From an uncultured virus (IMG/VR IMGVR_UViG_3300000302_000058) (taxonomy: Duplodnaviria; Heunggongvirae; Uroviricota; Caudoviricetes), in IMG/VR virus record IMGVR_UViG_3300000302_000058: a DNA stretch of 64,000 nucleotides. One strand, written 5' to 3'. The translations under genes and the position numbers were made by a program. How positions within the stretch are numbered: the stretch's first letter is position 1; every line of letters starts with the position of its first letter. Positions 1 through 64,000 of this stretch are shown here, piece after piece. The notes beneath the pieces are model-generated. The model was not told the DNA's origin. It did no database searches and saw only the letters and a program-made list of their open reading frames with translations.

Positions 1-78
1 GCGGCGGTGGCGGTGGTGGCGGCGGTGGCGGTGGTGGCGGTGGTAAAAAAGGCGGCGGCGGAGGCGGTGGTGGCTCAG
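1..78 (+). repeat. GGN trinucleotide run encoding a poly-glycine linker
   Basis: ggc/ggt repeats in the TMP frame. Confidence 0.85.
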
Positions 79-3000
79 GAAAGAGTTATGAACCAAAAGA
101 AAAAGACCGCGTAGAAAATGAACTTGACCGCTATGAACGAGTAAACGCCGAACTTGATACCCTAGCTAATCGCTACGAGGCTGTTGCTGATGAACAAGAG
201 CGTCTTGTAGGTTTTGATGTTGCTGACAATATGTCCAAGCAAATTAAACTTATTCAAGAACAAATCAAGTGGGAAGAAAAAAAATTAAAGATTCAAAAAG
301 ATGAAGCAAAAGAATATCGCAATCAGCTTGCTTCTCAATATGGAATCACTTACGATGCTGAAGGACATATTACTAATTATGCCAAGGTTTACAAACGTCT
401 TCTTAATAATCTTAACGGTCTTATTAAACGATATAACGCCACAACTACCGAGTCTGGTCAAGAAGCACTTGATAAGCAAATTGAAGCCGCACAAAAGAAA
501 TTTGATGATTTTAACGATTTGATTGAAGATTATGATGAACTTGTTTCAAATTCTATTCTAGAGACTGAAAAAGAAATTGAAGATTTCTATGACAAAATTG
601 AAGACCTTCAAATTGAAGCATTTGAAAAAGCGGTTGACGCAGTAGATAACATCAAAGACTTCCAAGAAACATTGATTGATTTCAATGCTGTATTTACAGG
701 TCTTAATTCTGACTCCCCATTCCGTGATATGATTACGTCACTTGAAAATCTCAAGACCTATTGGGACGTTAACACTGTCGCTGTTGACGATTACTATGAC
801 GAACTTATCAAACGCAATAAAGAAGCAATGAAGAATGCTTCTGCTGAACAAAAGAAGAATTTAAAATATCAAAATGCTGTTCTTGAAGCCGCACGCGAAC
901 AATATGGCAAGGGAACTTTTGAAGCTGGCGGTACAGGATTGTTTGATATGGCAATGTCCAATCTTAATACAATTCTTGAGCAGATGCGACAATTTGAAAA
1001 GACTGGCACCTCGACAATCTTCGGCGAGAATTCTGGTTCTATGTACGAGGTTGGCAACGATATCTTTGAACAAGCTACGAGCTTACTAGAAGATTACGAA
1101 GGTCATGTTGACGATTTGCGTGACGCTATTGTTGACGCCATTGACGAAATTGGCGATAAGATGGACGAACGTCTTGAAACTTACGAGAACATCAATGATG
1201 AGCTTGAACATTACGCCGATATTATTGAAATGGTGCAAGGCGAGAATGCTTACGACCAACTTAATCAAGTATCTCAAGCCACAATTGCTAATAATCAAGC
1301 AACCATCAACGAACTTAAACAAAACATCGCACTTTGGCAAGATATGCTTGCGGCGATGGAAGAAGGTTCAGAAGAATGGAAGACGGTTAATGAGTATATT
1401 ACCGATGCTCAACAAGAACTTCTAGAGAAGACTTCTGATACCGTCGAAGAAATGCTTGATATGTACGAACGTGGAGTCCAAAACATTCTCGATAAATGGA
1501 TTGGCTCTACGGGCATGGGCGATGATTTGGACTGGATTGCCGAAGAGTGGGAACTCATCAACCGTAATGCTGATTACTATCTTGATGATGTTAACGCCGC
1601 ATACGAAATCCAAAAGCTACAAGGTAAGTATCTTGACCTATTGGATGATGCGAACGGTCTTGACGTTCAGAATCAAATCACTCAACAAATGGCACAGCAG
1701 CTCGCTTATCTCCGCGAGAAGGATAAGCTTTCCGAGTATGATGTTCAGTATGCTAATGCTCAGCTAGAGATTCTACAAAAGACCATTGCTCTCCAAGAGG
1801 CCCAGAGAAACAAGTCTCAGTTGCAACTCCGTCGTGACAATCAGGGTAACTACTCTTACGTATACACTGCGGATGAAAATGACACTCGTGCGGCTCAAGG
1901 TGATTTGCTTGATGCTCAAAATAACGCTTACAATCTTTCCAAAGACCAGATGCAACAGACGCAAGCCGATTCTTTAAGTGCTTTGCAAGACGCACGAGAC
2001 ACGCTTGAACAAATCTGGACTAATGCCAATCTAACGCTTGAAGAGAAGACTAAACGTACACAAACTATCATTGATTCTTTGAAGGAATACTTGGCAGGAA
2101 CCAGTGAACAACTTTCCGAATCTGAAAAGAATATCATCAATGATTTCATCGGTATGTGCGATATTCTTACCGACGAAAATGATGAACGTTTACAAGATGT
2201 GTATGAGCAAATCATCAATGGTAACAAAGATGCCTTTGACCAGATTGATACACGCTGGCAAACTTCCATTACTAACTGGCTACAGAATATGGAAGATTTC
2301 AATGCTGCTACTGACGAATCATTCCAAGGTCTAATTGATAACTTTGAAGATTATCAGGGACAGCTTGACGAACTTGGTGACCTTGCGGGTATGACATTTG
2401 ACGATATGTCAGATAGCATCCAGAACGCAGTCGATAAAACTAACGACCTTGCAAGTTCTACTTCTTCGTTTATTAGTCAGCTAAAGAACGATGCAGGTAC
2501 GGTTAAAGAGTACGAAGCCGCTCTTGCAGACATGACCGCAAAGATTCAAGACGCTGAAAATGGTATGCGTGCATACCAAGAGCAAGTGAATCAATTACAG
2601 CAGAATCTTACTGCTAAAGAGCAAGAGAATGCTAACCTTACTTCTCAGGTACAAGACTTACAGTCTCAGATTGACGCTATGAAGAATCCTAATAGTGGTT
2701 CTGGCGGTAGCGGCAGCGGTGGAGGAAGTGGTGGCAGCGAAGCCGACCGCAGTCTTGCTTGGGGCATCGCACAAGCCATTTGGACTTATGGTGGAGCTTC
2801 TGGTTGGGGTAATGACCCAATTCGTTCTGGCAAGCTTACTAAAGCTTACGGTTCTGCTTTTGCTCGCCAAGTACAGTCTATCATTAACCAATACTATCGT
2901 TCTGGCAAGCTTGTTAATTTTGGTTCTATGAAGTATAGCTCCTATAACCTTATCGGTTATGACACAGGTGGCTTCACGGGTAAAGACTGGACTGCTTCTG

Positions 3001-3317
3001 AAAAAGCCAACGGTAAGATTGGACTTCTCCACGAGAAAGAACTTGTACTTAACAAGACCGATACCGAGAATATTCTTAACGCCGTTGATATGGTGCGTTC
3101 TATGGTAGCTCTTGGCCGCAATGGTAATTATAACGATATCATTCGCCAAAGCAATAATGTCGTTGATATGGCGAGTGTTGTTCAACCACTTGATGATATG
3201 GGACAAACCATCTATCAGGTTGAATGTACGTTCCCGAACGCAACTAATGTTGACGAAATTCAGCGTGCAATCCTCACGCTTCCTGATATTGCTCCTCAAT
3301 ATGCTTATAAGTCTTAG
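1..3317 (+). CDS. Tape measure protein, C-terminal part (starts before window)
   Basis: Frame is open from base 3 (poly-Gly linker, then KSYEPKEKDR...) into the 1028-aa ORF. Long acidic coiled-coil with C-terminal GYDTGGFTG...LHEKELVLN motif typical of TMP ends; precedes tail genes. Confidence 0.8.
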   Translation, partial: GGGGGGGGGGGGGGKKGGGGGGGGSGKSYEPKEKDRVENELDRYERVNAELDTLANRYEAVADEQERLVGFDVADNMSKQIKLIQEQIKWEEKKLKIQKDEAKEYRNQLASQYGITYDAEGHITNYAKVYKRLLNNLNGLIKRYNATTTESGQEALDKQIEAAQKKFDDFNDLIEDYDELVSNSILETEKEIEDFYDKIEDLQIEAFEKAVDAVDNIKDFQETLIDFNAVFTGLNSDSPFRDMITSLENLKTYWDVNTVAVDDYYDELIKRNKEAMKNASAEQKKNLKYQNAVLEAAREQYGKGTFEAGGTGLFDMAMSNLNTILEQMRQFEKTGTSTIFGENSGSMYEVGNDIFEQATSLLEDYEGHVDDLRDAIVDAIDEIGDKMDERLETYENINDELEHYADIIEMVQGENAYDQLNQVSQATIANNQATINELKQNIALWQDMLAAMEEGSEEWKTVNEYITDAQQELLEKTSDTVEEMLDMYERGVQNILDKWIGSTGMGDDLDWIAEEWELINRNADYYLDDVNAAYEIQKLQGKYLDLLDDANGLDVQNQITQQMAQQLAYLREKDKLSEYDVQYANAQLEILQKTIALQEAQRNKSQLQLRRDNQGNYSYVYTADENDTRAAQGDLLDAQNNAYNLSKDQMQQTQADSLSALQDARDTLEQIWTNANLTLEEKTKRTQTIIDSLKEYLAGTSEQLSESEKNIINDFIGMCDILTDENDERLQDVYEQIINGNKDAFDQIDTRWQTSITNWLQNMEDFNAATDESFQGLIDNFEDYQGQLDELGDLAGMTFDDMSDSIQNAVDKTNDLASSTSSFISQLKNDAGTVKEYEAALADMTAKIQDAENGMRAYQEQVNQLQQNLTAKEQENANLTSQVQDLQSQIDAMKNPNSGSGGSGSGGGSGGSEADRSLAWGIAQAIWTYGGASGWGNDPIRSGKLTKAYGSAFARQVQSIINQYYRSGKLVNFGSMKYSSYNLIGYDTGGFTGKDWTASEKANGKIGLLHEKELVLNKTDTENILNAVDMVRSMVALGRNGNYNDIIRQSNNVVDMASVVQPLDDMGQTIYQVECTFPNATNVDEIQRAILTLPDIAPQYAYKS

Positions 3318-3326
3318 GTATCTATT

Positions 3327-3368
3327 GGGCGAAATTGGGTAAAATCTAATATAGAGTTTTCAATATAT
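3327..3368 (+). promoter_or_regulatory. Putative phage-specific promoter (GGGC-N30-YATATA type)
   Basis: gggc gaaattgggt aaaatctaat atagagtttt caatatatt; same spacing at 8 other sites. Confidence 0.55.
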
Positions 3369-3389
3369 TAGAGCATACAAGGATTCTTA

Positions 3390-3430
3390 GCGGGTAAGGG
3401 CTAATTATGCTCTTACCCGCTTTTTTATTT
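3390..3430 (+). terminator. Rho-independent terminator-like hairpin
   Basis: gcgggtaagggc / gctcttacccgc stem followed by a T-run. Confidence 0.75.
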
Positions 3431-3446
3431 TAGAGAGAAAAGGAGG

Positions 3447-6400
3447 GTGGCTTTGGCTACAAGTAGTAACTTACAAGATTCCCTGTTACAGGCAATCGAC
3501 TATTTGGTAAACAATCGAGTAGATAAAATCTCGAAAGACGTTACAATTACAGCCACCATCAAAAAAGTTGTAAATAGTCTTACTGGAGAATATCAAGTAA
3601 ACTATAACGGTGGTTTTTTGAATGCTTATGCTCAAGAGGGGGCAAGCTACTCAGAGAATCAAGAGGTTTACGTTTTAATTCCTGAGAATAATTGGTCAAA
3701 ACGCAAACTGATTATCGGCAAAGCTTCTCAAATCACTGAGGACGAAAATATTACCTTTGTATCTTCGCTAATCAATGACTATAATATGATTGGTCAGAAC
3801 ACTGTTGTTGATACAAACAGCGTTTTGCCGCAAGGTTTACATTCTTATCTTACGAGTGAATATATACTACTATATCAGCACGGAGACGAAGAACATAGTA
3901 TCTTAACATTTAACGAGAACGAATTCTCTAATTATATCAAAGATGCTGAAGCGTTACTTATTGAAGCATCTTTTATGACACGTTTACCAAGAGCACACAG
4001 ACTTGCTAAGAATGGTAAATATGGCATTCAATTCGTTCTTGCTTTTAAGAATCAGGATAGACCAGAAGAAACTAAGTATGTTTCTTACGTTCTTGATTCT
4101 AATAATATGACTGGAAATCCGTTCCTTTATAACTCTTACACAGACCAGTATGCAATCTTTCCAATAGATGCAGAGAATTATCTCTACGTAGATAGCATTA
4201 TGATTTGGTCTGAGGGATTTGTAACTGAAAGCGATACTGTACAAGCCGATTTCTGGGGAGCAGATATTCTAGTCAAAGAGCCAGAGATTTATGGCTTGCG
4301 GCAAGTCACTGCTACAAATGGCGACTACGTACTTCGTTTAGCTACGCCGCAAGGTGCTGTGTTCACTTCTTTTGAACAAACAGAGACTTTGACCGCAATG
4401 GGTACAGTAATGTATCAGGTCAACACTAATGTTTCAGATTCTACCACTTACTATTGGTTCGCTAAAGACGATAGAATTGACGCTAGTTCAGAAGAATATA
4501 ATATCTATGGTGGTAGCGGTTGGAGATATTTAAGCGGCAAAGGTAATAACCGCGAAATGGAAACGAGCGGCTACGAGAATCGTGCTTATGAAAATATATA
4601 TATGCTTGCGGCTGTATATAAGGAACAAGTAATCTTAAAGCAAGAATTTACTTTCTATAATGAAGCCGCAAGTCGAGATATTACTATTGAGTCTGACCTT
4701 GGTACGACTTTTAGCTTTGACCGTGGTACACCGGTTCTTACTTGTATGATTGACGGGCATAGCTCAGAGTTTGACCCAGATTATCCTGATGAATACTTTA
4801 CTTTCTCTTGGAGTAAGATTGATGAATATGGTGGCACCACGGCTCTAAATGTTACTTACGAAGATTTAAAGAAACAATATGATGAAGCTATTGAGGCTGG
4901 TTTAGAATATAACATTATCGCTTCTATTCGCAATCGAATGATTGAAATGGAAGGCGTGGAATTTAACCACAACGTACTAAAGTATCCAATTAGTCAGATT
5001 GCGGCGAGTGCTACCTTCTCTTGTTCGGTGTTCTTAAAAGAAACTGAGACGGGAGATAGCTTCTTTATCGGCAGTGCTCAGATTACTTTAAGTAATGAAG
5101 ACGTGGCCTCGCCAACTGATTATTATATTTTAATCGAGAATGGTGACCAAGTATTTCAATATTCGGAGTCTGGTGTAGCTCCAACTAGTGAGCGTTATCA
5201 AGACCCGCAAGAGGTTTTGCCGCTAGAGTGTCATTTCTATGACCCTGCGGGGTTAGAGGTCAACGCAGAGACTTATACCGTTAAATGGAAAGTGCCACTA
5301 GATAATACTTTGATTGTTACTCCACGAGAGGGAATGGTAATCAATCCAGCGACGAATCTTGAGGAATGGTATGCACAAGCGACTTATCCTCTTGATATTG
5401 AAGATAGTTACGACTATCAAGCAACAACTAATCAAGTTACTTGTATTGTAACATACCAAGGAGTTGAATACCAGCGAGATTCAGACCTGTTCTTTACGAA
5501 GGTTGGTGAGAACGGCACTAATGGTACAGACGTTGTTTGTAAAATTAGTCCGGTCAAAGAACCTTCTAAGGGTCTGTTGGCTATTAAGACAACTAACAAT
5601 ACTAGTCCTGAGTGGAATAATGGTCAGGGAATGGGCGTTGTGCCGCTAAAATTCCAAGCCTACAACCGCACAGAACTTTTAAACACACCAACTGTTCTTT
5701 GGACTATCTCTGGCGGCAATGGCAATCAAAGTCGTTATCTATCCATTGGAAGAGAGATAGGCGATATCAATTGGGAAGATAGCGGTAGTGGTCATAGAAA
5801 TCAAATCGTTCGTGGCGAGACTGATTTCGAAGGTCAAACTTACTATGCTTTCTATCCCATTCCGCACATTGATTATAGAAGTGGCACTAACTACGAAGTT
5901 ATTATCAACAAGACTTGGACATTAAAGAGTATTACCTACAACGCGGATGGCCGCAATCCTCTTTACAATAAGAATCAAGGGTTGTTCTTCTCGTTGAGTA
6001 ATGGTGCGGCTAATAAATATATTGTCTTTGATGCTATTGGAGGAATCGAAGACAACTCTAACTCTGCGGCGATTAGTCTTTCTTTCGAGAAAAACACTAA
6101 GAGTACAATCAAGAGTGTTCAAGGTAACAATGTAAACGAAGACGGTTTGTATTATGTGTACATTACACCCAATGACGTATATGATGGTGCGTGGTGTAAT
6201 AACATCGTGCGAGCTAGGATTTACGGTTCTGAACAAGAAGTTGGACAGAATCCAGAGGCAACTATTTATATGCCGATATATATGTCACTTAATACTTTTG
6301 GTCTGGCTTCTTTAAACGCTTGGGATGGTAATCACGTTGAAATCAATGAAGACGAAAACTATATCCTTGCACCGCAAATCGGTGCCGGTTATAAAGATGA

Positions 6401-8564
6401 CAACAACCGCTTTACCGGTGTGGTTATGGGTACAGCTCAGACTTATGACCAGAGTGAACCGAATGTTGGACTTTTGGGGTATAGCGAAGGTAAACAATCT
6501 ATCTTCTTGGATGCGGAAACTGGTAATGCAATATTTGGCTTACCGGAAGACCAAGCAAGTACGAATAATCATTATACAGAAGGACGCATCGAGCTAATCC
6601 CCGGTGGTGAATCTAAGATTGGTATGTGGACAATTGGTTCACGTGCTATGTATAACATGACTCAACCACCCACCCCAATAGGTAAAGATGAAGAGGGGAA
6701 TATCGAGTTCGAAGATAGTTATATTGGTGTAGCTCCTGATATACCATATAGAGATTATCCTGTGCCGGACGCTCAAATTTCTATTCCACCAGAAGCGCAA
6801 GGTTTAATTCTTAATGCTAATCCCGCATATATTTCAGTTAAGGGTATGCCGCTAAACGATGATAATTCTAACATCGACTGGGAAGGTGCTAATACCACCA
6901 TTAAGCGCGGAGATAGCATCGAAGTAGAGCTTGACCCTCGAAAAAGCTCCGTATTTTCTATCTATCGTCATACTACTTGGGACGGAGACGAAAATACTGG
7001 CAGTTGGCGTAGATATCCGATGGTTGGTATCAATGCTAATGGACAATTCTATACTAATGCCATTGAAGATGGCGAGTCTTCGATGGGTATTGGTAGGATT
7101 GGTGCTTTCGGATATGGAGCTTCAGATGATAGATGGGTAGGTGCTCAGTTTGCCTACCAAGGAACAAATATTTTTAAGTTTTTTGTTCCTAATAATGGTA
7201 CGTCTGCGGCCACTCGTCCATTATACATAACTGCTGGTACAACTATTAGAGACGAATATCCACGTGATTTTAATATCTATGGTAACACTATTAACCTTTA
7301 CAGTAGTGAGACAAGTAGTACAGAAACAACCTCGCCGCATTGGTTCACTATGTCCAATGATTTGACTTCTATTGGACACACTAATAATTACATCCAGATT
7401 CCGAGTGCGGCTGGTAGCAACGAACACAATTTTGAAGTTAACACGCAAGCCAATGCCAACTTTAATTTTACGGGTGCTAAGACAGATATTACAAATGCTC
7501 AGGCAATGACTTTTAGCACTAAGACTTTCACAGGAACAATTAACTCTGGTGGAGCTAATAATCAAGCTTTAACGCTTAATATTACTGGTAGTGCTACAAT
7601 TCAAAATTTTAGAGATTTGAACATTACGAGCAACGCTTTTTCAAGTGCTCCTGCTAAGAATTATAGTCTCACCATTAAGCAGGCTGTAAACAGCAGTGCC
7701 AGTGGAACACGTGTAAGCACTGCTCAAATGCGGTTGGGTAATAATAACACTTATCTTGAATTGAACAACGATACTGTTACTAAGCTTAACGGTAATTTAG
7801 GTGTTAATATTGAATCTGCTACTCAGCCAATCAAGATTCGTTCAAATCAATCCGCAGATGGGGTACAGATTGATGCTTATTGGGGCGGAAGTACGAGTAC
7901 GGCTGGGCATCCTTATTTGCATCTCACGCCGCAATCTAGTGGTACAGGAGATTTCGTTCTTTCTTCTGGACACGGTACAGTAAGGTCAATGGGAGACTTA
8001 GGAAATAATCGTCAAGGTGTTCAGATTACTCCCGGTATTTCTACTAGATTTTTAGTTGTTACAAGTTATGTAAATAATGATGATAGTTCAGGAATTAATT
8101 GTTCTATTTTAGCAAACAACGCTATTATGTCTAGAAGTGGACGTATTGAAGCAATGAATGCGAATGTCTATGGTGATAATTTTGGCTTTAATTCATCTCA
8201 TTCATTTACCGCTCATGGCAACACATATAGCAGTACTAGCTTGTTACAACATTTAACTAATTTGTATAGATTGGTAAGTAACGCATATAACAGAGCTGAT
8301 AGTGCATATACTAGAGCTGGAAACGCACTTGATGATGCGGCAGATGCTATGAGTAGAGCCAACAGTGCATATAACCGTGCCGGTGATGCTTTAACTACTG
8401 CCAATAGTAAGGTCAGCACTAGTACATTCAATAATCACCATCATACTGTGTACTATAATATGCAGACAGCGCTTTATGCAGTTGAGCCAGAGCAGTCAAG
8501 ATTTTATCTTACGAACCTTGGTACCAGTGGCGCTTATAGTGGAAATACTAGTGGACCTCGTTAA
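3447..8564 (+). CDS. Large baseplate / central spike or fibre protein
   Basis: 1705 aa directly after TMP; beta-rich body, C-terminal heptad repeats (AYNRADS/AYTRAGN) and NHHHT motif. True start may be TTG at 3453. Confidence 0.6.
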   Translation: MALATSSNLQDSLLQAIDYLVNNRVDKISKDVTITATIKKVVNSLTGEYQVNYNGGFLNAYAQEGASYSENQEVYVLIPENNWSKRKLIIGKASQITEDENITFVSSLINDYNMIGQNTVVDTNSVLPQGLHSYLTSEYILLYQHGDEEHSILTFNENEFSNYIKDAEALLIEASFMTRLPRAHRLAKNGKYGIQFVLAFKNQDRPEETKYVSYVLDSNNMTGNPFLYNSYTDQYAIFPIDAENYLYVDSIMIWSEGFVTESDTVQADFWGADILVKEPEIYGLRQVTATNGDYVLRLATPQGAVFTSFEQTETLTAMGTVMYQVNTNVSDSTTYYWFAKDDRIDASSEEYNIYGGSGWRYLSGKGNNREMETSGYENRAYENIYMLAAVYKEQVILKQEFTFYNEAASRDITIESDLGTTFSFDRGTPVLTCMIDGHSSEFDPDYPDEYFTFSWSKIDEYGGTTALNVTYEDLKKQYDEAIEAGLEYNIIASIRNRMIEMEGVEFNHNVLKYPISQIAASATFSCSVFLKETETGDSFFIGSAQITLSNEDVASPTDYYILIENGDQVFQYSESGVAPTSERYQDPQEVLPLECHFYDPAGLEVNAETYTVKWKVPLDNTLIVTPREGMVINPATNLEEWYAQATYPLDIEDSYDYQATTNQVTCIVTYQGVEYQRDSDLFFTKVGENGTNGTDVVCKISPVKEPSKGLLAIKTTNNTSPEWNNGQGMGVVPLKFQAYNRTELLNTPTVLWTISGGNGNQSRYLSIGREIGDINWEDSGSGHRNQIVRGETDFEGQTYYAFYPIPHIDYRSGTNYEVIINKTWTLKSITYNADGRNPLYNKNQGLFFSLSNGAANKYIVFDAIGGIEDNSNSAAISLSFEKNTKSTIKSVQGNNVNEDGLYYVYITPNDVYDGAWCNNIVRARIYGSEQEVGQNPEATIYMPIYMSLNTFGLASLNAWDGNHVEINEDENYILAPQIGAGYKDDNNRFTGVVMGTAQTYDQSEPNVGLLGYSEGKQSIFLDAETGNAIFGLPEDQASTNNHYTEGRIELIPGGESKIGMWTIGSRAMYNMTQPPTPIGKDEEGNIEFEDSYIGVAPDIPYRDYPVPDAQISIPPEAQGLILNANPAYISVKGMPLNDDNSNIDWEGANTTIKRGDSIEVELDPRKSSVFSIYRHTTWDGDENTGSWRRYPMVGINANGQFYTNAIEDGESSMGIGRIGAFGYGASDDRWVGAQFAYQGTNIFKFFVPNNGTSAATRPLYITAGTTIRDEYPRDFNIYGNTINLYSSETSSTETTSPHWFTMSNDLTSIGHTNNYIQIPSAAGSNEHNFEVNTQANANFNFTGAKTDITNAQAMTFSTKTFTGTINSGGANNQALTLNITGSATIQNFRDLNITSNAFSSAPAKNYSLTIKQAVNSSASGTRVSTAQMRLGNNNTYLELNNDTVTKLNGNLGVNIESATQPIKIRSNQSADGVQIDAYWGGSTSTAGHPYLHLTPQSSGTGDFVLSSGHGTVRSMGDLGNNRQGVQITPGISTRFLVVTSYVNNDDSSGINCSILANNAIMSRSGRIEAMNANVYGDNFGFNSSHSFTAHGNTYSSTSLLQHLTNLYRLVSNAYNRADSAYTRAGNALDDAADAMSRANSAYNRAGDALTTANSKVSTSTFNNHHHTVYYNMQTALYAVEPEQSRFYLTNLGTSGAYSGNTSGPR

Positions 8565-8592
8565 TCTTGTTGAAAAAAGGAGATAAAAGGAT

Positions 8593-8817
8593 ATGACACA
8601 AGAACAATTTCGTTTAGAGCTTCAGAATGCTATTCAACAATGCCTTGATGGTATTCAGATGCAAAATCAAGTAACGTCAGCGGCGATGGAGGATGCAATC
8701 AATAAATACCTTGTAACGCTCAAAGACAAAGTATTGCAAGAATTTATCGCCGCTGCTTCTCAGCCGCCTGTGGCTGAGGAACAGCTAACAAAGGAGGAAG
8801 AGAGTGGCACAGAGTAG
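8593..8817 (+). CDS. Hypothetical protein
   Basis: Strong SD (aaaggagataaaagga), 74 aa, operonic. Confidence 0.7.
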   Translation: MTQEQFRLELQNAIQQCLDGIQMQNQVTSAAMEDAINKYLVTLKDKVLQEFIAAASQPPVAEEQLTKEEESGTE

Positions 8818-9076
8818 TACAATGTCACTCGTTCGTAAAGTAGCTGAGAAGCAACAGGACGGCACCCTTGGTCAAGATAGTACCATCGGTGCCGTCTTTA
8901 CGGACGTTGTTGACGGTGAACGAGTTGGGGCTACCGGATATAGTCTTGACCAGTTCATTGATTCTTATTTAGCCTTTATGGCCGCAAATCCTTTTACCTA
9001 CGTTGGTAACGAGGAACCACTTAATCATCATATTGCACTCTGGGTCGATACAAATACGCCTCAGAATAATTTCTAA
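8804..9076 (+). CDS. Small structural protein
   Basis: SD aggagg; C-terminal YVGNEEP...LWVDT fibre-type motif. Confidence 0.65.
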   Translation: MAQSSTMSLVRKVAEKQQDGTLGQDSTIGAVFTDVVDGERVGATGYSLDQFIDSYLAFMAANPFTYVGNEEPLNHHIALWVDTNTPQNNF

Positions 9077-9093
9077 GATAGGAGGGGATTGAA

Positions 9094-11997
9094 ATAGCGG
9101 TAACACTTTCTTCAAGCTTATATCCGCCAATGTTTTCGAGCACTTTCGCTCCGGCTTTCGTGAACACGACAAGTCCGAGAATCTATTTCTCAATCTCTCC
9201 TTTTAATACAGCGGCGGATATTAGTCGAGTACATATCTCTTTAGTCAATCAGACAACCAACGAGAACGCTTTAACAGACGCTACGGGCATTCTTCTTTCT
9301 GAAGGATTGCAATATGATACACACGCAGGAATGTATTATGTCGTGATTCCAGTAGACCATGTAAAAAATGGTACCAACAGTACAGGTTGGAATTACAATC
9401 AGTTCTATAAACTGCAATTACGTTTTGATAGTTATGATGGCGACGGTGTATTAAATAATAGTGATTACTTTATTTCGCACCTCGCCTACTTTTCTGAGTG
9501 GTCAGAAATTCATCTTTTGCGGCCAATCCTTCAGCCGCAAGTCTTACTAAGAACTTTTGATACAACCGATGGTTCTGTAACTCCTGCTTTCAATTTAGGG
9601 TTAGTGCCAATTAGCGGCAAACTTTATTTTGGGAATGACAACTATTCAGATGAAACTGAAACGTTACAGTCATACTATATCGAGATTCTTACTCGTGAGA
9701 GTGAAGACTCGGTAATGACTAGTGAGATTGTTTATACTGGTGGTAATGTTGACCCAAACACTATCTCTTACAATCTTGATTTAACTAGTCTTAATACTGA
9801 TACAACCACAGAGTTTATTATGCGGTTGCATCTTACTACGTCAAACAATTATCAAATGACTGAAGATTATGATTTCGATATTGCCGATTATACAACTGAA
9901 GATACATGGGACCCGAATATCGTCGTTTCACTTGATAACGAAAATGGTATTGCTACAGTTCATGTAACGAATGTCAATGCCGTGTTTGGTACTGTTTATG
10001 TACGGCGTTCCTCTAGTGTCTCTGACTTTAAAGATTGGGAAAGTATTTGGGAAGAAATTACCGCTGGTACAACAGATATTACCATAGAAGATAATACAGT
10101 TGGTAGTGGCATCTGGTATCGTTATTCTGTGCAATTAGAGAATACCGCTGGTGCTATGACTCCGATTAGAATGAGCGATATTATTTTCCCAGATTTTTAT
10201 ACCGCAATTCTATCTCGTGGAGATAAGCAAATCGGCATACTCTATAACTATCAAATTTCCACTTACAAGCCTGTTGTCAATCGTCAGAAGATGGATACTA
10301 TCGGCGGCAAATATCCTAAGTTTGCGGAGAACGCTGCGATGAACTATATTCAGTTCTCTATTTCTGGCATGATTTCCGCACAAGAGGACGAGAATAATCT
10401 CTTTATGAACGAAGAAGATTACTATGGAGATATGTATCAGAACTATACCATTTATAATGATAACAATGGTATTAATGAAAATTATAATTATCTGTGGGAG
10501 CGTGCTTTCCGTCAAGAGTTGGTTAAATGGTTAAATGATGGTGAACCAAAACTTTACCGTTCTAAGACAGAAGGTTTAATGGTCGTTATGTTGACCGATA
10601 TCAACTTAACACCAAATAAGACTTTAAGCCGCAGACTTTACGATTTCTCGGCTACGGTTTATGAGATTCAAGATGGTAATTCACTTGAACTTCTTGATTC
10701 TCTTGGAATATATGACGTTCATTATAAAGATGAAAATAAACAGATTTCTGGTGGCGGCGATGAACCAATAGCGCCAGAGTATGTTGAAGTTCAAAAGCTT
10801 GGACAGCTCTATTCTGAAACCGTCAGTGATATGGTATCTGGCCGCACAGATGTTGTAGCTAATACTATTATGGCACGTTTGATTCAAAGATATGGCGGCG
10901 TTCAGTCTGATAAAGACCCCGCAGAGGGATATCTAAAGAACGTTAAGATTTGGTTTGAATCTAAGCCGCACATGTTTATTCAAACAGCAGGTGGATTACA
11001 ACTTGTAACTGATATATCTCAATACTCAGAAGAAGAACGTCAGCGTATCCAACTTGGATATAGTTTTGAGGTTAATAACCAAGGAACTGCACCAACTGAT
11101 ACTTTGGTGTTCTTCGTAGGCGAAATGGGATACTATCAAATCCCAGATTCTATTGATGTAACTTCTTTATTCTTCCCGCAGTCTGATGACATTGTTACTG
11201 TCGAGTATCTTTTGGATTACAAAGAAAAGAATTCTAGTGGTAGCGTTATCGCTGGTACTTCTGTTCAGCGTACACTTGTGGGGCAAGAACAAGGAGTGTT
11301 TCAGCCTTATCAATATCTTGGAGAATCCATTCGTCGCAAATATTCTTTTGTCGCTACCGATGATTATTACCAACAGATGCAATGGTGGAGAGGTATTTGT
11401 CTTGACGTTGACCCGTTCGCTATGGTAAATATTGAATATTATAACGAGACAGAGTATCATACTTACGAAGTTGGCGATACTGGTGTGCTACATATGTTAC
11501 GTGATACTGACGTACAAGATATGTGTTTCATTGGTAAACGTATGCACATTGTAGACGCTTCTCGTCAACCATTCTTGGAAAATTGGGAATGTGTACTTGA
11601 TGAAAGTACTCAAGGTGGAGGAGCTGGTACCCAAGCTTCTACTTGGCAAATGATACCGAACGTTGATACAAAAGACCCAGTTACTATAACATTTGACGAT
11701 AATAACCCTATTACGATTCTTCAAGAACGTTGGAATACTTTAGTTGATACGCAGTCTATTACCGCTACAAATAACGGGGTTTCTGCAAGCGTTAATGAAA
11801 CTATTACAGAAAGCGTAAAGAATCCAAAGTTTAATACCATTTATAAAATCAATGGTGAAAATTATATTTACTATGTAAATAGCGAGTGGTATCCAATTGA
11901 ATTTGATAATGAAGTTGAGAATACTATTATTGCGGCGGTGCCTATTGAAGGTATTATTTCTTATTACGGTAACGTAATCCGCAATAGTTATAACTAG
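9094..11997 (+). CDS. Tail/baseplate structural protein (probable ATA start at 9094)
   Basis: 955-aa ORF extends in frame to an ATA 6 nt after GGAGGGG; Ig/FN3-like stretch; tail operon context. Confidence 0.65.
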   Translation: MAVTLSSSLYPPMFSSTFAPAFVNTTSPRIYFSISPFNTAADISRVHISLVNQTTNENALTDATGILLSEGLQYDTHAGMYYVVIPVDHVKNGTNSTGWNYNQFYKLQLRFDSYDGDGVLNNSDYFISHLAYFSEWSEIHLLRPILQPQVLLRTFDTTDGSVTPAFNLGLVPISGKLYFGNDNYSDETETLQSYYIEILTRESEDSVMTSEIVYTGGNVDPNTISYNLDLTSLNTDTTTEFIMRLHLTTSNNYQMTEDYDFDIADYTTEDTWDPNIVVSLDNENGIATVHVTNVNAVFGTVYVRRSSSVSDFKDWESIWEEITAGTTDITIEDNTVGSGIWYRYSVQLENTAGAMTPIRMSDIIFPDFYTAILSRGDKQIGILYNYQISTYKPVVNRQKMDTIGGKYPKFAENAAMNYIQFSISGMISAQEDENNLFMNEEDYYGDMYQNYTIYNDNNGINENYNYLWERAFRQELVKWLNDGEPKLYRSKTEGLMVVMLTDINLTPNKTLSRRLYDFSATVYEIQDGNSLELLDSLGIYDVHYKDENKQISGGGDEPIAPEYVEVQKLGQLYSETVSDMVSGRTDVVANTIMARLIQRYGGVQSDKDPAEGYLKNVKIWFESKPHMFIQTAGGLQLVTDISQYSEEERQRIQLGYSFEVNNQGTAPTDTLVFFVGEMGYYQIPDSIDVTSLFFPQSDDIVTVEYLLDYKEKNSSGSVIAGTSVQRTLVGQEQGVFQPYQYLGESIRRKYSFVATDDYYQQMQWWRGICLDVDPFAMVNIEYYNETEYHTYEVGDTGVLHMLRDTDVQDMCFIGKRMHIVDASRQPFLENWECVLDESTQGGGAGTQASTWQMIPNVDTKDPVTITFDDNNPITILQERWNTLVDTQSITATNNGVSASVNETITESVKNPKFNTIYKINGENYIYYVNSEWYPIEFDNEVENTIIAAVPIEGIISYYGNVIRNSYN

Positions 11998-12015
11998 AGA
12001 TTCGGAGGTGATTGA

Positions 12016-14112
12016 GTGAGAAAATTCTATCCTTATCTTCGGGACAGTTATCACGAGACTGAAGAAAAAGGGCTTACTCGACGCGAGTTTCTAGCGCAGC
12101 TTGATGATATAATCAATCAGAAACGTTATGCTAAGCTTACTTTGTTAAACTGGAAAGAAGAGCCGTTGAAAGAGATTCAAGGAGAGATTGTAAGTGGCTC
12201 TCTCTCCAAAGACGGCTCTTCTGCCGTTCGAGTTACCGGCAATTTAACAACGGCGGTTGATGCTGGTTCATACAGTGTTGAAGATGCTAATATGGACTTT
12301 GCTATCAACAAAAAGATATTTATTGAAGTAGGTATTAGAAACGACACTAAGCAATATAAAGATTACCCTATTCTATGGTTTCCACAAGGAGTATTCTTTA
12401 TTAAAAGCTTTGCTTGTAACTCTTCATCTACCACTGCTTTAAATATCTCTTTGACGATAAACGATAAAATGTCAATGTTAAATGGTGATGCAGGTGGAAG
12501 ATTCCCATCTACTATTATTCTAGATGAACAAGACACTCAGACTGAAACCGGAGAATATGCCACAGAGAAGGTATTGGTCTACAACATCATTCAAGAGGTA
12601 GTGCATCACTGGGGCGGTGAAGATTTAAACAACATCGTTATTGAAGACGTTCCAACAAGAATTAAACGTATTATGCGTTGGAATGGCGACACGCCGTTAT
12701 ATCTCGTATCTAACGGAGGCCAAGCAGAAGCGGGTACTCTGTCTTACGAACCGACTACTATTTTACCAACAGAAGGTCGCTATCTTCAAATCAACAACGG
12801 TGATGATGCTGGATATATTTATGATGATTTTGTTTACGACAAAGAACTAACTATGAACGCAGGGCAAACTGTCGTTGATGCTCTTGAAGCAATTAAGCAG
12901 TATCTTGGTAACTTTGAATACTTCTACGATGCTTTTGGTATATTTCACTTTAGAGAGATAAAGAATTATCTTAATACCACTCAAGGAAAGATTGTTCTTG
13001 ACGATATGACAGAGAACGATTATATGGTAGACAGAGCAATTCCAAAAGAGGTTTACACTTTCTCTGATACAAGTAATCTTCTTAGCATCAATGTAAACCC
13101 GCAATACAGCAGTATTAAAAATGACTTTATCGTTCACGGTACAAGGAAAGGCACGAGTAGTGATATTGCTTACGATGTATTCTATCATCTAGCTATTGAT
13201 AGTAAACCGAACGTCGGTAATATCTATACTAACCTTTTACTTTATCGTGAGCTTGATACGGATTTGCTTTGTGGCATTTTTCCAATAGTCGTTCAAGAAT
13301 TGCCGGAATATGGCGAATTCAACAGTGTCTATAAAGTCGGAGATAAGGCTTATATGTGGGACGATGATAATTCTTGGAAAGAACTTAAAGTCGAAGGATA
13401 TTATACTGCGGCCAGTCCTTATATCACTAAAGATTGGCGTACAGAGCTTTATCTAAAGGGTATGCAAGCTTTGGCTAACAACAGCATTGATAGAGGGTAT
13501 TATTTCGAGGAATTGCGGGCGTTTTGGCCGCAAATCTATGACCTAAAGAATCAACAGTTCTGGGGCGAGGCAGAGGATTCTAGTATTCAAGCCAGAGTGC
13601 TTACAGATGGTAACTACTATCTTGATTTTATTGATTCTGCTGGCCCTCTTGGAAAATATGGTGTTTCTAACATCGGCAGACGCACAGATGTAGTAGTCAA
13701 CGAAGATGTTAACTGTCTATTTGAACCAGAAGTGCCTAATATTGTATTTCTTAATCTTGACCTAAATGATTCTGACCCAGACAAGCTTGCTGAGCTGCGA
13801 GACGAATGCCAAAACTCTGGTCAGCCTTGGGCACAAACTCCCGGAGAGATATTCAAAGCTTTCACAACTGGTGGCTATCATAATGGAGCTTACGATTATA
13901 TTTGCTCGGAGCTTTATACTCACACAACGTATCAAACAACTATTTCTATAACCGCTATTCCTAACTATTGGATTGAACCTAATTCAAGAATTAGAACTGC
14001 GGATAATGCTACTAAGACTTTTGGTAATTATATGATTCAAAATATTAGTCTTCCATTAGATGTTGGTAGTGTTATGTCTGTTACAGCTAACGAGTGTGTT
14101 ATCCAACGATAA
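12016..14112 (+). CDS. Baseplate hub / tail protein
   Basis: 698 aa; FEYFYDAFGIFHF and IKNDFIVHG segments resemble phage hub proteins; SD ggaggtg. Confidence 0.55.
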   Translation: MRKFYPYLRDSYHETEEKGLTRREFLAQLDDIINQKRYAKLTLLNWKEEPLKEIQGEIVSGSLSKDGSSAVRVTGNLTTAVDAGSYSVEDANMDFAINKKIFIEVGIRNDTKQYKDYPILWFPQGVFFIKSFACNSSSTTALNISLTINDKMSMLNGDAGGRFPSTIILDEQDTQTETGEYATEKVLVYNIIQEVVHHWGGEDLNNIVIEDVPTRIKRIMRWNGDTPLYLVSNGGQAEAGTLSYEPTTILPTEGRYLQINNGDDAGYIYDDFVYDKELTMNAGQTVVDALEAIKQYLGNFEYFYDAFGIFHFREIKNYLNTTQGKIVLDDMTENDYMVDRAIPKEVYTFSDTSNLLSINVNPQYSSIKNDFIVHGTRKGTSSDIAYDVFYHLAIDSKPNVGNIYTNLLLYRELDTDLLCGIFPIVVQELPEYGEFNSVYKVGDKAYMWDDDNSWKELKVEGYYTAASPYITKDWRTELYLKGMQALANNSIDRGYYFEELRAFWPQIYDLKNQQFWGEAEDSSIQARVLTDGNYYLDFIDSAGPLGKYGVSNIGRRTDVVVNEDVNCLFEPEVPNIVFLNLDLNDSDPDKLAELRDECQNSGQPWAQTPGEIFKAFTTGGYHNGAYDYICSELYTHTTYQTTISITAIPNYWIEPNSRIRTADNATKTFGNYMIQNISLPLDVGSVMSVTANECVIQR

Positions 14113-14122
14113 CTAAAACTAT

Positions 14123-14159
14123 GCGGGCAAGGTTTAATAAAAACCTGCCCGCTTTTTTT
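14123..14159 (+). terminator. Terminator hairpin overlapping the phage promoter motif
   Basis: gcgggcaaggttt / aaacctgcccgc plus T7. Confidence 0.75.
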
Positions 14160-14211
14160 AGTATATATAGATTGTGTTCATTTTGAATTTGAGATAAAAG
14201 GAGGTATAAGA

Positions 14212-15141
14212 ATGCCGAATGTTATCGGCCAATACAGGTTCCGAGGTACTGGCACTTGTGTGACAGAAGTAGCTTCTTCTAAAAGCTATAAGCCAATTTC
14301 TATGACTGGCAGCACGGGAACAGATAATACCTCTTTCCAAGATGTGCGTATCAATACAACAAGTCCACTGATTCGTGACACTGATTACTATTTATATGTA
14401 AAGATTCCACAAGATATGAACTATAATCTTACGTTCAACATTAAGCTTACAAAGCAAGAACAGCAGGGCGGCACAGAGGAATATCAATTCTTGAAACAGA
14501 TTACGATTCCTCGTGGTGGTGATGCCACTAATACTTATAACGTGGTTTTGTACGAACAGTCAACTGGCGAAGTTAATGCCATGATTCCGCGTATTTATCA
14601 ACAAGGTGCTCAGAATATTCTAGATGATATCTATTATGATGCTGTGAATGGAAGATACTATCTCGGCAACGGCAACACCACATATACCGAGACGCAGAAT
14701 TATAACGATATCGTAATGACCGCAAGTTGGATTCATCAAGCTGGTGATTATTATGGTTACGCAGAAATGGTATTTCGCCCAGTAGAAGATAACTTCTCAG
14801 AGATTACCATTGAAATGGTTCGTACCGCAGAAGACTATAATATTCAAGGCGTCGGTTCAGGCGGCGAAATTATCTATGGTCGCTATATTCCACTAGACAG
14901 CTTCGAATATACATTATATACATTGACCAATCTTGTCAATGATATTAACCCTAATGGTTCGCTTGACCGTGTTGGTGTCTGGTCACACCCCGGTCTTTTA
15001 ATGGCCGTCAACGGCGAAGAAATTCGTGTTGGCAAGAGCGGACTTTGGGAGATTGACGGCATACTTCCTATCGAGTCTCTTGGAATAGTTGCTGTTGATT
15101 ATAAAGACCAGTTTACTATTGACTTCATGTATGAGAATTAG
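14212..15141 (+). CDS. Structural protein (hypothetical)
   Basis: 309 aa, SD aaggaggt, tail module. Confidence 0.7.
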   Translation: MPNVIGQYRFRGTGTCVTEVASSKSYKPISMTGSTGTDNTSFQDVRINTTSPLIRDTDYYLYVKIPQDMNYNLTFNIKLTKQEQQGGTEEYQFLKQITIPRGGDATNTYNVVLYEQSTGEVNAMIPRIYQQGAQNILDDIYYDAVNGRYYLGNGNTTYTETQNYNDIVMTASWIHQAGDYYGYAEMVFRPVEDNFSEITIEMVRTAEDYNIQGVGSGGEIIYGRYIPLDSFEYTLYTLTNLVNDINPNGSLDRVGVWSHPGLLMAVNGEEIRVGKSGLWEIDGILPIESLGIVAVDYKDQFTIDFMYEN

Positions 15142-15162
15142 AATCGAAAGGAGATAAAAGGA

Positions 15163-15951
15163 ATGGCTCGTAGAATAGAGCATTATCCCGGTGAAATTTT
15201 AAATTCAATCGGTTCTATTTTTATTAAAGACGTAGAAACTCCAAAAGGGCAAGTAGGTCGTTTTGCTTTAGTTGAGTGTGGAAAATGTCATAAACCTCAT
15301 ATTCAAAAACTTTGCAATGTTATAAATGGCAACCATGCTTGTTATGAGTGTGGATTAGAGAAGAACAAACAAAACATACAAGAAAAAATAGCTAACCATT
15401 ATCATTATGGTGATATACTCAATGAAAAAACTGGCTCTGTTTTTATTGCAGAAGTTTCGCATGAGGGATATGCTAGACGCAGGGCGATTGTACAATGTGG
15501 CCGCTGTGGTACTATTTATGAAGCCCCTATTTCAAACGTGGTTAATGGAGCATATTGTTTAAAGTGTTCTGATTGCCATAATTCTAATGCTTCTCGGACA
15601 GTAGAAAAAATTTTAAAAGATAATAATATTCCTTATAAAAGAGAGTACACTTTTAAAGATTTAATTGTAGACAAAAAAAGACGATTACGATTTGATTTTG
15701 CGGTTTTTCTTGAAAGCGATTATATTTTATTGATTGAAGTAGATGGTCAACAGCATTTTGAACCTGTTGAATATTGGGGTGGAGAAGAAGCGTTTGCTCG
15801 TCTACAAATAAACGACCAACGAAAAAATACTTATGTAAATGAACATAGTAATCTTTTTCTTGTACGTATTCCATATACCGATTTCGATAATATTAATGAA
15901 AAGTTTATAATGGATATATATAAAAAATATCAACAATTAGTTGAGAATTAA
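15163..15951 (+). CDS. Free-standing putative homing endonuclease (Zn-ribbon repeats + DUF559/Vsr-like nuclease)
   Basis: Repeated CxxC motifs; LRFDF...LIEVDGQQHF...DQRKN...LVRIPY; more AT-rich than neighbours. Confidence 0.7.
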   Translation: MARRIEHYPGEILNSIGSIFIKDVETPKGQVGRFALVECGKCHKPHIQKLCNVINGNHACYECGLEKNKQNIQEKIANHYHYGDILNEKTGSVFIAEVSHEGYARRRAIVQCGRCGTIYEAPISNVVNGAYCLKCSDCHNSNASRTVEKILKDNNIPYKREYTFKDLIVDKKRRLRFDFAVFLESDYILLIEVDGQQHFEPVEYWGGEEAFARLQINDQRKNTYVNEHSNLFLVRIPYTDFDNINEKFIMDIYKKYQQLVEN

Positions 15952-15965
15952 GGAGGTGAAGGATT

Positions 15966-18200
15966 TTGGATTCGTTTTACGGCGGTAAGAGCGGCCTAAG
16001 CTTCGTGCTTAAGGGGCGCTTTGATTCTATTAGCGATATGGCTCAAGCCTTTAAACGTGGTGATTCATATCGTGATATTTGGTATAATGAGTTTTGTATA
16101 ATTGATACCCCCAACAAGAATAATGTTGATAACGGTAAGATTTATCAGCGTGGTCTTGACTATACTAATGATATGGGTGGAGCTGTTTATAAAGGCCAAA
16201 TCGTAGGACCAATGTCCGGTACACCTTTCATGCAGATGAATACCATCCAAGAGGTAAAGAATCAGTCCACTAAGGCCATCCCAGAAGATTGGGAGCGAGT
16301 TTATCCAACAGGATACGACACAGATGGTGAAGGTCATGTTATTGGTTACAAGACAACTCTAGATGCAGGAGAAGAAAAGAAGCCAATTGCTACGTTCCCG
16401 TTCAGTAAGGCCCACGATACTTCTCTAGTTCCCGGTAAGAGTGAGGATGGTACGTTCGTAGACGAGATTACTTGGACTTGGTGCAATATCCGCACCCCAG
16501 ATGGTAATAAAAGTTCTTTGTATTACGTCGGTTTTACTATTCCATATATGGTTGTTGAATATGATACTCACGTAGTATCTCAGTACAATAGTGCGGGAAA
16601 TTACCAAGCTGATACGACAACCGTCGAACGTACCGATGACCGCACGCACCCGTTCTTCACCTCTTGGGACTTTGGTATTCCAAAAGGCATCAAAGGTGAT
16701 GCTATTCGCAATCTTCGTGTAATCGTCCCTACAAGCGGTGACACTATTTACGCTCCTAGTGCGATTACAGTAGACACAGAGACAGGTCTTGTCTCTCTTG
16801 GGGCGGCTGGGTATACCGGACAAGCAGATGATATCGCGGCTGGCCGCAAGATTTTAGTCTTTGATATGTACTATTATGACGGTCAAATTAACCCAGACCC
16901 TGTAATGATTTATGTGGGTGACTTTAATAAGATTGATGAAATCACGCTTGCGGACGATGGTACTCTAACTGTTGATTTCTCTCACGATAACAACACAGTT
17001 TTTAGCCGCAAGATTAAGTGGATTACGAGCACTACGCTTTCTCCTGATACAGGTGTGTTCGTAGTCAACTATAACAACGGTGACCCAGCGTTTACGACAA
17101 CCCTTGACTGGATTAAGCGAATTGAACTTGATGAAGATGGCACCATTCATTATTGGCATACACAAGACAATCGAGACGAATCTTATAATAACGTCATTAA
17201 GTGGGTAACTGATGTTGAATTGAATCCGACAACTGGTCTGTTTACGATGAACTTCAACTATGGTGCACCGCTAACACGTCAGCTTGATTGGGTTGATGAT
17301 ATTTACATTGACGAAGATACTGGTGAAATTACCTTACATCACGTCAATGCTGCTATTGGAGAAGATGGTGAAGTTACTCTTCCCGCAAAATTGAAGTTAA
17401 TCACAAGTGCAGATGTTTCTAGTGATGGTGTCGTTACAATGTACACTAACACTGGTAACTCTATTAAGCTAAAGCAACAAAGCTCTGACGAAGATTATCA
17501 TATCAAGGTTATCGAGAACGTACTTCTTAACACCGCACTTGCAGATGATAAGAGAATTCAAGTTAAATATAATACCGAGCGTACTAATACTTACATCGGT
17601 GACCCAATTAACTATGTTCATGACATGGTTGTGCGGCCAGAGGATTTCCATTTACTCGTTCTTTTCAATGACCCAACCCATCGTGCTACCGCAGGTGATT
17701 TGGATGGCAGTGGCAAAGACGAAAATGGTATTACTTGGGTACAAGGCGTTACTGGTTCCGATGGAATCCAGACAGCAAATGGTATCTATTGGAGAGATTA
17801 CGGTACTATTAAAGACCAAGCCGGTGTTTTAATTGGTTTCAATCTTACTCAGGCGGATATTGGTGAAGATACAGATATTCTTAATTATTTGAACGAACAT
17901 TATCCAAATGGTTTAACCGAAGGTTCTACCAAACAGAAGATTGTAACTTTCTCTCCGACCATAGATGATTCTAAGGATTTCTATGCCTTTGATTATAATT
18001 CTTACACTTGGTTTTATCTAGGAACAATTTCTGATACTGGTAGCCGCGACGTTATGTTAAAGACGCAAGGGCAAATTTCTGATACAGATTTACGTAACCT
18101 TAATACTAACGGTTTGCTATTTAAAGTTGTCCCTACTTCTGGATTAAAAACAGATGCTATTCCAGAGTATTGGGGTCGAGATTATAGCGCTTGGCAGTAG
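15966..18200 (+). CDS. Baseplate/tail structural protein with ~30-aa internal repeats
   Basis: 744 aa; repeated (I/L)(K/D)W(I/V)...(D/T)G units in the middle. Confidence 0.65.
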   Translation: MDSFYGGKSGLSFVLKGRFDSISDMAQAFKRGDSYRDIWYNEFCIIDTPNKNNVDNGKIYQRGLDYTNDMGGAVYKGQIVGPMSGTPFMQMNTIQEVKNQSTKAIPEDWERVYPTGYDTDGEGHVIGYKTTLDAGEEKKPIATFPFSKAHDTSLVPGKSEDGTFVDEITWTWCNIRTPDGNKSSLYYVGFTIPYMVVEYDTHVVSQYNSAGNYQADTTTVERTDDRTHPFFTSWDFGIPKGIKGDAIRNLRVIVPTSGDTIYAPSAITVDTETGLVSLGAAGYTGQADDIAAGRKILVFDMYYYDGQINPDPVMIYVGDFNKIDEITLADDGTLTVDFSHDNNTVFSRKIKWITSTTLSPDTGVFVVNYNNGDPAFTTTLDWIKRIELDEDGTIHYWHTQDNRDESYNNVIKWVTDVELNPTTGLFTMNFNYGAPLTRQLDWVDDIYIDEDTGEITLHHVNAAIGEDGEVTLPAKLKLITSADVSSDGVVTMYTNTGNSIKLKQQSSDEDYHIKVIENVLLNTALADDKRIQVKYNTERTNTYIGDPINYVHDMVVRPEDFHLLVLFNDPTHRATAGDLDGSGKDENGITWVQGVTGSDGIQTANGIYWRDYGTIKDQAGVLIGFNLTQADIGEDTDILNYLNEHYPNGLTEGSTKQKIVTFSPTIDDSKDFYAFDYNSYTWFYLGTISDTGSRDVMLKTQGQISDTDLRNLNTNGLLFKVVPTSGLKTDAIPEYWGRDYSAWQ

Positions 18201-18210
18201 GTGATAGTCG

Positions 18211-18510
18211 ATGAAACTGATTCAATATACAGGACCATTTTCCGCAGGACAGACTATCACCATTCCTGCTCAGATTGATTATAGTTATATACATATTGGA
18301 TTCCAAGTTCCCAAGAGACAACCGATTGAGCTGATTGACTCTGTAGCGTTACCGATTGACTTTACTTTGAACGATGTTGGTTACAGAGTCAACAACACGG
18401 GGATTTTGGAGTTCGATGAAACGGCAGAGTCCGCGATAGAAATTAGAATAGAGCGTGACTTGCCTTGGGAAAGTATAATTGACATTGCCTACAATGTTGC
18501 GAGTCAGTAA
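18211..18510 (+). CDS. Hypothetical structural protein
   Basis: 99 aa, SD aggtga, operonic. Confidence 0.65.
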   Translation: MKLIQYTGPFSAGQTITIPAQIDYSYIHIGFQVPKRQPIELIDSVALPIDFTLNDVGYRVNNTGILEFDETAESAIEIRIERDLPWESIIDIAYNVASQ

Positions 18511-18530
18511 GAAAGGGGAGATAAAAGGAA

Positions 18531-19973
18531 ATGCCAAATGGTGAAGACAAACGATTAAACTTTACATTCAAGATTTGGGATGCACAAGCTAACGCTTATC
18601 GTCCTGTTTATATTGCCCCTGATGGTACTGATACAGTACAGGGTGATGTTAAACTTTCTGATGCTACCAATAGCACGTTGAATGCGGCCAGCGGTATGAC
18701 AGCCGCAACGCCAGCAGCAGTAAAGGCGGTTCAGGATAGCGCCAATAACAAGTTAGACAAGACCACAGGCGCTACTCAGACTGTGGCTAGTGCGGTAACG
18801 TTTAATAATGCTATAACCGCCCAGCGAGGGGTTACAGTACCTACTGGGCAGTTCTTTACAGGTAATCTTAGCGGCAATGCTACGACAGCTACAACGCTTC
18901 AGACAAGCCGCCAGATTTCAGTAAAGATTGGAAACGGCACAGCTGGTACTGCTAATTTTAATGGTGGCGCTAATGCGGCAATTACCATTCCGCAGGTCGA
19001 TGCCTCTGTGATTACAACTGGCACGCTTCCTCTTTCCGTTTTGCCGCAAGGAGCATTGGAGAGATTGGTCAAGGTAGCTGACGAAGAGGCTCGTTTTGAT
19101 TTGACAACAGATGATGTTCAACTTGGCGATAGCGTTCTTCAGATTAATACTGATACAATGTATATCGTTATCGACACAGCACAACTAAATAATGATGCTG
19201 GCTACGAAGAATACGCAGCTGGAACAGCGGTTTTAGCTGAGACGGCAGAAAAAGTGCAACATCAACTTACCGTTCAAAAGAATGGAGAAACACAGTTTGT
19301 CTACGATGGTTCCGTGGCTAGAACGATTAATATCGCTTCTAGCTTTGCGGACTTGACCGGACAAATCGCCGCAAATCAGATTCCTGATGGTATTATAACA
19401 GATACTAAATTAGGAGTCAATTATGCTGGTTCGTCTTCTAAGGGCGGAGCCGCTACAAGTGCTAATAGGTTAACTACTGCCCGAGAGATTGAATTTACAG
19501 GGGTCGTAACAGGCAGCACTAGTTTTGACGGCACAACCGATGTTTCTGTTACCACTGCTATTGGAAACGGAGCCATTACAACCGGCATGATAGCAGATAA
19601 CGCTATTACTACAGATAAATTATCCAACAATTCAGTCACGAGTGCTAAAATCGTAGACGGCACAATCGTAGCAAGTGATATCGCTGATGCTACCATCACA
19701 GGTGCTAAATTAGTTAACTCAACGATTACAGGTGGTAAGATTGCGGCTAACACCATTACTGCCACCAATATAGCTAATAATACGATTACAAATGCGAAAA
19801 TGGCCGCAAACAGCATTAGTTCTAATAATATTATTGATGGGACTATTGTTGGAGCCGATATCGCCGCAGATACTATCACCTTAAATAAATTGAATCCTGA
19901 AGTAGGAACTGTTGCTGTGCAAACAACTCAGCCAACAGAAGACAATGTTCGAATTTGGGTGCAACTTGACTAA
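18531..19973 (+). CDS. Tail fibre protein
   Basis: GDVKLSDATNS...AATPAAVK phage fibre repeat; tandem 10-aa ITxxKIAxxT repeats; C-terminal VGTVAVQTTQP...IWVQ. Confidence 0.8.
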   Translation: MPNGEDKRLNFTFKIWDAQANAYRPVYIAPDGTDTVQGDVKLSDATNSTLNAASGMTAATPAAVKAVQDSANNKLDKTTGATQTVASAVTFNNAITAQRGVTVPTGQFFTGNLSGNATTATTLQTSRQISVKIGNGTAGTANFNGGANAAITIPQVDASVITTGTLPLSVLPQGALERLVKVADEEARFDLTTDDVQLGDSVLQINTDTMYIVIDTAQLNNDAGYEEYAAGTAVLAETAEKVQHQLTVQKNGETQFVYDGSVARTINIASSFADLTGQIAANQIPDGIITDTKLGVNYAGSSSKGGAATSANRLTTAREIEFTGVVTGSTSFDGTTDVSVTTAIGNGAITTGMIADNAITTDKLSNNSVTSAKIVDGTIVASDIADATITGAKLVNSTITGGKIAANTITATNIANNTITNAKMAANSISSNNIIDGTIVGADIAADTITLNKLNPEVGTVAVQTTQPTEDNVRIWVQLD

Positions 19974-20031
19974 ATTTTTGGGTAAAAGATAAAAGTAATA
20001 AACATTTTTGAGCGAAAGGACGATTATACAT

Positions 20032-20121
20032 ATGCTTAAAGCGATAAGTAAAAATCGCTTGGGGGGGGGCAATAGCTCTCTAAGTCTAAGCGATTTCTTC
20101 AAGGTGGTGATTTTTCAGTGA
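20032..20121 (+). CDS. 29-aa leader peptide containing a G9 tract
   Basis: SD gaaagga (20014-20020), ATG 20032, MLKAISKNRLGGGNSSLSLSDFFKVVIFQ*; stop overlaps next start (GTGA). Confidence 0.6.
   Translation: MLKAISKNRLGGGNSSLSLSDFFKVVIFQ
20061..20069 (+). repeat. G9 homopolymer (candidate contingency locus)
   Basis: ttGGGGGGGGGcaat. Confidence 0.85.
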
Positions 20122-20561
20122 GAGATTTAACTAAACTGAAAGTCCGCACCGGTTCAGGGTATGAAAGTTTTTGTCCATATCCAATTGGAGGCATCTATAT
20201 CAGCTATCTTAATACTTCTCCAGCCTCTATTTGGGGTGGTTCTTGGACTCAATTAGGAAATGCACTTGTCGCTTTTGCAGGTGTATCAGATGGACAAAGC
20301 GGATATGCTTCGCCGCAGACTATCGATGGCTCTCTATATATTAGTGTAGACCAAATGCCTACACACGCGCACAGTTTAACTGAAACGGTATTAGGTTATG
20401 ATGCCGGTAAACGCAACTTTGCTTCTGGCTCAACTTACACTTATGGTAGCCGGTCTAATGTCGCAACCAGCGGTGTAGGTGGGGGGGGCAATTCATCCCA
20501 CGCCACCAGTCTTTCTATGCTTGGAGACGCACTGCGTAAACTCTTGCGAGGTGATAAATAA
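20118..20561 (+). CDS. Fibre-tip/baseplate-type paralogue 1, frameshifted at G8 (family C-terminus ends at 20539 in another frame)
   Basis: YPIGGIYISY...SPASIWGGSW...QMPTHAH; alternate frame after G8 reads QFIPRHQSFYAWRRTA*. Confidence 0.8.
   Translation: MRDLTKLKVRTGSGYESFCPYPIGGIYISYLNTSPASIWGGSWTQLGNALVAFAGVSDGQSGYASPQTIDGSLYISVDQMPTHAHSLTETVLGYDAGKRNFASGSTYTYGSRSNVATSGVGGGGNSSHATSLSMLGDALRKLLRGDK
20481..20488 (+). repeat. G8 homopolymer (candidate contingency locus)
   Basis: ggtGGGGGGGGcaat. Confidence 0.85.
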
Positions 20562-21007
20562 TGTCTCACCTCAAATATAAAAAAGACGGCAGCTGGATAG
20601 ATTATGCCACTGATATATATCCAGTGGGGAGTGTGTATCTGACTTATACGACTGAGAGTCCTGCAAATTTATTCGGCGGTACATGGACAAGAGTCGGTGA
20701 CTCGTTAGATGAAGGCGGTTTGATAGGTTTCTACTGTCAATCATCAAAAAATGAGGGTGGATACGATTCTGTTGGGGCTATGGCAGGTTGGACCCAGATT
20801 TCGTCAAGCCATATGCCTTCCCACCGACACCAGATAACTCTAACCAAAGACGCTTTTGGAGTGTCTGGCGCTGGAAATTATGTTCTTATGGATAGTACAC
20901 AAAGAAATCCGCTTACTTCTACAGGGCAATATACATCCAGTGTTGGTTCATCACAGGCTTTTTATCCTAGACACGTAACCGTTTACATGTGGAGAAGAAC
21001 AGCTTAG
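20561..21007 (+). CDS. Fibre-tip/baseplate-type paralogue 2
   Basis: IYPVGSVY...SPANLFGGTW...HMPSHRH...YMWRRTA. Confidence 0.8.
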   Translation: MSHLKYKKDGSWIDYATDIYPVGSVYLTYTTESPANLFGGTWTRVGDSLDEGGLIGFYCQSSKNEGGYDSVGAMAGWTQISSSHMPSHRHQITLTKDAFGVSGAGNYVLMDSTQRNPLTSTGQYTSSVGSSQAFYPRHVTVYMWRRTA

Positions 21008-21047
21008 ATTAGCAAATAGTATAATCCTTTCAGAAAGGATTTATTAT

Positions 21048-21521
21048 ATGGCTAATATTTATTATAAAAATGGAAGTAGCTGGACAAGCCTTTTGTCTAT
21101 AATTTATCCAGTAGGAAGTATATATATTACCATTAATGATACAAGTCCTGCTAATTTGGTAGGAGGAACATGGAACGAATTAAAAGGGCGTTACTATCTT
21201 CGTAGCTATACTGAGTCTGATACAGGGTACGATGACCCGGGTACTACTGGTGGCTCTAATTATATCACAGTTAAACATCTACCTTCACACACTCACGGTA
21301 TGTCTTCCAGTGGTGCTCATAAACATTCTGTATATTATTCTTCAAATGGTACACGCAGTGGCAGCTATTGGCAGGCTAATACTGAATTAGGGTCAGATGG
21401 AACTTCTACTTCATTTATGAAGGAATCCAGTGCTCACACACACACTATTACCGCTACAGGCGACGGAGAAATCTATCTTCCTGCGTATTACGTTGTTCAC
21501 ATATGGAGACGTACTTCTTAA
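21048..21521 (+). CDS. Fibre-tip/baseplate-type paralogue 3
   Basis: IYPVGSIY...SPANLVGGTW...HLPSHTH...HIWRRTS. Confidence 0.8.
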   Translation: MANIYYKNGSSWTSLLSIIYPVGSIYITINDTSPANLVGGTWNELKGRYYLRSYTESDTGYDDPGTTGGSNYITVKHLPSHTHGMSSSGAHKHSVYYSSNGTRSGSYWQANTELGSDGTSTSFMKESSAHTHTITATGDGEIYLPAYYVVHIWRRTS

Positions 21522-21529
21522 TTTCTTTT

Positions 21530-21560
21530 AGAGGGAATCTTTAGATTCCCTCTTTTTTTT
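21530..21560 (+). terminator. Rho-independent terminator
   Basis: agagggaatct / agattccctct plus T-run. Confidence 0.8.
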
Positions 21561-21563
21561 ATT

Positions 21564-21608
21564 GGGCAAAAGCAATAAAATCTTGGTTTAGATTTTTCAT
21601 AGTAATAT
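21564..21608 (+). promoter_or_regulatory. Putative phage-specific promoter
   Basis: gggc aaaagcaata aaatcttggt ttagattttt catagtaata. Confidence 0.55.
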
Positions 21609-21648
21609 AGATTATGACCATACAAGACAAGAAGGGAGAAAAGGCATT

Positions 21649-22242
21649 TTGGACGCTGTTACTACCCTTCTATCTCAATTATCTATAGAAGGAATTATTC
21701 TTGTTATAGTTCTTTTCGCGGTTGCTGTCAAGTTCTTAGGCGAGCTTTTTGAATATCTTTATACCAAACTAAAGAAGTATTTTGATATTAAAGACGCTAA
21801 AGAAGAGCAGCATGAAGAGATTATGAACAAGCTAAACGCCCTAGAGACTCGTTCTGTCAAACAGGAAGAGCGTAGCGAACATCGCCAAGCTCAAGTTGAC
21901 AAGATAAGTAAACAGCTAGACGAGCAAGACCGTAAGAGTGCTAATTTACAACTAACGCTAGAGAACCAAACCAAGGAAATCTCTAGCCTCAAATCACAGA
22001 TTGGCACTTTGACAGAACGAACGCAAGACTCAACTCGTGCTTATTTGATAGATAAACATCACCACTTTTGCTATCAGATTCACGGTATTGACGATATGTC
22101 TCTTCAGGATATGGAGAGACGTTTTATGTATTACAAGGCAGCTGGCGGCGATACTTTTATTGACGGTTTAATGGAAGAGGTTCGTGCTTTGCCACGCCTT
22201 ACCTTAGAACATATGTCGGGTCAGATTAGAAAGGAGAACTAG
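21649..22242 (+). CDS. Membrane protein with coiled coil (holin-associated type)
   Basis: N-terminal TM helix, coiled coil, C-terminal YKAAGGDTFID...LP. Confidence 0.55.
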   Translation: MDAVTTLLSQLSIEGIILVIVLFAVAVKFLGELFEYLYTKLKKYFDIKDAKEEQHEEIMNKLNALETRSVKQEERSEHRQAQVDKISKQLDEQDRKSANLQLTLENQTKEISSLKSQIGTLTERTQDSTRAYLIDKHHHFCYQIHGIDDMSLQDMERRFMYYKAAGGDTFIDGLMEEVRALPRLTLEHMSGQIRKEN

Positions 22243-22887
22243 ATGCCCGCAGAACTTAAAGATTTCGTGGTCAATCTAAAATCCCTTTCTCAGGATATAG
22301 AAGACCCTATCATTCAAGGCGGTGGCGATGCCAATGGCCGCACACTCAGAATCATCTTCACTCAAGAAGCCGCAGACATGTTCACTCCATATACCAAAGT
22401 CTATCTCTATTGGAATCATCAACAGCTAAAGACTTACGGAGTGAACGTCTTTACCAAAGTTTCTAAGGACGAAAGTTGTTTTAATCCTCCCGTTTGGGAA
22501 ATTCACTGGCCTAAAGCGATGTTGCACGAGGGCGATGTTCTTTGTTGCATTAAGCTCGTAGATGATATTTCAATCTCTCCTTCTAACAACTTCCTAGTTC
22601 ACGTTCTTCAAGACCCGAACGACGGAAGTTCTTTTGTTGTGGGGGATGATTATAGTATCTTTGACAAAGCTGTTATCGAAATGAACGCTGCTACTCAAAA
22701 AGCCCAAGAGCAATTAGAGAAACAGCAAGAAGAATTTGAAGCTATGCGGCAAGAGTTTACCACCTTAAAAGATGATGTTCAGACTGCGCTAGATAAATCT
22801 AACGAAGCCTATGATATGGCTCAACAGGCATTGGAAGCGGTACAAGGAGATTTGACCGCTTTTGGTGTATATATGACAGAATACTAA
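22243..22887 (+). CDS. BppU-like (baseplate upper) N-terminal domain protein
   Basis: GDANGRTLRIIF motif plus C-terminal coiled coil. Confidence 0.5.
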   Translation: MPAELKDFVVNLKSLSQDIEDPIIQGGGDANGRTLRIIFTQEAADMFTPYTKVYLYWNHQQLKTYGVNVFTKVSKDESCFNPPVWEIHWPKAMLHEGDVLCCIKLVDDISISPSNNFLVHVLQDPNDGSSFVVGDDYSIFDKAVIEMNAATQKAQEQLEKQQEEFEAMRQEFTTLKDDVQTALDKSNEAYDMAQQALEAVQGDLTAFGVYMTEY

Positions 22888-22907
22888 TTAAGCAGAAAGG
22901 AGAGTAA

Positions 22908-24004
22908 ATGCCCGATAAGATTGTACGTTTTTTCCACGGCGCTGAAGATGATATTGATACCAAGCTCGGCGATGGTACTATCAACGAATCAGACCTAGTT
23001 ATCACTACTAACGATAAACTAATCTACATTGACGAAAACAAGTCTAAGCACATTCTTGGCAACGGCGAAGGTGGAGATACAGAAACCACAGAAGAACACG
23101 AAGTTCAGCTGGGCACGGGCGGTTCAATCGGAGGTCTAGAAACGGGTGATACTATTCCCGTTGGAACAAGCCTTGACGAACTAATTAAGATGCTTACTCA
23201 AAAGGCAGTACCTCCTACTTACACTCAGCCCGGTGTAACTCTTCGTAACTCTGCGGGTCAAGCCGCTGGTGCTTACGAAGTGGNNNNNNNNNNNNNNNNN
23301 NNNNNNNNNNNNNNNNNNNNNNNNNNNNNNNNNNNNNNNNNNNNNNNNNNNNNNNNNNNNNNNNNNNNNNNNNNNNNNNNNNNNNNNNNNNNNNNNNNNN
23401 NNNNNNNNNNNNNNNNNNNNNNNNNNNNNNNNNNNNNNNNNNNNNNNNNNNNNNNNNNNNNNNNNNNNNNNNNNNNNNNNNNNNNNNNNNNNAGACCACA
23501 GACGCGCAGAACTTCCAGCTTACCGATGGCTCTGTTACTTTCTATGCTACTGCCACTTACGGCGATGGTCAAATCAAGAATGACAACCTTGGTCAGCCTT
23601 CTCCCGAAGGACAGATTAAAGCTGATTCTAAGAACAGCGCCAATTTTGTTTTTACCGGTCAACGTAACATGTTCTACGGTACTGGTGTTGGTGCAGCTCC
23701 AGAAGCTTCTTCTGAGAGTGTTCGTGGACTATCCGGCACAAAGCTCAATCCTACACAAGGATATAGTTTCAACATTACTGTAGCACAAGGACAGCAGTTT
23801 GTCCGTATCGCTTACCCTGCTACTCTCCGCAAGATTACAAAGTGCTTCTACGTTGAGCAGAACACCGACCTTGCTGAGAACTTTGCGGAGACTACTGTTT
23901 CTGTAAACGGTGCTAATGGTGCGGCTGGTGCTGATTATCGCGTGCTTACTTACGAGATGGCTGTTCCTGCTGCCGCCGCAATGACTCTACAGGTACAGAT
24001 TTAA
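22908..24004 (+). CDS. Fibre/structural protein spanning an N gap
   Basis: Post-gap frame TTDAQNFQ...KNDNLGQP...GQRNMFYG is continuous with ORF 23669..24004. Confidence 0.65.
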
Positions 24005-24024
24005 GGAAAGGGAGGTAAATACTT

Positions 24025-25308
24025 ATGGCTATTGATGCAAAGAATCTTGTAGTTGCTGCTAAGGTATACAGCCGTGGTGTCGCTCTCCCTCTTGACGCTT
24101 CTTCTGTATACGAGTCTCTTGGTGACGCTCAAACTTACGCAAAGAATCCTATTGCTTACGCTGGTCAGGTAATTACCGTCAAAGAGGGCGAGAAGTACAA
24201 TGCCTACATCCTTGACGGCGATGCTGGTGCTTACACTCTAAGTAAAGTCGGTGTTGACGCTTCTGCGGTCAAGAACTACGTTCAGGTAGTTTCCAGTCTT
24301 CCCGGCAGCGGTCAAGAGCAGGGTGTTATCTACATTAACACCACAGATTCTAAGGGTTATATCTATGATGGCTCTGAGTTCCAAGTAATCTTCGAGGATG
24401 TTACCAACGAAGAAGGACAAAGCCTTTCTGAGCAACTTGCGGCTATTGATACTAAATTCAGTAACTACGCGCCACTAGCGGGTGCTACATTCACCGGTAC
24501 CGTTACTCTCGCCGCAGACCCTCAGAATAACCTAGAAGCCGTAACCAAGCAGTACGTTGACCGCCTAGTTGCTGGTATCAACGACTTCACTGTAGGCGTT
24601 GTTGATTCCTCTACTCCTCTTCCTGCTACTGATTACAAGGTTGGTCAGACCTTCCGCGTTGCTGAAGCTGGCACCTATGCTGGTGTAGAGTGCGAGGCTG
24701 GCGATTTAATCATTGTTATCAAGGATTACGCAGCTGATGGTGCTTCTAACTCTGACTTCCTAGTTGTTCAGGCTAACGTTGACGGTGCTGTCACTGGCCC
24801 TGATGCTTCTACTGATGCTAATATCGTTGTCTTTGATGGGGCTACTGGACGCAAGATTAAGGACTCTACTGTAACTATTGCTAGTGTTCAGGATGCTATC
24901 GCAAAGGCGCACGAGCACGCTAACAAGGTAATTCTTGATAGCTTTACGAAGAACGAAACTCAGCTTCTTGGCGAAGTTGATTCCAAGATTTCTACTGCTC
25001 TTGAGAACGTTCCTACCAATGATGACCTTGCGGATTATGTCACAACTGAGACATATAATACCAAGATGGGTCAACTTGATAGCTCTATCTCCACTCTCCA
25101 AACAAATCTTAACACTAAGATTACCGCTGCCGACCTTGCTAACAAGATTGGCGAGATTGGTGAAGGCACAACCGTTAAGGAGTATGTTGACACTGCGGTT
25201 GGTTCTGGCGGTGCCGATGTTGCTCAGCAAATCCTAGAAGCGAAGCAAGAAGCTATTCAAACTGCTAAAACATATACTGACACAGCACTTACGATTGTTG
25301 AATTCTAG
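24025..25308 (+). CDS. Fibre/structural protein
   Basis: APLAGATFTG...AVTKQYVD fibre motif. Confidence 0.7.
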   Translation: MAIDAKNLVVAAKVYSRGVALPLDASSVYESLGDAQTYAKNPIAYAGQVITVKEGEKYNAYILDGDAGAYTLSKVGVDASAVKNYVQVVSSLPGSGQEQGVIYINTTDSKGYIYDGSEFQVIFEDVTNEEGQSLSEQLAAIDTKFSNYAPLAGATFTGTVTLAADPQNNLEAVTKQYVDRLVAGINDFTVGVVDSSTPLPATDYKVGQTFRVAEAGTYAGVECEAGDLIIVIKDYAADGASNSDFLVVQANVDGAVTGPDASTDANIVVFDGATGRKIKDSTVTIASVQDAIAKAHEHANKVILDSFTKNETQLLGEVDSKISTALENVPTNDDLADYVTTETYNTKMGQLDSSISTLQTNLNTKITAADLANKIGEIGEGTTVKEYVDTAVGSGGADVAQQILEAKQEAIQTAKTYTDTALTIVEF

Positions 25309-25321
25309 GAGCTGATGTAGT

Positions 25322-25750
25322 ATGTCCGCAATTGTAAAGTTTTATTACACTGTAAACTCAAAGCTTGCTGAGTTGCCTATTGTGGACGGTCAAGTAATCT
25401 TTGTATCTGATACAAAGAAGTTTTATTTAGACATGAACGGGCTAAGACTTGGGTACTCTGATATTCAAGTCTTAGCCGCTGAATCTGATAGAACGTCTAT
25501 ATTGGCTCCAACTGAGGGATTCTATTTTGTTGACGAGACTAATGTTCTATGGCGCTACAAGGGTGGGTGGAAGCAAGTTACACCAACTAATACAGCGCCA
25601 GTTATTTTTCTAGAGTATGAGGATTTTCCTCCAACAGGCAAAGAGAATACCTTATATGTCACAAGCGACGCAACTTACAAGTGGGATGTACTAACATCTG
25701 CCTATATATGTATTGCAAATAAAACAGAATGGAAAGAATTAGGAGAGTGA
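25322..25750 (+). CDS. Small fibre-associated protein
   Basis: VKFY...DGQVIFVSD N-terminal module; FPPTGKENTLYV motif. Confidence 0.65.
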   Translation: MSAIVKFYYTVNSKLAELPIVDGQVIFVSDTKKFYLDMNGLRLGYSDIQVLAAESDRTSILAPTEGFYFVDETNVLWRYKGGWKQVTPTNTAPVIFLEYEDFPPTGKENTLYVTSDATYKWDVLTSAYICIANKTEWKELGE

Positions 25751-25757
25751 TAACTAG

Positions 25758-27470
25758 ATGGCTCTAGTCAAATTTGTTCGTGGTACTGCCGAGCAGTTTG
25801 TAACTCTTGACAGTAAAAACCAAGATACGCTTTATATTATCACAGATGAACAGCGTTTATATCTTGGCGATAAGTGTATTTCTGGCGGTATTTATACTTC
25901 TGTGCCTTCACTTCCCGGCACAGGCGCTCCAAATACCCTTTATCTAAATACTACTGATGGTTCTGTTTCCTATTGGAACGGTACTGGTTATACAACTCTA
26001 GTCAAGCCTAGCGCTACTGCTATCTCTAATGGTAGCACTCATAATCAGTTCGCTACCGCCAAAGCGGTTTATGACTATGTAACCTCTCAAATCTCTGACT
26101 TAGACGTATCTGCGCTTGCCGGTCGTGTTTCCACCCTCGAAGGACAGATGGGTACTGTTCAGGGTCAAATCGCTACAATCAATGGCGAGGGCGAAGGCTC
26201 CATCAAGAAAGCTGCTTCTGACGCTCAGACTGCTGCTATCGCTGCTGCTAAGTCTTATACTGACGGAGAAGTAGCTAAGAAAGCCAATCTTGAGCACACT
26301 CACGAGATTGATGATGTAACTGGTCTACAGGGCGCTCTTGATGGTAAAGCTAATGCTACTCACACTCACACTACTGCTCAAGTAGATGGTCTTGACACTG
26401 CCCTAGCCGGTAAGGCTGATAAGTCTACTACACTAGCAGGATATGGCATTGGTGACGCTTATACCAAGGGTCAAACTGATTCTGCCATTGCCACTGCTGT
26501 TGCCGCTGCTCCGCACCTAAAGCGCTCTATCGTAGAAGACCTTCCTGACGCGGGTTCTGCTGACCAGAATACCATCTATATGGTTGGTACTGGTGCTGGC
26601 TCTGAAGATTCTGCTTACGAAGAGTATATGCTTATCAACGGTGCCTTTGAAAAAATTGGCAGCTCTAAGGTAGACCTTACAAACTATGCTGAGAAAACTT
26701 ATGTTGATGCTGCTAAACAAGAGGCTATTTCTACTGCCGCTGGCGATGCTACTACTAAAGCCGATGCCGCCGAACAAAATGCTAAGACCTACGCAGATGG
26801 TCTAATTGCTGGTCTTGATGTTGCTGATACCGCTGTTGCTAATCAGTACGTCTCTCAAGTAGTTGAGACTGACGGTAAGATTGCTGTTACTCGCGCACCT
26901 CTTCCTGTTACTTCTGTAACTGAAGGTTCTGCTAACGGTACCATCGCTGTCAACGGCGCAGATGTAAATGTTCACGGTCTTGGTTCCGCAGCCTACACTG
27001 AATCTTCTGCTTACGATGCTGCTGGTGCTGCTGCTGCTGCTGTTGCCGCCCTCGATAAAGCTGACTCTGCTCAGGAAGGACAGTACGTTAGTGCTGTAAG
27101 CCAAGAGAACGGTGTAATTACTGTTACTCGCGCTCAACTACCAACTGCTCCTGAAATTACTGAGGGTTCTGCTAACGGTACTATCGCTGTCGGCGGTGAA
27201 GACGTAAAAGTTCACGGACTAGGCTCTGCTGCCTTTACTGAGAGCGGCGCTTATGCTACTGCGGCTCAGGGTACAAAAGCTGATACTGCTCTACAGAAAG
27301 CTGATATTGCTAGTGGTTCTGCTAATGGAACTATCGCAGTAAAAGGCACTGATGTTGCGGTTAAGGGACTTGGAACAGCTGCTTATACCGCTTCTACAGC
27401 TTACGCAACTGCCGCACAGGGCACAAAAGCTGACGAAGTTTATGCTGCTCTAACTTGGGGAACTATCTAA
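25758..27470 (+). CDS. Fibre protein with internal repeats
   Basis: HTH...VTGLQ.ALDGK repeats; three GSANGTIAV.G.DV.V.GLG.AA repeats. Confidence 0.75.
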   Translation: MALVKFVRGTAEQFVTLDSKNQDTLYIITDEQRLYLGDKCISGGIYTSVPSLPGTGAPNTLYLNTTDGSVSYWNGTGYTTLVKPSATAISNGSTHNQFATAKAVYDYVTSQISDLDVSALAGRVSTLEGQMGTVQGQIATINGEGEGSIKKAASDAQTAAIAAAKSYTDGEVAKKANLEHTHEIDDVTGLQGALDGKANATHTHTTAQVDGLDTALAGKADKSTTLAGYGIGDAYTKGQTDSAIATAVAAAPHLKRSIVEDLPDAGSADQNTIYMVGTGAGSEDSAYEEYMLINGAFEKIGSSKVDLTNYAEKTYVDAAKQEAISTAAGDATTKADAAEQNAKTYADGLIAGLDVADTAVANQYVSQVVETDGKIAVTRAPLPVTSVTEGSANGTIAVNGADVNVHGLGSAAYTESSAYDAAGAAAAAVAALDKADSAQEGQYVSAVSQENGVITVTRAQLPTAPEITEGSANGTIAVGGEDVKVHGLGSAAFTESGAYATAAQGTKADTALQKADIASGSANGTIAVKGTDVAVKGLGTAAYTASTAYATAAQGTKADEVYAALTWGTI

Positions 27471-27492
27471 TCTGACGTAAAAGGAGAAAAGT

Positions 27493-28317
27493 ATGGCTCA
27501 AGAGTCAAAAGTTACTTTTTATAAAGGTACCCAAGAGCAATATAATTCTCTATCTGCTGCCGATAGTAACGGCATTTATTTCTTGAGCGATACGAAATCC
27601 ATTTATCAAGGTGATACGAAATATGGTGGTGGAGATGACATTGAGATTGCCACCTCCACCACTGCTGGTATTGTAAAACCCGGTACGGATTTTGATATTG
27701 CCGCAGATGGTACCTTATCTTTATATCAACCAATTAATATTACTTCTTTTTCTAGCAATGTTTCAACCCAAGAGAAAGGAGCAAAAGTAGAATCTGTTAC
27801 TCTCTCTTGGAACTGGAATAAAACTCCTGCTTCACAAACTCTAAAGAAGGGGACTGATTCCTATAGCATCGCCGCAAGTGACAAGACAAAGACAATTTCT
27901 TTCTCTGGGCCTGCGGCTTTGACTACTAATACAACGTTTACTTTGACCGCAACCGATGCTAGAAGCGCAAGCGACTCACAGTCTACGACTATTCAATTCT
28001 TGAATGGTCGTTATTATGGTATTGGGAACATTACAGACCCAGACCAATGCGACAACGCTTTTATACAAGGATTGACTAAAACGCTTGCGTCTTCCCGCAC
28101 AACTTCTTTTAATGTTACGGCTGGTAGCGGACAATATATTTATTTTGCTATTCCATCTTCTTTTGGAACTCCTTCATTCTTTGTTGGAGGATTCGAAGGT
28201 GGATTTGATTTGTTTAAGACTTTCTCTTATACGAATCTTTCTGGATACGCAGAATCTTATACTGTATATAAAAGCACAAATCCAAACCTAGGTTCTACGA
28301 CTGTGGAGGTGAAATAA
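27493..28317 (+). CDS. Fibre-associated protein
   Basis: AGIVKPG...ADGTLS fibre motif; Ig-like middle; C-terminal GQYIYFAIP...GGFEGGF. Confidence 0.65.
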   Translation: MAQESKVTFYKGTQEQYNSLSAADSNGIYFLSDTKSIYQGDTKYGGGDDIEIATSTTAGIVKPGTDFDIAADGTLSLYQPINITSFSSNVSTQEKGAKVESVTLSWNWNKTPASQTLKKGTDSYSIAASDKTKTISFSGPAALTTNTTFTLTATDARSASDSQSTTIQFLNGRYYGIGNITDPDQCDNAFIQGLTKTLASSRTTSFNVTAGSGQYIYFAIPSSFGTPSFFVGGFEGGFDLFKTFSYTNLSGYAESYTVYKSTNPNLGSTTVEVK

Positions 28318-28320
28318 TAA

Positions 28321-29272
28321 ATGCCTATTACAGTCATTGATAAGATAAAGCAAAAGAATAATCAAGATTTTAAATTGCTTGACGCTTCTGATATTAACTG
28401 GGATGTAGACATTCCCTCTAGTTCGTTGCCAGATGATGTTTATACAAAGACGCAAACCGATGCTGCTATCGCTTCTGCGGTTGCTGGTGCTGGGCACTTA
28501 TCACGAAGCGTGGTTGAAGCTCTTCCTCCAACAGGAAAAGACAATGTAATTTATATGGTATCTAAGCCTGACGGTGGCTCTCAAAACGTCTATGAAGAAT
28601 ATATGTATATTAATGGACAATTTGAGAAAATTGGCACATCAGAAGTTGATTTATCTAACTATGTCACTAACGCCGGTTTAACCAGCCGACTAGAAGGGTA
28701 TGCTACTACTGAGTCTCTTGATAACTACTTGACAAAAGAAGCAGCTAGTTCTACGTATCTTACAGAGGGGGATTTGGNNNNNNNNNNNNNNNNNNNNNNN
28801 NNNNNNNNNNNNNNNNNNNNNNNNNNNNNNNNNNNNNNNNNNNNNNNNNNNNNNNNNNNNNNNNNNNNCTGATTACGCTACTTCTTCCTCCCTACAAGAG
28901 ACTTTGACACAAGCTAAGCAATACGCAGACAGTCAAGATGCTACGACGCTACAAGCAGCTAAAGCTTACACTGATACAGAAAAAGCTAAGTATCTTCCTC
29001 TCGCCGGTGGCACTATGACAGGAACAATTACTGGGCTTCCTAATCCAAGTAATAATACAGATGTTGCGACAAAAGAGTATGTAGACTCTGTTGCCGCAGG
29101 TGTTACTCCAAGCGATATGTTAACCGCTGAAGAGATTACCACTGGTAGCACTAATGGTACAATTGCTGTAGAGGGTACAGATGTTGCAGTTAAGGGGCTT
29201 GGGACAGCTGCTTATCTTAACTCGGAAGATTTGCTTAATTCTAACGACCTAGTTTGGAATTCTATTCAGTAG
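28321..29272 (+). CDS. Fibre protein spanning an N gap
   Basis: Shares modules with 25758..27470 on both sides of the gap; YLPLAGGTMTG...ATKEYVD. Confidence 0.65.
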
Positions 29273-29299
29273 ATATATTAAATAAAAGGAGAGTGAAAA

Positions 29300-30883
29300 A
29301 TGGCGAAAGTACGTTTTATACGCGATACAGAGGAGTCTATTCTTGGCGCTTCTCCTGCGGATGGTACTATTTATGTATCTACTGATACGAATAATATTTA
29401 CATTGGCACGGCAGATGGCTTTGAAAGACTCACAAAAGGATATACCCTTTCCAAAAGTGGAAATTCAATTACCCTAACTGATAATGAGGGGCATCAAACT
29501 ACTGTAACAGATGCCGATACAAAATATAGTAACGCCACTGGCTCTACCGCAGGTCTTATGTCCGCAAGTGATAAGACTAAATTAGATAATTTAGATTCTA
29601 CCATCAGTGCGGCTATTGGAGAAGAAGCGTCTACACGTCAAAAACAAGACCAGCTACTTGAACAGGCTATTGAAGATAAGCTTGGCGCGGATGATATTAT
29701 AGCAGGCAGCAACGTCCAAGTCAATCATGATGATGAATCTGGTCACGTTACAATCTCTGCTACGGTTCCAGAAGTAACGCTTGCTTCCCTCGGAGTCACT
29801 GCTACTGCCCAAGAACTAAACTACACCGATGGCGTTACATCTAATATCCAGACACAGTTAAATGGAAAGGCTGCGGCTTCACACACGCACGATGATAGAT
29901 ATTATACAGAAAGTGAAACAGATGACCTGCTTGCGGCCAAAGCCAATACAAGTCACACTCACTCTGCTGACAATATCACGTCTGGTACTTTAGCGCTTGA
30001 CCGCATCCCTACAATCACTGATGCTAAGATTCAGGGAATGAGCGCAAGTAAGCTTACTGGCACTATCCCGCAAGCGAATCTTCCTAGCTATGTTGATGAT
30101 GTACTAGAATATAATGGACAATCTAATTTCCCAGAAGAGGGCGAATCTGGAAAGATTTACGTAGATACCTCAACCAACCGCACATATCGTTGGGGCGGTT
30201 CTTCTTACGTTGAGATTTCTTCTTCTTTAGCTCTTGGAACAACTTCTAGTACAGCTTTCCGGGGAGATTATGGTAATACTGCTTATCAGCACGCAACCGC
30301 AAAAGGTTCTGCTTTTGCAAGTGGTCTATATAAGATTACTACTAATGAACAAGGTCACGTAACCGCTGCGACTGCTGTTACAAAGAACGACATTACGGCT
30401 CTTGGAATTCCCGGTAGTGACACTAATACTAATACTACTTATACGCTTTCCAAGAGTGGCTCAACAATTACTCTTGAAGGTAGCGATGGTAGCAGCTCAG
30501 AAGTAACTGATGCTAATACAACCTACACTCTATCTTCTTTTGATATTACCGCCACTGCAACTGAATTAAACTATATGGATGGAGTAACCAGTAATGTTCA
30601 GACGCAGTTGAATGGCAAGGCTGCGAGTAATCACAGCCACTCTACGGCTACTACGTCTGCGGCTGGATTCTTGCGTCAGTTAAATGGTAACACTTCTAAC
30701 TTTCTTCGCGGAGACGGTACTTGGGCAACTCCAACCATAACTATAGCAGACGGCTCTATTACCACAGCGAAACTTGCTTCTGACGCTGTTACTTTAGCAA
30801 AACTTGGGTCTGACGTTGGCACTATTGCCGTTCAATCTGGAACTCCAAGTGATACTAATGTAAAGCTTTGGATTCAGATTTAG
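29300..30883 (+). CDS. Tail fibre protein
   Basis: AGLMSASDKTKLD, ELNY.DGVTSN.QTQLNGKA twice, LPSYVDDVLEY, C-terminal VGTIAVQSGTP...LWIQI. Confidence 0.75.
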   Translation: MAKVRFIRDTEESILGASPADGTIYVSTDTNNIYIGTADGFERLTKGYTLSKSGNSITLTDNEGHQTTVTDADTKYSNATGSTAGLMSASDKTKLDNLDSTISAAIGEEASTRQKQDQLLEQAIEDKLGADDIIAGSNVQVNHDDESGHVTISATVPEVTLASLGVTATAQELNYTDGVTSNIQTQLNGKAAASHTHDDRYYTESETDDLLAAKANTSHTHSADNITSGTLALDRIPTITDAKIQGMSASKLTGTIPQANLPSYVDDVLEYNGQSNFPEEGESGKIYVDTSTNRTYRWGGSSYVEISSSLALGTTSSTAFRGDYGNTAYQHATAKGSAFASGLYKITTNEQGHVTAATAVTKNDITALGIPGSDTNTNTTYTLSKSGSTITLEGSDGSSSEVTDANTTYTLSSFDITATATELNYMDGVTSNVQTQLNGKAASNHSHSTATTSAAGFLRQLNGNTSNFLRGDGTWATPTITIADGSITTAKLASDAVTLAKLGSDVGTIAVQSGTPSDTNVKLWIQI

Positions 30884-30889
30884 ACTATG

Positions 30890-30923
30890 GGCGTATCAGA
30901 ATAAATCTGATACGCCTTTTTTT
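30890..30923 (+). terminator. Terminator hairpin overlapping the phage promoter motif
   Basis: ggcgtatcaga / tctgatacgcc plus T7. Confidence 0.8.
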
Positions 30924-31103
30924 ATTATATATAGTACTCACGTCTCCAAGGCGGTATGTGCGTAGACAAATAGCGATACTCCGCCCGAGAAAAATTTTTT
31001 GTAAATGTTACTAGCGGTTCTTCAAAAAGTGTTTATTACCAAGCCGCTTAGGGTATATACCATATGTTAGACTAATTGTCAAAGAGAGAAAAAGGAGTGA
31101 AGT

Positions 31104-32150
31104 ATGCGTATTCTTGATGAGCAAGACCAAGAGATGCAGTTAGAAGATTGCGATTTAACTCTCGGTTATTTAACCGCAGATAAGCACTTTGTTAAACATC
31201 ATGAAGCACAAAAAGCTGTAGCAGAACAAGGACACTATTATCCTAAAACTTTTTATTTTATGGATGGTACTCAATACGATGTTGCCACCGAAAATGAAGA
31301 TGACCCGAACGTAATCCCTAATGAAGACGGAGTGAGTTTTGATTTAATTCGCACGGAAAGCGATGAAGATAAAACTATTAAAGGTTGCGATGTTCGATAT
31401 GTCATCGACGTTGAAAAACAAGATGCTAAAGAAGCTTATGATGAATATGAGGATATTGAACGTTATAGGCTTTATACGGAAGAAGAGCTGCGCGGAATGG
31501 CTATTGAGCAAGCAACCGCGCAGCGCCAAGAGCTTATTTCTGTTCAGAGTGTTGCTTTAATGAACTATATGATACAGCCTATGTCTTTAGAAATGACTGA
31601 TGAGCAAGTACAAGCTTTTGATATGATTATGCCTGATTTTGAACAAGGCCAAGCTTATGATAATAAAGCTGTAGTTAGGTACAAAGGAGCTTTATATCGT
31701 GCTATTCAAGCTGTCCCCACGAGTGTCACTCAGACATATACTCCTGACCAAGCTAATTCCTATTGGAAGCGTATTGGTGAACCAAATGAAGAAGGTATTT
31801 ATCCTTGGTCACAGCCATATGGAGCAACAGATTGTTATCAGATTGGCGATAAGGTCACTTATCAAGGCAGGACATATGAAAGCATTATTGCTAATAACGT
31901 TTGGTCCCCTACCGCCTATCCTGCCGGTTGGAAGGACATTACTTCTGCTATGGAAGAAACTGACCCAGATACCCCATCTGGTTCTGAGGAAGATTCCTAC
32001 GACGAATGGAAGCAGCCTACAGGTGGACATGACGCTTACAATATTGGTGACCGAGTAATGTTTGAAGGTAGAGTATATGAATCTGTAATCAATGCAAATA
32101 CTTGGTCCCCAACTACTTATCCTGCTGGTTGGAAAGAAATTGTAGAGTAA
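31104..32150 (+). CDS. Protein with tandem CBM5/12-like (chitin-binding type 3) domains
   Basis: W.QP.G..D.Y.IGD.V...GR.YES.I..N.WSP..YPAGW twice, plus a degenerate copy. Confidence 0.7.
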   Translation: MRILDEQDQEMQLEDCDLTLGYLTADKHFVKHHEAQKAVAEQGHYYPKTFYFMDGTQYDVATENEDDPNVIPNEDGVSFDLIRTESDEDKTIKGCDVRYVIDVEKQDAKEAYDEYEDIERYRLYTEEELRGMAIEQATAQRQELISVQSVALMNYMIQPMSLEMTDEQVQAFDMIMPDFEQGQAYDNKAVVRYKGALYRAIQAVPTSVTQTYTPDQANSYWKRIGEPNEEGIYPWSQPYGATDCYQIGDKVTYQGRTYESIIANNVWSPTAYPAGWKDITSAMEETDPDTPSGSEEDSYDEWKQPTGGHDAYNIGDRVMFEGRVYESVINANTWSPTTYPAGWKEIVE

Positions 32151-32161
32151 AGGAGTAAAAA

Positions 32162-32494
32162 ATGGATTTAGTTGCTGAATTAACTGGAATGCTTAATATT
32201 CCTATTCTTATTCTAGGTTTATTAATTGGTTTTGTGCTAAAGCATCTTGTTTCAGATGAAATTTTTCAAAATAAATACATTCCAGTAGTAAACGTTTTAG
32301 TAGGTGCGGTTATCGGAGTAATTCTTGTTGTAACTAGCGGAGCGGTTTTAACTGCTGAAACATTACTTCTTGCGGTTATTTCTGGTGCAGTTTCTTGTGT
32401 TGCAAGTTGCGGTGTATACGATACTTTTGCGGCTTTCATTGAAGGCGGCGAAAAGGATGGTTCTCTTTTTGACGATTTAGAAGATTTTGAATAA
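32162..32494 (+). CDS. Holin
   Basis: 110 aa, three hydrophobic segments, NKYIP motif, upstream of endolysin. Confidence 0.75.
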   Translation: MDLVAELTGMLNIPILILGLLIGFVLKHLVSDEIFQNKYIPVVNVLVGAVIGVILVVTSGAVLTAETLLLAVISGAVSCVASCGVYDTFAAFIEGGEKDGSLFDDLEDFE

Positions 32495-32510
32495 GAAAGG
32501 TCGTTAAGAT

Positions 32511-32606
32511 ATGGCAGAGCTTACAGAAGATTTAAAGAAAGAAATTGAAGCACAAGATTCTGACGGTCCAGCTAATGTCGCAGAAGTGGAGGATATTGAG
32601 TATTAA
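32511..32606 (+). CDS. 31-aa acidic peptide coupled to endolysin
   Basis: SD gaaagg, MAELTEDLKKEIEAQDSDGPANVAEVEDIEY*, TAATG overlap. Confidence 0.55.
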   Translation: MAELTEDLKKEIEAQDSDGPANVAEVEDIEY

Positions 32607-34609
32607 TGGCTACTGCAACTGATGTACTGAATCGTGCTGCTAAAGAAATTGGCTATAGTCGATGGAATGACCCTAAAACTGGTACTATTTATGGTCGATG
32701 GTATGCTAAAGAAGTAGGCGATTCTTATTTTGGACAAAATGGCGTCCCTTATTGCGCTATGTTTGTCTCTTATATTTTAGATAAGTGCGGACAAAAGGTC
32801 AAAGGTTTTCCAACCGCTTCTTGCCCTTCTGGTCTATCTGGCGCTAGGAATGCGGGATTGAAAATTTCTAACAAGAAAAACGCTAAGGCTGGCGATATCG
32901 TATTCTTTGATTGGAATAATAATAATAGTCCAGACCACGTAGGTTTTGTTGAAAAGAATTATGGTTCTTATATTCAAACTATCGAAGGCAATACCTCTAG
33001 TGGTACTAGCGGTTCTCAATCTAACGGAGGTGGCGTCTATCGCCGCACTCGTGCATGGAGCGATGTATTAGCTATCGTGCGTCCTCAATACAGTTCTAGT
33101 TCTTCTTCTAATTCTTCTAGTTCTGATTTAGAAAAGATTGAAGAAGATGGTATTTGGGGTGCAGCTACTACCCGACTTGCTCAAGCTCTAGAAGGCATTA
33201 CTGTTAGTGGAAAAGTCTATAATCAACCTTCTGTTAACAAGAAATGTTTTGAAGATGGTCAATGCAATTCTTTTGAATTCGAATCAAATCCAAAAGACGG
33301 AGGTTCTTTATTGGTGCGTCGCATTCAAAACGACCTTGGTTGGGCATGGGATGAGTGCGATGGCTATTTCGGACCTGACACTATAAAGAAATTTATTCAA
33401 AAATGGAATCCTAATTCTAAAACAACTGACCAATTATTCTATCCTAGTGGTGCAGTTAAGGCTTTCCAGAAACATCTAAATTCTTTAGTGGGCAATGGAA
33501 ATTCTACTTCTGGTTCTACATCTAATACTACTAAACCTAGCACTAAGCCAGATAAAGATGAAGCAGAATATTTAAGTGGTATTGATATTTCTGGTTGGCA
33601 AGAAGGTATTAATCTTGCTAAAGTGCCCTGTGATTTTGTAATCTGTAAAGCAACTCAAGGCACTTCTTATGTTTCTTCTGATATGACTCGTCAAGTCGAA
33701 CAAGCTATTAAAGAAGGCAAGTTATTTGGTACTTATCATTATATCAGTGGTGGAAATGCCACCGGTGAAGCTGATTACTATATTAAGAAGGTTAAGAAGT
33801 GGATTGGCAAGGGTATTCTTTGTCTTGACTGGGAATCCAATCAAAATAGCGCTTGGGGTAATGAATCTTATTTGAAAAAAGTCGCTGAACGAGTTATTGA
33901 TAAAACAGGTGTACATCCGTTAATTTATGTGCAACAGTCTCGTTTATCTGCGGTCAAGCCCATAGCAAAAGAACTTAATTGCGGACTTTGGGTAGCTCAA
34001 TACGCCAGTATGAGTTCTACCGGTTATCAATCTAAGCCTTGGAATGAAGGAGCCTACACTTGCGCTATTCGTCAGTATACTTCTTCCGGTAAACTTAATG
34101 GTTGGTCTGGTGCTCTTGACCTTAATAAATTCTATGGCGGCAGCACCGCATGGAAGAAATATGCGGCTGTAAATGGTAAAGTTGAAGAAGATGAAACAAA
34201 GCCTTCTACTACCTATTGGCAAATAGATGAAGATGGTATTTTTGGTGAAGAAACTTGCGCTTTAGCTCAAGCCGTTGAGGACATTGTAGTTTCAGGTAAA
34301 ATTTATAATCAACCAAAAGGCAATAAAAAATATTTTGAAGATGAACAATGCTGGTGTTTCGACTATAAATCTAATCCGAAAGATGGCGGTTCACTACTTG
34401 TACGTCGTATTCAAAACGATTGCGGTCTTGCATGGAAAGACTGTGATGGCTATTGGGGACCGGATACGAACAAACGTTTCATTAAGAAATGGGTAACTAA
34501 TCCTGCTAATACTTCTGTTTTACCTTACCCGTCAACAGCGGTTAAAAATTACCAGAAATATTTAAACAAACAGGCAAAAGCTAAGAAAATCAAAAAACAA
34601 TCTTGGTAA
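32606..34609 (+). CDS. Endolysin: CHAP + GH25 muramidase + duplicated cell-wall-binding domain
   Basis: PYCAMFVS...HVGFV...TIEGNT (CHAP); GIDISGWQ...KATQG...LDWE...RQYTS (GH25). Confidence 0.85.
   Translation: MATATDVLNRAAKEIGYSRWNDPKTGTIYGRWYAKEVGDSYFGQNGVPYCAMFVSYILDKCGQKVKGFPTASCPSGLSGARNAGLKISNKKNAKAGDIVFFDWNNNNSPDHVGFVEKNYGSYIQTIEGNTSSGTSGSQSNGGGVYRRTRAWSDVLAIVRPQYSSSSSSNSSSSDLEKIEEDGIWGAATTRLAQALEGITVSGKVYNQPSVNKKCFEDGQCNSFEFESNPKDGGSLLVRRIQNDLGWAWDECDGYFGPDTIKKFIQKWNPNSKTTDQLFYPSGAVKAFQKHLNSLVGNGNSTSGSTSNTTKPSTKPDKDEAEYLSGIDISGWQEGINLAKVPCDFVICKATQGTSYVSSDMTRQVEQAIKEGKLFGTYHYISGGNATGEADYYIKKVKKWIGKGILCLDWESNQNSAWGNESYLKKVAERVIDKTGVHPLIYVQQSRLSAVKPIAKELNCGLWVAQYASMSSTGYQSKPWNEGAYTCAIRQYTSSGKLNGWSGALDLNKFYGGSTAWKKYAAVNGKVEEDETKPSTTYWQIDEDGIFGEETCALAQAVEDIVVSGKIYNQPKGNKKYFEDEQCWCFDYKSNPKDGGSLLVRRIQNDCGLAWKDCDGYWGPDTNKRFIKKWVTNPANTSVLPYPSTAVKNYQKYLNKQAKAKKIKKQSW
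33135..34566 (+). repeat. Duplicated ~115-aa domain in endolysin (about 33135-33483 and 34220-34566)
   Basis: EDGI.G..T...SNPKDGGSLLVRRIQND...CDGY.GPDT in both copies. Confidence 0.85.
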
Positions 34610-34611
34610 AT

Positions 34612-34653
34612 AAAAAAGGGGTATCCTCGTAATGAGGGTACCCCTATTTTTTT
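34612..34653. terminator. Bidirectional terminator between the convergent arms
   Basis: A6-ggggtatcctc / gagggtacccc-T-run. Confidence 0.8.
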
Positions 34654-35144
34654 ATATCTTCTCCAAAAGCGATTTGCGGTTTGGTACTTTGAATGATGCC
34701 CGCTTTTCCTAAGCAAATAGCGTCGGCAATATCGCTAGATACTTCAATATTGTACCATTTTTTTACCAGCTCAATAGCGTGTCTTTTTTGTTCGGCGCGT
34801 TTGCGTCCAAAATTTCCTCCCAATATTTTGCGCCAATGAGATGGAGATAAAATCTCGTATGACATATCCATATGGCCGCACCACAAGATAATTGCGGCTT
34901 GCGCATATGCTAAATGTTTATACGTTAAAGCATTACCGGCTTGCAATTGGATATCTTCAAAATAAATTTTTTCGAATTCATATTCATGATATAAATCCGT
35001 TAAATGCTTGTAGATATCTAGTAATCGTAATTCCATAGGTAAAGTTTTTGATACGGTAAAAGTATTGGCCGCAACCAATGTTTTATTATCAAAAACTGCA
35101 TAGCCGCTAACATTCAACGCTTGGTCAATTGCAATACTTATCAT
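34644..35144 (-). CDS. RuvC-like Holliday junction resolvase
   Basis: IAIDQA...SGYA, IYFED, DIADAI acidic motifs. Confidence 0.75.
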   Translation of the reverse strand: MISIAIDQALNVSGYAVFDNKTLVAANTFTVSKTLPMELRLLDIYKHLTDLYHEYEFEKIYFEDIQLQAGNALTYKHLAYAQAAIILWCGHMDMSYEILSPSHWRKILGGNFGRKRAEQKRHAIELVKKWYNIEVSSDIADAICLGKAGIIQSTKPQIAFGEDIKK

Positions 35145-36124
35145 GGCGTTACAATTAAATCTTCTGCTTGAGAGGCTACAGAAGGTTGTTGAGGATATTG
35201 GTAAATACCAGCCGCATTTTTAAACATTTCAGCAGCGTTATTAAAAAGCTTTGCAAAAAGAACTGTTGTTGTTACTTTTCCAACACCGCCGACAACCGGA
35301 GTGATATAATTGTCGCCCCAACTACTGCTAGGTAAACTATCGAACCATCCTCTGTCAATATCTCCGCAAAGTTTACCATTTTCGTCTACATTCATACCTA
35401 CATCAATATAGCATCTTGTATCAAACTCGCTGTGATATAGTTTATTATCTTCGTTCCAAAAATTAGGTTTTCCAATAGCGCTAACGATATAATTATAGTC
35501 GCTATCATAGATAGTTGAATAAAGTGTCTTACTATGTGCTAAAGTAACGGTCATATTTTGCTGTGTTAAAATTTCCGCAAGAGGGCGACCAACTCGAATA
35601 GAGCGACCGATAATTAAGCAGGTATTATTCGTAAAGTCTTTGTCTTCCGGTTGTGTCTTTTTACGAAATGCTTCCATAATTTTGAAACAAGCGGTAGCCG
35701 TACAAGGAGCATTGCGATAAGCAATAGTAGAATTATTATCTATTAATCGCCCAATACTAGAATATGATAGTCCGTCAATATCGAGTCGAGAAGGAATGAG
35801 GTCATATAGCGCGCGATTCATCACACTACCATAATCTGAAATAAGAATAATACCATGAATAGTCGGGTCTTTAGATAAAATAGAAATAAATTGAGCCGCT
35901 TCGTTAACATTATGCGTGATATAATCATTAACTACAGCTCCATATTTCATACCAGTAGCGCGCAAACTAGAGAGATAAGATGCTGAACCTTTGTCTAAGT
36001 CCTCTTGGTGAATGACTGCCAGTGTTGGTCCCAAAGCCGCATATGGTTTAATAGCATCGTTTTCTAGTTGGGAAACTACTGTTTGAATTAATTCATCAGT
36101 AATTTTGTCGTTCAAGTATATCAC
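35141..36124 (-). CDS. folD: FolD-like methylene-THF dehydrogenase/cyclohydrolase (divergent)
   Basis: DIDG, PCT, IIGRS..VGRP, IDVG, GKLCGD, ITPV.GGVG motifs. Confidence 0.8.
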   Translation of the reverse strand: MIYLNDKITDELIQTVVSQLENDAIKPYAALGPTLAVIHQEDLDKGSASYLSSLRATGMKYGAVVNDYITHNVNEAAQFISILSKDPTIHGIILISDYGSVMNRALYDLIPSRLDIDGLSYSSIGRLIDNNSTIAYRNAPCTATACFKIMEAFRKKTQPEDKDFTNNTCLIIGRSIRVGRPLAEILTQQNMTVTLAHSKTLYSTIYDSDYNYIVSAIGKPNFWNEDNKLYHSEFDTRCYIDVGMNVDENGKLCGDIDRGWFDSLPSSSWGDNYITPVVGGVGKVTTTVLFAKLFNNAAEMFKNAAGIYQYPQQPSVASQAEDLIVTP

Positions 36125-36642
36125 GCTCCAGAAGTTCCAAATCCGCCACGGTCAGTGTTGCCTAGCGTTGAAACTTCTTCAAATTCGAGGGGTGGTTGAT
36201 TCGTTTGAATTCTAAACTGGCATAGACGAGTACCTTTTGGAATGCTTACGTCACGAGTAGCGTAAGCAGGGAATTTCCACTCGTCACCATCGCCGCAAAA
36301 GCTGTGGTCAAACACACCGATTGAATTAGCCTGTAGAAGACCCCAACGCTTAAAAGTAGAAGAACGAGGAGCCATGATAGCCTCGTAACCTACTGGTAGC
36401 TCCATTGCTACTCCCAGCGGGATATACATAAAATCTCCGGCTTTCATAATAATATCTTTATAAACGTAAAGGTCACACCAATCGCCACGTTCATTCATAA
36501 CAAGGTGCGGCGAACCGGGATAATATTTAATACGGATGACTTCAGTAAGATAATCGTTCAAGAATCTCCAATCTTTGTCGCTTACATAAATAATGTTGCG
36601 GGAAAAATCCTCTTTAGTCCAGTGTGGAATCTCGCCGTACAT
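36121..36642 (-). CDS. dut: Trimeric dUTPase
   Basis: APRSS, GVFDHSFCG, RGGFGTSG motifs. Confidence 0.85.
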   Translation of the reverse strand: MYGEIPHWTKEDFSRNIIYVSDKDWRFLNDYLTEVIRIKYYPGSPHLVMNERGDWCDLYVYKDIIMKAGDFMYIPLGVAMELPVGYEAIMAPRSSTFKRWGLLQANSIGVFDHSFCGDGDEWKFPAYATRDVSIPKGTRLCQFRIQTNQPPLEFEEVSTLGNTDRGGFGTSGA

Positions 36643-36892
36643 AGTTCACTGTTTCCATTGGAATACCTTCTGGCTCCTTGGCATCGTCAAAAACTTTGGT
36701 TGCTTTGACAATAAAATAGCTATCAACTACTTCTTTACCTTCTTTAATTGGCTTTTCAGTATAGGCAAAAGCTGTGAGTTGATATCCTTGGTCAATTGCG
36801 TCCTGTTGAAGTTTTTTGTGGAATGATTCTACAGTAACGAGGTCGGAAAGCCAATACTCTTCTGTGGTCTTAAGGAGAAACTTTGAAACCAT
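36614..36892 (-). CDS. Hypothetical protein
   Basis: 92 aa, overlap-coupled operon member. Confidence 0.65.
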   Translation of the reverse strand: MVSKFLLKTTEEYWLSDLVTVESFHKKLQQDAIDQGYQLTAFAYTEKPIKEGKEVVDSYFIVKATKVFDDAKEPEGIPMETVNYVRRDSTLD

Positions 36893-37167
36893 TATGCACC
36901 TGCCTTTTCAGTTGTAACCTCTAGTTCTGGGAAAGCTTCTGCAATATCAGAAGCAATTTTTTCGATATACCCTGTGGGGCCATAAATACAACAATCTTTA
37001 ATATCACCCTCGCCAAACTCCCCTAGAGCCTGCTCAATGGCGGGCATAAGCTGAGGAAGAAAAGCATAGTCTCGATAAACCTCAGCTGCATCTACTTCTT
37101 CTGTCTCTTGACCTACCATAATAACCGTTGCTGCTTCAGGCCAAGCCGCAATAATTAGATGATACAA
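36892..37167 (-). CDS. Hypothetical protein
   Basis: SD aaggagg, TTG start. Confidence 0.65.
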   Translation of the reverse strand: MYHLIIAAWPEAATVIMVGQETEEVDAAEVYRDYAFLPQLMPAIEQALGEFGEGDIKDCCIYGPTGYIEKIASDIAEAFPELEVTTEKAGA

Positions 37168-37176
37168 TTGTCCTCC

Positions 37177-37494
37177 TTAAATCTCGATACTGTTGTTAGA
37201 AGTGTAATAAAGGGTATATTCTCTTACAATGTTGTAACCAGAATCATCCTTATCTTCTTTCACAATATAAATATAATAACAATCGTTTGCATGGTCGTAT
37301 TGGATATCATCTATTATACCCAAAAATTGAAGATAACTTACAATTTTCTCTCGTGCAGAATTATAATTAAAACTATTAACTTTGATTATTCTAGACTCTT
37401 GCAGCTCGGGAGATTGAAGTATAAAATCGCCGCAGGGTTTAGAAGATAGCCAGAGCGTAATATTAGTTAGCATATGTTCAATATCTGGTGCCAT
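37177..37494 (-). CDS. Hypothetical protein
   Basis: SD aaaggag, downstream of a sigma70-type promoter. Confidence 0.65.
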   Translation of the reverse strand: MAPDIEHMLTNITLWLSSKPCGDFILQSPELQESRIIKVNSFNYNSAREKIVSYLQFLGIIDDIQYDHANDCYYIYIVKEDKDDSGYNIVREYTLYYTSNNSIEI

Positions 37495-37517
37495 TGTGCT
37501 CCTTTCGTTCTATGAAT

Positions 37518-37546
37518 ATTTTAGCATATATTTTTGAAAGAGTCAA
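37518..37546 (-). promoter_or_regulatory. Sigma70-type promoter
   Basis: TTGACT-17-TAAAAT with extended TG. Confidence 0.65.
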
Positions 37547-37549
37547 GAT

Positions 37550-37603
37550 AAAAAAATAGCCACAACTATCTACTTCTATATTCAGTTGTAGGTAGTTGTG
37601 GCT
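37550..37603 (-). terminator. Terminator after nrdG
   Basis: agccacaactatctac / gtaggtagttgtggct stem with T-runs. Confidence 0.7.
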
Positions 37604-37608
37604 TATTT

Positions 37609-38181
37609 TTATTTACAATATAGGACAGGATGTTGGCCTAAACCACGTTCTAGTGTAGTTTGTACAGATATGACTCTTTGATTTGCCGAACCACGCCACT
37701 TAAGGGTAATGTCTTTTTGCTCTTGGATAAACGGTCCATCTACAAGTATATCAATATTCTCCAATAGCTCAGATAAATAATATTTGTGGCGATTGTCCCA
37801 CCACTCGTTCTTAGAAAGTCGATATACTTCATCGTCATAGGCAAGCGAATAAATCTTTTCCCACGTATAACCAGACCAAAGCCAAATTTTCTTTTGCGAC
37901 CAAAGTTGTTTGACATGTCTGCATAAATGAGCTAAATCCATAATGTTTTGCTCTTGGAGTGGTTCGCCGCCAATAATAGCTAGATGATTAATGTATTCTT
38001 TATTCAGAAGATTAATAATCATAGCTTCTTCTTTAGAGGTATATCTTTTGCCGAAGGTTGGATTCTGAGCTTCTGGATTAAAACACCCCGGACACTTGAT
38101 AGGGCAGCCTGAGACGCACAGTGTTACTCCAACGCCCTCTCCATTTTGCAGGTCGGCATCGTAAATAGCATTAATATACAT
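37609..38181 (-). CDS. nrdG: Anaerobic RNR activase (radical SAM)
   Basis: NGEG...SGCPIKCPGCFN, GGEPL, DILVDGPF, RGSANQR. Confidence 0.9.
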   Translation of the reverse strand: MYINAIYDADLQNGEGVGVTLCVSGCPIKCPGCFNPEAQNPTFGKRYTSKEEAMIINLLNKEYINHLAIIGGEPLQEQNIMDLAHLCRHVKQLWSQKKIWLWSGYTWEKIYSLAYDDEVYRLSKNEWWDNRHKYYLSELLENIDILVDGPFIQEQKDITLKWRGSANQRVISVQTTLERGLGQHPVLYCK

Positions 38182-38183
38182 TT

Positions 38184-41100
38184 CTAATCACCAAGCTTGT
38201 TTAGATGGTCGTGTTTTACACGGTCTTCTGTCTCTGCTTGTTTTCCTTTATTAAAAGCTGTCTTATAATTGCCGGTTAAATATCCTGTTACTCGACGAAG
38301 TTGCTGAATATTTTCACTCCCACACTCAGGACATTCATCATTAAATTCGTCACAGTATCCGCAGTCTAAACAAGTATCATTAGGAACATTAACGGCAAAA
38401 TAAGGAATGTCTTTATCCATAGCATAGTTTACAATAGTTTCAAGACCATCAATATTATTTTTAACAGTTCCTTCAAGTTCAACATAGGTAATACAGCCTG
38501 CTGAGCTATATCCTGTAAGCTGTGATTCAATATCAATCTTTTCAAACGGGGTAAGTTTGTGCCATACAGGAACGTGAATGGAATTTGTAAAATAGTCGTG
38601 GTCAGATACGTGTTCAATCTCACCATACCTAGCCTTGAACTTTTTCATTGCTGTATAGCAAAGATTTTCAGCGGGAGTATAATATACTCCAAAGTTTAGT
38701 TTGTATTCTTGTTTAAACTCTTTGCAACGCTTTTGGAACAAGGCTTCAATTTGCTTTGCTAGTTCCATTCCTTCTTCAGTTGTTTGGTCTGTCCCAATAA
38801 GAAGTTGAAGAGTTTCTGCTAAAGCAATCTGTCCAATAGCAAGAGTTCCGTGTTTCATAGCACTACGGATTCCCTCTTCGGGAATGTAACCTTCCATCGT
38901 ACCATTTTCCCACATAAACTTTGCAGCTTCAGGAGATTGAGAGCAAATCCAATCAAAACGCTCGATAAGCATATCTTTGGCTTCGTGAATCTTTTGGTCA
39001 AGAAGATTCATAAAACTATTAACATCGCAATTAGCTTCCATTGCTAAAGTTGGAAGAATGATAGTGACAGGACAAATATTACCACGTCCATCTTTGCGTT
39101 GTTCAAAACCGTTAATATCATACCCGTTATAAGTTCTACACGTATTATCCTATGTCACCATAGGTACTGACTATATCTTCTATTCTATTAGAATAGCCTT
39201 CCGCTTCGAGCTAGTGCCTATCTCTAGCTCTACTCCCTTACATTCATCAGGGATAGTCGATACACTTTAGTTTATTTTTGTAATTTGATATTGTCCTACC
39301 GTGAAAACTTTATCGTATTTATACGCTTTAGCGGCGAAAGCGTGCGGCTTAGTTTGATAAAAAACTTCTGCCGAAGTATAACTGGGAAACATATGAAATT
39401 CACCAGTATTTAAATCGCAAACTTGAATAGGTTGTGCTCTAGTTGACCCTTTTCGAACACTAAAATCACGATAGTTTTCTTCAGCATAGGCGAATGCCCA
39501 TTGCTCCTTATAAAGACATTTAGTCTTGCCAGAGCATCTTCTAGTGATAAAATTATGATTGCTCTCTTTAAAATACTGCTGGCACTCTGATAGACTATCA
39601 AAGAATAATTCTTCTTGCGTATTTATATTTTTACATTTTACTTTTTTAGCCGCAGGATTTTTACCGCCTAATTTAGAGTCTCTAATTTTAGAGGATATTT
39701 GTTGCATTTCTTGTTCAGTTTTATTTAGATATGTATTACCACCGCATTTAAATATATCGTGAGTTTCGTTATATCCGTCCTCACATGCGTGATAATACCC
39801 AATCCAATAATATTCTTTTTGAGTTAGCTCTTCTTGAGATTCAGCTGTATCAATTACTTCAGCAACAAAATTTTCTACTCCATACTTTCGTAACGCTCTA
39901 GCAAAATGAGTATCTAATCGACCTGATAAAGCATCTTGTTTGTGTCGATTAAAACGCTGCTCTAAAGAATTAACTGTTTGTCCAACATAAACTTTATTGT
40001 TAATAATATTAGTAATTTTATATACTATCATTTGGGCATCCTTTCTATAGTGTTTATACTATATATGAAAAATGTGCCGCACATTTATCACTATTATGCC
40101 CAAAATTCTACAAAAATAAACTCTTAGCACGGTCTCAACTTATAAAGTCCTAACCGTTAGCCCGCATAGCGGACACCCTCGGGCGAGGTTCAAAAGGTTT
40201 TATATGAGCTGTAGTTTTCACTTACCCATAGTTCCCATATAAGTACAAGGGTCATTTTTATCATATCCTTCATTAACAGACCAATCAATATTGGCATAGT
40301 TAGGATAAAGTCGCTGAGCAGTAGACTTTAAAGCTAAACGGTACAAGTCATAGTTAGGGTCGTTAGGATGTTTATTAATTCCTTCTCCTATCTGAAAAAT
40401 ACCACACGGGAAAATACTTGTGCGATGTAGTTTTCCAAGCCCCTCAATAGAAACTTCAAGTAAAGCTCTAATTACCATTCTACCCTCTGGTAATGTGCAA
40501 GTGCCATAGTTAATGCTAGTAAAAGGTAATTGATTTCCAGACCTTGATTGTAGCGTATTAAGATTGTGATACATTCCTTCTACAGCCTGATGTGTTTCTT
40601 GAATGGTCTTATCCATTGCATATTTATACGCTTTTGGCTGAAGTTTATATTCATTATCTTCAATATTAGCATCTTCTGGAATATGTTTAGCATACTCGTC
40701 AATATTAAAAGCAAAATCATCTACGCAATATTTTAGTCCGTCAATAAAATGCTTCCTAAAGCTTTTACGAACATATGGTACCATAGTCCAATCAAGATGG
40801 GTAGCAGATACTCCTCCAAACTGCATTAAGCTTTGTAGTTGAAAAATAACTGCTACAAGCTGAAAAGCAGTATTAATAGAATTGGCTGGGCGAACATCAG
40901 TTTGTCTTGTCGTAAAACCTTTAGCAAGAAGTTTGTCAAAAGGAATCGAAAGGCAATTATGGTCGCCAAGAGCATAGTGAGAAAGGTCGTGAATATAAAT
41001 CTCATTATTAAGATGATTGTCTCGTGCCATCTTACTCATAAGGTGATTAAGAGCGTATTCACGCAAAACTTCATCCGCAACCTCTCCCATTCTGCCGCCG

Positions 41101-41480
41101 AAAGAATGTTCGTCCACGTTGGCATTTTGATTTTGAACATTTGAGGCAAATAACTTAGAAGCAATTGTATCATCAAAAGCTTGTTGATGTTTCTTTTGTC
41201 GCTCTAATTCGTGCTCGTAGCGATAACGGATATATGCCTTAGCAACATTATAATAACCCATTTCCATCAACGAGCGTTCAACAATATCTTGAATTTTTTC
41301 CACTTCAATAGCATCACTTAGTTCTTGATAGGCGTTAATATATCCCATTATATGAGCAAGAACTCCGTTGTCATTACATTCTTGCCTATTTACGTCTTGA
41401 AAAGCACCATTAACAGCATTTTGAATCTTCTGCTTATCAAATGGAACTGTGCGGCCATCACGTTTGATAACCGTATTCAT
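38184..41480 (-). CDS. nrdD: Class III ribonucleotide reductase, 2 exons (41480-40224 + 39140-38184)
   Basis: ATP cone, NQLPFTSINYG, spliced YMGTMG|CRTYNG, TPAENL, RRVTGYL. Confidence 0.92.
39267..40031 (-). CDS. Intron-encoded GIY-YIG homing endonuclease
   Basis: IVYKITN...VYVGQT...R...E.YWI...GYN; NUMOD-type C-terminus. Confidence 0.9.
   Translation of the reverse strand: MIVYKITNIINNKVYVGQTVNSLEQRFNRHKQDALSGRLDTHFARALRKYGVENFVAEVIDTAESQEELTQKEYYWIGYYHACEDGYNETHDIFKCGGNTYLNKTEQEMQQISSKIRDSKLGGKNPAAKKVKCKNINTQEELFFDSLSECQQYFKESNHNFITRRCSGKTKCLYKEQWAFAYAEENYRDFSVRKGSTRAQPIQVCDLNTGEFHMFPSYTSAEVFYQTKPHAFAAKAYKYDKVFTVGQYQITKIN
40060..40101 (-). promoter_or_regulatory. Putative phage-specific promoter inside the intron, upstream of the HEG
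   Basis: gggc ataatagtga taaatgtgcg gcacattttt catatatag. Confidence 0.55.
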
Positions 41481-41522
41481 ATGGCATCACCCTTTCTGAC
41501 CATCTAAAATTTTGTCGGTACT

Positions 41523-41564
41523 TATATATGAAAAATCCAAAAAAGGCTTTTTATGAAATTGCCC
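41523..41564 (-). promoter_or_regulatory. Putative phage-specific promoter for nrdD
   Basis: gggc aatttcataa aaagcctttt ttggattttt catatata. Confidence 0.55.
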
Positions 41565-42166
41565 TACTGATAGTAAGCAGAAAGAGGACTACATACAAGA
41601 TATTGTGTTAAATCATTCAAATTTTGGTCAATTTTAAAATTTTTTAATACAAGATATTGTGGGTACATAGTATCAAGATAAGACTCAGCAAAGAAAAATT
41701 GTCGAGCGTCAGCGACCAATCGCCGCACACACTCCCAAGTGAACTTACCGTCACGATTGATGTAACGCTTAATTCGTGTCCAAATAGGTGTCTTTAAATA
41801 AATTGGAATAATTTCATACATATCTTTATATTGATAAAGACTTAGTATTCCATCCATGTTAAAAACCCCGATGTTCACTTTGCCGCACACAGAATCTCTA
41901 TTGGTGCCATAATACCAACCTCGAAAGCTAGTCCATTCTAGATAGCAGTTATGTTCGATATTCCACCAAAATACTGCGGTATCAGTAAAATTATAATCGA
42001 CGCCTTGCTTCTCACCTACTCTTGGAGGACGAGTAGTATCTGAAATAATTTTAGTTGCCCCAAGGGCGGGGGCAAGGGCATTTAGAAGAGTGTCTTTGCC
42101 ACTTGCCGCCGCCCCACATATAGCGATGATAACAGGTTTCATTCTACTCCTCTGGAATATCATCAC
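41564..42166 (-). CDS. gmk: Guanylate kinase-like
   Basis: GAAASGKDT P-loop; TTRPPRVGE..GVDYNF; WYYGT. Start probably near MKPVII. Confidence 0.85.
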   Translation of the reverse strand: MMIFQRSRMKPVIIAICGAAASGKDTLLNALAPALGATKIISDTTRPPRVGEKQGVDYNFTDTAVFWWNIEHNCYLEWTSFRGWYYGTNRDSVCGKVNIGVFNMDGILSLYQYKDMYEIIPIYLKTPIWTRIKRYINRDGKFTWECVRRLVADARQFFFAESYLDTMYPQYLVLKNFKIDQNLNDLTQYLVCSPLSAYYQ

Positions 42167-42482
42167 TAAGAACGATTGGACTCCAATAGTCGGTCACAAG
42201 ATATTCTGTACCATCCTCGGTTGTAATAATGAAGCCGTTAATCTGTGACCCATCTTCCTTAGTGCCTTCAATGACAGCATCGGTAATGGTAACATGTACT
42301 GCGTCTTGCGGCGAAATCTGATAATAACCAAATAGAATAGAAAAGAGAATGATGATTGCGGCAAGCATTCCTGCCACAAAGCCGCAAAGAATACTGGTCA
42401 AAGCATTCCTATTTCGTACAATAAAAGTCTTAAAAGCCACTAATCCTCCTCTGTTTCTCCATATCTTAGATGTGTCATACAC
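42144..42482 (-). CDS. Small membrane protein (start uncertain)
   Basis: One strong hydrophobic segment. Confidence 0.5.
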   Translation of the reverse strand: MYDTSKIWRNRGGLVAFKTFIVRNRNALTSILCGFVAGMLAAIIILFSILFGYYQISPQDAVHVTITDAVIEGTKEDGSQINGFIITTEDGTEYLVTDYWSPIVLSDDIPEE

Positions 42483-45400
42483 ATTGTTCCATCATCCCTG
42501 ATTTCCGTAATACGATAAAGTTGTTTGCTTGGACTCTTACGATAAGCTTTAGCTTTAAACATGCCACCGCGTTTATATCCATTGATTACCAGCTTTTCTC
42601 CCTTTAGAAACCATCCGCTCTCCATTTGCTTGTTTACTCCACTGACATTCTCAGATATGCGGCGATTGTATTTAGCAAAATAATCGAGGTCAAACTTTAC
42701 GGTTACGACTCCACTGCCGACAGTAAGTAAGTTTACTGTGGCTTTGGTATTATTCTTTCCAATCACTGTGCCCATAATGCGACAAGTCTTGAATACGGGG
42801 ATATCGCGTCCATTGCGTTTGAAAGTATATTCTACCTCTGGTTCGTCAGGTAAACTATCGTATTCATAAATATTATACCAACTTTGCTTTACTTTGGCAA
42901 GCTCATGTTCGTGATAATAATATCCCATAGAATCCATTTCCCAAGCAGAGATATTACCAGCCGCATACTTATTCCATTGCTCTTGGAAGAGACTGTCATT
43001 TATCTTATCCAATAGTTCCTGTTGGTGCTCTTGGATATACTTCTTAGCGGGTTCCATAGCTTTGGTATACATCTTCTGCCATTTCTTTTGATTAATTCCA
43101 AGAGTGTCGTAGATAGGCTCTAGTTCGTCTATGTCAAAGAATTGTTCGTAGAAATCATAATAGTTATAGTTTACTACATATACATCTTCAACCTTTTTGT
43201 TTGTGCGGAGAGCTTTATTGAATACGAATAGACGCTTTTGGAAATCTAACTCTTGTGGCAAAAGACTAGCTTCCATCAGCCCTTTGAAGTTCTGCATAGT
43301 TAGTTTCGTTTTAGGACTGCTTTGCTGACGTAGGTAATCTGCGAATATTTTTTCTCTATTGTCGAACGAGTCAAATGCTCCAGATTTGATTAGAGAAATA
43401 GTGACCGTCTTATTGCTTTTAGTTTTGTCAATAAAGTCTTGTAGGCTCGTATACGGACGATTTTTGAGAATCGTATCAATTACTTCGCCGCCTACTCCGT
43501 TCAAAGCTTTCATACCATATAGAATTGCATTGTGCTCTTCATCTGGCTCAAAAAGATACTCTGAACGATTGATATCAATTGGTCGAACCTCAATACCGTG
43601 AGAAATAACTTCTCCCACTCCTGCGGCGGTTTTTACATAGTTAGTTGAATCATCTTCGTCAAGTCCGCTAATCACTCGAAGATAAGCGGTGTTCCAATAG
43701 ACAGATGGAAAATAGGTCGCTAGATATGCGGCCTGAACTGCAATGTAAGAATAGCTGGTTCCGTGAATCGAGGAAAAAGAATAGCCCATACTTGGTTGTA
43801 ATAAGAACCAAACATACTTTCCCATTGCGGGGCTTGTGGCACGGTCAAGAATTTTTTGTCGTTGTAGAGGAATCTCGTCCATATGCTTCTTGGCGACGGT
43901 TTTCCTCAAAGCATTACTCTCTTTTAGACTGAAGCCGCAAATCCTGTCATCCATAACGATACGCATCAGACACTCTTGGTCGATTAGCACTCCGTTACGA
44001 ATATATTCTTTGATAACGCCTTGTTCTTCTTTGGTAAGACCATAAGAATCCATTTCCTTGTCCCATTGTTCAGGATGATTCATTAACCTTACATAACGGT
44101 CAGTAGGAGTTTCGCCGCTATCATCTGCCATAAGCCGCATAATACCATTGCAGTCGTTCAAAGTTTCTATGTCTCTTGGAAGAAGCTTCTTGACTGTTTG
44201 TGAGCCTACGTCTGACACAAGTTGGAATAGGGCAAGAATATCTGTACTATCAACAGCATCCCAGAGTTTATCATCGTTCATTGGCAAAACATCTGGTGAT
44301 ACATACTTGTCATATGCTTGCCGCAAAGTTAGTTCTGGCTCAATCTTACCATGTTCTTGGAGAAGTTTGATACATTGAGCCATAATATCCATTTGCTGAG
44401 TTACAAGAATATCTACTTTGGTAGTGCCAGCATATTCTTGGTCGTGGAGTGACCATTGGGTAATAATTGAACCGTCCTTAGCCTTCATAAAACAAGCTTC
44501 GTCGTAAGGATTGTCGTTATCATAAAAGCCCACACCAGAAGCGTGAATAGAGCGGTTGGAGATAAGACCTTCAATACCTAGAAGAATATCTTTCAAACCA
44601 TAATACTTATTAACAGCTTCAATAAATTTCTTGTTAGGTTTGCGGCCTTTCTCTTCATTGCCATTGAAGCAATCGGATAAAGACCAAAGAAAACCTCGCT
44701 CAGATGGGACAAGGCTTGAAATATATTCAGCTTCATCTAGGTCGATTCCGTTGGGGAACTCTTCGCTTCTATAGCCACGCATCGCGGTCTTAATAGCGGC
44801 TTTTGTGGAGATTGTACCATAAGTGCAAATTTGAACGCATCCTAGCTCTCCACGTTCTTTACGAATATTCTCAAATACCTTTGGCCGCAAAGTTGGAGAA
44901 ATGTCAATATCAATGTCCGGTAGTTCGATACGTTCTTTATTGAGAAATCTCCAATAACTGAATCCGTGTTTAATTGGGTCGAGAGCAGTGATACCCAATA
45001 ACCAATGTGATAATCCACTTGCCGCAGACCCTCGTGCTACTCCAATAGGTGAACCAACTTCCCAAATCATATCAATATAGTGCTGAAGGAAGTTAGGATA
45101 AGCAAAGATACAAGTATCAAGTCTTTGTCCCACATAATCCATAATATCAGCTTCATATTCAAGACGTTCAAGATAAGTATCATTACCTAGATGGTGTGGA
45201 CTTAGATGCCGCAAATTCAATTCATTTTGGCATTGATTAATCCAATAACGCTCTTGGGGATTCTCAGAGTGCATCAACTTGTCAAGAGTAGGATATTTAT
45301 CTTTGTTATAATAGTGATGGTCTTTTGGCTCTATTGGATAATTTGGTACCGGAACTTCTACGATATGTTGATTCTTTTGAAGAGTGTAATACTCGCATCT

Positions 45401-46446
45401 GTCAAGAATCTCCATAGAGTTAGCACAAAGTTCCTCGTAATTTAATCCAGTTCCTTCAAGATTGCGGCGAATCTCTTCTTCTGATTGAAGATAGCAATAT
45501 TCGTAGAAAGAATCTACTTCTCGTTCACCTTCTTTGGAGTTAAGAAAAGCCTTGTGAACAAAGCGGTCTTCTTTACGAAGATAGTGAGCATCTTCGGTAA
45601 CGCAGATGGGAAGACTAAATGNNNNNNNNNNNNNNNNNNNNNNNNNNNNNNNNNNNNNNNNNNNNNNNNNNNNNNNNNNNNNNNNNNNNNNNNNNNNNNN
45701 NNNNNNNNNNNNNNNNNNNGCGGACATTCGCTTGTTCACAGTAATCTGTTCATCTGAACAAGCAGATTGTACCTCTAGAGAAACATTATCTTGACCATAA
45801 GTATTGATACACCATTCAAGGAAACGGACAATTTTTTCGTGAGCTTGCTTCTCACCTGCAATGTTTCCAAGAGTCTCAGCTTCAGTCAGCTCTAGAATAG
45901 CACGGTCAAGTTCAGAACCAAGACAAGCGGTCGAAGCGTAGATGTGTCCTTGACCATATCGCCGCACAACGTCTTCTNNNNNNNNNNNNNNNNNNNNNNN
46001 NNNNNNNNNNNNNNNNNNNNNNNNNNNNNNNNNNNNNNNNNNNNNNNNNNNNNNNNNNNNNNNNNNNNNNTCTTTAAAGTTGGGACTCGTTCCATTCCTC
46101 TATCATAGTAACTATTCATCCAAGCAATAGATGAAAGTTCTCGAAGCATCTTACAGCCAACAGAGTCTAGTGCTAATAAAACGTGATGCCAATATTGTTG
46201 TCCAGTATTACGGGTATCAGTTAGATAAATTTCATTTCCACGGACTATTTTTATATCAGTATATTTATTTTGTAATCTATCTAACTCAATAAAGTTACCA
46301 AGTGATTCATGGTTAGTAAAGCCTATTCCCGCAAAAGATAATTCGATAGCTCTTTGTATCATTTCTTCAGCACGATTTGTGCTATCTAACAATCGAATAT
46401 TGCTATAGTGGTCATGGTTGTGATAACTAAAACGAGGTATTATCAT
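42440..46446 (-). CDS. dnaE: DNA polymerase III alpha subunit (two N gaps)
   Basis: PHP HNHDHYS, ACLG, DAHY; RGSAAS, PDIDID, HASG, OB-fold end; ATG 46446 overlaps HEG stop (ATGA). Confidence 0.9.
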
Positions 46447-47306
46447 AAATACTCCCATCTATAACCACAAGAAGTTCCGTGCATTCTTGCGGCTCTACAT
46501 ATTCCACTTTTATCCTTAATTCCTAAAGATTGAGCGGCTTCTTTAGCACTATTATACTGAGCAATAAATTTTCCTTCTTTATCTAATTGTTGTATAGCTT
46601 TACTTCGATGCCGGATATTGCGTTTATTGTAATTATCTACCCATTGTTGAATATTTCTTTTATCGTCTTTATATTTCCATAAAAATCCATAGGCACTGTA
46701 TTGTTCTTGTCTACACACATTAGACACCGCACTTTGTAGATAGCCAGAGGAAGAACATTCAGTAGCAGAACTCCATTCCTTTATAAAAGTCCCATCTAAT
46801 GAATATTGTATAACCGGTTTACTTTGCCATTCACTCCATTTTTCTTTTTTCTTTCTATCAACTACCTCTTCATGTGAAACTCCAAGCTGATGTAAACGAG
46901 AACTGATAGTTAAAGGTTGAGCGTTTAAAATTTCGGCAATTTCATTCCGAGAAAAACCTTTTTCCCATAATTCTTTAATTTTTTGAGAAGAATAAGGGGT
47001 TCTACCAGACCCTTCTACTACATAATTATAACCTTTTTGCGGGTCATTAGATTGATATTTTAGAATATATTCTGTTTCTACCCTAAATCTTTCATTATCA
47101 GGACACTCGTCAATTACTTCAAAAATAAAAGAATCAACACCGTATTTTCTAATAGCACAATGTAAATGATATAGACGTCCATGTTTAGAAGTAGGACATA
47201 GTGATTCGCTTTTATGTTCGTTCCATCGTAAAGAAGGCTGCCTAATAGTTTGACCAATATAGATTTTATTGTTCAAAATATTTGTAATCTTATATATATA
47301 GGCCAT
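46443..47306 (-). CDS. Free-standing GIY-YIG homing endonuclease with NUMOD1-like repeats
   Basis: YIYKITN...IYIGQT; two KPVIQY/KAIQQL...G..W units. Confidence 0.85.
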   Translation of the reverse strand: MAYIYKITNILNNKIYIGQTIRQPSLRWNEHKSESLCPTSKHGRLYHLHCAIRKYGVDSFIFEVIDECPDNERFRVETEYILKYQSNDPQKGYNYVVEGSGRTPYSSQKIKELWEKGFSRNEIAEILNAQPLTISSRLHQLGVSHEEVVDRKKKEKWSEWQSKPVIQYSLDGTFIKEWSSATECSSSGYLQSAVSNVCRQEQYSAYGFLWKYKDDKRNIQQWVDNYNKRNIRHRSKAIQQLDKEGKFIAQYNSAKEAAQSLGIKDKSGICRAARMHGTSCGYRWEYL

Positions 47307-47342
47307 AGTTCTCCTCCTTTATCATTATCTTCTAATACTAAT

Positions 47343-47384
47343 AATATATAAAAATATTTGTTGTTATATTATAGATAAATGCCC
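47343..47384 (-). promoter_or_regulatory. Putative phage-specific promoter
   Basis: gggc atttatctat aatataacaa caaatatttt tatatatt. Confidence 0.5.
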
Positions 47385-47398
47385 TCTTATTCTATATA

Positions 47399-47446
47399 AT
47401 TATAGCAAAAAAGTGCATAGCTTGTCAACTACAAACTATGCACTTC
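47399..47446 (-). promoter_or_regulatory. Sigma70 promoter embedded in a terminator hairpin
   Basis: TTGACA-18-TATAAT (extended TG) inside aagtgcatag / ctatgcactt plus T-run. Confidence 0.65.
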
Positions 47447-47450
47447 TTAA

Positions 47451-47747
47451 TTATTCTTCACTCGGCTGACGAGCTTTAATATTATCTACTTGCTCTTGGA
47501 GAGTGTCTACAATAAACTTATATCCTGCTTCTCCAAACTCATAAAGTATCTCTTTGCGAANNNNNNNNNNNNNNNNNNNNNNNNNNNNNNNNNNNNNNNN
47601 NNNNNNNNNNNNNNNNNNNNNNNNNNNNNNNNNNNNNNNNNNNNNNNNNNNNNNNNNAAGAGCCGTACAACCATCGCCCTTTAACACGGTCATAATATTG
47701 TCTAGGTCGATTAATTCTGAACCAAGATTAATTTTATATTTAAACAT
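47451..47747 (-). CDS. Hypothetical protein (N gap)
   Basis: Open frame on both sides of the gap. Confidence 0.5.
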   Translation of the reverse strand: MFKYKINLGSELIDLDNIMTVLKGDGCTALXXXXXXXXXXXXXXXXXXXXXXXXXXXXXXXXXRKEILYEFGEAGYKFIVDTLQEQVDNIKARQPSEE

Positions 47748-47763
47748 CTAAACCCCCTGTTTT

Positions 47764-48498
47764 TTATAAGGTGTATAGTCGTTCTGGTCGATATTTTCTA
47801 TTACTTTTATCTAATTGTTGCCGCACTTCTTTTTCCCAGACTAATTTAAAATCATTGGGCATCCACGCTTCACTCATAAAAATTGTAGCTTTTTTAGATA
47901 CATTTCGGCACCAGTCATAATATTCATCATAGGGAAAATCTTCAATGTCCTTATATTTTTTTGTGCCGCGATAGGGAGGGTCACAATAGACGACAGCTCC
48001 ATCTGGAACGTCAATATCCCTAAAATCCGCGCACTCAAATTTTACGTCTTTAATCTTGGGGGCTTGTTTTAGAATATTTCTAACTGATTCATTTGTGTAA
48101 TCACGAACTTTGCTGGGATTTTTACTATCGTGATAAGGGTTAGAATAACCATTAAACCAACCAGCCCCAAAAGACGCACAGAATCCAACTAGACCAACAT
48201 ACCAATCAGGATAATCTTGCGGCGAACCTTTAACCGCGTAATACTCTTCCTTTGATATAGTTAGCGGAATATCTTCTGTAGTCTTTTGGATATGCTTCCA
48301 CATAGCTACCAGATATGGGTGAGAATCATAGTACAGACGATTCTCACAGTGAATATCGTCTATTACATTTGCCCCTCCCCCGAACGGTTCTAAATAGACA
48401 GTCGCGTGAGTATCATCAATAGCCTTTTGAAGGATTGGAGTAATACTCTTTTTCAATCGACGTTTGCTTCCAATATATTTCATATTTAAAATATCCAT
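47764..48498 (-). CDS. DNA adenine methyltransferase (D12/Dam-like class)
   Basis: KYIGSK, EPFGGG, YCDPPY. Confidence 0.85.
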   Translation of the reverse strand: MDILNMKYIGSKRRLKKSITPILQKAIDDTHATVYLEPFGGGANVIDDIHCENRLYYDSHPYLVAMWKHIQKTTEDIPLTISKEEYYAVKGSPQDYPDWYVGLVGFCASFGAGWFNGYSNPYHDSKNPSKVRDYTNESVRNILKQAPKIKDVKFECADFRDIDVPDGAVVYCDPPYRGTKKYKDIEDFPYDEYYDWCRNVSKKATIFMSEAWMPNDFKLVWEKEVRQQLDKSNRKYRPERLYTL

Positions 48499-48557
48499 TT
48501 CTGTTGTAGTTCAAAATCATCAATTAAGATTTGCGGCGTTACGATATCATTCCAAAT
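48486..48557 (-). pseudogene. Orphan duplicate of the recJ 3' end
   Basis: IWNDIVTPQILIDDFELQQKWIF* vs recJ VWDNKVTSQILIDDYEIETKWIF*. Confidence 0.85.
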
Positions 48558-49138
48558 TATACATATTGCCAAGTAAATCCACCAGCGGTTTTTTGCCTAC
48601 CGAGGCAAACGGCAGATATATTTTGATGCAATACACCAGTTATAGACTCGGCTTCTCTGGTGGAAGCATATATTTGATTAGTTTCTACACATAATACTTT
48701 TTTACCATGTATATGAGTATTATAATTAGGATTGTTTATACCGCTCATTTCTTTAGAATGTTTGTCACACCATTCTTTAGAATGACGAAATCCTAATATC
48801 CCCTCACCGCCAGCTGTAAGATTATAACCTTGGTCGTTATCGTTACTATTATAGCATTTTATCCAATACTGTTCTCTTTCTGAACTAATTTCTTGATATT
48901 TTTCTTCTGGTATTAATTCTAAAAGTTGTGCGGAAAAATTTTCTATGCCATATTTTCTAATTGCTCTATGAACATAGCTAGCTCCAACGCCTCCGTATCT
49001 TACCGCAGTTTTATGATGACTTAATCTATTTCGTATATTAATACTTTTGCCAATATACTTTTTGTTATTAATAAGATTCGTTAATAGATAAATACCAGCG
49101 ATTTTTGTTGGTATTAATTTCTCCCCTAAAAAATCCAT
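48557..49138 (-). CDS. Free-standing GIY-YIG homing endonuclease
   Basis: GIYLLTN...KYIGKS; GYNLTAGGEG; NUMOD3/NUMOD1-like tail. Confidence 0.85.
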   Translation of the reverse strand: MDFLGEKLIPTKIAGIYLLTNLINNKKYIGKSINIRNRLSHHKTAVRYGGVGASYVHRAIRKYGIENFSAQLLELIPEEKYQEISSEREQYWIKCYNSNDNDQGYNLTAGGEGILGFRHSKEWCDKHSKEMSGINNPNYNTHIHGKKVLCVETNQIYASTREAESITGVLHQNISAVCLGRQKTAGGFTWQYV

Positions 49139-50901
49139 TTTGTTTCTATTTCGTAGTCATCTATTAAAATTTGAGAAGTCACTTTATTGTCCCAAACATT
49201 TTTTTGACAAGTTCCAACAACAGTAAGACAAGTGTTTGGTTGAATAAATTGCTCGTACTCCTCTTCACTCGATTGGAATTTCATAAAGTCAACACCATTA
49301 CAACTAATTTTTAAAGTAGGCTTGCCCTTTGTCAAACCAAGAATCTGAACATTATTTTCTGAAAGAGGAATATCCTTGACCGCAACAGTAGCTTGTGGCA
49401 TTTCCTGACCCCAAATATCTAGCTCGGCAATCTCGATAATAGTCTGCGGATTTAGCTGAGAAGGTGCCCAAATAAAGTCTACCATATAAGCTGGCGTAAA
49501 ATCAACGTCTTTATATAGCTCATTGGTCTTTTGGATAAATGCTGCTACGTTCTTTTCTGGGATAGAACACCCGAAAGCCGCAGGATGCCCAGAAGCATAT
49601 TCCACAAGCCCTGTAGACTCACACAATTGCCGCATATCTTTAATAGAACAATAAGAGTAATTGCGTCCAGAGCCACGATAAAAATATTCTTTATCATCTT
49701 TAGTTTTCGTGCGGCGAAGAACGAGCGCTGGATGCTGATATTTAGCTTGTAATTTGTTTGCTACCAACCCAGCGATGTTAGCTTCAACCTCGTCAGGTTC
49801 ACAAAGAAGCAACAAGATAGCGTTGTCTGTTAGATGTTGCTCTTGGATTCGGCGCTCTAACAGTTCAACAGTTTCTTGGGTTAGTTTATCTTGGCGGCGT
49901 TTAACTCTTTCTGCTGTCGTAACAGCTTCTTGATAGTGAAAAACATATACACCTTTTTCACCACGTTTAGAAGATTCTACTTTTTCAAAAGCGTATTGCG
50001 TGAGCATACCCTTAAACACCGTATCTTGTTCTTCCAGCGTACCGCTGCGAGTCATAGCATTAATAAAAGGTACCGCCGCAAAAGCCATGCTTAAATAGTT
50101 GATGCCATTTCGCTTATCTAAAGTAAACTTATGTTTCTGACAAAGCTCATAAAGAAAAGGATTCTTTATGTTAGCAAATCCTTCGTTGATGATTGCTCGA
50201 ATTTCAAGCTCTCGATAATCTGCCATATCGCCGCAATTACCAAGAGCACATAAATCCATAAACTCTGTAGGTTGATTGCCGTGAATGATTAAATCTTCAA
50301 AAGCGGAAATAAAACGATAAGCAACACCTGCACCGGTTAACGCCTTATTTGGATACATACTATTCTGAACATTAATTACGATTGCGGGAGTTGAGTCAAC
50401 AGTTTCAATATCGTTGATTTCGTGATGGTCTAGAATAATAACTTGTATATTGCGTTTAATTGTTAATTCCATTTGCTGCTGCCAGTCGTTGCTTGCTGCA
50501 TCTGGAACGATAATCAAGTCACAATCAATCTTGTTCATCACGTCTGATAATCCGTGCTGTTTTCCATCGTGAAGAATATATGATAAATATTTCTCAGACC
50601 ATTCTGGTTTTCGGCTATAAAGATAGTTCATAATAATCGCCGCACTAGTATAACCGTCGCAATCACAGTCAGTAAGCACCTGTACGCGGCCATTGTTATT
50701 AATTACATTGGCAAGAGCATGACACGCTTCTTGCATCTTGTTCATATCATCAAGGTCTAACCAATCATACATATCACTCCAACCGGCTTTAAGCCACTTC
50801 TTCTGTTGCTCTGGTGTAGAGATGCCTCTATGATACATAATCTCTTCCACAGGGTTTATAAACCAATCAGGATGGATAGATTTATATAGTTTATATTCTA
50901 T
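49126..50901 (-). CDS. recJ: RecJ-like DHH ssDNA exonuclease (probable ATA start at 50901)
   Basis: DCDCDG, HGL, PD, LDHH, GAGV, GSGR, SGHPAAFG. Confidence 0.85.
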   Translation of the reverse strand: MEYKLYKSIHPDWFINPVEEIMYHRGISTPEQQKKWLKAGWSDMYDWLDLDDMNKMQEACHALANVINNNGRVQVLTDCDCDGYTSAAIIMNYLYSRKPEWSEKYLSYILHDGKQHGLSDVMNKIDCDLIIVPDAASNDWQQQMELTIKRNIQVIILDHHEINDIETVDSTPAIVINVQNSMYPNKALTGAGVAYRFISAFEDLIIHGNQPTEFMDLCALGNCGDMADYRELEIRAIINEGFANIKNPFLYELCQKHKFTLDKRNGINYLSMAFAAVPFINAMTRSGTLEEQDTVFKGMLTQYAFEKVESSKRGEKGVYVFHYQEAVTTAERVKRRQDKLTQETVELLERRIQEQHLTDNAILLLLCEPDEVEANIAGLVANKLQAKYQHPALVLRRTKTKDDKEYFYRGSGRNYSYCSIKDMRQLCESTGLVEYASGHPAAFGCSIPEKNVAAFIQKTNELYKDVDFTPAYMVDFIWAPSQLNPQTIIEIAELDIWGQEMPQATVAVKDIPLSENNVQILGLTKGKPTLKISCNGVDFMKFQSSEEEYEQFIQPNTCLTVVGTCQKNVWDNKVTSQILIDDYEIETKWIF

Positions 50902-50911
50902 TTATCTCACC

Positions 50912-52109
50912 TCAATTCAGGTAGATTCGATTCTTCCAAAGTTCCATAAATACTTTTTGACCTGCGTCCGTGGGACTTTGTTTATATCCCAGTAGCATTC
51001 CAGAAGTATCAAACAAAAAGGAGATACGAGCGTAAGCACTATACTTGCTATATATCTTCTGTAGTCTATTTACGACTCTCTCCCAATTTTCATCGCCTAT
51101 CTTTTGATAATCTGCATCGAATCCGATACATATTTCTTTAGCCCCCGCATCCAAAAGCAAATCAAACTGATACTTAGAAAGATTTGAACCGCACACGGCT
51201 ACGGCTAGATTGTTCTTCAATCCCAAATAGTTCATAGCAGCTAAAACCGATTTTTCGGACTCGAAGACCATAGCGATTTCCATCTTTTCGATTTGTGGCT
51301 TAGCCTGATATAAACCATATAGATTGAAACCAAGAGGATGATTGAATTGCCGCAATTTATATTTGCCGCTATCTTGCTTTTCTAGCTTGCTCCAAGGACG
51401 ATATTTGCCCCACTTCTCGTTCTCTTGGATAAGTGTTCTTTGTCTGATACCAACTAAACGACCATTTTCATCTACGTGCGGGATTATAATAGCTCCTTCT
51501 ACAGGGTCATATTTAATCCCCATATAATCGCACACTTCTTTCGAGATATGGTCTTGCGCCCAGTCTAAGATATGCGGCTGAGGGTAATGCCGCAAAATAG
51601 AACCATTAATTTCTGGTAATACTAGTTTCTCGTGATTGATTTTAATCGCGGAAAGTTCTTGCCATTTCCGCATANNNNNNNNNNNNNNNNNNNNNNNNNN
51701 NNNNNNNNNNNNNNNNNNNNNNNNNNNNNNNNNNNNNNNNNNNNNNNNNNNNNNNNNNNNNNNNNNNNNTCTTCCAATCCTCTTGGAGAGAAGCATCATC
51801 CACTTCTTCTAAGCGATATTGAAGATTAAAGAAATTAACGACATAGAATACAGCTTCGTTTAAATCTAGTTGCTGTGTTTTTTGAATTAACTCGAAGATA
51901 TCAAATGTCGCTGGTTCGCAATGGGTATAACAGTGAAAAAGTTTCTGCTCGCAATAATAGTATAGTTTATGACTATCGCCACCGTGACAAATTGTTTTGC
52001 AGATAATTGAACTATCATTCATCTGTGGTTCGGCTCCAAGAGCATCGAGAATTTCAAAAACATCCTCTGGCTCTAGAGCCTCTTTTACTTGATATTTATC
52101 GTAAGCCAT
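50912..52109 (-). CDS. dnaG: DNA primase (Zn finger + TOPRIM), N gap
   Basis: CKTICHGG...CYTHC; IIPH...GIRQR; FESEKS; GFDAD. Confidence 0.75.
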
Positions 52110-52110
52110 G

Positions 52111-55100
52111 CTACATCACCGGCTGTTCGATATCAAAAGCTGTAATTGGTAATTGTTTATAGTCCCAATCTGTAGCAAAAACTGTTTCGTAGCGACAAGT
52201 TGATTTATCCATTTGCATCCAAAGATAACCTCGGACAAAAGAGCCGCGACGATTCTTGTACACAGAGAGTTTGATGTTTGGCATTGGAAATCCTCTCTCT
52301 GCATATACTTGTAATTTCTCTTGGTCTGTCTCGGTAAGAGGAAGAAGAATGCTACCAAAATCAGCCTTTTCTGCAATTGCTTTACTGCCTTTAAGAAGGT
52401 TTGCGTCTGGTAGTGGGTCGGTTTTTGCACTCGTATAACTCCTATGTTTCCATAGTTACTGACTATATCTTACTCAGGAAAATATCACTGAGAACCCTGT
52501 TTCGGTTTTCAGAGGATTCGTTTCCTAAAACCTCGCTACGTATCAATAGTAGCCCTACTCCCCTGCCTTGCGACTTAGGGGATAGTCGATACACGGCTTA
52601 TTTTGTATTTCTATATTCCCATTGCTGGGTTTTACGATTAAATAATGGAATATCTGGATAAGGTTGTGAACGATAAATTAAACGATTAATATAGCCTATT
52701 TTAAATTGGGGGAATGCGTCGNNNNNNNNNNNNNNNNNNNNNNNNNNNNNNNNNNNNNNNNNNNNNNNNNNNNNNNNNNNNNNNNNNNNNNNNNNNNNNN
52801 NNNNNNNNNNNNNNNNNNNCTTGCAATGAACACATTGTTGCATATTTTTCCCGAATAGAAATTACGTCTTCTCTAGAGGCTACAATTCTTTTTTGTTTTA
52901 TTGCTTCTTTACCAATTGCGATATTTTTTTCAAGTGGTCGAAGCGGATAAGTATCTTTTTTATCGAACCACGTTTTGCCTGTATTAATATTNNNNNNNNN
53001 NNNNNNNNNNNNNNNNNNNNNNNNNNNNNNNNNNNNNNNNNNNNNNNNNNNNNNNNNNNNNNNNNNNNNNNNNNNNNNNNNNNNNNNNNNNGGAGAAAGA
53101 TTATATTGGTCTGCTATCGCTCGCATTGTAGAACTCCCGTTACGAAGTTCTTCTTTTATGGTTTCTACTTGCTCTTGTGATAAGATAGCTCTTGAATGTC
53201 GCTCTCCTTTTAATCCAAAAGTGTCTTGCCCGCCACTAGCAAGGTTATATCCGTGTTCTTTACTATCACTTTGATATTGTTGAATCCAATATCTTTCTCG
53301 TTCATTCAATTGTTCTCGCAAACAACGTTCTAGTATTTCTATATATACATTTTCACGCCCATATTTACGCATAGCTCTATGGACAGGAAGCATATAGTCT
53401 CTTTGCGTTTTTGAATTGAGATTATCTTCGGTGGCATTAGCACTTAACCAGTGCTCGGTTATTCTTCTATAAATATCAGTTGATTGACCAATATAAACTT
53501 TTGAAGTTGTTAAAAAACCAATTTTATATATTCCACATATTTTCTCTCTCATAAAAGAACCTCCTAACTTGATAGTCAATCCTTTTATGAAAATACAAAA
53601 TACATCGCACGGGATTGACTTGATATATATTATACCCATTTTGCCGAATCGTTAAGCAAAAAGTGTTCATATATATTTTAGTTTTCCCCGTTAGCAATTA
53701 TCCAGTTTTGCCCAGATAATTACCCCGCTGATAAACGGATAAGGTGTTATTGCCAATACAAAAAGTTTAGCATTCGTCTGCGTCGCAGACATAATAAAAA
53801 CATTGAAATCGTTAGCTATCTCTTTTAATCTAGTTGATAGAAGCGATAAGATAATATCTTCACGCATCGCCATACCATGCGTTTGATTTGTTACTTCCGT
53901 TAAAAGACCAAGTGAACTATTGAGATAATCAAAAAATACTACTTTGGTGTGGTTAACACGAATATTCCTTTTGATTGTATTTTCTACTTGTTTAATCGTA
54001 TAGTCTGGTAAGATTTCAAGATATAGCGGCGATTCTTTTAGAACTTGTGCGGCTTGAACCATCACGGGGTCAGAAAAAGAAATACGCTGTAGTAAAATAT
54101 CTTCTTCGTTATAACCAGTCAAAAAAGCCAGTGCCATTGTTGTCAATTCCTCTACGTCAAGCTCTGTAGAGATAAACAGCACTGGTTGATTGTTCTTTTG
54201 TACCCATTCCCCATTTTCAGGGTCGAAGATAGCATTACAAGCCATATAGCAAGCATCGGCAAGCATTGAACGGGTTTTCACTTTGTTATCCTAAAGGCTT
54301 TTTATCCTTTAGTTCTTACGGTTTCCCGCAAGGTCGGCATATCTTTTCTGTTTTATAAACAGTCGGAGCCTCTTGGAGATATTATTTCAATCTCTATGCT
54401 CTGCGGCTGGTTTCCCTTCACCTCTGATTAGCATAGCCGAAGCTTTAGCCTTCCAGATTTTTTCTCCGATTTATAGTCGGCAAAACCATTACCGACTCCC
54501 GTAGGAGCACTTCTTAAATAATATTTTCCATATCTCGCTCCACGGGTAATTCCGTTCAATCCTTTGTCTGCGAACGGAGCACCTATTTCAGGCGTCTCCT
54601 CTAATGATGCTAGAACCTCTGCCACACTATCACCAATTCTAAGAGCGTGGTCTGTGGCATTGTCTACATATACATCACGCACAGTAAGTATCTTGTTATC
54701 CACTATGTCCGCAAGCTCGTTTAGTGATATGCGATTTAGATAGTTCTCTTGTTGCTCCTTCTTTTCTATGTCTAGAAGGTTGTCGGGGTCGTAAAGCCAA
54801 GTCATGTCAACTCCGGCTTTGGTGTATCCCCGCAAAAGTGTCATCTTTTTTAAACGACTGTAATAATAATCAAAGTTAGCAATGTCCGCAGTGTTAATAC
54901 AATTCTGTAACCACTCGCTACCCTTTGACTGTTGATATATGCCATAAGATTCTGGGTGTCCTTGAAGATAATCTTCAATTGTCTTTGGGGTAATTCTCTC
55001 TGCTCCCATTTGATGTAGATTAAAAATTGCCCCAAAAGCAACTCTGTGAATCTCAGTTACAAAATCATCTGCCGAGTAAAAGTATTGTCCATCTTCATTA

Positions 55101-55177
55101 AGTAATTTTGGTTGTAATATCGTACAACCAATTACTTGAATCGCCGCACTCGTATCATAATAGTTCGGTTTAGCCAA
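52111..55177 (-). CDS. dnaB: Replicative DnaB-like helicase, 3 exons (55177-54491, 54278-53769, 52431-52111), 505 aa spliced
   Basis: Spliced Walker A APTGVG|KT; FISTE; FFDY; SATQTNA|SAKTDPLPDANLLKGSKAIAEKAD; YKNRRG. Confidence 0.9.
52432..53768 (-). mobile_element. Group I intron 2 in dnaB (with HEG)
   Basis: Exon ends GCT, intron ends G; P10 tttttgtatt pairs with exon agtgcaaaaa; GTATCGACTATCCC / AAGATATAGTC core. Confidence 0.88.
52598..53552 (-). CDS. Intron-encoded GIY-YIG homing endonuclease (N gaps; end uncertain)
   Basis: SD aggagg, MREKICGIYKI...VYIGQS...ERERYWI...GYNL. Confidence 0.8.
54279..54490 (-). mobile_element. Group I intron 1 in dnaB, 212 nt, no ORF
   Basis: P1 GUCGGU/GCCGAC, P10 GGUUUU/AAAACC, P3 UCGGAG/CUCCGA, P7 GaGCAUA/UAUGCC, P9 GAAA loop, terminal G. 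Confidence 0.88.
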
Positions 55178-55189
55178 ACGTTCACCTCC

Positions 55190-55552
55190 CTATTTAAGCT
55201 CAAACATCTTTAGCGTTTTTGGTTTGACCATATAAGGGGATGGAGCAACTAAACGCTCCACTTCTGGTTGTGAATACTCTTGAATACTATCTGCTACCTC
55301 TTGGAATTGCTTCTGTGCTTCGCAATATTCTAAAGCTTCTTTGTAGATGTGCGGCACAATACCAATTCCGCCGCCAGCTCTAGCGGGGTCTGCTTTTTTT
55401 ACATCATACCAGTATACCAGAATTCGTGCTATATCGTCAAAAGTCAAACCAATACCATCAGTATATTCTTTTATTTGGTCTACTACTTTTCTATAGTAGT
55501 AATGAGAACCAAGATAATGGCGGCAAACTGCCAGAAGTTCTTTATGTGTCAT
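55190..55552 (-). CDS. Hypothetical protein upstream of helicase
   Basis: 120 aa, GIGIVPHIY motif. Confidence 0.65.
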   Translation of the reverse strand: MTHKELLAVCRHYLGSHYYYRKVVDQIKEYTDGIGLTFDDIARILVYWYDVKKADPARAGGGIGIVPHIYKEALEYCEAQKQFQEVADSIQEYSQPEVERLVAPSPYMVKPKTLKMFELK

Positions 55553-55592
55553 AAAAAAAGGAGGATAGAAAATATCCTCTCTATCCTCCTTT
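55553..55592 (-). terminator. Terminator-like hairpin abutting the next ATG
   Basis: aaaggaggataga / tctatcctccttt plus T-run. Confidence 0.65.
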
Positions 55593-55604
55593 CGTTAATT
55601 ACAA

Positions 55605-56606
55605 TTAAATACCATTGCCGATTTGCTCTTTAAGGTCGTTGACGATAAGCTCAACTGCGTCAACTTGGTCGGGCGTGCATTCAGAAATCTTTTTGCCCTT
55701 GCCAAGATACTTGGCAACAGTTTCAGCGATACGTGGTGCCCATTGCGTACCAAAAGCTCCGCCAGTAACATCTTGAAGTTTTGCAACCATTTCATCAAAT
55801 TCCGCCATGAGTTCGTTAAAGTCTAGCGGTTCAGGCTGCTTATAAGCCTCGGAAGGCTTGTCGGTAACAAACTTGTTGCCAGTCTCTTGGGCTTGCTTGT
55901 CAATAGCATCACCAATAGCGTTCACAAGATTGTCATAAGTAAACTCAATAGATTCAGGAGTGTATTTAAAGCGAGAACCGGCTACAAAGCGGGGGGTGCC
56001 ACGCATAAATAGAGTTGTATGTGTAGTACCGTCTTCTTCCTGCATCGGGTGAGCATAGCCAATAATATCTGCCATACGGTCAACAATTAGACGAGGACGA
56101 TTGGCAAGAGTCGGCACAATCTGGTTATATTCAGAACCAGTTTCGTCCTTAAAAGTCTTGTCCTGAGAGTGAGAAATCATTACAAGACCAAATCCCATTT
56201 GCGGAATTGCTCGTAGGCATTCGTCAAACTCCTTGGATGCCTGAGCATAGCCGCCACCGTAGGGGATATCACCAATGTTAGAAACGCCGTTGTTATTGCA
56301 AATATACTTTTCACAAAGGTCATAAGCGATATCTACAGTATCAACGATAATGTTCTCATAAATTTCGTGAGCTTTTTCGTCTTTAAGCTGCTTTAGTACC
56401 TGCTTAAATTCACTCCACTTGTTGATAGGAAGTGCCATAACGCCGGGGATAGTTAGATAACCAGCCTCGAAAGCAAGAAGAAGCGGTTTAGGGAACTTTG
56501 CGGCGGTTGTGGTTTTACCGGTCTTAGGTTGCCCATAGAACAAGCAAGTATAACCGCGAAGGTCACGACTAACTTCGTGTGGCTTTACGTCAAAAATACT
56601 AATCAT
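55605..56606 (-). CDS. AAA_24/Sak4-like ATPase (recombination)
   Basis: GQPKTGKTT, IIVDT, ISHS, DIIGY, AGSRF. Confidence 0.75.
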   Translation of the reverse strand: MISIFDVKPHEVSRDLRGYTCLFYGQPKTGKTTTAAKFPKPLLLAFEAGYLTIPGVMALPINKWSEFKQVLKQLKDEKAHEIYENIIVDTVDIAYDLCEKYICNNNGVSNIGDIPYGGGYAQASKEFDECLRAIPQMGFGLVMISHSQDKTFKDETGSEYNQIVPTLANRPRLIVDRMADIIGYAHPMQEEDGTTHTTLFMRGTPRFVAGSRFKYTPESIEFTYDNLVNAIGDAIDKQAQETGNKFVTDKPSEAYKQPEPLDFNELMAEFDEMVAKLQDVTGGAFGTQWAPRIAETVAKYLGKGKKISECTPDQVDAVELIVNDLKEQIGNGI

Positions 56607-56647
56607 TATATCTCCAATCTATAGGTCGTTTATATTCTGTTTATAGA

Positions 56648-57598
56648 TTAGAAAGTATAATTCTTATCATTCTTAGCGGGAACTGCACTCGAAGCAGGTG
56701 CAGCCGCAGAAGCAGGGAAACCAGCCTTACCAGTCGTAGTGCTATTCTGCTGATTAGTACGAGCTTCAAGGTCGGCAAGACGCTGCTGACGCTCGGCCAT
56801 TGCCTTGTTTAGCTCTTCCTGAGTAACGGTATCTTCATTCATACCTTCGTTGACATTAGCACCAACAACCTCCCAAGTGCGGAAAGTGCGGGTAGTCTCA
56901 CGAACCTGCGGAGCACCGAAAGCTACAGCAGAATCATCCTCTTCCTGCTCGGATACAACAACTGTAGACTTGATGTTGCCCCAAACCTTACCAAAATAAG
57001 GATTACTTGCGGAAATATCCTCGTTAAGGAAGAACTTCTTGCCTCCCTCGGACTGAACAGAGAAAGTCACAGGGAGAATAGCGCCACGATAATTGAAAGC
57101 GAAACCCTGTAGAGAAACGTACTCAGAACCATCATTGGATTCACGCTCCATTGCAGCCTGAAGTAGAACGTCAGCTTCAAAAGAGGTAGCAGGCATCTTA
57201 TCAGAGCTGATAACCTCATTAGCATTGAGGAAGTGAAGGAAGGAGCCACGAACACGTTTACCAGTAACAAGTTGACCATCACGACCGTAGAAATCATTAA
57301 CGTCGATAGCGCCAGTTACACGAACACGAGCCGCATCGGTACCAAGCTCTTCAAAAGTCTTGTTCTCAGTCATAATCTGCTTAAGGTTGGTGAAAGTAGA
57401 ATTAACGGTACCCTTCTTAGTCTTCTCAGGCACATAGAAATTAACAGGTACGACATTCACCGCATCATCATCAGTGGCGATATTAACAAGACCCATAATT
57501 ACTTTATCGCCGGGATTACGAGTAGAATCACGCTCTTGTAGCGTGTGAGAGAAAACATACCCTCGAACAGAAACCGCGTTAGCAAAAGATTCTTTCAA
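56648..57598 (-). CDS. Probable ssDNA-binding protein (TTG start at 57598)
   Basis: Beta-rich, low-complexity tail ending in an aromatic residue; adjacent to Sak4-like gene; strong codon bias. Confidence 0.5.
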   Translation of the reverse strand: MKESFANAVSVRGYVFSHTLQERDSTRNPGDKVIMGLVNIATDDDAVNVVPVNFYVPEKTKKGTVNSTFTNLKQIMTENKTFEELGTDAARVRVTGAIDVNDFYGRDGQLVTGKRVRGSFLHFLNANEVISSDKMPATSFEADVLLQAAMERESNDGSEYVSLQGFAFNYRGAILPVTFSVQSEGGKKFFLNEDISASNPYFGKVWGNIKSTVVVSEQEEDDSAVAFGAPQVRETTRTFRTWEVVGANVNEGMNEDTVTQEELNKAMAERQQRLADLEARTNQQNSTTTGKAGFPASAAAPASSAVPAKNDKNYTF

Positions 57599-57648
57599 AT
57601 CAGCACTCTCCTTTTCTATATGCAATTTTTAATATCATTGTGAAAAAT

Positions 57649-57677
57649 GTTATATCAATCAATTTTTAAAGTGTCAA
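57649..57677 (-). promoter_or_regulatory. Sigma70-type promoter
   Basis: TTGACA-17-TATAAC with extended TG. Confidence 0.65.
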
Positions 57678-57680
57678 GTG

Positions 57681-58595
57681 TTACCCCTTGAGAGTGTTTG
57701 ATTGATTTCCACGCTTAGAATTCAGCCCAACAGTATCGGCTGAATACAAATCAATAAATTGACGCTCTTTAGCGTCCAAATCTTCAGGACTACAGCTTTC
57801 CAATAGCTCGAAAGAAAAATTCCAAACGCCGTCTCGCCGCATAGCTGCATAGAGCTGGTTGGCGTTACTCGCGGGCATAGCTCCCAAGCCGCACTTGATA
57901 TGGTCTATCCATCTTTTCTTGATGCTCTTGGATTGCCCAACATAACACTCTTGTGTTAGTTGGTCTGTAATCTTATAAATGCCGCACACTTCATCTTGCC
58001 CTAAAATACCAGATAAGAAAGCTTTCATTTTCTTTTGGAAAAATACAGACCAAATACACTTACCTAGAACTTCAGGAAATTTTAGTTTAGGCATAATGTT
58101 ATTTAGATATTCAACATCATGAATTTCATCGTCGGCCATAGGTACACAATACTTATCTGGCTGTTCTTGAACTTCACGTTCCTTTCGAGCGGCTTCTATA
58201 GCGGCGTCTCGTGTGCGTTTTAAAGAATCAAGCTCTTTTTGAACTTGCTTTTTTTCGTCTTCTAAAACTTGAACAAAAGATTCATAATCTGAATTTTGTT
58301 GATTGGCACGTCGTTTATACTCAACATCCAAAGCCTTAATCTTTTCATCATAAGCTTTTTGAGCAGACTGCTGAGCATCTTCAATCAATTGTTTTTTAGA
58401 TTGATATTCACGTTCGATTTGACTTATCCAAACTTGCTTATCTTGAATATCCTTTTCAATTGCTTGACGTTGCCGCAAAACTTCATCATTATTCAGTTGT
58501 TCTTGATGTGTTACAGTCTTTTGTCCTACAAAAAAGCTAATGACAATTAAGACTAAGGATGCCGCGATAATGCCAATTAAAATCGCGGCATCCAA
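57681..58595 (-). CDS. TM + coiled-coil + C-terminal GIY-YIG nuclease
   Basis: AAILIGIIAASLVLIVISFFVG; ~120-aa coiled coil; GIYKIT...YVGQS...RW...E. Confidence 0.8.
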   Translation of the reverse strand: MDAAILIGIIAASLVLIVISFFVGQKTVTHQEQLNNDEVLRQRQAIEKDIQDKQVWISQIEREYQSKKQLIEDAQQSAQKAYDEKIKALDVEYKRRANQQNSDYESFVQVLEDEKKQVQKELDSLKRTRDAAIEAARKEREVQEQPDKYCVPMADDEIHDVEYLNNIMPKLKFPEVLGKCIWSVFFQKKMKAFLSGILGQDEVCGIYKITDQLTQECYVGQSKSIKKRWIDHIKCGLGAMPASNANQLYAAMRRDGVWNFSFELLESCSPEDLDAKERQFIDLYSADTVGLNSKRGNQSNTLKG

Positions 58596-58603
58596 TTAAT
58601 CAC

Positions 58604-58849
58604 CTACTCGGCGAGAGGGTCAACCTGCTGACCAGCGTCGGTGAGACGAATAAACTTAACAGTGTTCTCACCAACAGTAACCTCTTCGCGGACAACGAAA
58701 CCCTTCTTGACAAGGCTGTTTAGAACACCAGTAATAGAGCGAGTGGGAATCCCTGCGGCCTCAGCTAGTTCTTTAGAGGTCATATCCACAGTTGGATTGC
58801 TCTGTAGAAAAGTTAGTACCTTTTGTGCATTCTCTGAAAACATTGCCAT
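58604..58849 (-). CDS. Winged-helix DNA-binding protein
   Basis: TSKELAEAAGI...SITGVLNSLVKKGFV...IRLTDAG. Confidence 0.75.
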   Translation of the reverse strand: MAMFSENAQKVLTFLQSNPTVDMTSKELAEAAGIPTRSITGVLNSLVKKGFVVREEVTVGENTVKFIRLTDAGQQVDPLAE

Positions 58850-58917
58850 AATAAAATCTCCTTTTATCTCTGTGAGGTTTAATCCTCGCTTATATTATGT
58901 CTTTATTATACCCTACT

Positions 58918-61005
58918 CTAATGAGGTACACAACCGACATTCTTACCCTTAGTTCCAAGAGTGGCTAGATGTTCGGTTGGTTTTTTAGAAGTTTGAATAG
59001 AAAAGACAGAATCCTCTTTACCAAGCTTAATACCAACTCGTCCTGTAGACGCTTTACCGCTCGCTTTAAGAGCAGAAATATCGCTACAAAGTTCGTACCC
59101 TTCGACGCTGTTAAAAGTAAGATATTTATCTTCGGACGTAATTACAAACAATACTTCATTCTTAGGGAAATAATCTTGCCCCTTAATATTCTGCGTAGTG
59201 CCGTTAAATAGCGAAGTATTAAACTTTTTGATGCGACCAGATTTTGAAACAGCGATAACATCTTTATCCTCGCCGCACGCCGCAATCATTCTGATGTGCG
59301 TTAATCCAGTTCCAAGAATTGTGCCAAGGGCAGTGCCTTTTTCAGAAGCAAGACATTGTTTAATATTGCTTACCTTTAAGCGATAAACTTTCTTCGTGTT
59401 GTATATTTGGATATACCCATCTGTAGTAGTTTCTATACATCCAAGATTGCCGCTTGCCGGACGATACTTCGCGGCTGGAACGGACTTGATATAACCATTG
59501 TCGGTATAACATACAACAACAGACTCTATAGCTTTTTCTTTCTTTGTCTTTTGGGGTGCGATAATCTCTTTTTGAATAACTTGTGTGCGACGTTGAGCAG
59601 AATATTTTTTAGCAAAAGCTTTAAGATTTTTGATTAGCAACTTTTTTTGTCTATCAGAAGAGTCTAAAATCTCTTGAATCTCAATCGCATCTTTTCTTTT
59701 TTGTTCTAGTTCGTTTAGAATCTCTTGTTCTTCTAGATGTGCTAATCGACTAAGCTTTAATCCTAAAATAGCATCTGCTTGACGCTCTGTTAGTCCTAGA
59801 TTATTGACCATATATTCTTTAGCTTCTACTGAGCTATTGGAGTTTCTAATAAGATTAATGACATTATCTATACCCTTATAAGCTCGTTCTAGTCCTTCTA
59901 GGATTTCAATGCGATTGAGGGTCTTATCTAAATCATATCGATATTGACGCTGTATACACTCTATATTATGCTTAGTATAAATCTCGCACATATCTTTAAG
60001 GGTAAGCAAAGATGGTGTTTTAGAAACAATCGCCATTTGATTAATATCATACTGATTCCTTAAAGGCGTATATTGAAAAAGTTGATTTAAAACATCTTGA
60101 GAATTAGCGCTTGCCGTACAAGTAACGGTCAGTAAGATTCGCTTTTTATCGCTCTTATTGTTTACTTCTTTAATGCCAGTAAGTTTACCGTTATCAATTC
60201 CTTCTTTAATCTTTTCAATAATAGGTTCAATATAAACCTGAAAAGGAAACTCAGTAAAGTTAATATCTTGCTTGTCGATAAAATACTTAGCTTCTACAAT
60301 TATTTTGCCCTTACCAGTTTTGTTGATTTGTGATAAATCATTTTTATTTACAATCGTAGCCCCAGTAGGAAAATCAGGATAGTAATTATCATTATCAACT
60401 TCACCAGTTTTAATATAGTTGATAAGAATATCTGCTGTCTCTTGGAGATTATGTAATGTCCATTCTGTAGCAATACCCACACCGATTCCTTGAGCGCCAT
60501 TAACCAAGAGACGTGGAAAAAGAGCGGGAAGGACTTTCGGCCATTCTTCGTCTTCTGAGAAGTTAGGAATCATGTCTACTACATTTTTATTGATATTTTG
60601 TAGCATTCCTTCTTCAGCTATTGGAGACAATCGAGCTTCACTGTAACGGTCTGCGGCGATAGCATCTCCGCCGATAATAACGTTGCCATTAGCGCCGTGG
60701 AAATCAACTTCTGGGTTATTGTTAGAAAATGGCTGAGACATGCGAGCGAATGTCTCATAGATAGCAGTAGTGCCATGTGGCCAATAGTTAGCAGCTACAA
60801 GCCCATCAATCTTGGCAGATTTGACATGCGGTTTAGCACTAGTAAAGCCAGCTTTATACATACTCCAAAGACATGCTCGCTGTCCCGGCTTTAGTCCATC
60901 GCGTGCGTCAGGAAAGCTCTTGTTGTTATTCGTGTCTGTTGCATATACTAAGAAGTTTTCGCCAACTTCGTCTAGTGTATCAACTTTATTCATAGTCAAC
61001 TTCAA
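58918..61005 (-). CDS. gyrA: Type IIA topoisomerase subunit A (GyrA/ParC-like)
   Basis: PDARDGLKP, PHG, AADRYSEARL catalytic Tyr, NGAQGIGVG, PDFPTG. Confidence 0.9.
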   Translation of the reverse strand: MKLTMNKVDTLDEVGENFLVYATDTNNNKSFPDARDGLKPGQRACLWSMYKAGFTSAKPHVKSAKIDGLVAANYWPHGTTAIYETFARMSQPFSNNNPEVDFHGANGNVIIGGDAIAADRYSEARLSPIAEEGMLQNINKNVVDMIPNFSEDEEWPKVLPALFPRLLVNGAQGIGVGIATEWTLHNLQETADILINYIKTGEVDNDNYYPDFPTGATIVNKNDLSQINKTGKGKIIVEAKYFIDKQDINFTEFPFQVYIEPIIEKIKEGIDNGKLTGIKEVNNKSDKKRILLTVTCTASANSQDVLNQLFQYTPLRNQYDINQMAIVSKTPSLLTLKDMCEIYTKHNIECIQRQYRYDLDKTLNRIEILEGLERAYKGIDNVINLIRNSNSSVEAKEYMVNNLGLTERQADAILGLKLSRLAHLEEQEILNELEQKRKDAIEIQEILDSSDRQKKLLIKNLKAFAKKYSAQRRTQVIQKEIIAPQKTKKEKAIESVVVCYTDNGYIKSVPAAKYRPASGNLGCIETTTDGYIQIYNTKKVYRLKVSNIKQCLASEKGTALGTILGTGLTHIRMIAACGEDKDVIAVSKSGRIKKFNTSLFNGTTQNIKGQDYFPKNEVLFVITSEDKYLTFNSVEGYELCSDISALKASGKASTGRVGIKLGKEDSVFSIQTSKKPTEHLATLGTKGKNVGCVPH

Positions 61006-64000
61006 CCTCCTCAGAGTGTGCTAAGNNNNNNNNNNNNNNNNNNNNNNNNNNNNNNNNNNNNNNNNNNNNNNNNNNNNNNNNNNNNNNNNNNNNNNNNNNN
61101 NNNNNNNNNNNNNNNNNNNNNNNNNACACGTGGCTTAACAGCTTTGCCGTATAGCATTTCAAATTGCTGTTCTGTTTTATCTTTATCGCTAACTTCTAGT
61201 TGTACCATATTTCTAGTATTGGGGTTGAGCAAAGTATATTCAAGCTCTTCTGAATCCATTTCACCCACATATTATTCCTCTGTCACCAGAGGTACTGACT
61301 ATTTCTTCTATGATTATATAATCATAGTCTACCGTTTCAGATTACGTATCAATAGTAATCCTACTCCCCGACAAAGGGGATAGTCGATACAGGTTACGGT
61401 TGTATATGTTGATAGGTTTTATTTCTATAAATATTAGTAAAATTTTGTTTAGGAATTTCTTTATAATCTTGATATATAGAATTTAACGATTCACCTTGTT
61501 TAGCTCTTCTTCTAATATCAAGTATTTTTTCTTTTGAAACGTTATTATTACTCTTAGAGTTTCTAATATATTTATAAAAGTCTTTATTTTCTGTAGTATA
61601 TACGTCCATATGTATATCTTGCCAACTATATCCGTTCCAAATTTTCTTAAACCCACTTGTTCCTATTTTATCTTTAAATTGTTCGAAGATATCTTCTTGC
61701 ATCAAATGGTTTTTATAACATTCTCTAATGTAAAAAACTTCTTCATTAGTTAATTGAGTTTTAGGATGCTGTTCATCTTTTATGTTATCTCTAGCATCTC
61801 CTCCGGGGGTTTCATTATATCCATGAAAATAAGTGTCGTATAATTCAATGTATTTTATTTCTAAATCATTTAAACGCTCTTTGGATGTTTCCTCTAAAAC
61901 CTCAAATTTAAAATTACTTAATCCATATTTTCTTATTGCTCGATATAATGCTTTTTCATATTCTTTTCCAGCTGAACAATAAGCTCTCTTTTTATGAGAT
62001 TTCCATCTATTTTCTATATCTGTGCTTTGTCCAATATAGGAATGACCATTGATGCGATTTGTAATTTTATAGATACCTATCATATTAAATTCACCTTTCA
62101 TACTTATCGTAGAAAGATGATATACTATACAACCGTCTTCCCACGAGATTATCTTCCTATTATATATAAAGTTTCTAGCCCCTATTTTATTCAATATTGA
62201 CCAGAAGCAATAAAAAGACTTCCTCGTTAGCCGCAATTAAGCGACCCCGCTGATAAACGGAAAAGTAGATAAGGGCCAGACTATCTCTTACCCTTTTAAT
62301 CTTCCAATAGATTGAATCTTCTTACCATTCTTCTTTTGGTATTCACTTAGAGCAGTCTCATCTTTTAAATAGATATATTCATTCTTCTTAGTAGTTACTC
62401 TAAATAACGGTGGAATAGTTGAATATACATGTCCATTTAAAAGAAGTTCTGGACATATATACCACAAAATGTTGAACAGAAGATTCTCAATTGCCGCACC
62501 TGCTGGGTCAGCGTCAGTACAGGCAATAATTTTATTATAACGAAGTTTATTTTTATCATAGACAAGATGATTGTGACTGTCAAAATCCAAACCAAGAGCA
62601 ACGATAAGATTATTTACCTCTTGATTTTTTAACAGCTTATCCATCGTTGTTTTACGGGCAGAAATCATCATGCCCCGAACACCATAAATAGCTTGCGTCT
62701 CAGAATCACGTGCGGCCACAAGACCTGACATAGCACTTTTACCTTCGCAAATCAGTAGCTCTGCTTTACTTCTATCTTTAGTCCAAGCATCTACCAGTGT
62801 TGTTGGAAGTTTAAACACCTTGTCTTTTTTCTCAGCCTTTTTCTTTACTGCTTCGCGAGCCTTTTTAGCAGCTTCAGCCGCACGTCTAGCAAGCAAAGCT
62901 TTTTCGATAATCTTGCGGCCATCGTCGGGGTTGTTATCCAACCAAACTTCTAGTTGTTCACTAAAGACTTCGTTAAGGAATGGAACAAAATCTTTACTCA
63001 CGATTCGACTTTTAGTCTGGGCATCGTAAGAGATATTAGGCGAAACAAGATTAAAAACTAGCACTAATCCTTCTTGCAGAGAATCGCCATCTAGATTTTT
63101 ATCTTTCTCCTTTAGGATATTTTGTTCACGTGCCCATTTATTCATAATCTTGGTAATACAAGTCTTAATTGCGGTAATGTGTGGCCCCTGTTCTGTAAGT
63201 CCATAGTTCACATAAGCCACGATATGAGAGGAATTCTTGTCTGCATATCCTAGGCCGCAATCAATACTATATTTATCTTGTTGCTTTTGGAAAAAGAAAG
63301 GTTCTGAAATGGATTTATCTTTACCAGTAATTTGATTGACGAGATATCGCAGCCCCTCGGGATGATAAATCTTTTCTACCTTCTTATCGACAGAAAAGAT
63401 TATTTGTAGACTTGGGCACATGCCGCAAATATCATGGAACATTTTCCGTAAAAGATTAATATCTGGCAGGGGGGTTTCAAAAAATTCTTCGCTAGGTTTA
63501 AAAACGATAGTCGTACCGGAAAAGTGGTCTAATTTACCTCGTTCTCTTTTTTGAAAGACACCTTCTTTAAAAGTAATTTTTTCATAAGAAGAACCATCAT
63601 AAGAGGTAACAATAAAATAATGTGCAAGGAAGTTTGCGGCTTTACCGCCGACTCCGTTTAAACCAAGACTTGTGCCACCATATACGCCATCATCTGAATA
63701 TTTACCAGAGGTATTGATTTCATCAAATGAAGCTTGAAGAATTGTCTTACCGTCTTCTCGATGTTCCAAAAGAGGGAAACCTTGTCCTTGGTCAGAGACA
63801 ACACATTCTCCTGTTTTAGTATTGATTCCGATTTCAATCACATTACCGTGACCAAGATTATGTTCATCAAGAGCATTAGAAAAAAGCTCTACCAAGAGCT
63901 GTGTTGAATCCTTGGTAGAGCCTACATACATACCGGGCCTAAGCCGCACGTGCTCTAAAGGAGATAACGATTGAATTGAGTCTTTATCGTATAAAGTCTT
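60986..64000 (-). CDS. gyrB: Type IIA topoisomerase subunit B, 2 exons (>64000-62290 + 61267-~60986); starts beyond window
   Basis: RPGMYVG, E..SNALDE, GLNGVG, CEGKSA, DADPAG, spliced RLKG-L-GEM; post-gap frame LAHSEEVEVDYE*. Confidence 0.9.
61394..62083 (-). CDS. Intron-encoded GIY-YIG homing endonuclease
   Basis: SD aaaggtg; MIGIYKITN...YIGQS...GYNETPGG. Confidence 0.85.
   Translation of the reverse strand: MIGIYKITNRINGHSYIGQSTDIENRWKSHKKRAYCSAGKEYEKALYRAIRKYGLSNFKFEVLEETSKERLNDLEIKYIELYDTYFHGYNETPGGDARDNIKDEQHPKTQLTNEEVFYIRECYKNHLMQEDIFEQFKDKIGTSGFKKIWNGYSWQDIHMDVYTTENKDFYKYIRNSKSNNNVSKEKILDIRRRAKQGESLNSIYQDYKEIPKQNFTNIYRNKTYQHIQP
62161..62202 (-). promoter_or_regulatory. Putative phage-specific promoter inside the gyrB intron
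   Basis: ggtc aatattgaat aaaatagggg ctagaaactt tatatata. Confidence 0.5.

Follow-up and report, generated by a model that had tools for sequence, protein, structure and literature searches.

A length-variable G tract in a phage tail-fibre tip gene and its probable translational relay to the neighbouring tip

Phase variation through homopolymers is a feature of bacterial contingency loci and is found in the surface genes of Campylobacter, Neisseria, and Haemophilus. Termination-reinitiation coupling at overlapping stop and start codons (UAAUG, AUGA), with a masked Shine-Dalgarno (SD) sequence, is known from RNA phages and from operons. Phages also change host range through other switches, including inversion of tail-fibre segments (by Gin in Mu and Cin in P1) and diversity-generating retroelements (DGRs) as in BPP-1. 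To our knowledge, phase-variable phage receptor-binding genes have so far been documented mainly in Campylobacter phages. Campylobacter examples of homopolymer phase variation are given in PMC10877375, and the Campylobacter Fletchervirus phages are described in citing texts as having hypermutable polyG tracts in their receptor-binding protein genes (Sorensen et al. 2021, cited in bioRxiv 10.1101/2025.10.21.683753, PMC10877375). In the coliphages T2 and T4, short homopolymers are described as reversible frameshift switches that serve bet-hedging (Gomez, Barrick and Waters, bioRxiv 2025). A literature search found no paper joining phase variation, translational coupling, and a homopolymeric tract, and in the titles and abstract openings searched the tip-cassette system presented here was not found described.

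The window, a 64-kb stretch of DNA, is a tail module of a large SPbeta-like phage from chicken gut and faeces metagenomes. It encodes one fibre, a short upstream open reading frame (uORF) bearing a G9 tract, and three small tips of the Gp10_C type, all on the + strand. The tail-fibre shaft gene (18531..19973, 480 aa) matches Pfam Phage_fiber_2 at 30.9 bits (cut-off 22) and PHROG tail-fibre families, has a syntenic homologue of 479 aa in the relative L002, and likely carries the tips. Tip paralogue 1 (20118..20561) starts with GTG and, in the G8 state as found, encodes 147 aa with a wrong C-terminus; paralogues 2 (20561..21007, 148 aa) and 3 (21048..21521, 157 aa) are without a tract. Against Pfam PF21939 Gp10_C, the C-terminal domain of T4 baseplate gp10 with a gathering cut-off of 27 bits, tips 1, 2, and 3 score 36.6, 48.8, and 62.1 bits, respectively, all above the cut-off, and the intact ON form of tip 1 (P0007) scores 37.4 bits. 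The ON and OFF tip forms are indistinguishable by this profile, and all match only its positions 6 to ~86. The AlphaFold model of the ON form has a mean pLDDT of 65.1 with a confident C-terminal strand, and in a Foldseek search of this mediocre model against the PDB the top rows are T4 baseplate/gp10 chains, with a best E of 0.45 and none significant. The tips are presumed to be receptor-binding heads. In cultured Faecalimonas and Dorea phages matched by tip 3, the domain forms the C-terminus of a larger tail protein and does not occur in arrays.

In viral contigs, relatives of the cassette were found by the tip alignment A1 alone. Megablast of positions 18500-22300 against phage records gave no match, single-protein scans of viral contigs with the fibre or tip 3 found no relatives, and a scan of genome contigs with P0007 returned one irrelevant 37% fragment. 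The relatives were drawn from the best 80 of 464 viral and the best 80 of 134 metagenome matches. Among those listed, related phages on contigs of 100-145 kb have arrays of up to 11 tips and up to 9 G tracts.

A homopolymer scan of the window (64 kb, GC 39%) finds only two G or C runs of at least 7, namely the G8 at 20481..20488 and the G9 at 20061..20069, and zero C runs. The G8 tract encodes the conserved Gly-Gly-Gly motif of the tip family. In the G8 state, the ORF from GTG 20118 to 20561 ends with ...NSSHATSLSMLGDALRKLLRGDK and a TAA at 20559-61, which shares its last A with the ATG 20561-63 of tip 2 (TAATG, 20559..20563). The ON-frame tail, QFIPRHQSFYAWRRTA followed by TAA 20537-39, occupies 20489..20539 and needs G9 (or G6/G12). 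The first-pass annotation had placed the G8-frame stop on the ATG at 20561 and the G9-frame stop 22 nt earlier, at 20539; sequence and ORF translation confirm both, and the G9 frame ends with a C-terminus that is conserved in the tip family. Intact tip 1 (G9) has 140 aa, as do its intact homologues P0005-P0017, and its C-terminus ...FYAWRRTA matches those of paralogues 2 and 3 (...YMWRRTA and ...HIWRRTS). The W and R of this C-terminus are invariant in 17/17 aligned tips, and the ON-frame tail is predicted to form the confident C-terminal strand. The third frame (G7/G10) runs for 29 codons to a TAA at 20578..20580, which is 17 nt downstream of ATG 20561 and 5 nt beyond the predicted hairpin described below, and natural variants of 153 and 154 aa stop at this TAA (...PQI). 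The intact tip of 140 aa comes from G9, and at G8, G7, and G10 the tip has a wrong C-terminus.

The tract varies in length in nature. Tip 1 alleles with at least 90% identity were collected from public assemblies, and 21 distinct sequences are listed of 28 members in 2 clusters. The G9 intact form of 140 aa accounts for 11 of the 21 listed sequences (33 contigs), and a GGGR-interrupted "locked-on" form, also of 140 aa, for 3 (34 contigs). The G8 form of 147 aa is represented by 2 sequences in 6 contigs, both ending at the same codon, the G10 form of 154 aa by 3 sequences in 4 contigs, the G7 form of 153 aa by 1 sequence in 1 contig, and a deletion form of 119 aa by 1 sequence. G9 or locked-on forms are thus the majority, with 67/79 contigs among the sequences listed. 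Moreover, near-identical relatives differ almost only, or mainly, at the tracts. L118 and L119 differ by 0 mismatches and 2 gaps across 12,435 nt, L006 and L142 by 1 mismatch and 4 gaps across 2.9 kb, and L004 and L005, at 99.4% identity, differ in length at 3/3 tracts. The tract length of a contig represents the majority in its sample, not switching inside a population, and assembly error could lie behind some of the tract-length differences. The earlier view of the tract as a toggle and not an error or a knockout is nevertheless upheld by the G7 to G10 and interrupted alleles of tip 1 in public assemblies.

The frames behind the tracts are open in a manner that tract-less tips are not. Among the relatives listed, an off-frame stop between the tract and the ON stop occurs in 0/22 tract-bearing genes (0/44 frames). 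An off-frame stop in the last 54 nt is present in 24/31 tract-less genes versus 0/22 tract-bearing ones (p 3.5e-9), and an equal window of the last 42 nt gives 19/31 versus 0/22 (p 1.3e-6), even though these Fisher tests overstate independence because paralogues share ancestry. By frames, 22-29 of the 62 off frames of tract-less tips carry a stop versus 0/44 behind tracts in the relatives listed. L154 and L082, whose peptides are nearly the same, form a matched pair: L154, with a G7 tract, lacks a hidden stop, and L082, with a broken tract, carries a TAA. Alternative frames with zero stops are rare, at 3/78 in 39 intact tips versus a mean of 9.4 stops, and all three are fed by an upstream tract. 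Two of these three bypass frames terminate in TAATG on the second tip downstream, and L142 has a fourth bypass frame, which terminates 4 nt past the start of its second tip downstream.

The positions of the off-frame stops were compared at 19 junctions with an assigned next start, giving 38 off frames; next-start codons, like the control gene starts used below, were assigned by heuristics and mechanical ORFs. Relative to the next start, the stop lies between -2 and -9 nt in 17 off frames and between +1 and +17 nt in another 17; 3 cross the next gene entirely, and the remaining one ends at -24. At all junctions the ON stop is found 18-30 nt upstream of the next start. Two features are far beyond chance: earlier off-frame stops are lacking, and off-frame stops cluster at the next start. 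The exactness of the overlap, which had been offered as an argument against a sequencing error, is not the conserved feature: in the relatives listed, the 1-nt TAATG overlap occurs at only 6/19 junctions, with positions from -2 to -9 nt. The looser arrangement is what recurs, in that at 17/19 junctions one off frame stops between -2 and -9 nt of the next start.

The start of tip 2 is predicted to be sequestered. In a hairpin at 20548..20572, GAGGTGA (20548-54) would pair with TCACCTC (20566-72) to form 7 bp, and the 11-nt loop would contain both TAA 20559-61 and ATG 20561-63; the probability that the SD region is unpaired, P(unpaired), is 0.20. The ON stop falls 8 nt before this hairpin and both off stops fall within or beyond it. 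Similar hairpins are predicted at most of the 18 junctions folded, and the mean P(unpaired) of the SD is 0.22 at these junctions, compared with 0.44 for a control set of 51 other gene starts in the window (Mann-Whitney p 6e-5). The SD of tip 3, GAAAGGA, lies inside a predicted AATCCTTT/AAAGGATT hairpin with a P(unpaired) of 0.08, and no tract feeds tip 3. At two junctions of relatives (L004 4983 and L002 3084), the final ON codons contain the anti-SD or directly precede it, and hence ON ribosomes should open the hairpin there too.

A second tract lies in the leader. The leader uORF (20032..20121, 29 codons) has its own ATG and an SD-like GAAAGGA at 20014-20020, crosses the G9 tract (20061..20069), and ends in a TGA (20119-21) that overlaps the GTG start of tip 1 (GTGA, 20118-21). 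It is in frame (ON) at G9; of the remaining two post-tract frames, one is closed after 1 codon and the other after 3. The tract is G8 in contigs of two of four runs (X5 and X7) and G9 in the other two, and lies within a strongly folded hairpin (z -4.27; 0/200 shuffles fold as well). The SD and start of tip 1 (20101..20120; SD AAGGTGGTGA at 20101-10, GTG at 20118-20) are predicted to pair with tip 1 codons 5-11, with a P(unpaired) of 0.25 for the SD region. The leaders of the relatives have the same layout, in which an ATG-started uORF reads into a tract and one frame reaches the tip start; in the 14 leaders of the relatives listed, the other 28 post-tract frames stop within 0-7 codons. The first-pass annotation lacked this second switch, the G9 of a mini-ORF whose stop overlaps the tip 1 start. 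A fusion of the uORF to tip 1 through a change of the tract is ruled out by TAG 20073-75 in the tip 1 frame. A role of the leader tract as a promoter spacer (-35/-10) was likewise rejected, as a simple scan gave no + strand promoter match; the tract lies instead inside a uORF with its own SD and ATG.

A simple consensus scan found no sigma-70-like promoter on the + strand of the gap between the fibre and tip 1 (19974-20117). On the 3' side, a hairpin with a 10-pair stem followed by a T8 run (21530..21560, + strand) resembles an intrinsic terminator and closes the fibre-tip operon; L002 has a similar terminator-like element 3' of its last tip. Because no + strand promoter precedes tip 1 and the terminator comes only after tip 3, a single transcript most likely carries all the tips, with control plausibly exerted at translation.

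These observations are probably best explained by a phase-variable tract combined with a coupling relay to the next tip. In this reading, the G8 run is a tract for slipped-strand phase variation, and the tip gene that contains it is the first of three alternatives for the tail fibre. A ribosome leaving it in either wrong frame would meet no stop before the start region of the next tip. With the SD of tip 2 locked in its hairpin, the G8 frame would stop in the loop, on the ATG (TAATG), and the third frame would stop just past the hairpin. Since the off-frame stops lie in the loop or just beyond, ribosomes in the off states would melt the hairpin, reach tip 2, and pass to it by termination-reinitiation coupling. 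Without this hand-over, translation would end early and tip 2 would be kept shut. The leader G9 tract, in its 29-codon uORF ending on the GTG, would gate tip 1 likewise, with one of three frames reaching the start. The relay by translational coupling is well supported on comparative grounds, because hidden stops are purged, off-frame stops lie at the next start, and the SD is in a predicted hairpin; the coupling itself is what we infer. The hand-over proposed in the first-pass annotation gains the same comparative support, but strict exclusivity does not. Mutually exclusive expression is not upheld, as the ON stop is just 21 nt before ATG 20561 and ON ribosomes should open the hairpin in some relatives. 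A reciprocal bias, in which the ON state with its stop 8 nt before the hairpin yields less tip 2, is a tentative suggestion that we regard as rather doubtful. An ON stop 21 nt upstream is close enough for ordinary reinitiation, so that output of tip 2 may be equal across the three states, and independent initiation at tip 2 may suffice, with a strong SD and a hairpin of only 7 bp.

The leading rival, which we hold to be rather unlikely, is an anti-polarity fail-safe, in which open off frames secure equal expression of the downstream tips whatever the state of tip 1; the tract would toggle tip 1 alone, with no trade between tips. The ON stops are everywhere 18-30 nt before the next start, near enough to reinitiate, and at the L004 4983 and L002 3084 junctions, where the anti-SD is at the last ON codons, all three states should free the SD; the sequestered SD of tip 3, which no tract feeds, fits as well. 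However, a free SD would be a simpler fail-safe, so that sequestration is left unexplained, as are the four off frames that run across an entire tip and reach the following one before they end, and in the window the ON stop precedes the hairpin by 8 nt while the off stops are in or beyond it.

Two further accounts dispense with a DNA switch. Long homopolymers can provoke polymerase slippage, and the G8 could be a standing genotype from which a -1/+2 transcriptional or ribosomal slip makes the intact tip, both products coming from one allele. The contigs of two runs, X1 (0 gaps) and X7 (3 gaps, elsewhere), would retain G8 at 20481 despite 3.6-5% divergence, as judged from gap counts. This account, which had been raised earlier as an alternative mechanism, is very unlikely: the DNA itself occurs as G7, G8, G9, and G10, with G9 or locked-on forms in the great majority of the contigs listed, and slippage at the RNA level is not needed because tract length varies in DNA. 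More improbable again is a chance by-product, a disfavoured reading in which the TAATG is meaningless in an AT-rich SD-ATG spacer and the G8 stems from misassembly or marks a dead allele. TGA 20552, TAA 20555, and TAA 20559 do crowd this spacer, stops were measured at 0.066 per codon, which gives an open off frame of 23 codons by itself a probability of ~0.2, and the exact overlap is not conserved. Against it stand the stop-free off frames behind tracts, as compared with tract-less tips, the clustering of off stops near the next starts at the 19 junctions, the zero-stop bypass frames found solely behind tracts, and the 147-aa form in 6 contigs with two distinct sequences and the same end codon.

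Beyond the relay from tip 1 to tip 2, a joint reading, possible but in our estimate doubtful, would make each G tract a three-position ribosome router and the tip cassette a translational switchboard. One tract length would finish tip n, and a second would stop on the start of tip n+1 and hand over. The third would overrun the start of tip n+1 or, in four relatives, cross tip n+1 to the start of tip n+2, and mini-ORFs upstream with their own tracts would gate each unit. If so, one operon would give a heritable, reversible, and combinatorial repertoire of receptor-binding tips, achieved by means other than a promoter switch, a recombinase, or a retroelement.

The tip cassette appears to be a new form of phase-variable phage receptor-binding genes. 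The principle now extends to a ~140-kb phage family found in metagenomes of chicken and human gut, where a single cassette can have as many as 9 tracts and 11 tips. The data suggest that the wrong frames of a contingency locus can be under selection and steer ribosomes to another gene, which is undescribed in the literature searched. If true, this would allow compact host-range diversification without a promoter, and the purging of hidden stops after a tract would be a signature that tells functional tracts from accidents. In addition, 'frameshifted' tail genes in metagenomic phage genomes should then be neither repaired nor discarded.

When compared to Fletchervirus as described in the texts that cite it, the likeness lies in G runs of 7-11 in phage receptor-binding genes, whose length changes give subpopulations that differ in their binding proteins. 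Host and lineage are not the same, the present phage being a ~140-kb SPbeta-like one of gut metagenomes. On the same descriptions, the arrays of up to 11 tips, the mini-ORF tracts, the purged hidden stops, the off-frame stops on the next start, and the bypass frames set the present cassette apart. The T2 and T4 contingency loci likewise use homopolymers in phage genes as reversible frame switches. In the portion of that text available (Gomez et al.), homopolymers of at least 6 are depleted in coliphage tail fibres (0.77x), whereas here the only two G runs of at least 7 in the window lie within the tip cassette. Translational coupling is not mentioned in that text. As in bacterial contingency loci, a coding G run slips and turns a surface-interaction gene reversibly on or off; the classical loci are single-gene knockouts, whereas here both wrong frames appear selected to feed a downstream cistron. 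The stop/start overlap is shared with coupled cistrons, as is an SD with a predicted pairing that the upstream ribosome would open. In contrast to coupled cistrons, the upstream frame is not fixed, and a mutable tract picks among three stop positions relative to the hairpin. Similar to Gin and Cin inversion and to the BPP-1 DGR, alternative fibre tips come from a single phage genome; unlike them, neither a recombinase nor a reverse transcriptase is involved, and tract length decides, probably at the level of translation.

Downstream of the tail-fibre gene (18531–19973, plus strand), three small paralogous ORFs, tips 1, 2, and 3, are encoded on the plus strand at 20118–20561, 20561–21007, and 21048–21521, and all three exceed the Pfam Gp10_C cut-off of 27 bits (36.6, 48.8, and 62.1 bits, respectively). 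They belong to a phage tail and lysis module that occupies the plus strand from 1 to ~34,600 and includes a tape measure, a 480-aa fibre with Phage_fiber_2 repeat, holin, and endolysin; the minus strand carries replication genes, among them a PolIII-alpha-like polymerase with 36% identity to SPbeta YorL. No sigma-70-like promoter was found on the plus strand between the fibre and tip 1, and a terminator-like hairpin with T8 is present 3' of tip 3 (21530–21560, plus strand). The module also contains an HNH/homing-endonuclease-like gene amid its structural genes (15163–15951; PHROG 559, E 7e-34), and a run of N, masked or withheld sequence, at 23285–23493 within the ORF at 22908–23783.

A homopolymer scan found just two runs of at least seven G or C in the 64 kb, which have 39% GC. 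Both are plus-strand G tracts: G9 at 20061–20069, slightly upstream of the tip 1 gene, and G8 at 20481–20488, within the ORF beginning at GTG 20118. With eight Gs, this ORF has the C-terminal end ...GVGGGGNSSHATSLSMLGDALRKLLRGDK and stops at TAA 20559–20561, the final A of which doubles as the A of ATG 20561 of tip 2 (TAATG). Adding one G (G9) gives QFIPRHQSFYAWRRTA and a stop at 20537–20539, and the third frame (G7 or G10) stays open for 29 codons until TAA 20578–20580. The layout described in the first-pass annotation (the G8 tract, the TAATG overlap, and the earlier G9 stop) was borne out. The C-terminal W..R is invariant across the aligned tips, which share the motif ...W(R/Y)RT(A/S), and since the G9 frame restores exactly this C-terminus, G9 is the intact (ON) state of tip 1. 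The tract encodes the conserved Gly-Gly-Gly of the family, for which other paralogues use mixed Gly codons. The AlphaFold model of P0007, a natural intact homologue of tip 1, is mediocre overall (pLDDT 65) but confidently assigns the ten C-terminal residues to a strand; Foldseek with this model returned no significant match.

The phage of the window has no match in phage records and none at close range in IMG/VR. Part of the window was found in 20 of the 24 runs listed (9 studies), and the organism-labelled runs among those listed are chicken gut or faeces metagenomes. A protein search yielded two 90%-identity clusters of the tip 1 gene with 28 members. The 21 listed sequences that were classified comprise the intact G9 form (140 aa; 11 sequences, 33 contigs), an interrupted tract that is effectively locked on (140 aa; 3 sequences, 34 contigs), G8 (147 aa; 2 sequences, 6 contigs), G10 (154 aa; 3 sequences, 4 contigs), G7 (153 aa; 1 sequence, 1 contig), and a deletion form (119 aa; 1 sequence, 1 contig). 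Both G8 forms share the terminal codon of ...RGDK, substitutions notwithstanding, and all four G7/G10 forms end in ...PQI. The earlier claim that the tract is a toggle gains from this result, as the tract is genuinely variable in public assemblies. In the interrupted alleles (P0004, P0018, and P0021), ...GVGGGRQ replaces ...GVGGGGQ, and the Arg codon breaks the G run; they are the commonest form, at 34 of 79 contigs among those listed. In the deletion form (P0019, one 2.2-kb contig), ...SRSNVA of tip 1 is joined straight to PQI and the stop. Its sequence resembles the outcome of a ~100-nt deletion between a pair of short direct repeats (TAATGTC.CA) at ~20454–20468 and 20557–20570; such a deletion would take out the tract together with tip 1's tail and the tip 2 SD hairpin arm.

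Contigs from four runs of four studies span the cassette at 92–96% identity. The upstream tract is G8 in runs X5 and X7 and G9 in the other two, and the 20481 tract appears to be G8 in X1 and X7 among the indels listed. In the spacer that separates the tip 1 SD from its GTG, the window has T5 (20111–20115) and contigs of three of the four runs (X5, X7, and X8) have T4, which shortens the SD-to-start spacing by one.

Related loci were collected by a metagenome scan with tip 2 as query (best 80 loci of 134 used) and a viral-contig scan with a 17-tip alignment as query (77 loci used, from the best of 464). The locus L002, identical to L091 and from a 138/144-kb contig, is syntenic with the window, its flanks being 86–88% identical. 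Its array, bounded by the fibre on one side and the same downstream genes on the other, comprises 11 tips with 9 G tracts. Other arrays are L004/L005, L006/L142, L082, L116, L118/L119, L133, L141, L148, and L154, and the array-bearing contigs are mostly 100–145 kb. All tracts of at least 8 in these loci are G on the coding strand, with no C, and the differences between near-identical locus pairs are almost confined to the tracts.

Intragenic tracts (class 1) lie 16–20 codons before the tip end; 21 are non-redundant and 19 have an assigned next start. At these junctions, the ON stop is 18–30 nt upstream of the next tip start, and neither wrong frame meets a stop for at least 21 codons. Among the 38 wrong frames, 17 end at -2 to -9 nt relative to the next start, 17 end +1 to +17 nt past it, one ends at -24, and three traverse the whole next tip gene. 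The off-frame stop at the next start, which the first-pass annotation proposed to look for in homologous cassettes, recurs as the 17 frames at -2 to -9, but the exact 1-nt overlap is found at just 6 of the 19 junctions, window included. Stop-free off frames of 164–215 codons through the next tip occur in L002 (4049–4585), L006 (4495–4989), L142 (3129–3629), and L148 (7223–7871). Three of them terminate at or close to the start of the next tip but one: two (178 and 164 codons) overlap it as TAATG, and the L142 frame (166 codons) stops 4 nt past it.

The alternative frames of 39 intact tips have a mean of 9.4 stops, and the 3 of 78 with zero stops are exactly those fed by an upstream tract. After the tract, none of the 22 tract-bearing tips has an off-frame stop (0 of 44 frames). 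Against this, 24/31 tract-less tips have an off-frame stop within their last 54 nt (p 3.5e-9) and 19/31 within their last 42 nt (p 1.3e-6), p-values that are optimistic given the shared ancestry of the paralogues. Even so, tips with and without tracts are intermingled and have diverged to an equal degree. The members of one matched pair encode almost identical peptides, and the one lacking a tract hides a TAA created by a synonymous Asn codon. At the sequence level, the tract-less tips provide the decisive control for the purge of hidden stops.

Leader tracts (class 2) lie within short uORFs composed of an SD-like GAAAGGA, ATG, 10–14 codons, the tract, and 15–25 codons more. One post-tract frame attains the tip start (TAATG, TAAATG, GTGA, or a few nt past), and the other two end within 0–7 codons (28 frames in 14 leaders; a rough geometric calculation puts the chance at ~1e-7 to 3e-11). 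In the window, the 29-codon uORF from ATG 20032 to TGA 20119–20121 (plus strand) is in frame at G9 and ends as GTGA on the tip 1 GTG; with the G8 of X5 and X7, it would instead stop at 20081. In one L002 leader, the same uORF lacks a tract. In the L004/L005 pair, a single anecdotal case, the states co-vary (leader 1 ON/off, leader 2 off/ON, tip b off/ON). The leader GAAAGGA often lies within an ATCCTTT/AAAGGAT hairpin; this hairpin precedes many leader uORFs in L002, L004, and L006, recurs in the window before tip 3 (21018–21047), and may serve as a common element for regulation or processing. In L006, a 102-aa ORF (3565–3903) ends in the fibre C-terminal motif (...KIWVKI) and follows its own tiny G9 uORF, whose single productive frame ends TAAATG on the ORF start; the fibre's adaptor end may likewise be phase-variable.

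The tip starts are masked in the predicted RNA structure. The tip 2 SD GAGGUGA (20548–20554) is predicted to pair perfectly with UCACCUC (20566–20572) in codons 2–4 of tip 2, and the 11-nt loop contains the G8-frame UAA and the AUG. The ON stop lies 8 nt before this hairpin and the third-frame stop 5 nt after it. The tip 1 SD and GUG are also within a predicted hairpin, and the G9 tract is in a very stable predicted stem (z -4.27). The SD region is predicted to be largely paired at 18 junctions, with a mean P(unpaired) of 0.22 vs 0.44 at 51 other window gene starts drawn from a mechanical ORF list (p 6e-5).

The best explanation is a contingency locus, switched by strand slippage, within a phage receptor-binding tip, with wrong frames shaped for ribosome transfer to the masked start of the next tip. 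Ribosomes in the wrong frames would be carried to that start by translational coupling, and the second switch, the uORF G9 tract, would gate tip 1. The tract polymorphism, the geometry of the frames, the purge of hidden stops, and the predicted SD masking are read from the sequences, and from them we infer the coupling itself and the size of the tip 2 output difference between states. Given the ribosome's mRNA channel and the position of its helicase, a ribosome stopped at 20537–20539 should leave the 20548–20572 hairpin closed and both off frames should melt it, so tips 1 and 2 would be reciprocal, as the first-pass annotation proposed. This reciprocity is rated as less likely than not because ribosomes could reinitiate over the 21 nt from the ON stop to the tip 2 start and because hairpin geometry is heterogeneous in relatives, the predicted anti-SD of some lying upstream, either in the last ON codons or next to them. 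Both points favor a plain fail-safe function, which is about as likely as reciprocity.

PolyG tracts of 7–11 are known in receptor-binding genes of Campylobacter Fletchervirus phages (Sorensen 2021, as summarised in bioRxiv 10.1101/2025.10.21.683753). The same preprint deals with contingency loci of T2 and T4, reports that homopolymers are depleted in the tail fibres of coliphages, and makes no mention of translational coupling. PolyG phase variation in phage receptor-binding genes is thus an already known type of switch. No paper combining phase variation, translational coupling, and homopolymeric tracts was found in the searchable literature. The novelty would lie in features for which no earlier description was found: the use of this switch in arrays of tips, the gating by uORFs, and off frames that would be selected and routed.

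Follow-up and report, generated by a model that had tools for sequence, protein, structure and literature searches.

How can a homing endonuclease gene come to lie between two different versions of one and the same gene end? The question is raised by a locus of an uncultured virus of the Caudoviricetes, contained in a stretch of 64,000 nucleotides (IMG/VR record IMGVR_UViG_3300000302_000058) that is referred to as the window throughout. All genes at this locus are encoded on the minus strand, and its features are the following:

49126..50838 (-): RecJ/YorK-like single-strand DNA exonuclease gene (recJ); 570 aa when read from its ATG, at 50838
49126..49197 (-): copy A, substitute end of recJ with 23 codons and TAG; live, translated end of recJ, which contains the start codon of the endonuclease gene
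48557..49138 (-): free-standing GIY-YIG homing endonuclease gene (HEG), 193 aa; Pfam GIY-YIG (PF01541), E 1e-9
48557..49196 (-): inserted block of 640 bp (copy A and HEG); in alignments of relatives, about 49208 is followed by 48554
48486..48557 (-): copy B, native end of recJ, now displaced, with 23 codons and TAA; untranslated scar in a frame that differs from that of the HEG
47764..48498 (-): D12-class N6-adenine DNA methyltransferase gene (MTase); Pfam MethyltransfD12, E 3e-17

Architecture of the locus

The product of the host gene matches the Pfam families DHH (E 1.9e-12) and RecJ_OB (E 4.7e-10), whereas its match to DHHA1 (E 2.4e-4, 21.9 bits) stays below the 25.9-bit cut-off; the top phage matches are the YorK proteins of the SPbeta group, at ~33% identity. 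The mechanically called ORF starts with GTG at 50850 and has 574 aa; the homologues begin with MYHRGIS. Megablast of positions 47700-50900 found no match among 50,697 phage records.

The HEG product scores 39 bits against a cut-off of 22.6 for PF01541 and aligns with the catalytic domain of I-TevI (entries 1LN0 and 1MK0, E 7e-9). In this alignment, the GIY, YIG and GYN motifs as well as the Arg, Glu and Asn positions are retained, the Arg and Glu facing positions that are mutated in the two entries. As a candidate C-terminal DNA-binding module, residues 156-189 match the NUMOD-like part of I-HmuI (E 2e-4) with 21.3 bits, below the curated 27-bit Pfam cut-off. With the catalytic positions of I-TevI conserved, the enzyme looks active. 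The gene is widespread: its 90% cluster comprises 25 members, and 15 of these are listed, namely 13 full-length proteins that differ from the window copy by 0-6 substitutions and together occur on 81 contigs, and two shorter pieces. Among the matches listed for viral_contigs and metagenome_contigs, the relatives of the HEG are all distant, the best at 54% over 100 aa. The HEGs near three recJ relatives (L016, L020, L066) were rejected as instances of the same cassette; they lie 2-3.5 kb off and are 30-44% identical. Inside the cassette, no promoter or terminator stands out above background.

Directly after the HEG stop, a preliminary description of the sequence had reported a second, diverged version of the final 23 codons of recJ, and this observation is confirmed: copy A (VWDNKVTSQILIDDYEIETKWIF, followed by the stop) and copy B (IWNDIVTPQILIDDFELQQKWIF, followed by the stop) align without gaps, with 50/72 nt and 15/23 residues identical. 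Chance resemblance is excluded. Compared with all 72-nt windows of the 64-kb window, on either strand, copy A gives 19.4 matches on average (sd 4.35), and the best 72-mer apart from copy B reaches 36/72. In an all-against-all blastp of the 2,894 stop-to-stop peptides of the window, the two copies, 640 nt apart, pair with E = 8e-10; the remaining strong short-range pairs on the minus strand are HEG paralogues or repeated domains, and protein self-comparison of the window yielded no second duplicate pair flanking a HEG. To call copy A recoded, as was done before, overstates the case: since 8/23 residues differ, it looks like a diverged homologue, not like a synonymous rewrite. With a stop codon at its end and every conserved tail position kept, copy A therefore constitutes a complete working recJ end.

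The reading frames are closely interlocked. In copy A, the K-W codons contain the ATG of the HEG, 10 nt ahead of the recJ stop, the overlap of HEG and copy A amounts to 13 nt, and the first base of copy B is the final A of the HEG stop codon TAA (48557-48559). That the ORFs of both the HEG (49138) and the MTase (48498) start at an in-frame ATG inside AAATGGAT is mechanically true. For the HEG, this is the sole canonical start codon upstream of the GIY motif. For the MTase, the ATG in copy B is little informative, the same +1-frame ATG heading unrelated downstream ORFs in L001, L004 and L005; a second MTase ATG follows five codons on, just past the copy-B stop.

The MTase is a separate insertion outside the cassette, between the recJ stop and a conserved small ORF (47451-47747). 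It is absent from 6/6 compared loci with DNA downstream of recJ (L001, L002, L004-L006, L008), and no relatives of it were found in viral_contigs. In the metagenome run X6, the cassette occurs without the MTase: a contig skips 738 nt, from 47747 to 48486, at a depth equal to that of the HEG-bearing contig. No end is duplicated around a further endonuclease gene, HEG2 (46443-47306), which lies beyond the small ORF, with the polymerase promoter on one side and the polymerase start on the other.

The block of 640 bp is inserted between recJ codons -24 and -23. A 5-nt TTTGG common to both junctions marks the site and renders the edges ambiguous, 48552-49191 being an equally good solution. As the block carries a diverged recJ tail, recJ keeps its full length with a substitute end.

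Three other GIY-YIG genes of the window precede a common ~150-nt element that resembles the 3' core of group I introns, and the phage therefore appears to carry intron-borne endonucleases. With such neighbours, the 640 nt could be taken for a self-splicing intron, or an intein-coding region, and copy B for the true last exon. The probability of this is close to nil: the endonuclease ORF occupies 582 of the 640 nt, with 58 nt outside the ORF, the 3' element common to the three other HEGs is absent from the block, positions 34000-64000 gave no Rfam match at E <= 1, and copy A already provides recJ with a working end and its own stop codon. An intein is rejected because the reading frame of the HEG differs from that of recJ; recJ stops at the TAG of copy A, and the HEG has its own start.

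Which end is native

The comparison with HEG-less relatives, suggested earlier as a means of finding the ancestral copy, shows this to be copy B, the one behind the HEG. Copy B is nearer than copy A to the native recJ end in 7/7 loci compared: in the closest relative, L001, the native end is identical to copy B at 65/72 positions and to copy A at 50/72, and the copy B peptide agrees with the native tail of protein P0129 in 23/23 residues. Over the whole gene, the window recJ and that of L001 are 88.7% identical; per 75 nt, identity ranges from 80 to 96% along recJ and is 71% exactly in the last 75 nt. The BLAST alignments of L002, L005 and L008 end at 49208 and restart at 48554. The duplication itself, whose presence in HEG-less relatives had been named as grounds for abandoning the original proposal, is found in 0/8 HEG-less related loci. 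Since copy B is nearer to the native ends of the relatives, the replacement end came in with the cassette and the old one stayed behind as a scar, and the invasion without splicing that was proposed from the window alone is supported by both results.

The tail of copy A is absent from 52 recJ cluster representatives, the best match being 15/23. Of 175 distinct recJ-family proteins that include a C-terminus, 169 end in native-type tails, four (the window's own included) carry the full A tail, and two are chimeric. Copy A is as distant from every native tail as far-apart lineages are from one another. As 0/169 native tails resemble it, a foreign origin of copy A, presumably by horizontal acquisition, is the parsimonious reading.

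A tandem duplication of the recJ end in situ, followed by insertion of the HEG between the copies and fast divergence of the upstream copy, could account for the exactly equal length and the register of the two copies, and it would agree with the lack of a donor with a native A-type tail among the 169. It is very unlikely all the same. The endonuclease-free loci are free of the duplication, the HEG-less alleles of the metagenome runs are without exactly the 640 nt, and copy A would need 22 changes in 72 nt, whereas the rest of the gene is ~89% and even the unselected scar 90% identical to L001. Furthermore, tail and enzyme form one unit, copy A containing the start codon of the endonuclease.

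The cassette in natural populations

The evidence from populations consists of metagenome contigs, which can be chimeric, and of protein clusters. HEG-bearing contigs, at 96-99% identity, occur in 4/4 metagenome runs from four studies, and so do HEG-less alleles. In contigs of X1, X2 and X3, exactly 640 nt are missing, with a jump from 48548 to 49189 or from 48551 to 49192 and 4-6 letters fitting on either side, and in X1 and X6 loose ends run from copy B straight into the recJ body. Natural populations are polymorphic for the presence or absence of the cassette, which is also found with different downstream genes: downstream of copy B, the sequence varies among runs from exactly 48486 onward. 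Pattern scans of viral_contigs and genome_contigs for the A tail, for the junction of recJ stop and HEG start and for the VWDNK patch gave 0 matches.

The bodies of the recJ genes add a second layer. Over 547 aa, the body of the window recJ differs at 12 positions from the B-tailed P0185 and at 22 from the A-tailed P0181; the four full-A bodies are 96-100% identical to one another. On a 113-kb contig of X2, the block 48486-49266 is 97.3% identical to the window (21/781 differences), and the recJ body is ~79-82% identical or falls under the 85% cut-off.

The two chimeric tails, known from protein sequences, belong to more distant lineages. P0205 has VWDNKVTPQILIDDY and then a native-type end, on a body that is identical to its own lineage at 535/547 positions and to the window at 448/547; P0213 has VWDNKATPQ and then the FELSQKWIF of its own lineage, with 540/547 and 406/547 identical positions, respectively. 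The occurrence of copy-A pieces in two diverged recJ lineages suggests ongoing gene conversion. Tails of this form would be the expected trace of break repair, or of gene conversion, with its centre in the 5' part of the tail, and they may be taken as circumstantial support for a copy A that is immune to cleavage and a native tail that serves as target site.

Much of the full-A distribution could be accounted for by vertical descent and ordinary recombination. In the extreme case, the locus would be a frozen accident: a foreign recJ end and its endonuclease gene were once fused to the recJ of this phage by one illegitimate recombination, the enzyme cuts elsewhere or not at all, and the polymorphism reflects ordinary homologous recombination between co-infecting relatives. 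The narrow range of the full-A bodies would be in line with this, and lineages free of the cassette also swap recJ 3' ends, one recJ cluster having two native tail types. In addition, the sites cut by the free-standing endonucleases of T4 usually lie hundreds to thousands of bp away from the endonuclease genes, as stated in the relevant passages of a review (PMC2988022), and for this reason the scar need not be the target. We nevertheless consider such an accident unlikely. The endonuclease is intact in most listed cluster members and its catalytic residues are conserved, the X2 contig combines a 97% conserved cassette block with a recJ body of ~80% identity, the A-type patches are restricted to the 5' part of the tail in lineages with 74% and 82% identical bodies, and both forms occur together in every run.

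A possible homing cycle

The reading that we prefer, with a probability of roughly 0.7, is that a mobile, free-standing GIY-YIG cassette invaded the last 23 codons of the phage RecJ/YorK-like gene, a step for which neither an intron nor an intein was needed. The cassette could spread in the following manner: upon co-infection, the enzyme would cut the native recJ tail of cassette-free phages, and the cassette-bearing genome would serve as the template for repair of the cut. The left homology arm would be the recJ body; as the right arm, either microhomology or the scar of 72 nt would serve. Copy A would escape cutting through the 22/72 nt in which it differs from the native tail. From the sequences, we infer that the native end is cut by the HEG and that copy A is immune. 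The first insertion probably occurred by one-sided, microhomology-mediated break repair, and its donor may have had the endonuclease gene just behind another recJ allele.

More tentatively, and at somewhat less than even odds, copy B may be more than a scar: it could act as a built-in right homology arm, such that the substitute tail, the endonuclease and the native tail constitute a self-contained homing unit that requires no splicing. Such a unit could enter any phage with a native recJ end, regardless of the gene downstream, and its copy of the native tail would be renewed by conversion against every new recipient. The chimeric tails of A and native type would then be immunised survivors of abortive homing or cassette loss and, as such, would place the cleavage site within the ~9 codons that open the tail.

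What the locus shows is that a homing endonuclease gene that brings along a spare gene end needs no intron or intein to settle within a coding sequence of a phage. Such cassettes generate hybrid gene ends, by which annotation and gene trees can be misled. The stranded end, in turn, supplies a ready hypothesis for the target of the enzyme, which is useful in the search for new site-specific GIY-YIG nucleases.

Relation to known systems

Entry into the 3' end of a gene along with a replacement end is familiar from integrase-driven elements, such as prophages in tRNA genes and e14 or phage 21 in icd. Like these, the recJ cassette invades a gene end and restores it from a carried copy; unlike these, which use site-specific recombinases and att sites, it has no integrase, its enzyme being a GIY-YIG nuclease. 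With I-TevI, the source of the closest solved structures, the HEG shares a GIY-YIG domain with conserved Tyr, Arg, Glu and Asn. I-TevI is intron-encoded, whereas the HEG is free-standing and has a C-terminal half with a sub-threshold NUMOD-like match only.

Among phage systems, the Seg endonucleases of T4 are similar in that a free-standing GIY-YIG gene lies in a region of replication genes, and they spread by double-strand-break repair with co-conversion of flanking markers, a process termed intronless homing (PMC2988022, in part). The Seg genes differ in being intergenic, and the passages of the review that describe them mention no duplicated gene end (PMC2988022). A way in which the cassette may have originated is offered by td intron homing in T4, where one-sided illegitimate break repair at microhomology is described from an experimental system (PMC2988022, in part); homology on one side and microhomology on the other fit the TTTGG junctions of recJ and the unrelated downstream DNA, although the td case, as presented there, does not describe the layout. 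Compared with the Seg genes, the recJ cassette is placed within a coding sequence, which is rescued by the carried tail.

The replacement-end principle has precedents in fungi, Paquin, Laforest and Lang reportedly being the source for the case of Allomyces. The principle is not new, having been published for fungal mitochondria, where mobile endonuclease ORFs (mORFs) make "gene hybrids": a replacement C-terminus, a mobile endonuclease ORF and a stranded native C-terminus are described for atp6 of Allomyces and for atp6, atp9, cox2 and nad3 of Glomus in the relevant passages of Beaudet et al. 2013 (PMC3630166). The truncated atp6 and atp9 copies of the Sclerotinia mitochondrial genome, considered as a further precedent, were rejected, as they are not tied to endonuclease ORFs in the corresponding part of the report (PMC4162613). 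For bacteriophages, a full-text literature search found no description of the replacement-end layout. The correspondence with the mORFs, as far as these passages describe them, is close (PMC3630166): the inserted C-terminus is in frame and followed by an endonuclease ORF (of the GIY-YIG type in Glomus atp9) and then by the stranded native C-terminus, and the native copy is nearer to relatives than the inserted one (91% versus 63.5% nt identity for Glomus atp6, 90% versus 69% for the phage recJ). The recJ cassette departs from them in four respects: it sits in a bacteriophage instead of a mitochondrion; the duplicated segment is short, with 72 nt, and its two copies are exactly equal in length; the carried tail contains the start codon of the endonuclease; and the cassette is seen as both alleles within the same samples, together with chimeric tails.

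Duplicated recJ end and gene layout

Directly behind the stop codon of a 193-aa GIY-YIG homing endonuclease gene (HEG) lies a second, diverged copy of the last 23 recJ codons, as the preliminary description had stated, and at the coordinates given there.

Gene order in the recJ region, 5' to 3', all on the minus strand
Primase pieces, minus strand, first in the order
49126-50838/50850, minus strand, RecJ-like exonuclease gene (recJ); Pfam DHH and RecJ_OB above threshold, DHHA1 sub-threshold
48557-49138, minus strand, GIY-YIG gene (HEG), 193 aa
48486-48557, minus strand, 72-nt stretch (copy B)
47764-48498, minus strand, D12-class adenine methyltransferase (MTase) gene
47451-47747, minus strand, conserved small ORF
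46443-47306, minus strand, second GIY-YIG gene (HEG2)
DnaE-type polymerase gene, minus strand, last in the order, after HEG2

The best phage matches of recJ are YorK proteins of SPbeta-group phages, at ~33% identity (217 of 217 matching records below 60%), and gene order together with these matches points to an SPbeta-like replication module; a DNA-level search against phage records returned 0 matches.

Copy A (49126-49197) comprises the final 23 recJ codons and the stop (VWDNKVTSQILIDDYEIETKWIF), and copy B (48486-48557) translates as IWNDIVTPQILIDDFELQQKWIF up to its own stop. The two align without gaps, with 50/72 nt and 15/23 residues identical; set against all 72-nt windows of both strands, copy A has a mean of 19.4 matches (sd 4.35), with 36 as the next highest score. 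In a protein-level self-comparison of the window, the pair has E = 8e-10, and no second flanking duplicate was found around the window's other endonuclease genes. TTTGG is common to both junctions of the cassette (copy A plus HEG), so that the insertion measures 640 nt with boundaries ambiguous by 5 nt.

Native and replacement recJ ends

Relatives of this recJ, at 50-94% identity, are encoded by eight IMG/VR loci, and a further one comes from a genome collection. A HEG or a second tail behind recJ is present in 0 of the 8 relative loci that include the recJ end. In the closest relative (L001; 94% protein and 88.7% nucleotide identity), the native end agrees with copy B at 65/72 positions and with copy A at only 50/72, and copy B is the nearer one in all seven loci compared. 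Along recJ, identity between the window and L001 is 80-96% per 75 nt and falls to 71% in the last 75 nt, exactly from the start of copy A; the BLAST alignments of three relatives (L002, L005, L008) break off at 49208 and restart at 48554. Among 52 recJ cluster representatives there is no A-type tail (best 15/23), and the copy B peptide is identical to the tail of P0129 at 23/23 residues and to three others at 22/23. The relatives' ends, the drop in identity, the alignment jumps and the protein tails thus identify copy B as the native end and copy A as having arrived with the HEG, which bears out the structural interpretation first proposed. In one relative locus (L007, 6710-6737), the tail Trp codon reads TGA (NEK-stop-VF-stop), so that either recJ is truncated here, the sequence contains an error or TGA is read differently.

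Endonuclease and its start codon

The N-terminal half of the HEG product can be aligned with the catalytic domain of I-TevI (E 7e-9); it keeps the GIY, YIG and GYN motifs, with Arg and Glu opposite positions mutated in two solved I-TevI entries, and a C-terminal NUMOD-like match is below threshold. Ahead of the GIY motif, the ORF has a single canonical start codon, an ATG formed by the K-W codons of copy A and situated 10 nt short of the recJ stop. The tail brought in by the cassette thus doubles as the source of the enzyme's translation start, and HEG translation is probably coupled to recJ. No promoter or terminator stands out within the cassette. Of the in-frame ATGs originally pointed out in the HEG and MTase ORFs, that of the MTase ORF is uninformative: the same +1-frame ATG also heads unrelated ORFs in L001, L004 and L005. 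A Shine-Dalgarno-like GGGGAG (49120-49127, minus strand) lies inside the first HEG-ORF codons, takes in the final base of the recJ stop and is followed by no canonical start codon; in P0004 and P0005, both relatives, the start lies 3 residues ahead of GIY. A separate start used earlier by the HEG may have left this GGGGAG as a relic.

The cassette in populations

The HEG belongs to a 90% cluster of 25 members; 13 of the 15 listed are complete and differ from the window's copy by 0-6 substitutions; in total they were seen on 81 contigs. The next relatives share only 44% identity. Logan contigs of four metagenome runs from four studies (X1, X2, X3, X6) were compared with 47700-50900. The cassette with both junctions is present in 4/4 runs at 96-99% identity, and so are cassette-free alleles: joints omitting exactly 640 nt occur in X1, X2 and X3, and loose ends running directly from copy B into the recJ body in X1 and X6. 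Downstream homology stops exactly at the copy B stop (48486), and the following sequences differ between runs. The cassette-bearing contig of X6 has the same depth (60.5) as a joint skipping the MTase gene, indicating that cassette and MTase gene are independent insertions. On a 113-kb contig of X2, 21/781 positions differ in the block 48486-49266, the recJ body being ~79-82% identical or under the 85% threshold. As metagenome contigs can be chimeric, these results are strong hints of mobility, not proof.

Chimeric recJ tails

A survey covered 211 recJ-family proteins, 175 distinct sequences of which include the C-terminus: 169 tails are native-type, four are fully A-type (the window's own, P0181, P0182 and P0261) and two are chimeric (P0205 and P0213). 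The full-A proteins are not grouped by body; the window's body differs at 12 positions from B-tailed P0185 and at 22 from A-tailed P0181. In P0205, the first 15 tail residues are A-type, followed by the native end of another lineage, and the body is identical to its own lineage at 535/547 positions and to the window at 448/547. In P0213 (540/547 and 406/547, respectively), only VWDNKATPQ is A-type, followed by its own lineage's FELSQKWIF. A-type patches restricted to the 5' part of the tail would be expected from any of three processes: break repair centred on this part and resolved without the HEG, recombination between copies A and B leading to cassette loss, or A/B conversion inside one genome. 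Under each of them, the difference that matters for function would lie in the first tail codons.

Among four further recJ relatives (P0158, P0169, P0170, P0173), three have a 7-residue tandem repeat in the tail (e.g. ELEQRCELEQRWVF) and one lacks ~31 residues, the deletion ending between WN and DIVTPQ; the 3' end of recJ seems to be a hot spot of rearrangement. Many recJ alleles (e.g. P0179, P0203, P0228-P0236) break off after ...EANICGSITLLAQ (~residue 355) or ...GLVEYAQGQ (~residue 414), and X6 has 1,172 extra letters at 49569-49595 within recJ. Relatives' recJ genes have probably been invaded at two further sites.

Proposed mechanism

In cassette-free phages, the native tail is probably where the enzyme cuts; repair would then copy tail A and HEG from a cassette-bearing co-infecting genome, with the recJ body as left arm and the 72-nt scar (copy B) as right arm. 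In the founding insertion, the right-hand junction was probably formed at microhomology, as described for one-sided illegitimate repair in T4 in passages of PMC2988022. Counted against a target at the scar is that T4 free-standing endonucleases, according to the same passages, usually cut far from their own genes.

Other insertions in the window

At least six GIY-YIG genes lie in 34000-64000, 30 kb of replication and nucleotide-metabolism genes. Three are each directly followed by a common ~150-nt element (39100-39260, 52440-52600 and 61250-61390, minus strand).

GIY-YIG genes preceding the common element
39267-40031, inside nrdD
52701-53639, inside the DnaB region
61394-62236, between gyrB and gyrA

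The element contains AGATATAGTCAGTAC, which we take to be the group I intron P7/3' core motif, and these three genes are probably intron-borne; the elements have no Rfam match at E <= 1. The nrdD gene is split (40218-41480 and 38184-39041), and DnaB is in pieces in the window and intact (505 aa) in L001. A 304-aa ORF (57681-58595, minus strand) has GIY-YIG only at residues 204-286, with ~200 other residues ahead (weak DUF4407 match); it may represent a fused gene or one more arrangement at a gene end.

At 47399-47428 (minus strand), an extended -10 promoter consensus (TTGACA, 18 nt, TG-TATAAT) is matched at 12/12 positions, within a stretch that aligns with sequence immediately preceding the polymerase gene of L001 and L002; HEG2 (46443-47306) lies between this consensus and the polymerase start, which the HEG2 stop overlaps. 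Comparison with L002 and L008 shows the Dam-like MTase gene (47764-48498, minus strand) to be inserted precisely, with the recJ stop on one side and the small ORF on the other. At this spot, L001 has a 69-aa and L005 a 246-aa ORF; farther along, relatives also encode another methyltransferase, a 229-aa DPPY type.

Comparison with known systems

Full-text literature searches of main articles returned no description of this layout in phages; passages of a paper on an ICP1 nuclease mention interrupted genes, such a duplication being absent from them (PMC10448857). The feature is real, and it is a new phage case of a layout already published for fungal mitochondria; the population evidence for the phage case is unusually good. 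Passages of PMC3630166 describe mobile endonuclease ORFs that make gene hybrids in Glomus atp6, atp9 (GIY-YIG), cox2 and nad3, citing Allomyces atp6, Rhizopus atp9 and Mortierella cox2 as cases. Their arrangement corresponds to the cassette element for element, and in those genes, likewise, the C-terminus left downstream is the native one and resembles relatives far more than the inserted one does.

What the first reader, a model, noticed from the sequence alone, without database searches (positions are those of the whole stretch)
54279..54490. Near-minimal 212-nt ORF-less group I ribozyme with a variant P7
Seen: P1, P10, P3, P8 and a GNRA-capped P9 are all present in 212 nt. P7 is G-a-GCAUA/UAUGC-C rather than the GACUA/UAGUC of the other three introns, with compensatory changes. 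Known: the Azoarcus intron (~205 nt) is among the smallest. Inference: a distinct compact subclass that standard models may miss, possibly mobilised in trans by a neighbouring GIY-YIG; attractive for RNA engineering.
Basis: partly seen in the sequence, partly recalled or inferred. Interest (0 to 1): 0.7.

Follow-up and report, generated by a model that had tools for sequence, protein, structure and literature searches.

The report
Small self-splicing intron in phage helicase
A 212-base group I intron without a gene of its own splits the ATP-binding motif of a gut phage's replicative helicase; it is real and compact, but it is an ordinary member of a large phage intron family that is already known.

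Summary
On the minus strand, window 54490..54279 is a 212-nt insert. It follows a U, ends in G, and splits the Walker A codons (APTGVG|KTRS) of a DnaB-like helicase. A helicase profile runs straight across the junction (positions 365|366), and 5 of 7 related loci are intron-less at exactly this point. Covariation across 36 relatives supports them (96% of cells paired against 34-40% in slid controls).

Rfam does miss this intron. But the GCAUA/UAUGC P7 is not a new subclass. It marks a large family: at least 109 viral and 52 bacterial stretches. That family includes the terminase intron of Lactobacillus phage JCL1032, which is published as self-splicing. It probably also includes Bacillus cereus prophage introns filed under subgroup IA1. 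Other members are 211-217 nt long.

Mobilisation by a neighbouring endonuclease is plausible. All 3 alleles that carry this intron also carry the intron with a GIY-YIG endonuclease gene 510 bp downstream. None of the 5 alleles that lack it has an intron at that second site.

No RNA junction was seen, so splicing is inferred. Verdict: a new member of a known kind, of low-to-moderate interest.

The parts
54491..55177 (-). Helicase exon 1 (DnaB N-terminal domain up to the Walker A residues ...APTGVG). The last base, 54491, is the U of the splice-site U.G pair.
   Evidence: Pfam DnaB. PHROG 19 profile positions 156-365. The start codon is not verified; the ORF list gives TTG at 55177.
54279..54490 (-). 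The 212-nt group I intron without an ORF (intron position p = 54491 - p in window coordinates).
   Evidence: Intron-less alleles join exactly here.
54475..54487 (-). Internal guide sequence. Positions 4-9 (GGUUUU) form P10 with 3' exon AAAACC (54278-54273). Positions 10-16 (GCCGACU) form P1 with exon 54497-54491.
   Evidence: Read directly from the sequence. The outermost P1 pair changes A-U to U-A, on exon and guide together, in the same-site intron of L110/L126.
54363..54469 (-). P3 (22-27 with 123-128). It encloses the P4-P6 domain and the 5' strand of P7. There is no P2: only AUAAA lies between P1 and P3.
   Evidence: All 6 P3 pairs show changes on both sides; 99.5% of cells are paired.
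54424..54456 (-). P4 (35-38/64-67), A-rich J4/5 and J5/4, P5 (41-43/59-61), and P5a (47-49/54-56, UUCG loop). The internal loop CUAAA/UAUG resembles a GAAA-tetraloop receptor.
   Evidence: Covariation. The receptor-like motif goes with a GAAA loop on P9 in 17 of 17 sequences.
54405..54422 (-). P6 (69-71/84-86) and a minimal P6a (75-76/81-82) capped by GAAA. This is the main place where the intron is shorter than its relatives.
   Evidence: The three P6 pairs vary on both sides. In relatives P6a is 5-9 bp.
54395..54401 (-). P7 5' strand: G90, bulged A91, GCAUA (92-96). G92-C154 is the presumed guanosine-binding pair.
   Evidence: Invariant in the family, but by ascertainment. One compensated variant, GCGUA/UACGC, occurs in L117/L118.
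54376..54394 (-). P7.1 hairpin (97-101/111-115) between P7 and the 3' strand of P3. It is followed by the conserved CAAGAG.
   Evidence: 4 of 5 pairs show changes on both sides; 100% of cells are paired.
54348..54362 (-). P8 (129-134/138-143).
   Evidence: All 6 pairs show changes on both sides.
54336..54341 (-). P7 3' strand UAUGCC (150-155), preceded by J8/7 AAAAGA.
54315..54332 (-). P9 (159-165/170-176) capped by GAAA.
   Evidence: 5 of 7 pairs show changes on both sides.
54279..54312 (-). P9.1 (179-185/194-200) with the conserved loop AUAAAAAG, then the tail GAUAACAAAGUG ending in the terminal G (54279).
   Evidence: 6 of 7 pairs show changes on both sides.
53769..54278 (-). Helicase exon 2 (KTRSMLADAC ... 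SATQTNA), 170 codons.
   Evidence: PHROG 19 profile positions 366-507. tblastn to intron-less L125.
52432..53768 (-). Helicase intron 2 (1337 nt, canonical GACUA/UAGUC core). It carries a GIY-YIG homing-endonuclease ORF at about 53552-52701. Parts of it are masked as N.
   Evidence: Pfam GIY-YIG, sequence, and junction set by contiguous exons 2 and 3 in L125.
52111..52431 (-). Helicase exon 3 (SAKTDPLPDANLL...).
   Evidence: tblastn: contiguous with exon 2 in L125, L129 and L130.

Best explanation
This is a genuine group I (IA-type) self-splicing intron with no ORF. It sits inside the Walker A codons of the DnaB-like replicative helicase of an uncultured gut phage related to SPbeta.

Inferred mechanism: the pre-mRNA folds into the P1-P10 architecture. 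An external guanosine bound at the G92-C154 pair of P7 attacks after U54491, which lies in the P1 U.G pair. The terminal G (54279) then takes the same site, and P10 aligns the 3' exon for ligation. This restores ...APTGVG-KTRS... . A second intron 510 nt downstream must also be removed to make the full helicase.

The intron belongs to the widespread phage and Bacillota intron family typified by the JCL1032 terminase intron. It is compact because it has no P2, a 2-bp P6a and a short P7.1 loop. Having no endonuclease of its own, it most likely persists by descent and spreads as a passenger: co-conversion during homing of the neighbouring intron that carries a GIY-YIG endonuclease.

Shown here: boundaries, fold, family membership and optional presence. 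Inferred: catalysis and the route of mobility.
For: Boundaries:
- PHROG 19 (DnaB-like helicase) aligns exon 1 to profile positions 156-365 and exon 2 to 366-507.
- 5 of 7 related viral loci (L125, L127-L130) read ...[PS]-[TS]-G-V-G directly followed by K-[TS]-R-[ST] with nothing between (APTGVG|KTRS in L125 and L128). Two loci (L124, L126) hold the intron.

Fold:
- On 36 relatives, 96.2% of 1801 cells pair against 33.6-40.2% with slid partners. 37 of 52 pairs change on both sides. 0 of 500 shuffles reach the observed values.
- RNAalifold on 32 relatives, without this sequence, finds the same helices: 47 pairs, 37 with compensatory changes.

Membership:
- The leave-out model R2 scores the window at 179.3 bits and the JCL1032 intron at 122.1 bits.

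P7 and P1:
- The only genuine P7 variant found is compensated, A-U to G-C.
- P1 has a compensated exon/guide change in L110/L126.

Tertiary contact:
- A GAAA loop on P9 goes with the receptor-like P5/P5a motif in 17 of 17 sequences. The 14 sequences with long P9 loops all lack that motif.

Mobility:
- All 3 alleles with intron 1 (window, L124, L126) also have intron 2 at the same site. None of the 5 alleles without intron 1 has an intron there.
- Exon DNA is identical between the window and L124 from joined-exon position 654 to 727 around the intron-1 junction (699), about 45 nt upstream and 28 nt downstream. It differs from intron-less L125 at 7 of 30 bases there, against 149 of 1527 overall.

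Literature:
- JCL1032 introns are cited as self-splicing (seen only as a reference entry and one sentence in PMC6669764).
- Homologous B. cereus prophage introns are filed as IA1 (passages of PMC2504315).
Against: - No splicing was observed. All four runs laid were assembled contigs and none showed a joint across 54279-54490.
- Rfam's group I model gives no match at all.
- P7 is invariant in my alignments because the search pattern required it, so its pairing rests on complementarity plus one compensated variant (two identical loci).
- The pseudoknot-free minimum-energy fold pairs the P7 5' strand with positions 55-61 instead (CUAUGCU/AGCAUAG, -7.5 kcal/mol against -4.3 for P7). That is a possible misfold.
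- The first in-frame stop lies 20 codons into the intron, so ribosomes could run into P3-P5.
- The co-occurrence of the two introns may simply reflect shared ancestry of three related alleles.
Confidence: 0.9

Rival explanations
1. A structurally distinct new compact subclass of group I ribozyme, defined by its variant P7.
For: No Rfam match even at E<=10. P7 differs from the GACUA/UAGUC of the window's other three introns at two adjacent pairs. The intron has no P2 and a minimal P6a.
Against: The same P7 and core are found in at least 109 viral and 52 bacterial stretches, and in the published JCL1032 intron at 122 bits. Homologues have been filed as IA1 since 2008. Members of 211-217 nt exist.
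Confidence: 0.05
2. A decaying, immobile relic intron. It lost its endonuclease gene and some peripheral helices, splices poorly or needs a protein helper, and is kept only because losing it imprecisely would destroy the Walker A motif.
For: No ORF. P6a and P7.1 are shorter than in the same-site relative L110/L126, which is 242 nt. A competing 7-bp pairing exists. The in-frame stop comes late.
Against: Every core helix is intact with canonical pairs. The window and L065/L124 differ at only 3 places in the intron, and one of these keeps a P5a pair (A-U to G.U). Short GNRA-capped P6a also occurs in L038 and L098. A replicative helicase that is presumably essential depends on accurate splicing.
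Confidence: 0.12
3. The intron moves on its own by reverse splicing into sites that match its guide sequence, rather than by hitch-hiking with a neighbour's endonuclease.
For: This intron and the JCL1032 terminase intron both sit at a GGU|AAAAC junction in the G-K codons of a Walker A motif, and they share the guide core GUUUUGCCG. 8 of 98 distinct family members have a 3' exon that starts with AAAAC.
Against: Exon sequence differences cluster at the junction, which fits DNA-level co-conversion. Reverse splicing leaves no such tract (passage in PMC2504315). The shared junction could be chance or convergence on a conserved motif.
Confidence: 0.15

Closest known systems
Group I intron in the terminase large-subunit gene of Lactobacillus delbrueckii phage JCL1032 (Riipinen & Alatossava 2004; seen only as a reference entry and one citing sentence)
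   Same: Same core: AGAGCAUAG ... CCA(A/C)GAG ... AUAUGCCGA, a P7.1 hairpin, the P9.1 loop GGAUAAAAAGCC and the tail GAUAAC. No P2 and no ORF. Inferred length 226 nt. It is inserted at GGU|AAAAC in Walker A codons and has the same guide core. It scores 122 bits with my leave-out model.
   Different: Different host gene (terminase, not helicase). It has the other type of P4-P6 domain (ACCGAGAUAAC type, with a longer P6). It is 14 nt longer. blastn identity is about 71% over the 3' half only.
IA1-class introns of Bacillus cereus-group prophages (TMP-IVS3, term-IVS1; Tourasse & Kolsto 2008, PMC2504315, passages read)
   Same: The paper reports them as homologous to JCL1032 and staphylococcal phage introns, and many lack an endonuclease gene. 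My blastn also hits tape-measure and terminase introns of Bacillus, Caldibacillus and Staphylococcus ROSA-type phages.
   Different: I did not align those sequences here, so the link goes through shared relatives. The subgroup label IA1 is theirs and was not tested here.
Same-site helicase intron in viral contigs L110/L126 and L065/L124
   Same: Identical insertion point, and the same P1 and P10 logic. L065/L124 differs from the window's intron at 3 places (211 nt).
   Different: L110/L126 is 242 nt, with a 7-bp P6a and an extended P7.1. So the window's form is a trimmed version.
Azoarcus tRNA-Ile intron (about 205 nt; recalled, not tested)
   Same: Similar size, with GAAA tetraloop-receptor bracing.
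   Different: By recall it belongs to a different subgroup (IC3), has a P2 and no P7.1, and lies in a tRNA rather than a protein-coding gene. No sequence comparison was made.

Membership tests
Group I intron | 5' splice site after a U that forms a U.G wobble pair in P1 with an internal guide sequence | tested here: met
   Exon AGUCGGU pairs with intron GCCGACU. A compensated exon/guide change occurs in L110/L126.
Group I intron | Terminal G at the 3' end, and P10 pairing of the guide with the 3' exon | tested here: met
   G at 54279. GGUUUU/AAAACC gives 6 bp.
Group I intron | Canonical order P3-[P4-P5-P6]-P7-P3'-P8-P7'-P9, with a P3/P7 pseudoknot | tested here: met
   Covariation on 36 sequences. 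An independent RNAalifold run on 32 sequences gives the same helices.
Group I intron | Guanosine-binding G-C pair in P7 beside a bulged nucleotide | tested here: inconclusive
   The motif G-a-G...C-C is present and invariant. One compensated change occurs at the third pair. Binding itself cannot be tested here. That this is the canonical geometry is recalled.
Group I intron | Match to the curated model (Rfam RF00028) | tested here: not met
   No match at the gathering score or at E<=10. Three relatives, including the published JCL1032 intron, also give none. PMC11878797 (passages) states that the Rfam model is incomplete for phage introns.
Group I intron | Precise excision restores the host reading frame | tested here: met
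   PHROG 19 positions 365|366. 5 of 7 related loci are intron-less at exactly this point.
Group I intron | GTP-dependent self-splicing | not testable with these tools
   The laid runs were contigs and showed no joint.
JCL1032-type phage/Bacillota intron family (GCAUA/UAUGC P7) | Conserved core blocks and helices P3-P9.1 as modelled from relatives | tested here: met
   Leave-out model R2: 179.3 bits over positions 1-211 of 211.
Subgroup IA1 (Michel-Westhof / GISSD) | Subgroup-specific peripheral helices (an extra helix between P7 and the 3' strand of P3) and a match to the subgroup model | not tested
   A single P7.1 hairpin is present. GISSD models are not available here. The IA1 label is taken from PMC2504315, which applies it to homologues.

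The most novel reading that the evidence does not exclude
The intron is a passenger with no endonuclease that travels in a two-intron convoy. The GIY-YIG enzyme of the intron 510 bp downstream cuts intron-less helicase alleles, and repair copies both introns across. In addition, the family's shared guide core (GUUUUGCCG) pre-adapts it to the G-K|T codons of Walker A motifs. That would explain why close relatives sit at the same GGU|AAAAC junction in unrelated ATPase genes: terminase in JCL1032 and helicase here.
Probability: 0.3. Interest if true: 0.45.

Novelty: new member of a known kind. Interest (0 to 1): 0.25.

Why it matters
- Annotation: the helicase of this phage, and of similar gut phages, would be called as two or three broken ORFs unless the introns are recognised.
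- Detection: Rfam's group I model finds none of the four introns seen in this window, nor the published JCL1032 intron. A family-specific model recovers this one at about 180 bits. That is a concrete gap in a standard tool.
- Ribozyme work: natural members of 211-217 nt with a defined tetraloop-receptor brace are convenient small scaffolds, but they are not smaller than ribozymes already in use.
- Intron biology: this helicase gene carries introns at four or more different sites among relatives. With intron-plus and intron-less alleles both in hand, it is a tidy natural system for testing co-conversion hitch-hiking.

Tried and rejected
- Rfam at three settings gave nothing for group I. I treat this as a limit of the model, not as evidence against an intron.
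- No whole genome is held for this window.
- RNA evidence: no run held half or more of the sampled words of the stretch. I laid four runs labelled RNA or possibly RNA (X11, X17, X19, X20). All were assembled contigs. None joined across the intron. One contig from a run that is probably DNA spans the intron unspliced, and one true-RNA contig covers 54364-54437 of a relative. This says nothing either way about splicing.
- P7 variants: scans that freed one P7 3'-strand base at a time gave 4 hits at position 153 (none an intron), 3 at position 152 (2 genuine, identical to each other and compensated), 4 at position 151 (none an intron) and 0 at position 150.
- Window scan with models R1 and R2: no second copy of this family (best other hit 9.9 bits).
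- The minimum-energy fold's alternative helix 55-61/91-97 was rejected as the native pairing. It would destroy both P5/P5a and P7, which are supported by covariation and conservation.
- My automatic search for P3 partners and core lengths mis-parsed several loci, so I use it only as a rough ranking: window core 185 nt, 12th shortest of 111, median 207.
- A P9.0 pairing (A157-U211, C158-G210) looked possible but could not be tested, because the 3' splice sites of other members are not known.
- Searches of earlier findings by place gave nothing.

Full report
**What is there.**
All genes in this part of the window lie on the minus strand. Two ORFs, 54428-55189 and 53691-54290, carry the N-terminal and C-terminal domains of a DnaB-type helicase. 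Read on the minus strand, exon 1 ends ...GCU CCU ACG GGA GUC GGU (APTGVG). After 212 nt the frame resumes AAA ACC CGU UCA (KTRS). So a Walker A motif has been cut between its G and K codons. The insert runs 54490..54279. It is preceded by U and ends in G.

**The boundaries are exact.**
The PHROG 19 helicase profile aligns exon 1 to positions 156-365 and exon 2 to 366-507. A search for relatives of exon 2 in viral contigs gave 7 loci.
- Five of them (L125, L127, L128, L129, L130) read ...[PS]-[TS]-G-V-G directly followed by K-[TS]-R-[ST] with nothing between.
- Two (L124, L126) hold an intron at the same point.
- L125 is 98-100% identical in protein and has all three exons contiguous. That also fixes the second intron at 53768..52432.

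**The fold.**
By hand I found the following (intron numbering):
- P1: exon AGUCGGU with positions 10-16.
- P10: positions 4-9 with the 3' exon AAAACC.
- No P2.
- P3: 22-27/123-128.
- P4: 35-38/64-67.
- P5: 41-43/59-61.
- P5a: 47-49/54-56, UUCG loop.
- P6: 69-71/84-86.
- P6a: 75-76/81-82, GAAA loop.
- P7: G90-C155, bulged A91, 92-96/150-154.
- P7.1: 97-101/111-115.
- P8: 129-134/138-143.
- P9: 159-165/170-176, GAAA loop.
- P9.1: 179-185/194-200.
- A tail that ends in G212.

All pairs are canonical. The nested part has -55.5 kcal/mol against an unconstrained minimum of -61.2. That minimum uses a competing helix, 55-61/91-97.

**Relatives and covariation.**
blastn against phage genomes matched only the 3' half, at 70-86% identity. 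The matches lie in introns or unannotated gaps in terminase, tape-measure and other genes of Staphylococcus, Clostridioides, Clostridium, Enterocloster, Bacillus and Lactobacillus phages. They include the two-piece terminase gene of JCL1032.

It found 52 in species-representative genomes, mostly Bacillota, some at ribonucleotide-reductase sites.

I aligned 36 members whose 5' half resembles the window's. This was a selection: 55 such loci, less duplicates, less loci where my P3 search failed, and with the window added. On this alignment:
- 96.2% of 1801 cells pair, against 33.6-40.2% when partners are slid.
- 37 of 52 pairs change on both sides.
- No shuffle out of 500 reaches the observed values.

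RNAalifold on 32 sequences, leaving out the window, L065, L110 and the 3'-truncated L063, predicts the same helices independently. A covariance model built from those 32 scores the window at 179.3 bits over its full length. It scores the JCL1032 intron at 122.1 bits and finds nothing else in the window.

**P7.**
I freed one 3'-strand base at a time. Only one genuine variant appeared, in L117 and L118, which are identical to each other. It reads GCGUA/UACGC, so A94-U152 has become G-C on both strands. Complementarity, the bulged A next to the G-C pair and this one compensated change together support the pairing. The three other introns I examined in the window (helicase intron 2, gyrB, nrdD) have GACUA/UAGUC.

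**A tertiary brace.**
The P5/P5a internal loop (CUAAA/UAUG here; CUAAG/UAUG in L065 and many others) resembles the GAAA-tetraloop receptor. That consensus is recalled, not tested. In the 36-sequence set:
- All 17 sequences with this motif have a GAAA loop on P9.
- All 14 with long P9 loops (8-19 nt) lack the motif.
- 5 have a 4-nt GNRA loop on P9 but did not match my motif regex.

**Size.**
Using splice sites that I inferred from P1 and P10, the lengths are:

| Locus | Length (nt) |
|---|---|
| L065 | 211 |
| Window | 212 |
| L038 | 214 |
| L098 | 217 |
| JCL1032 | 226 |
| L110, same helicase site | 242 |

The window's intron is a trimmed form. Its P6a has 2 bp where L110 has 7, and its P7.1 loop is short. 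It lies at the short end of the family but is not unique.

**Known or new.**
Rfam misses this intron and also misses JCL1032. A 2025 paper (PMC11878797, passages read) says the Rfam model is incomplete for phage introns. Tourasse & Kolsto 2008 (PMC2504315, passages read) describe Bacillus cereus prophage introns that are homologous to JCL1032 and to staphylococcal phage introns, and class them as IA1. JCL1032's introns are cited as self-splicing; I saw only the reference entry and one sentence. So this is a new member of a known kind.

**Mobility.**
The intron has no ORF. Its helicase gene is an intron hot spot:
- The window, L124 and L126 have introns at sites 1 and 2.
- L127 has an endonuclease-bearing intron 15 codons beyond site 2.
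- L128 has one inside exon 2.

Intron 1 is found only together with intron 2: 3 of 3 carriers, against 0 of 5 non-carriers with an intron at site 2. These alleles are related, so the counts are not independent events. Exon DNA near the junction is identical among carriers. It differs from intron-less L125 at 7 of 30 bases there, against 9.8% overall. This fits co-conversion during homing driven by the GIY-YIG enzyme of intron 2. It also fits selection for P1 and P10 pairing.

**Context.**
The nearest cultured relatives of the helicase are SPbeta-type Bacillus phages, at 34% protein identity. Runs that hold parts of the stretch are animal-gut metagenomes, but their shares are small. I therefore name no host.

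Noticed in passing
window 52432-53768 (-): Second helicase intron, 1337 nt, with a canonical GACUA/UAGUC core. It carries a GIY-YIG ORF with a strong AGGAGG ribosome-binding site before the ATG at 53552. Two stretches of the ORF are masked as N.
   Followed up: partly
window 38184-41480 (-): The anaerobic ribonucleotide reductase gene nrdD is split (Pfam NRDD 2-263 and 292-562) by an intron. The intron holds a GIY-YIG ORF (39267-40031) and a GACUA...UAGUC core at 39273-39169, which recalls the T4 nrdD/sunY intron.
   Followed up: partly
window 61000-62290 (-): A GIY-YIG ORF (61394-62236) and a group I core (61390-61297) follow gyrB (62288-63949). The core is nearly identical in its P7-P3-P8 region to helicase intron 2. 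It appears to split off the C-terminal end of gyrB.
   Followed up: partly
window 39267-62236: Six ORFs with GIY-YIG domains lie within about 23 kb: 39267-40031, 46443-47306, 48557-49138, 52701-53639, 57681-58595 and 61394-62236. The one at 46443-47306 sits between the PHP domain and the main body of a DNA polymerase III alpha gene, which suggests yet another intron.
   Followed up: no
L127 and L128 (relatives of the helicase): The same helicase gene carries endonuclease-bearing introns at two further sites in relatives: 15 codons after site 2 in L127, and between residues 115 and 116 of exon 2 in L128. That makes at least four insertion sites in one gene.
   Followed up: partly
window 54430-54436 with 54394-54400 (-): A perfect 7-bp alternative pairing CUAUGCU/AGCAUAG would sequester the P7 5' strand. 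The Staphylococcus phage S-CoN_Ph1 relative (L002) has the same heptamer just downstream of its P7 strand. This may be a folding trap or chance.
   Followed up: no
window 54428-54490 (-): Translation running in from exon 1 meets its first stop only 20 codons into the intron (UAA at intron positions 61-63). Most phage introns stop within about 27 nt, according to PMC2504315. Ribosomes could therefore enter P3-P5.
   Followed up: no
window 54273-54497 (-) and L003: This intron and the JCL1032 terminase intron both interrupt the G|K codons of a Walker A motif at GGU|AAAAC, and they share the guide core GUUUUGCCG. 8 of 98 distinct family members have a 3' exon that begins AAAAC (K-T...).
   Followed up: partly
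L133, L145, L160, L166-L168, L171 (Selenomonadales genome bins): A cluster of family members shares the window's unusual P6 version (GAGGUGAAGG...CCAGCCGC with a 3-bp P6a). Unlike the window's intron, they have a long P2.
   Followed up: no
window 27188-27283 (+): Weak sub-threshold match to the Rfam GP20-b RNA motif (22.1 bits against a gathering score of 36.2, E 2.6) in the structural-gene region.
   Followed up: no
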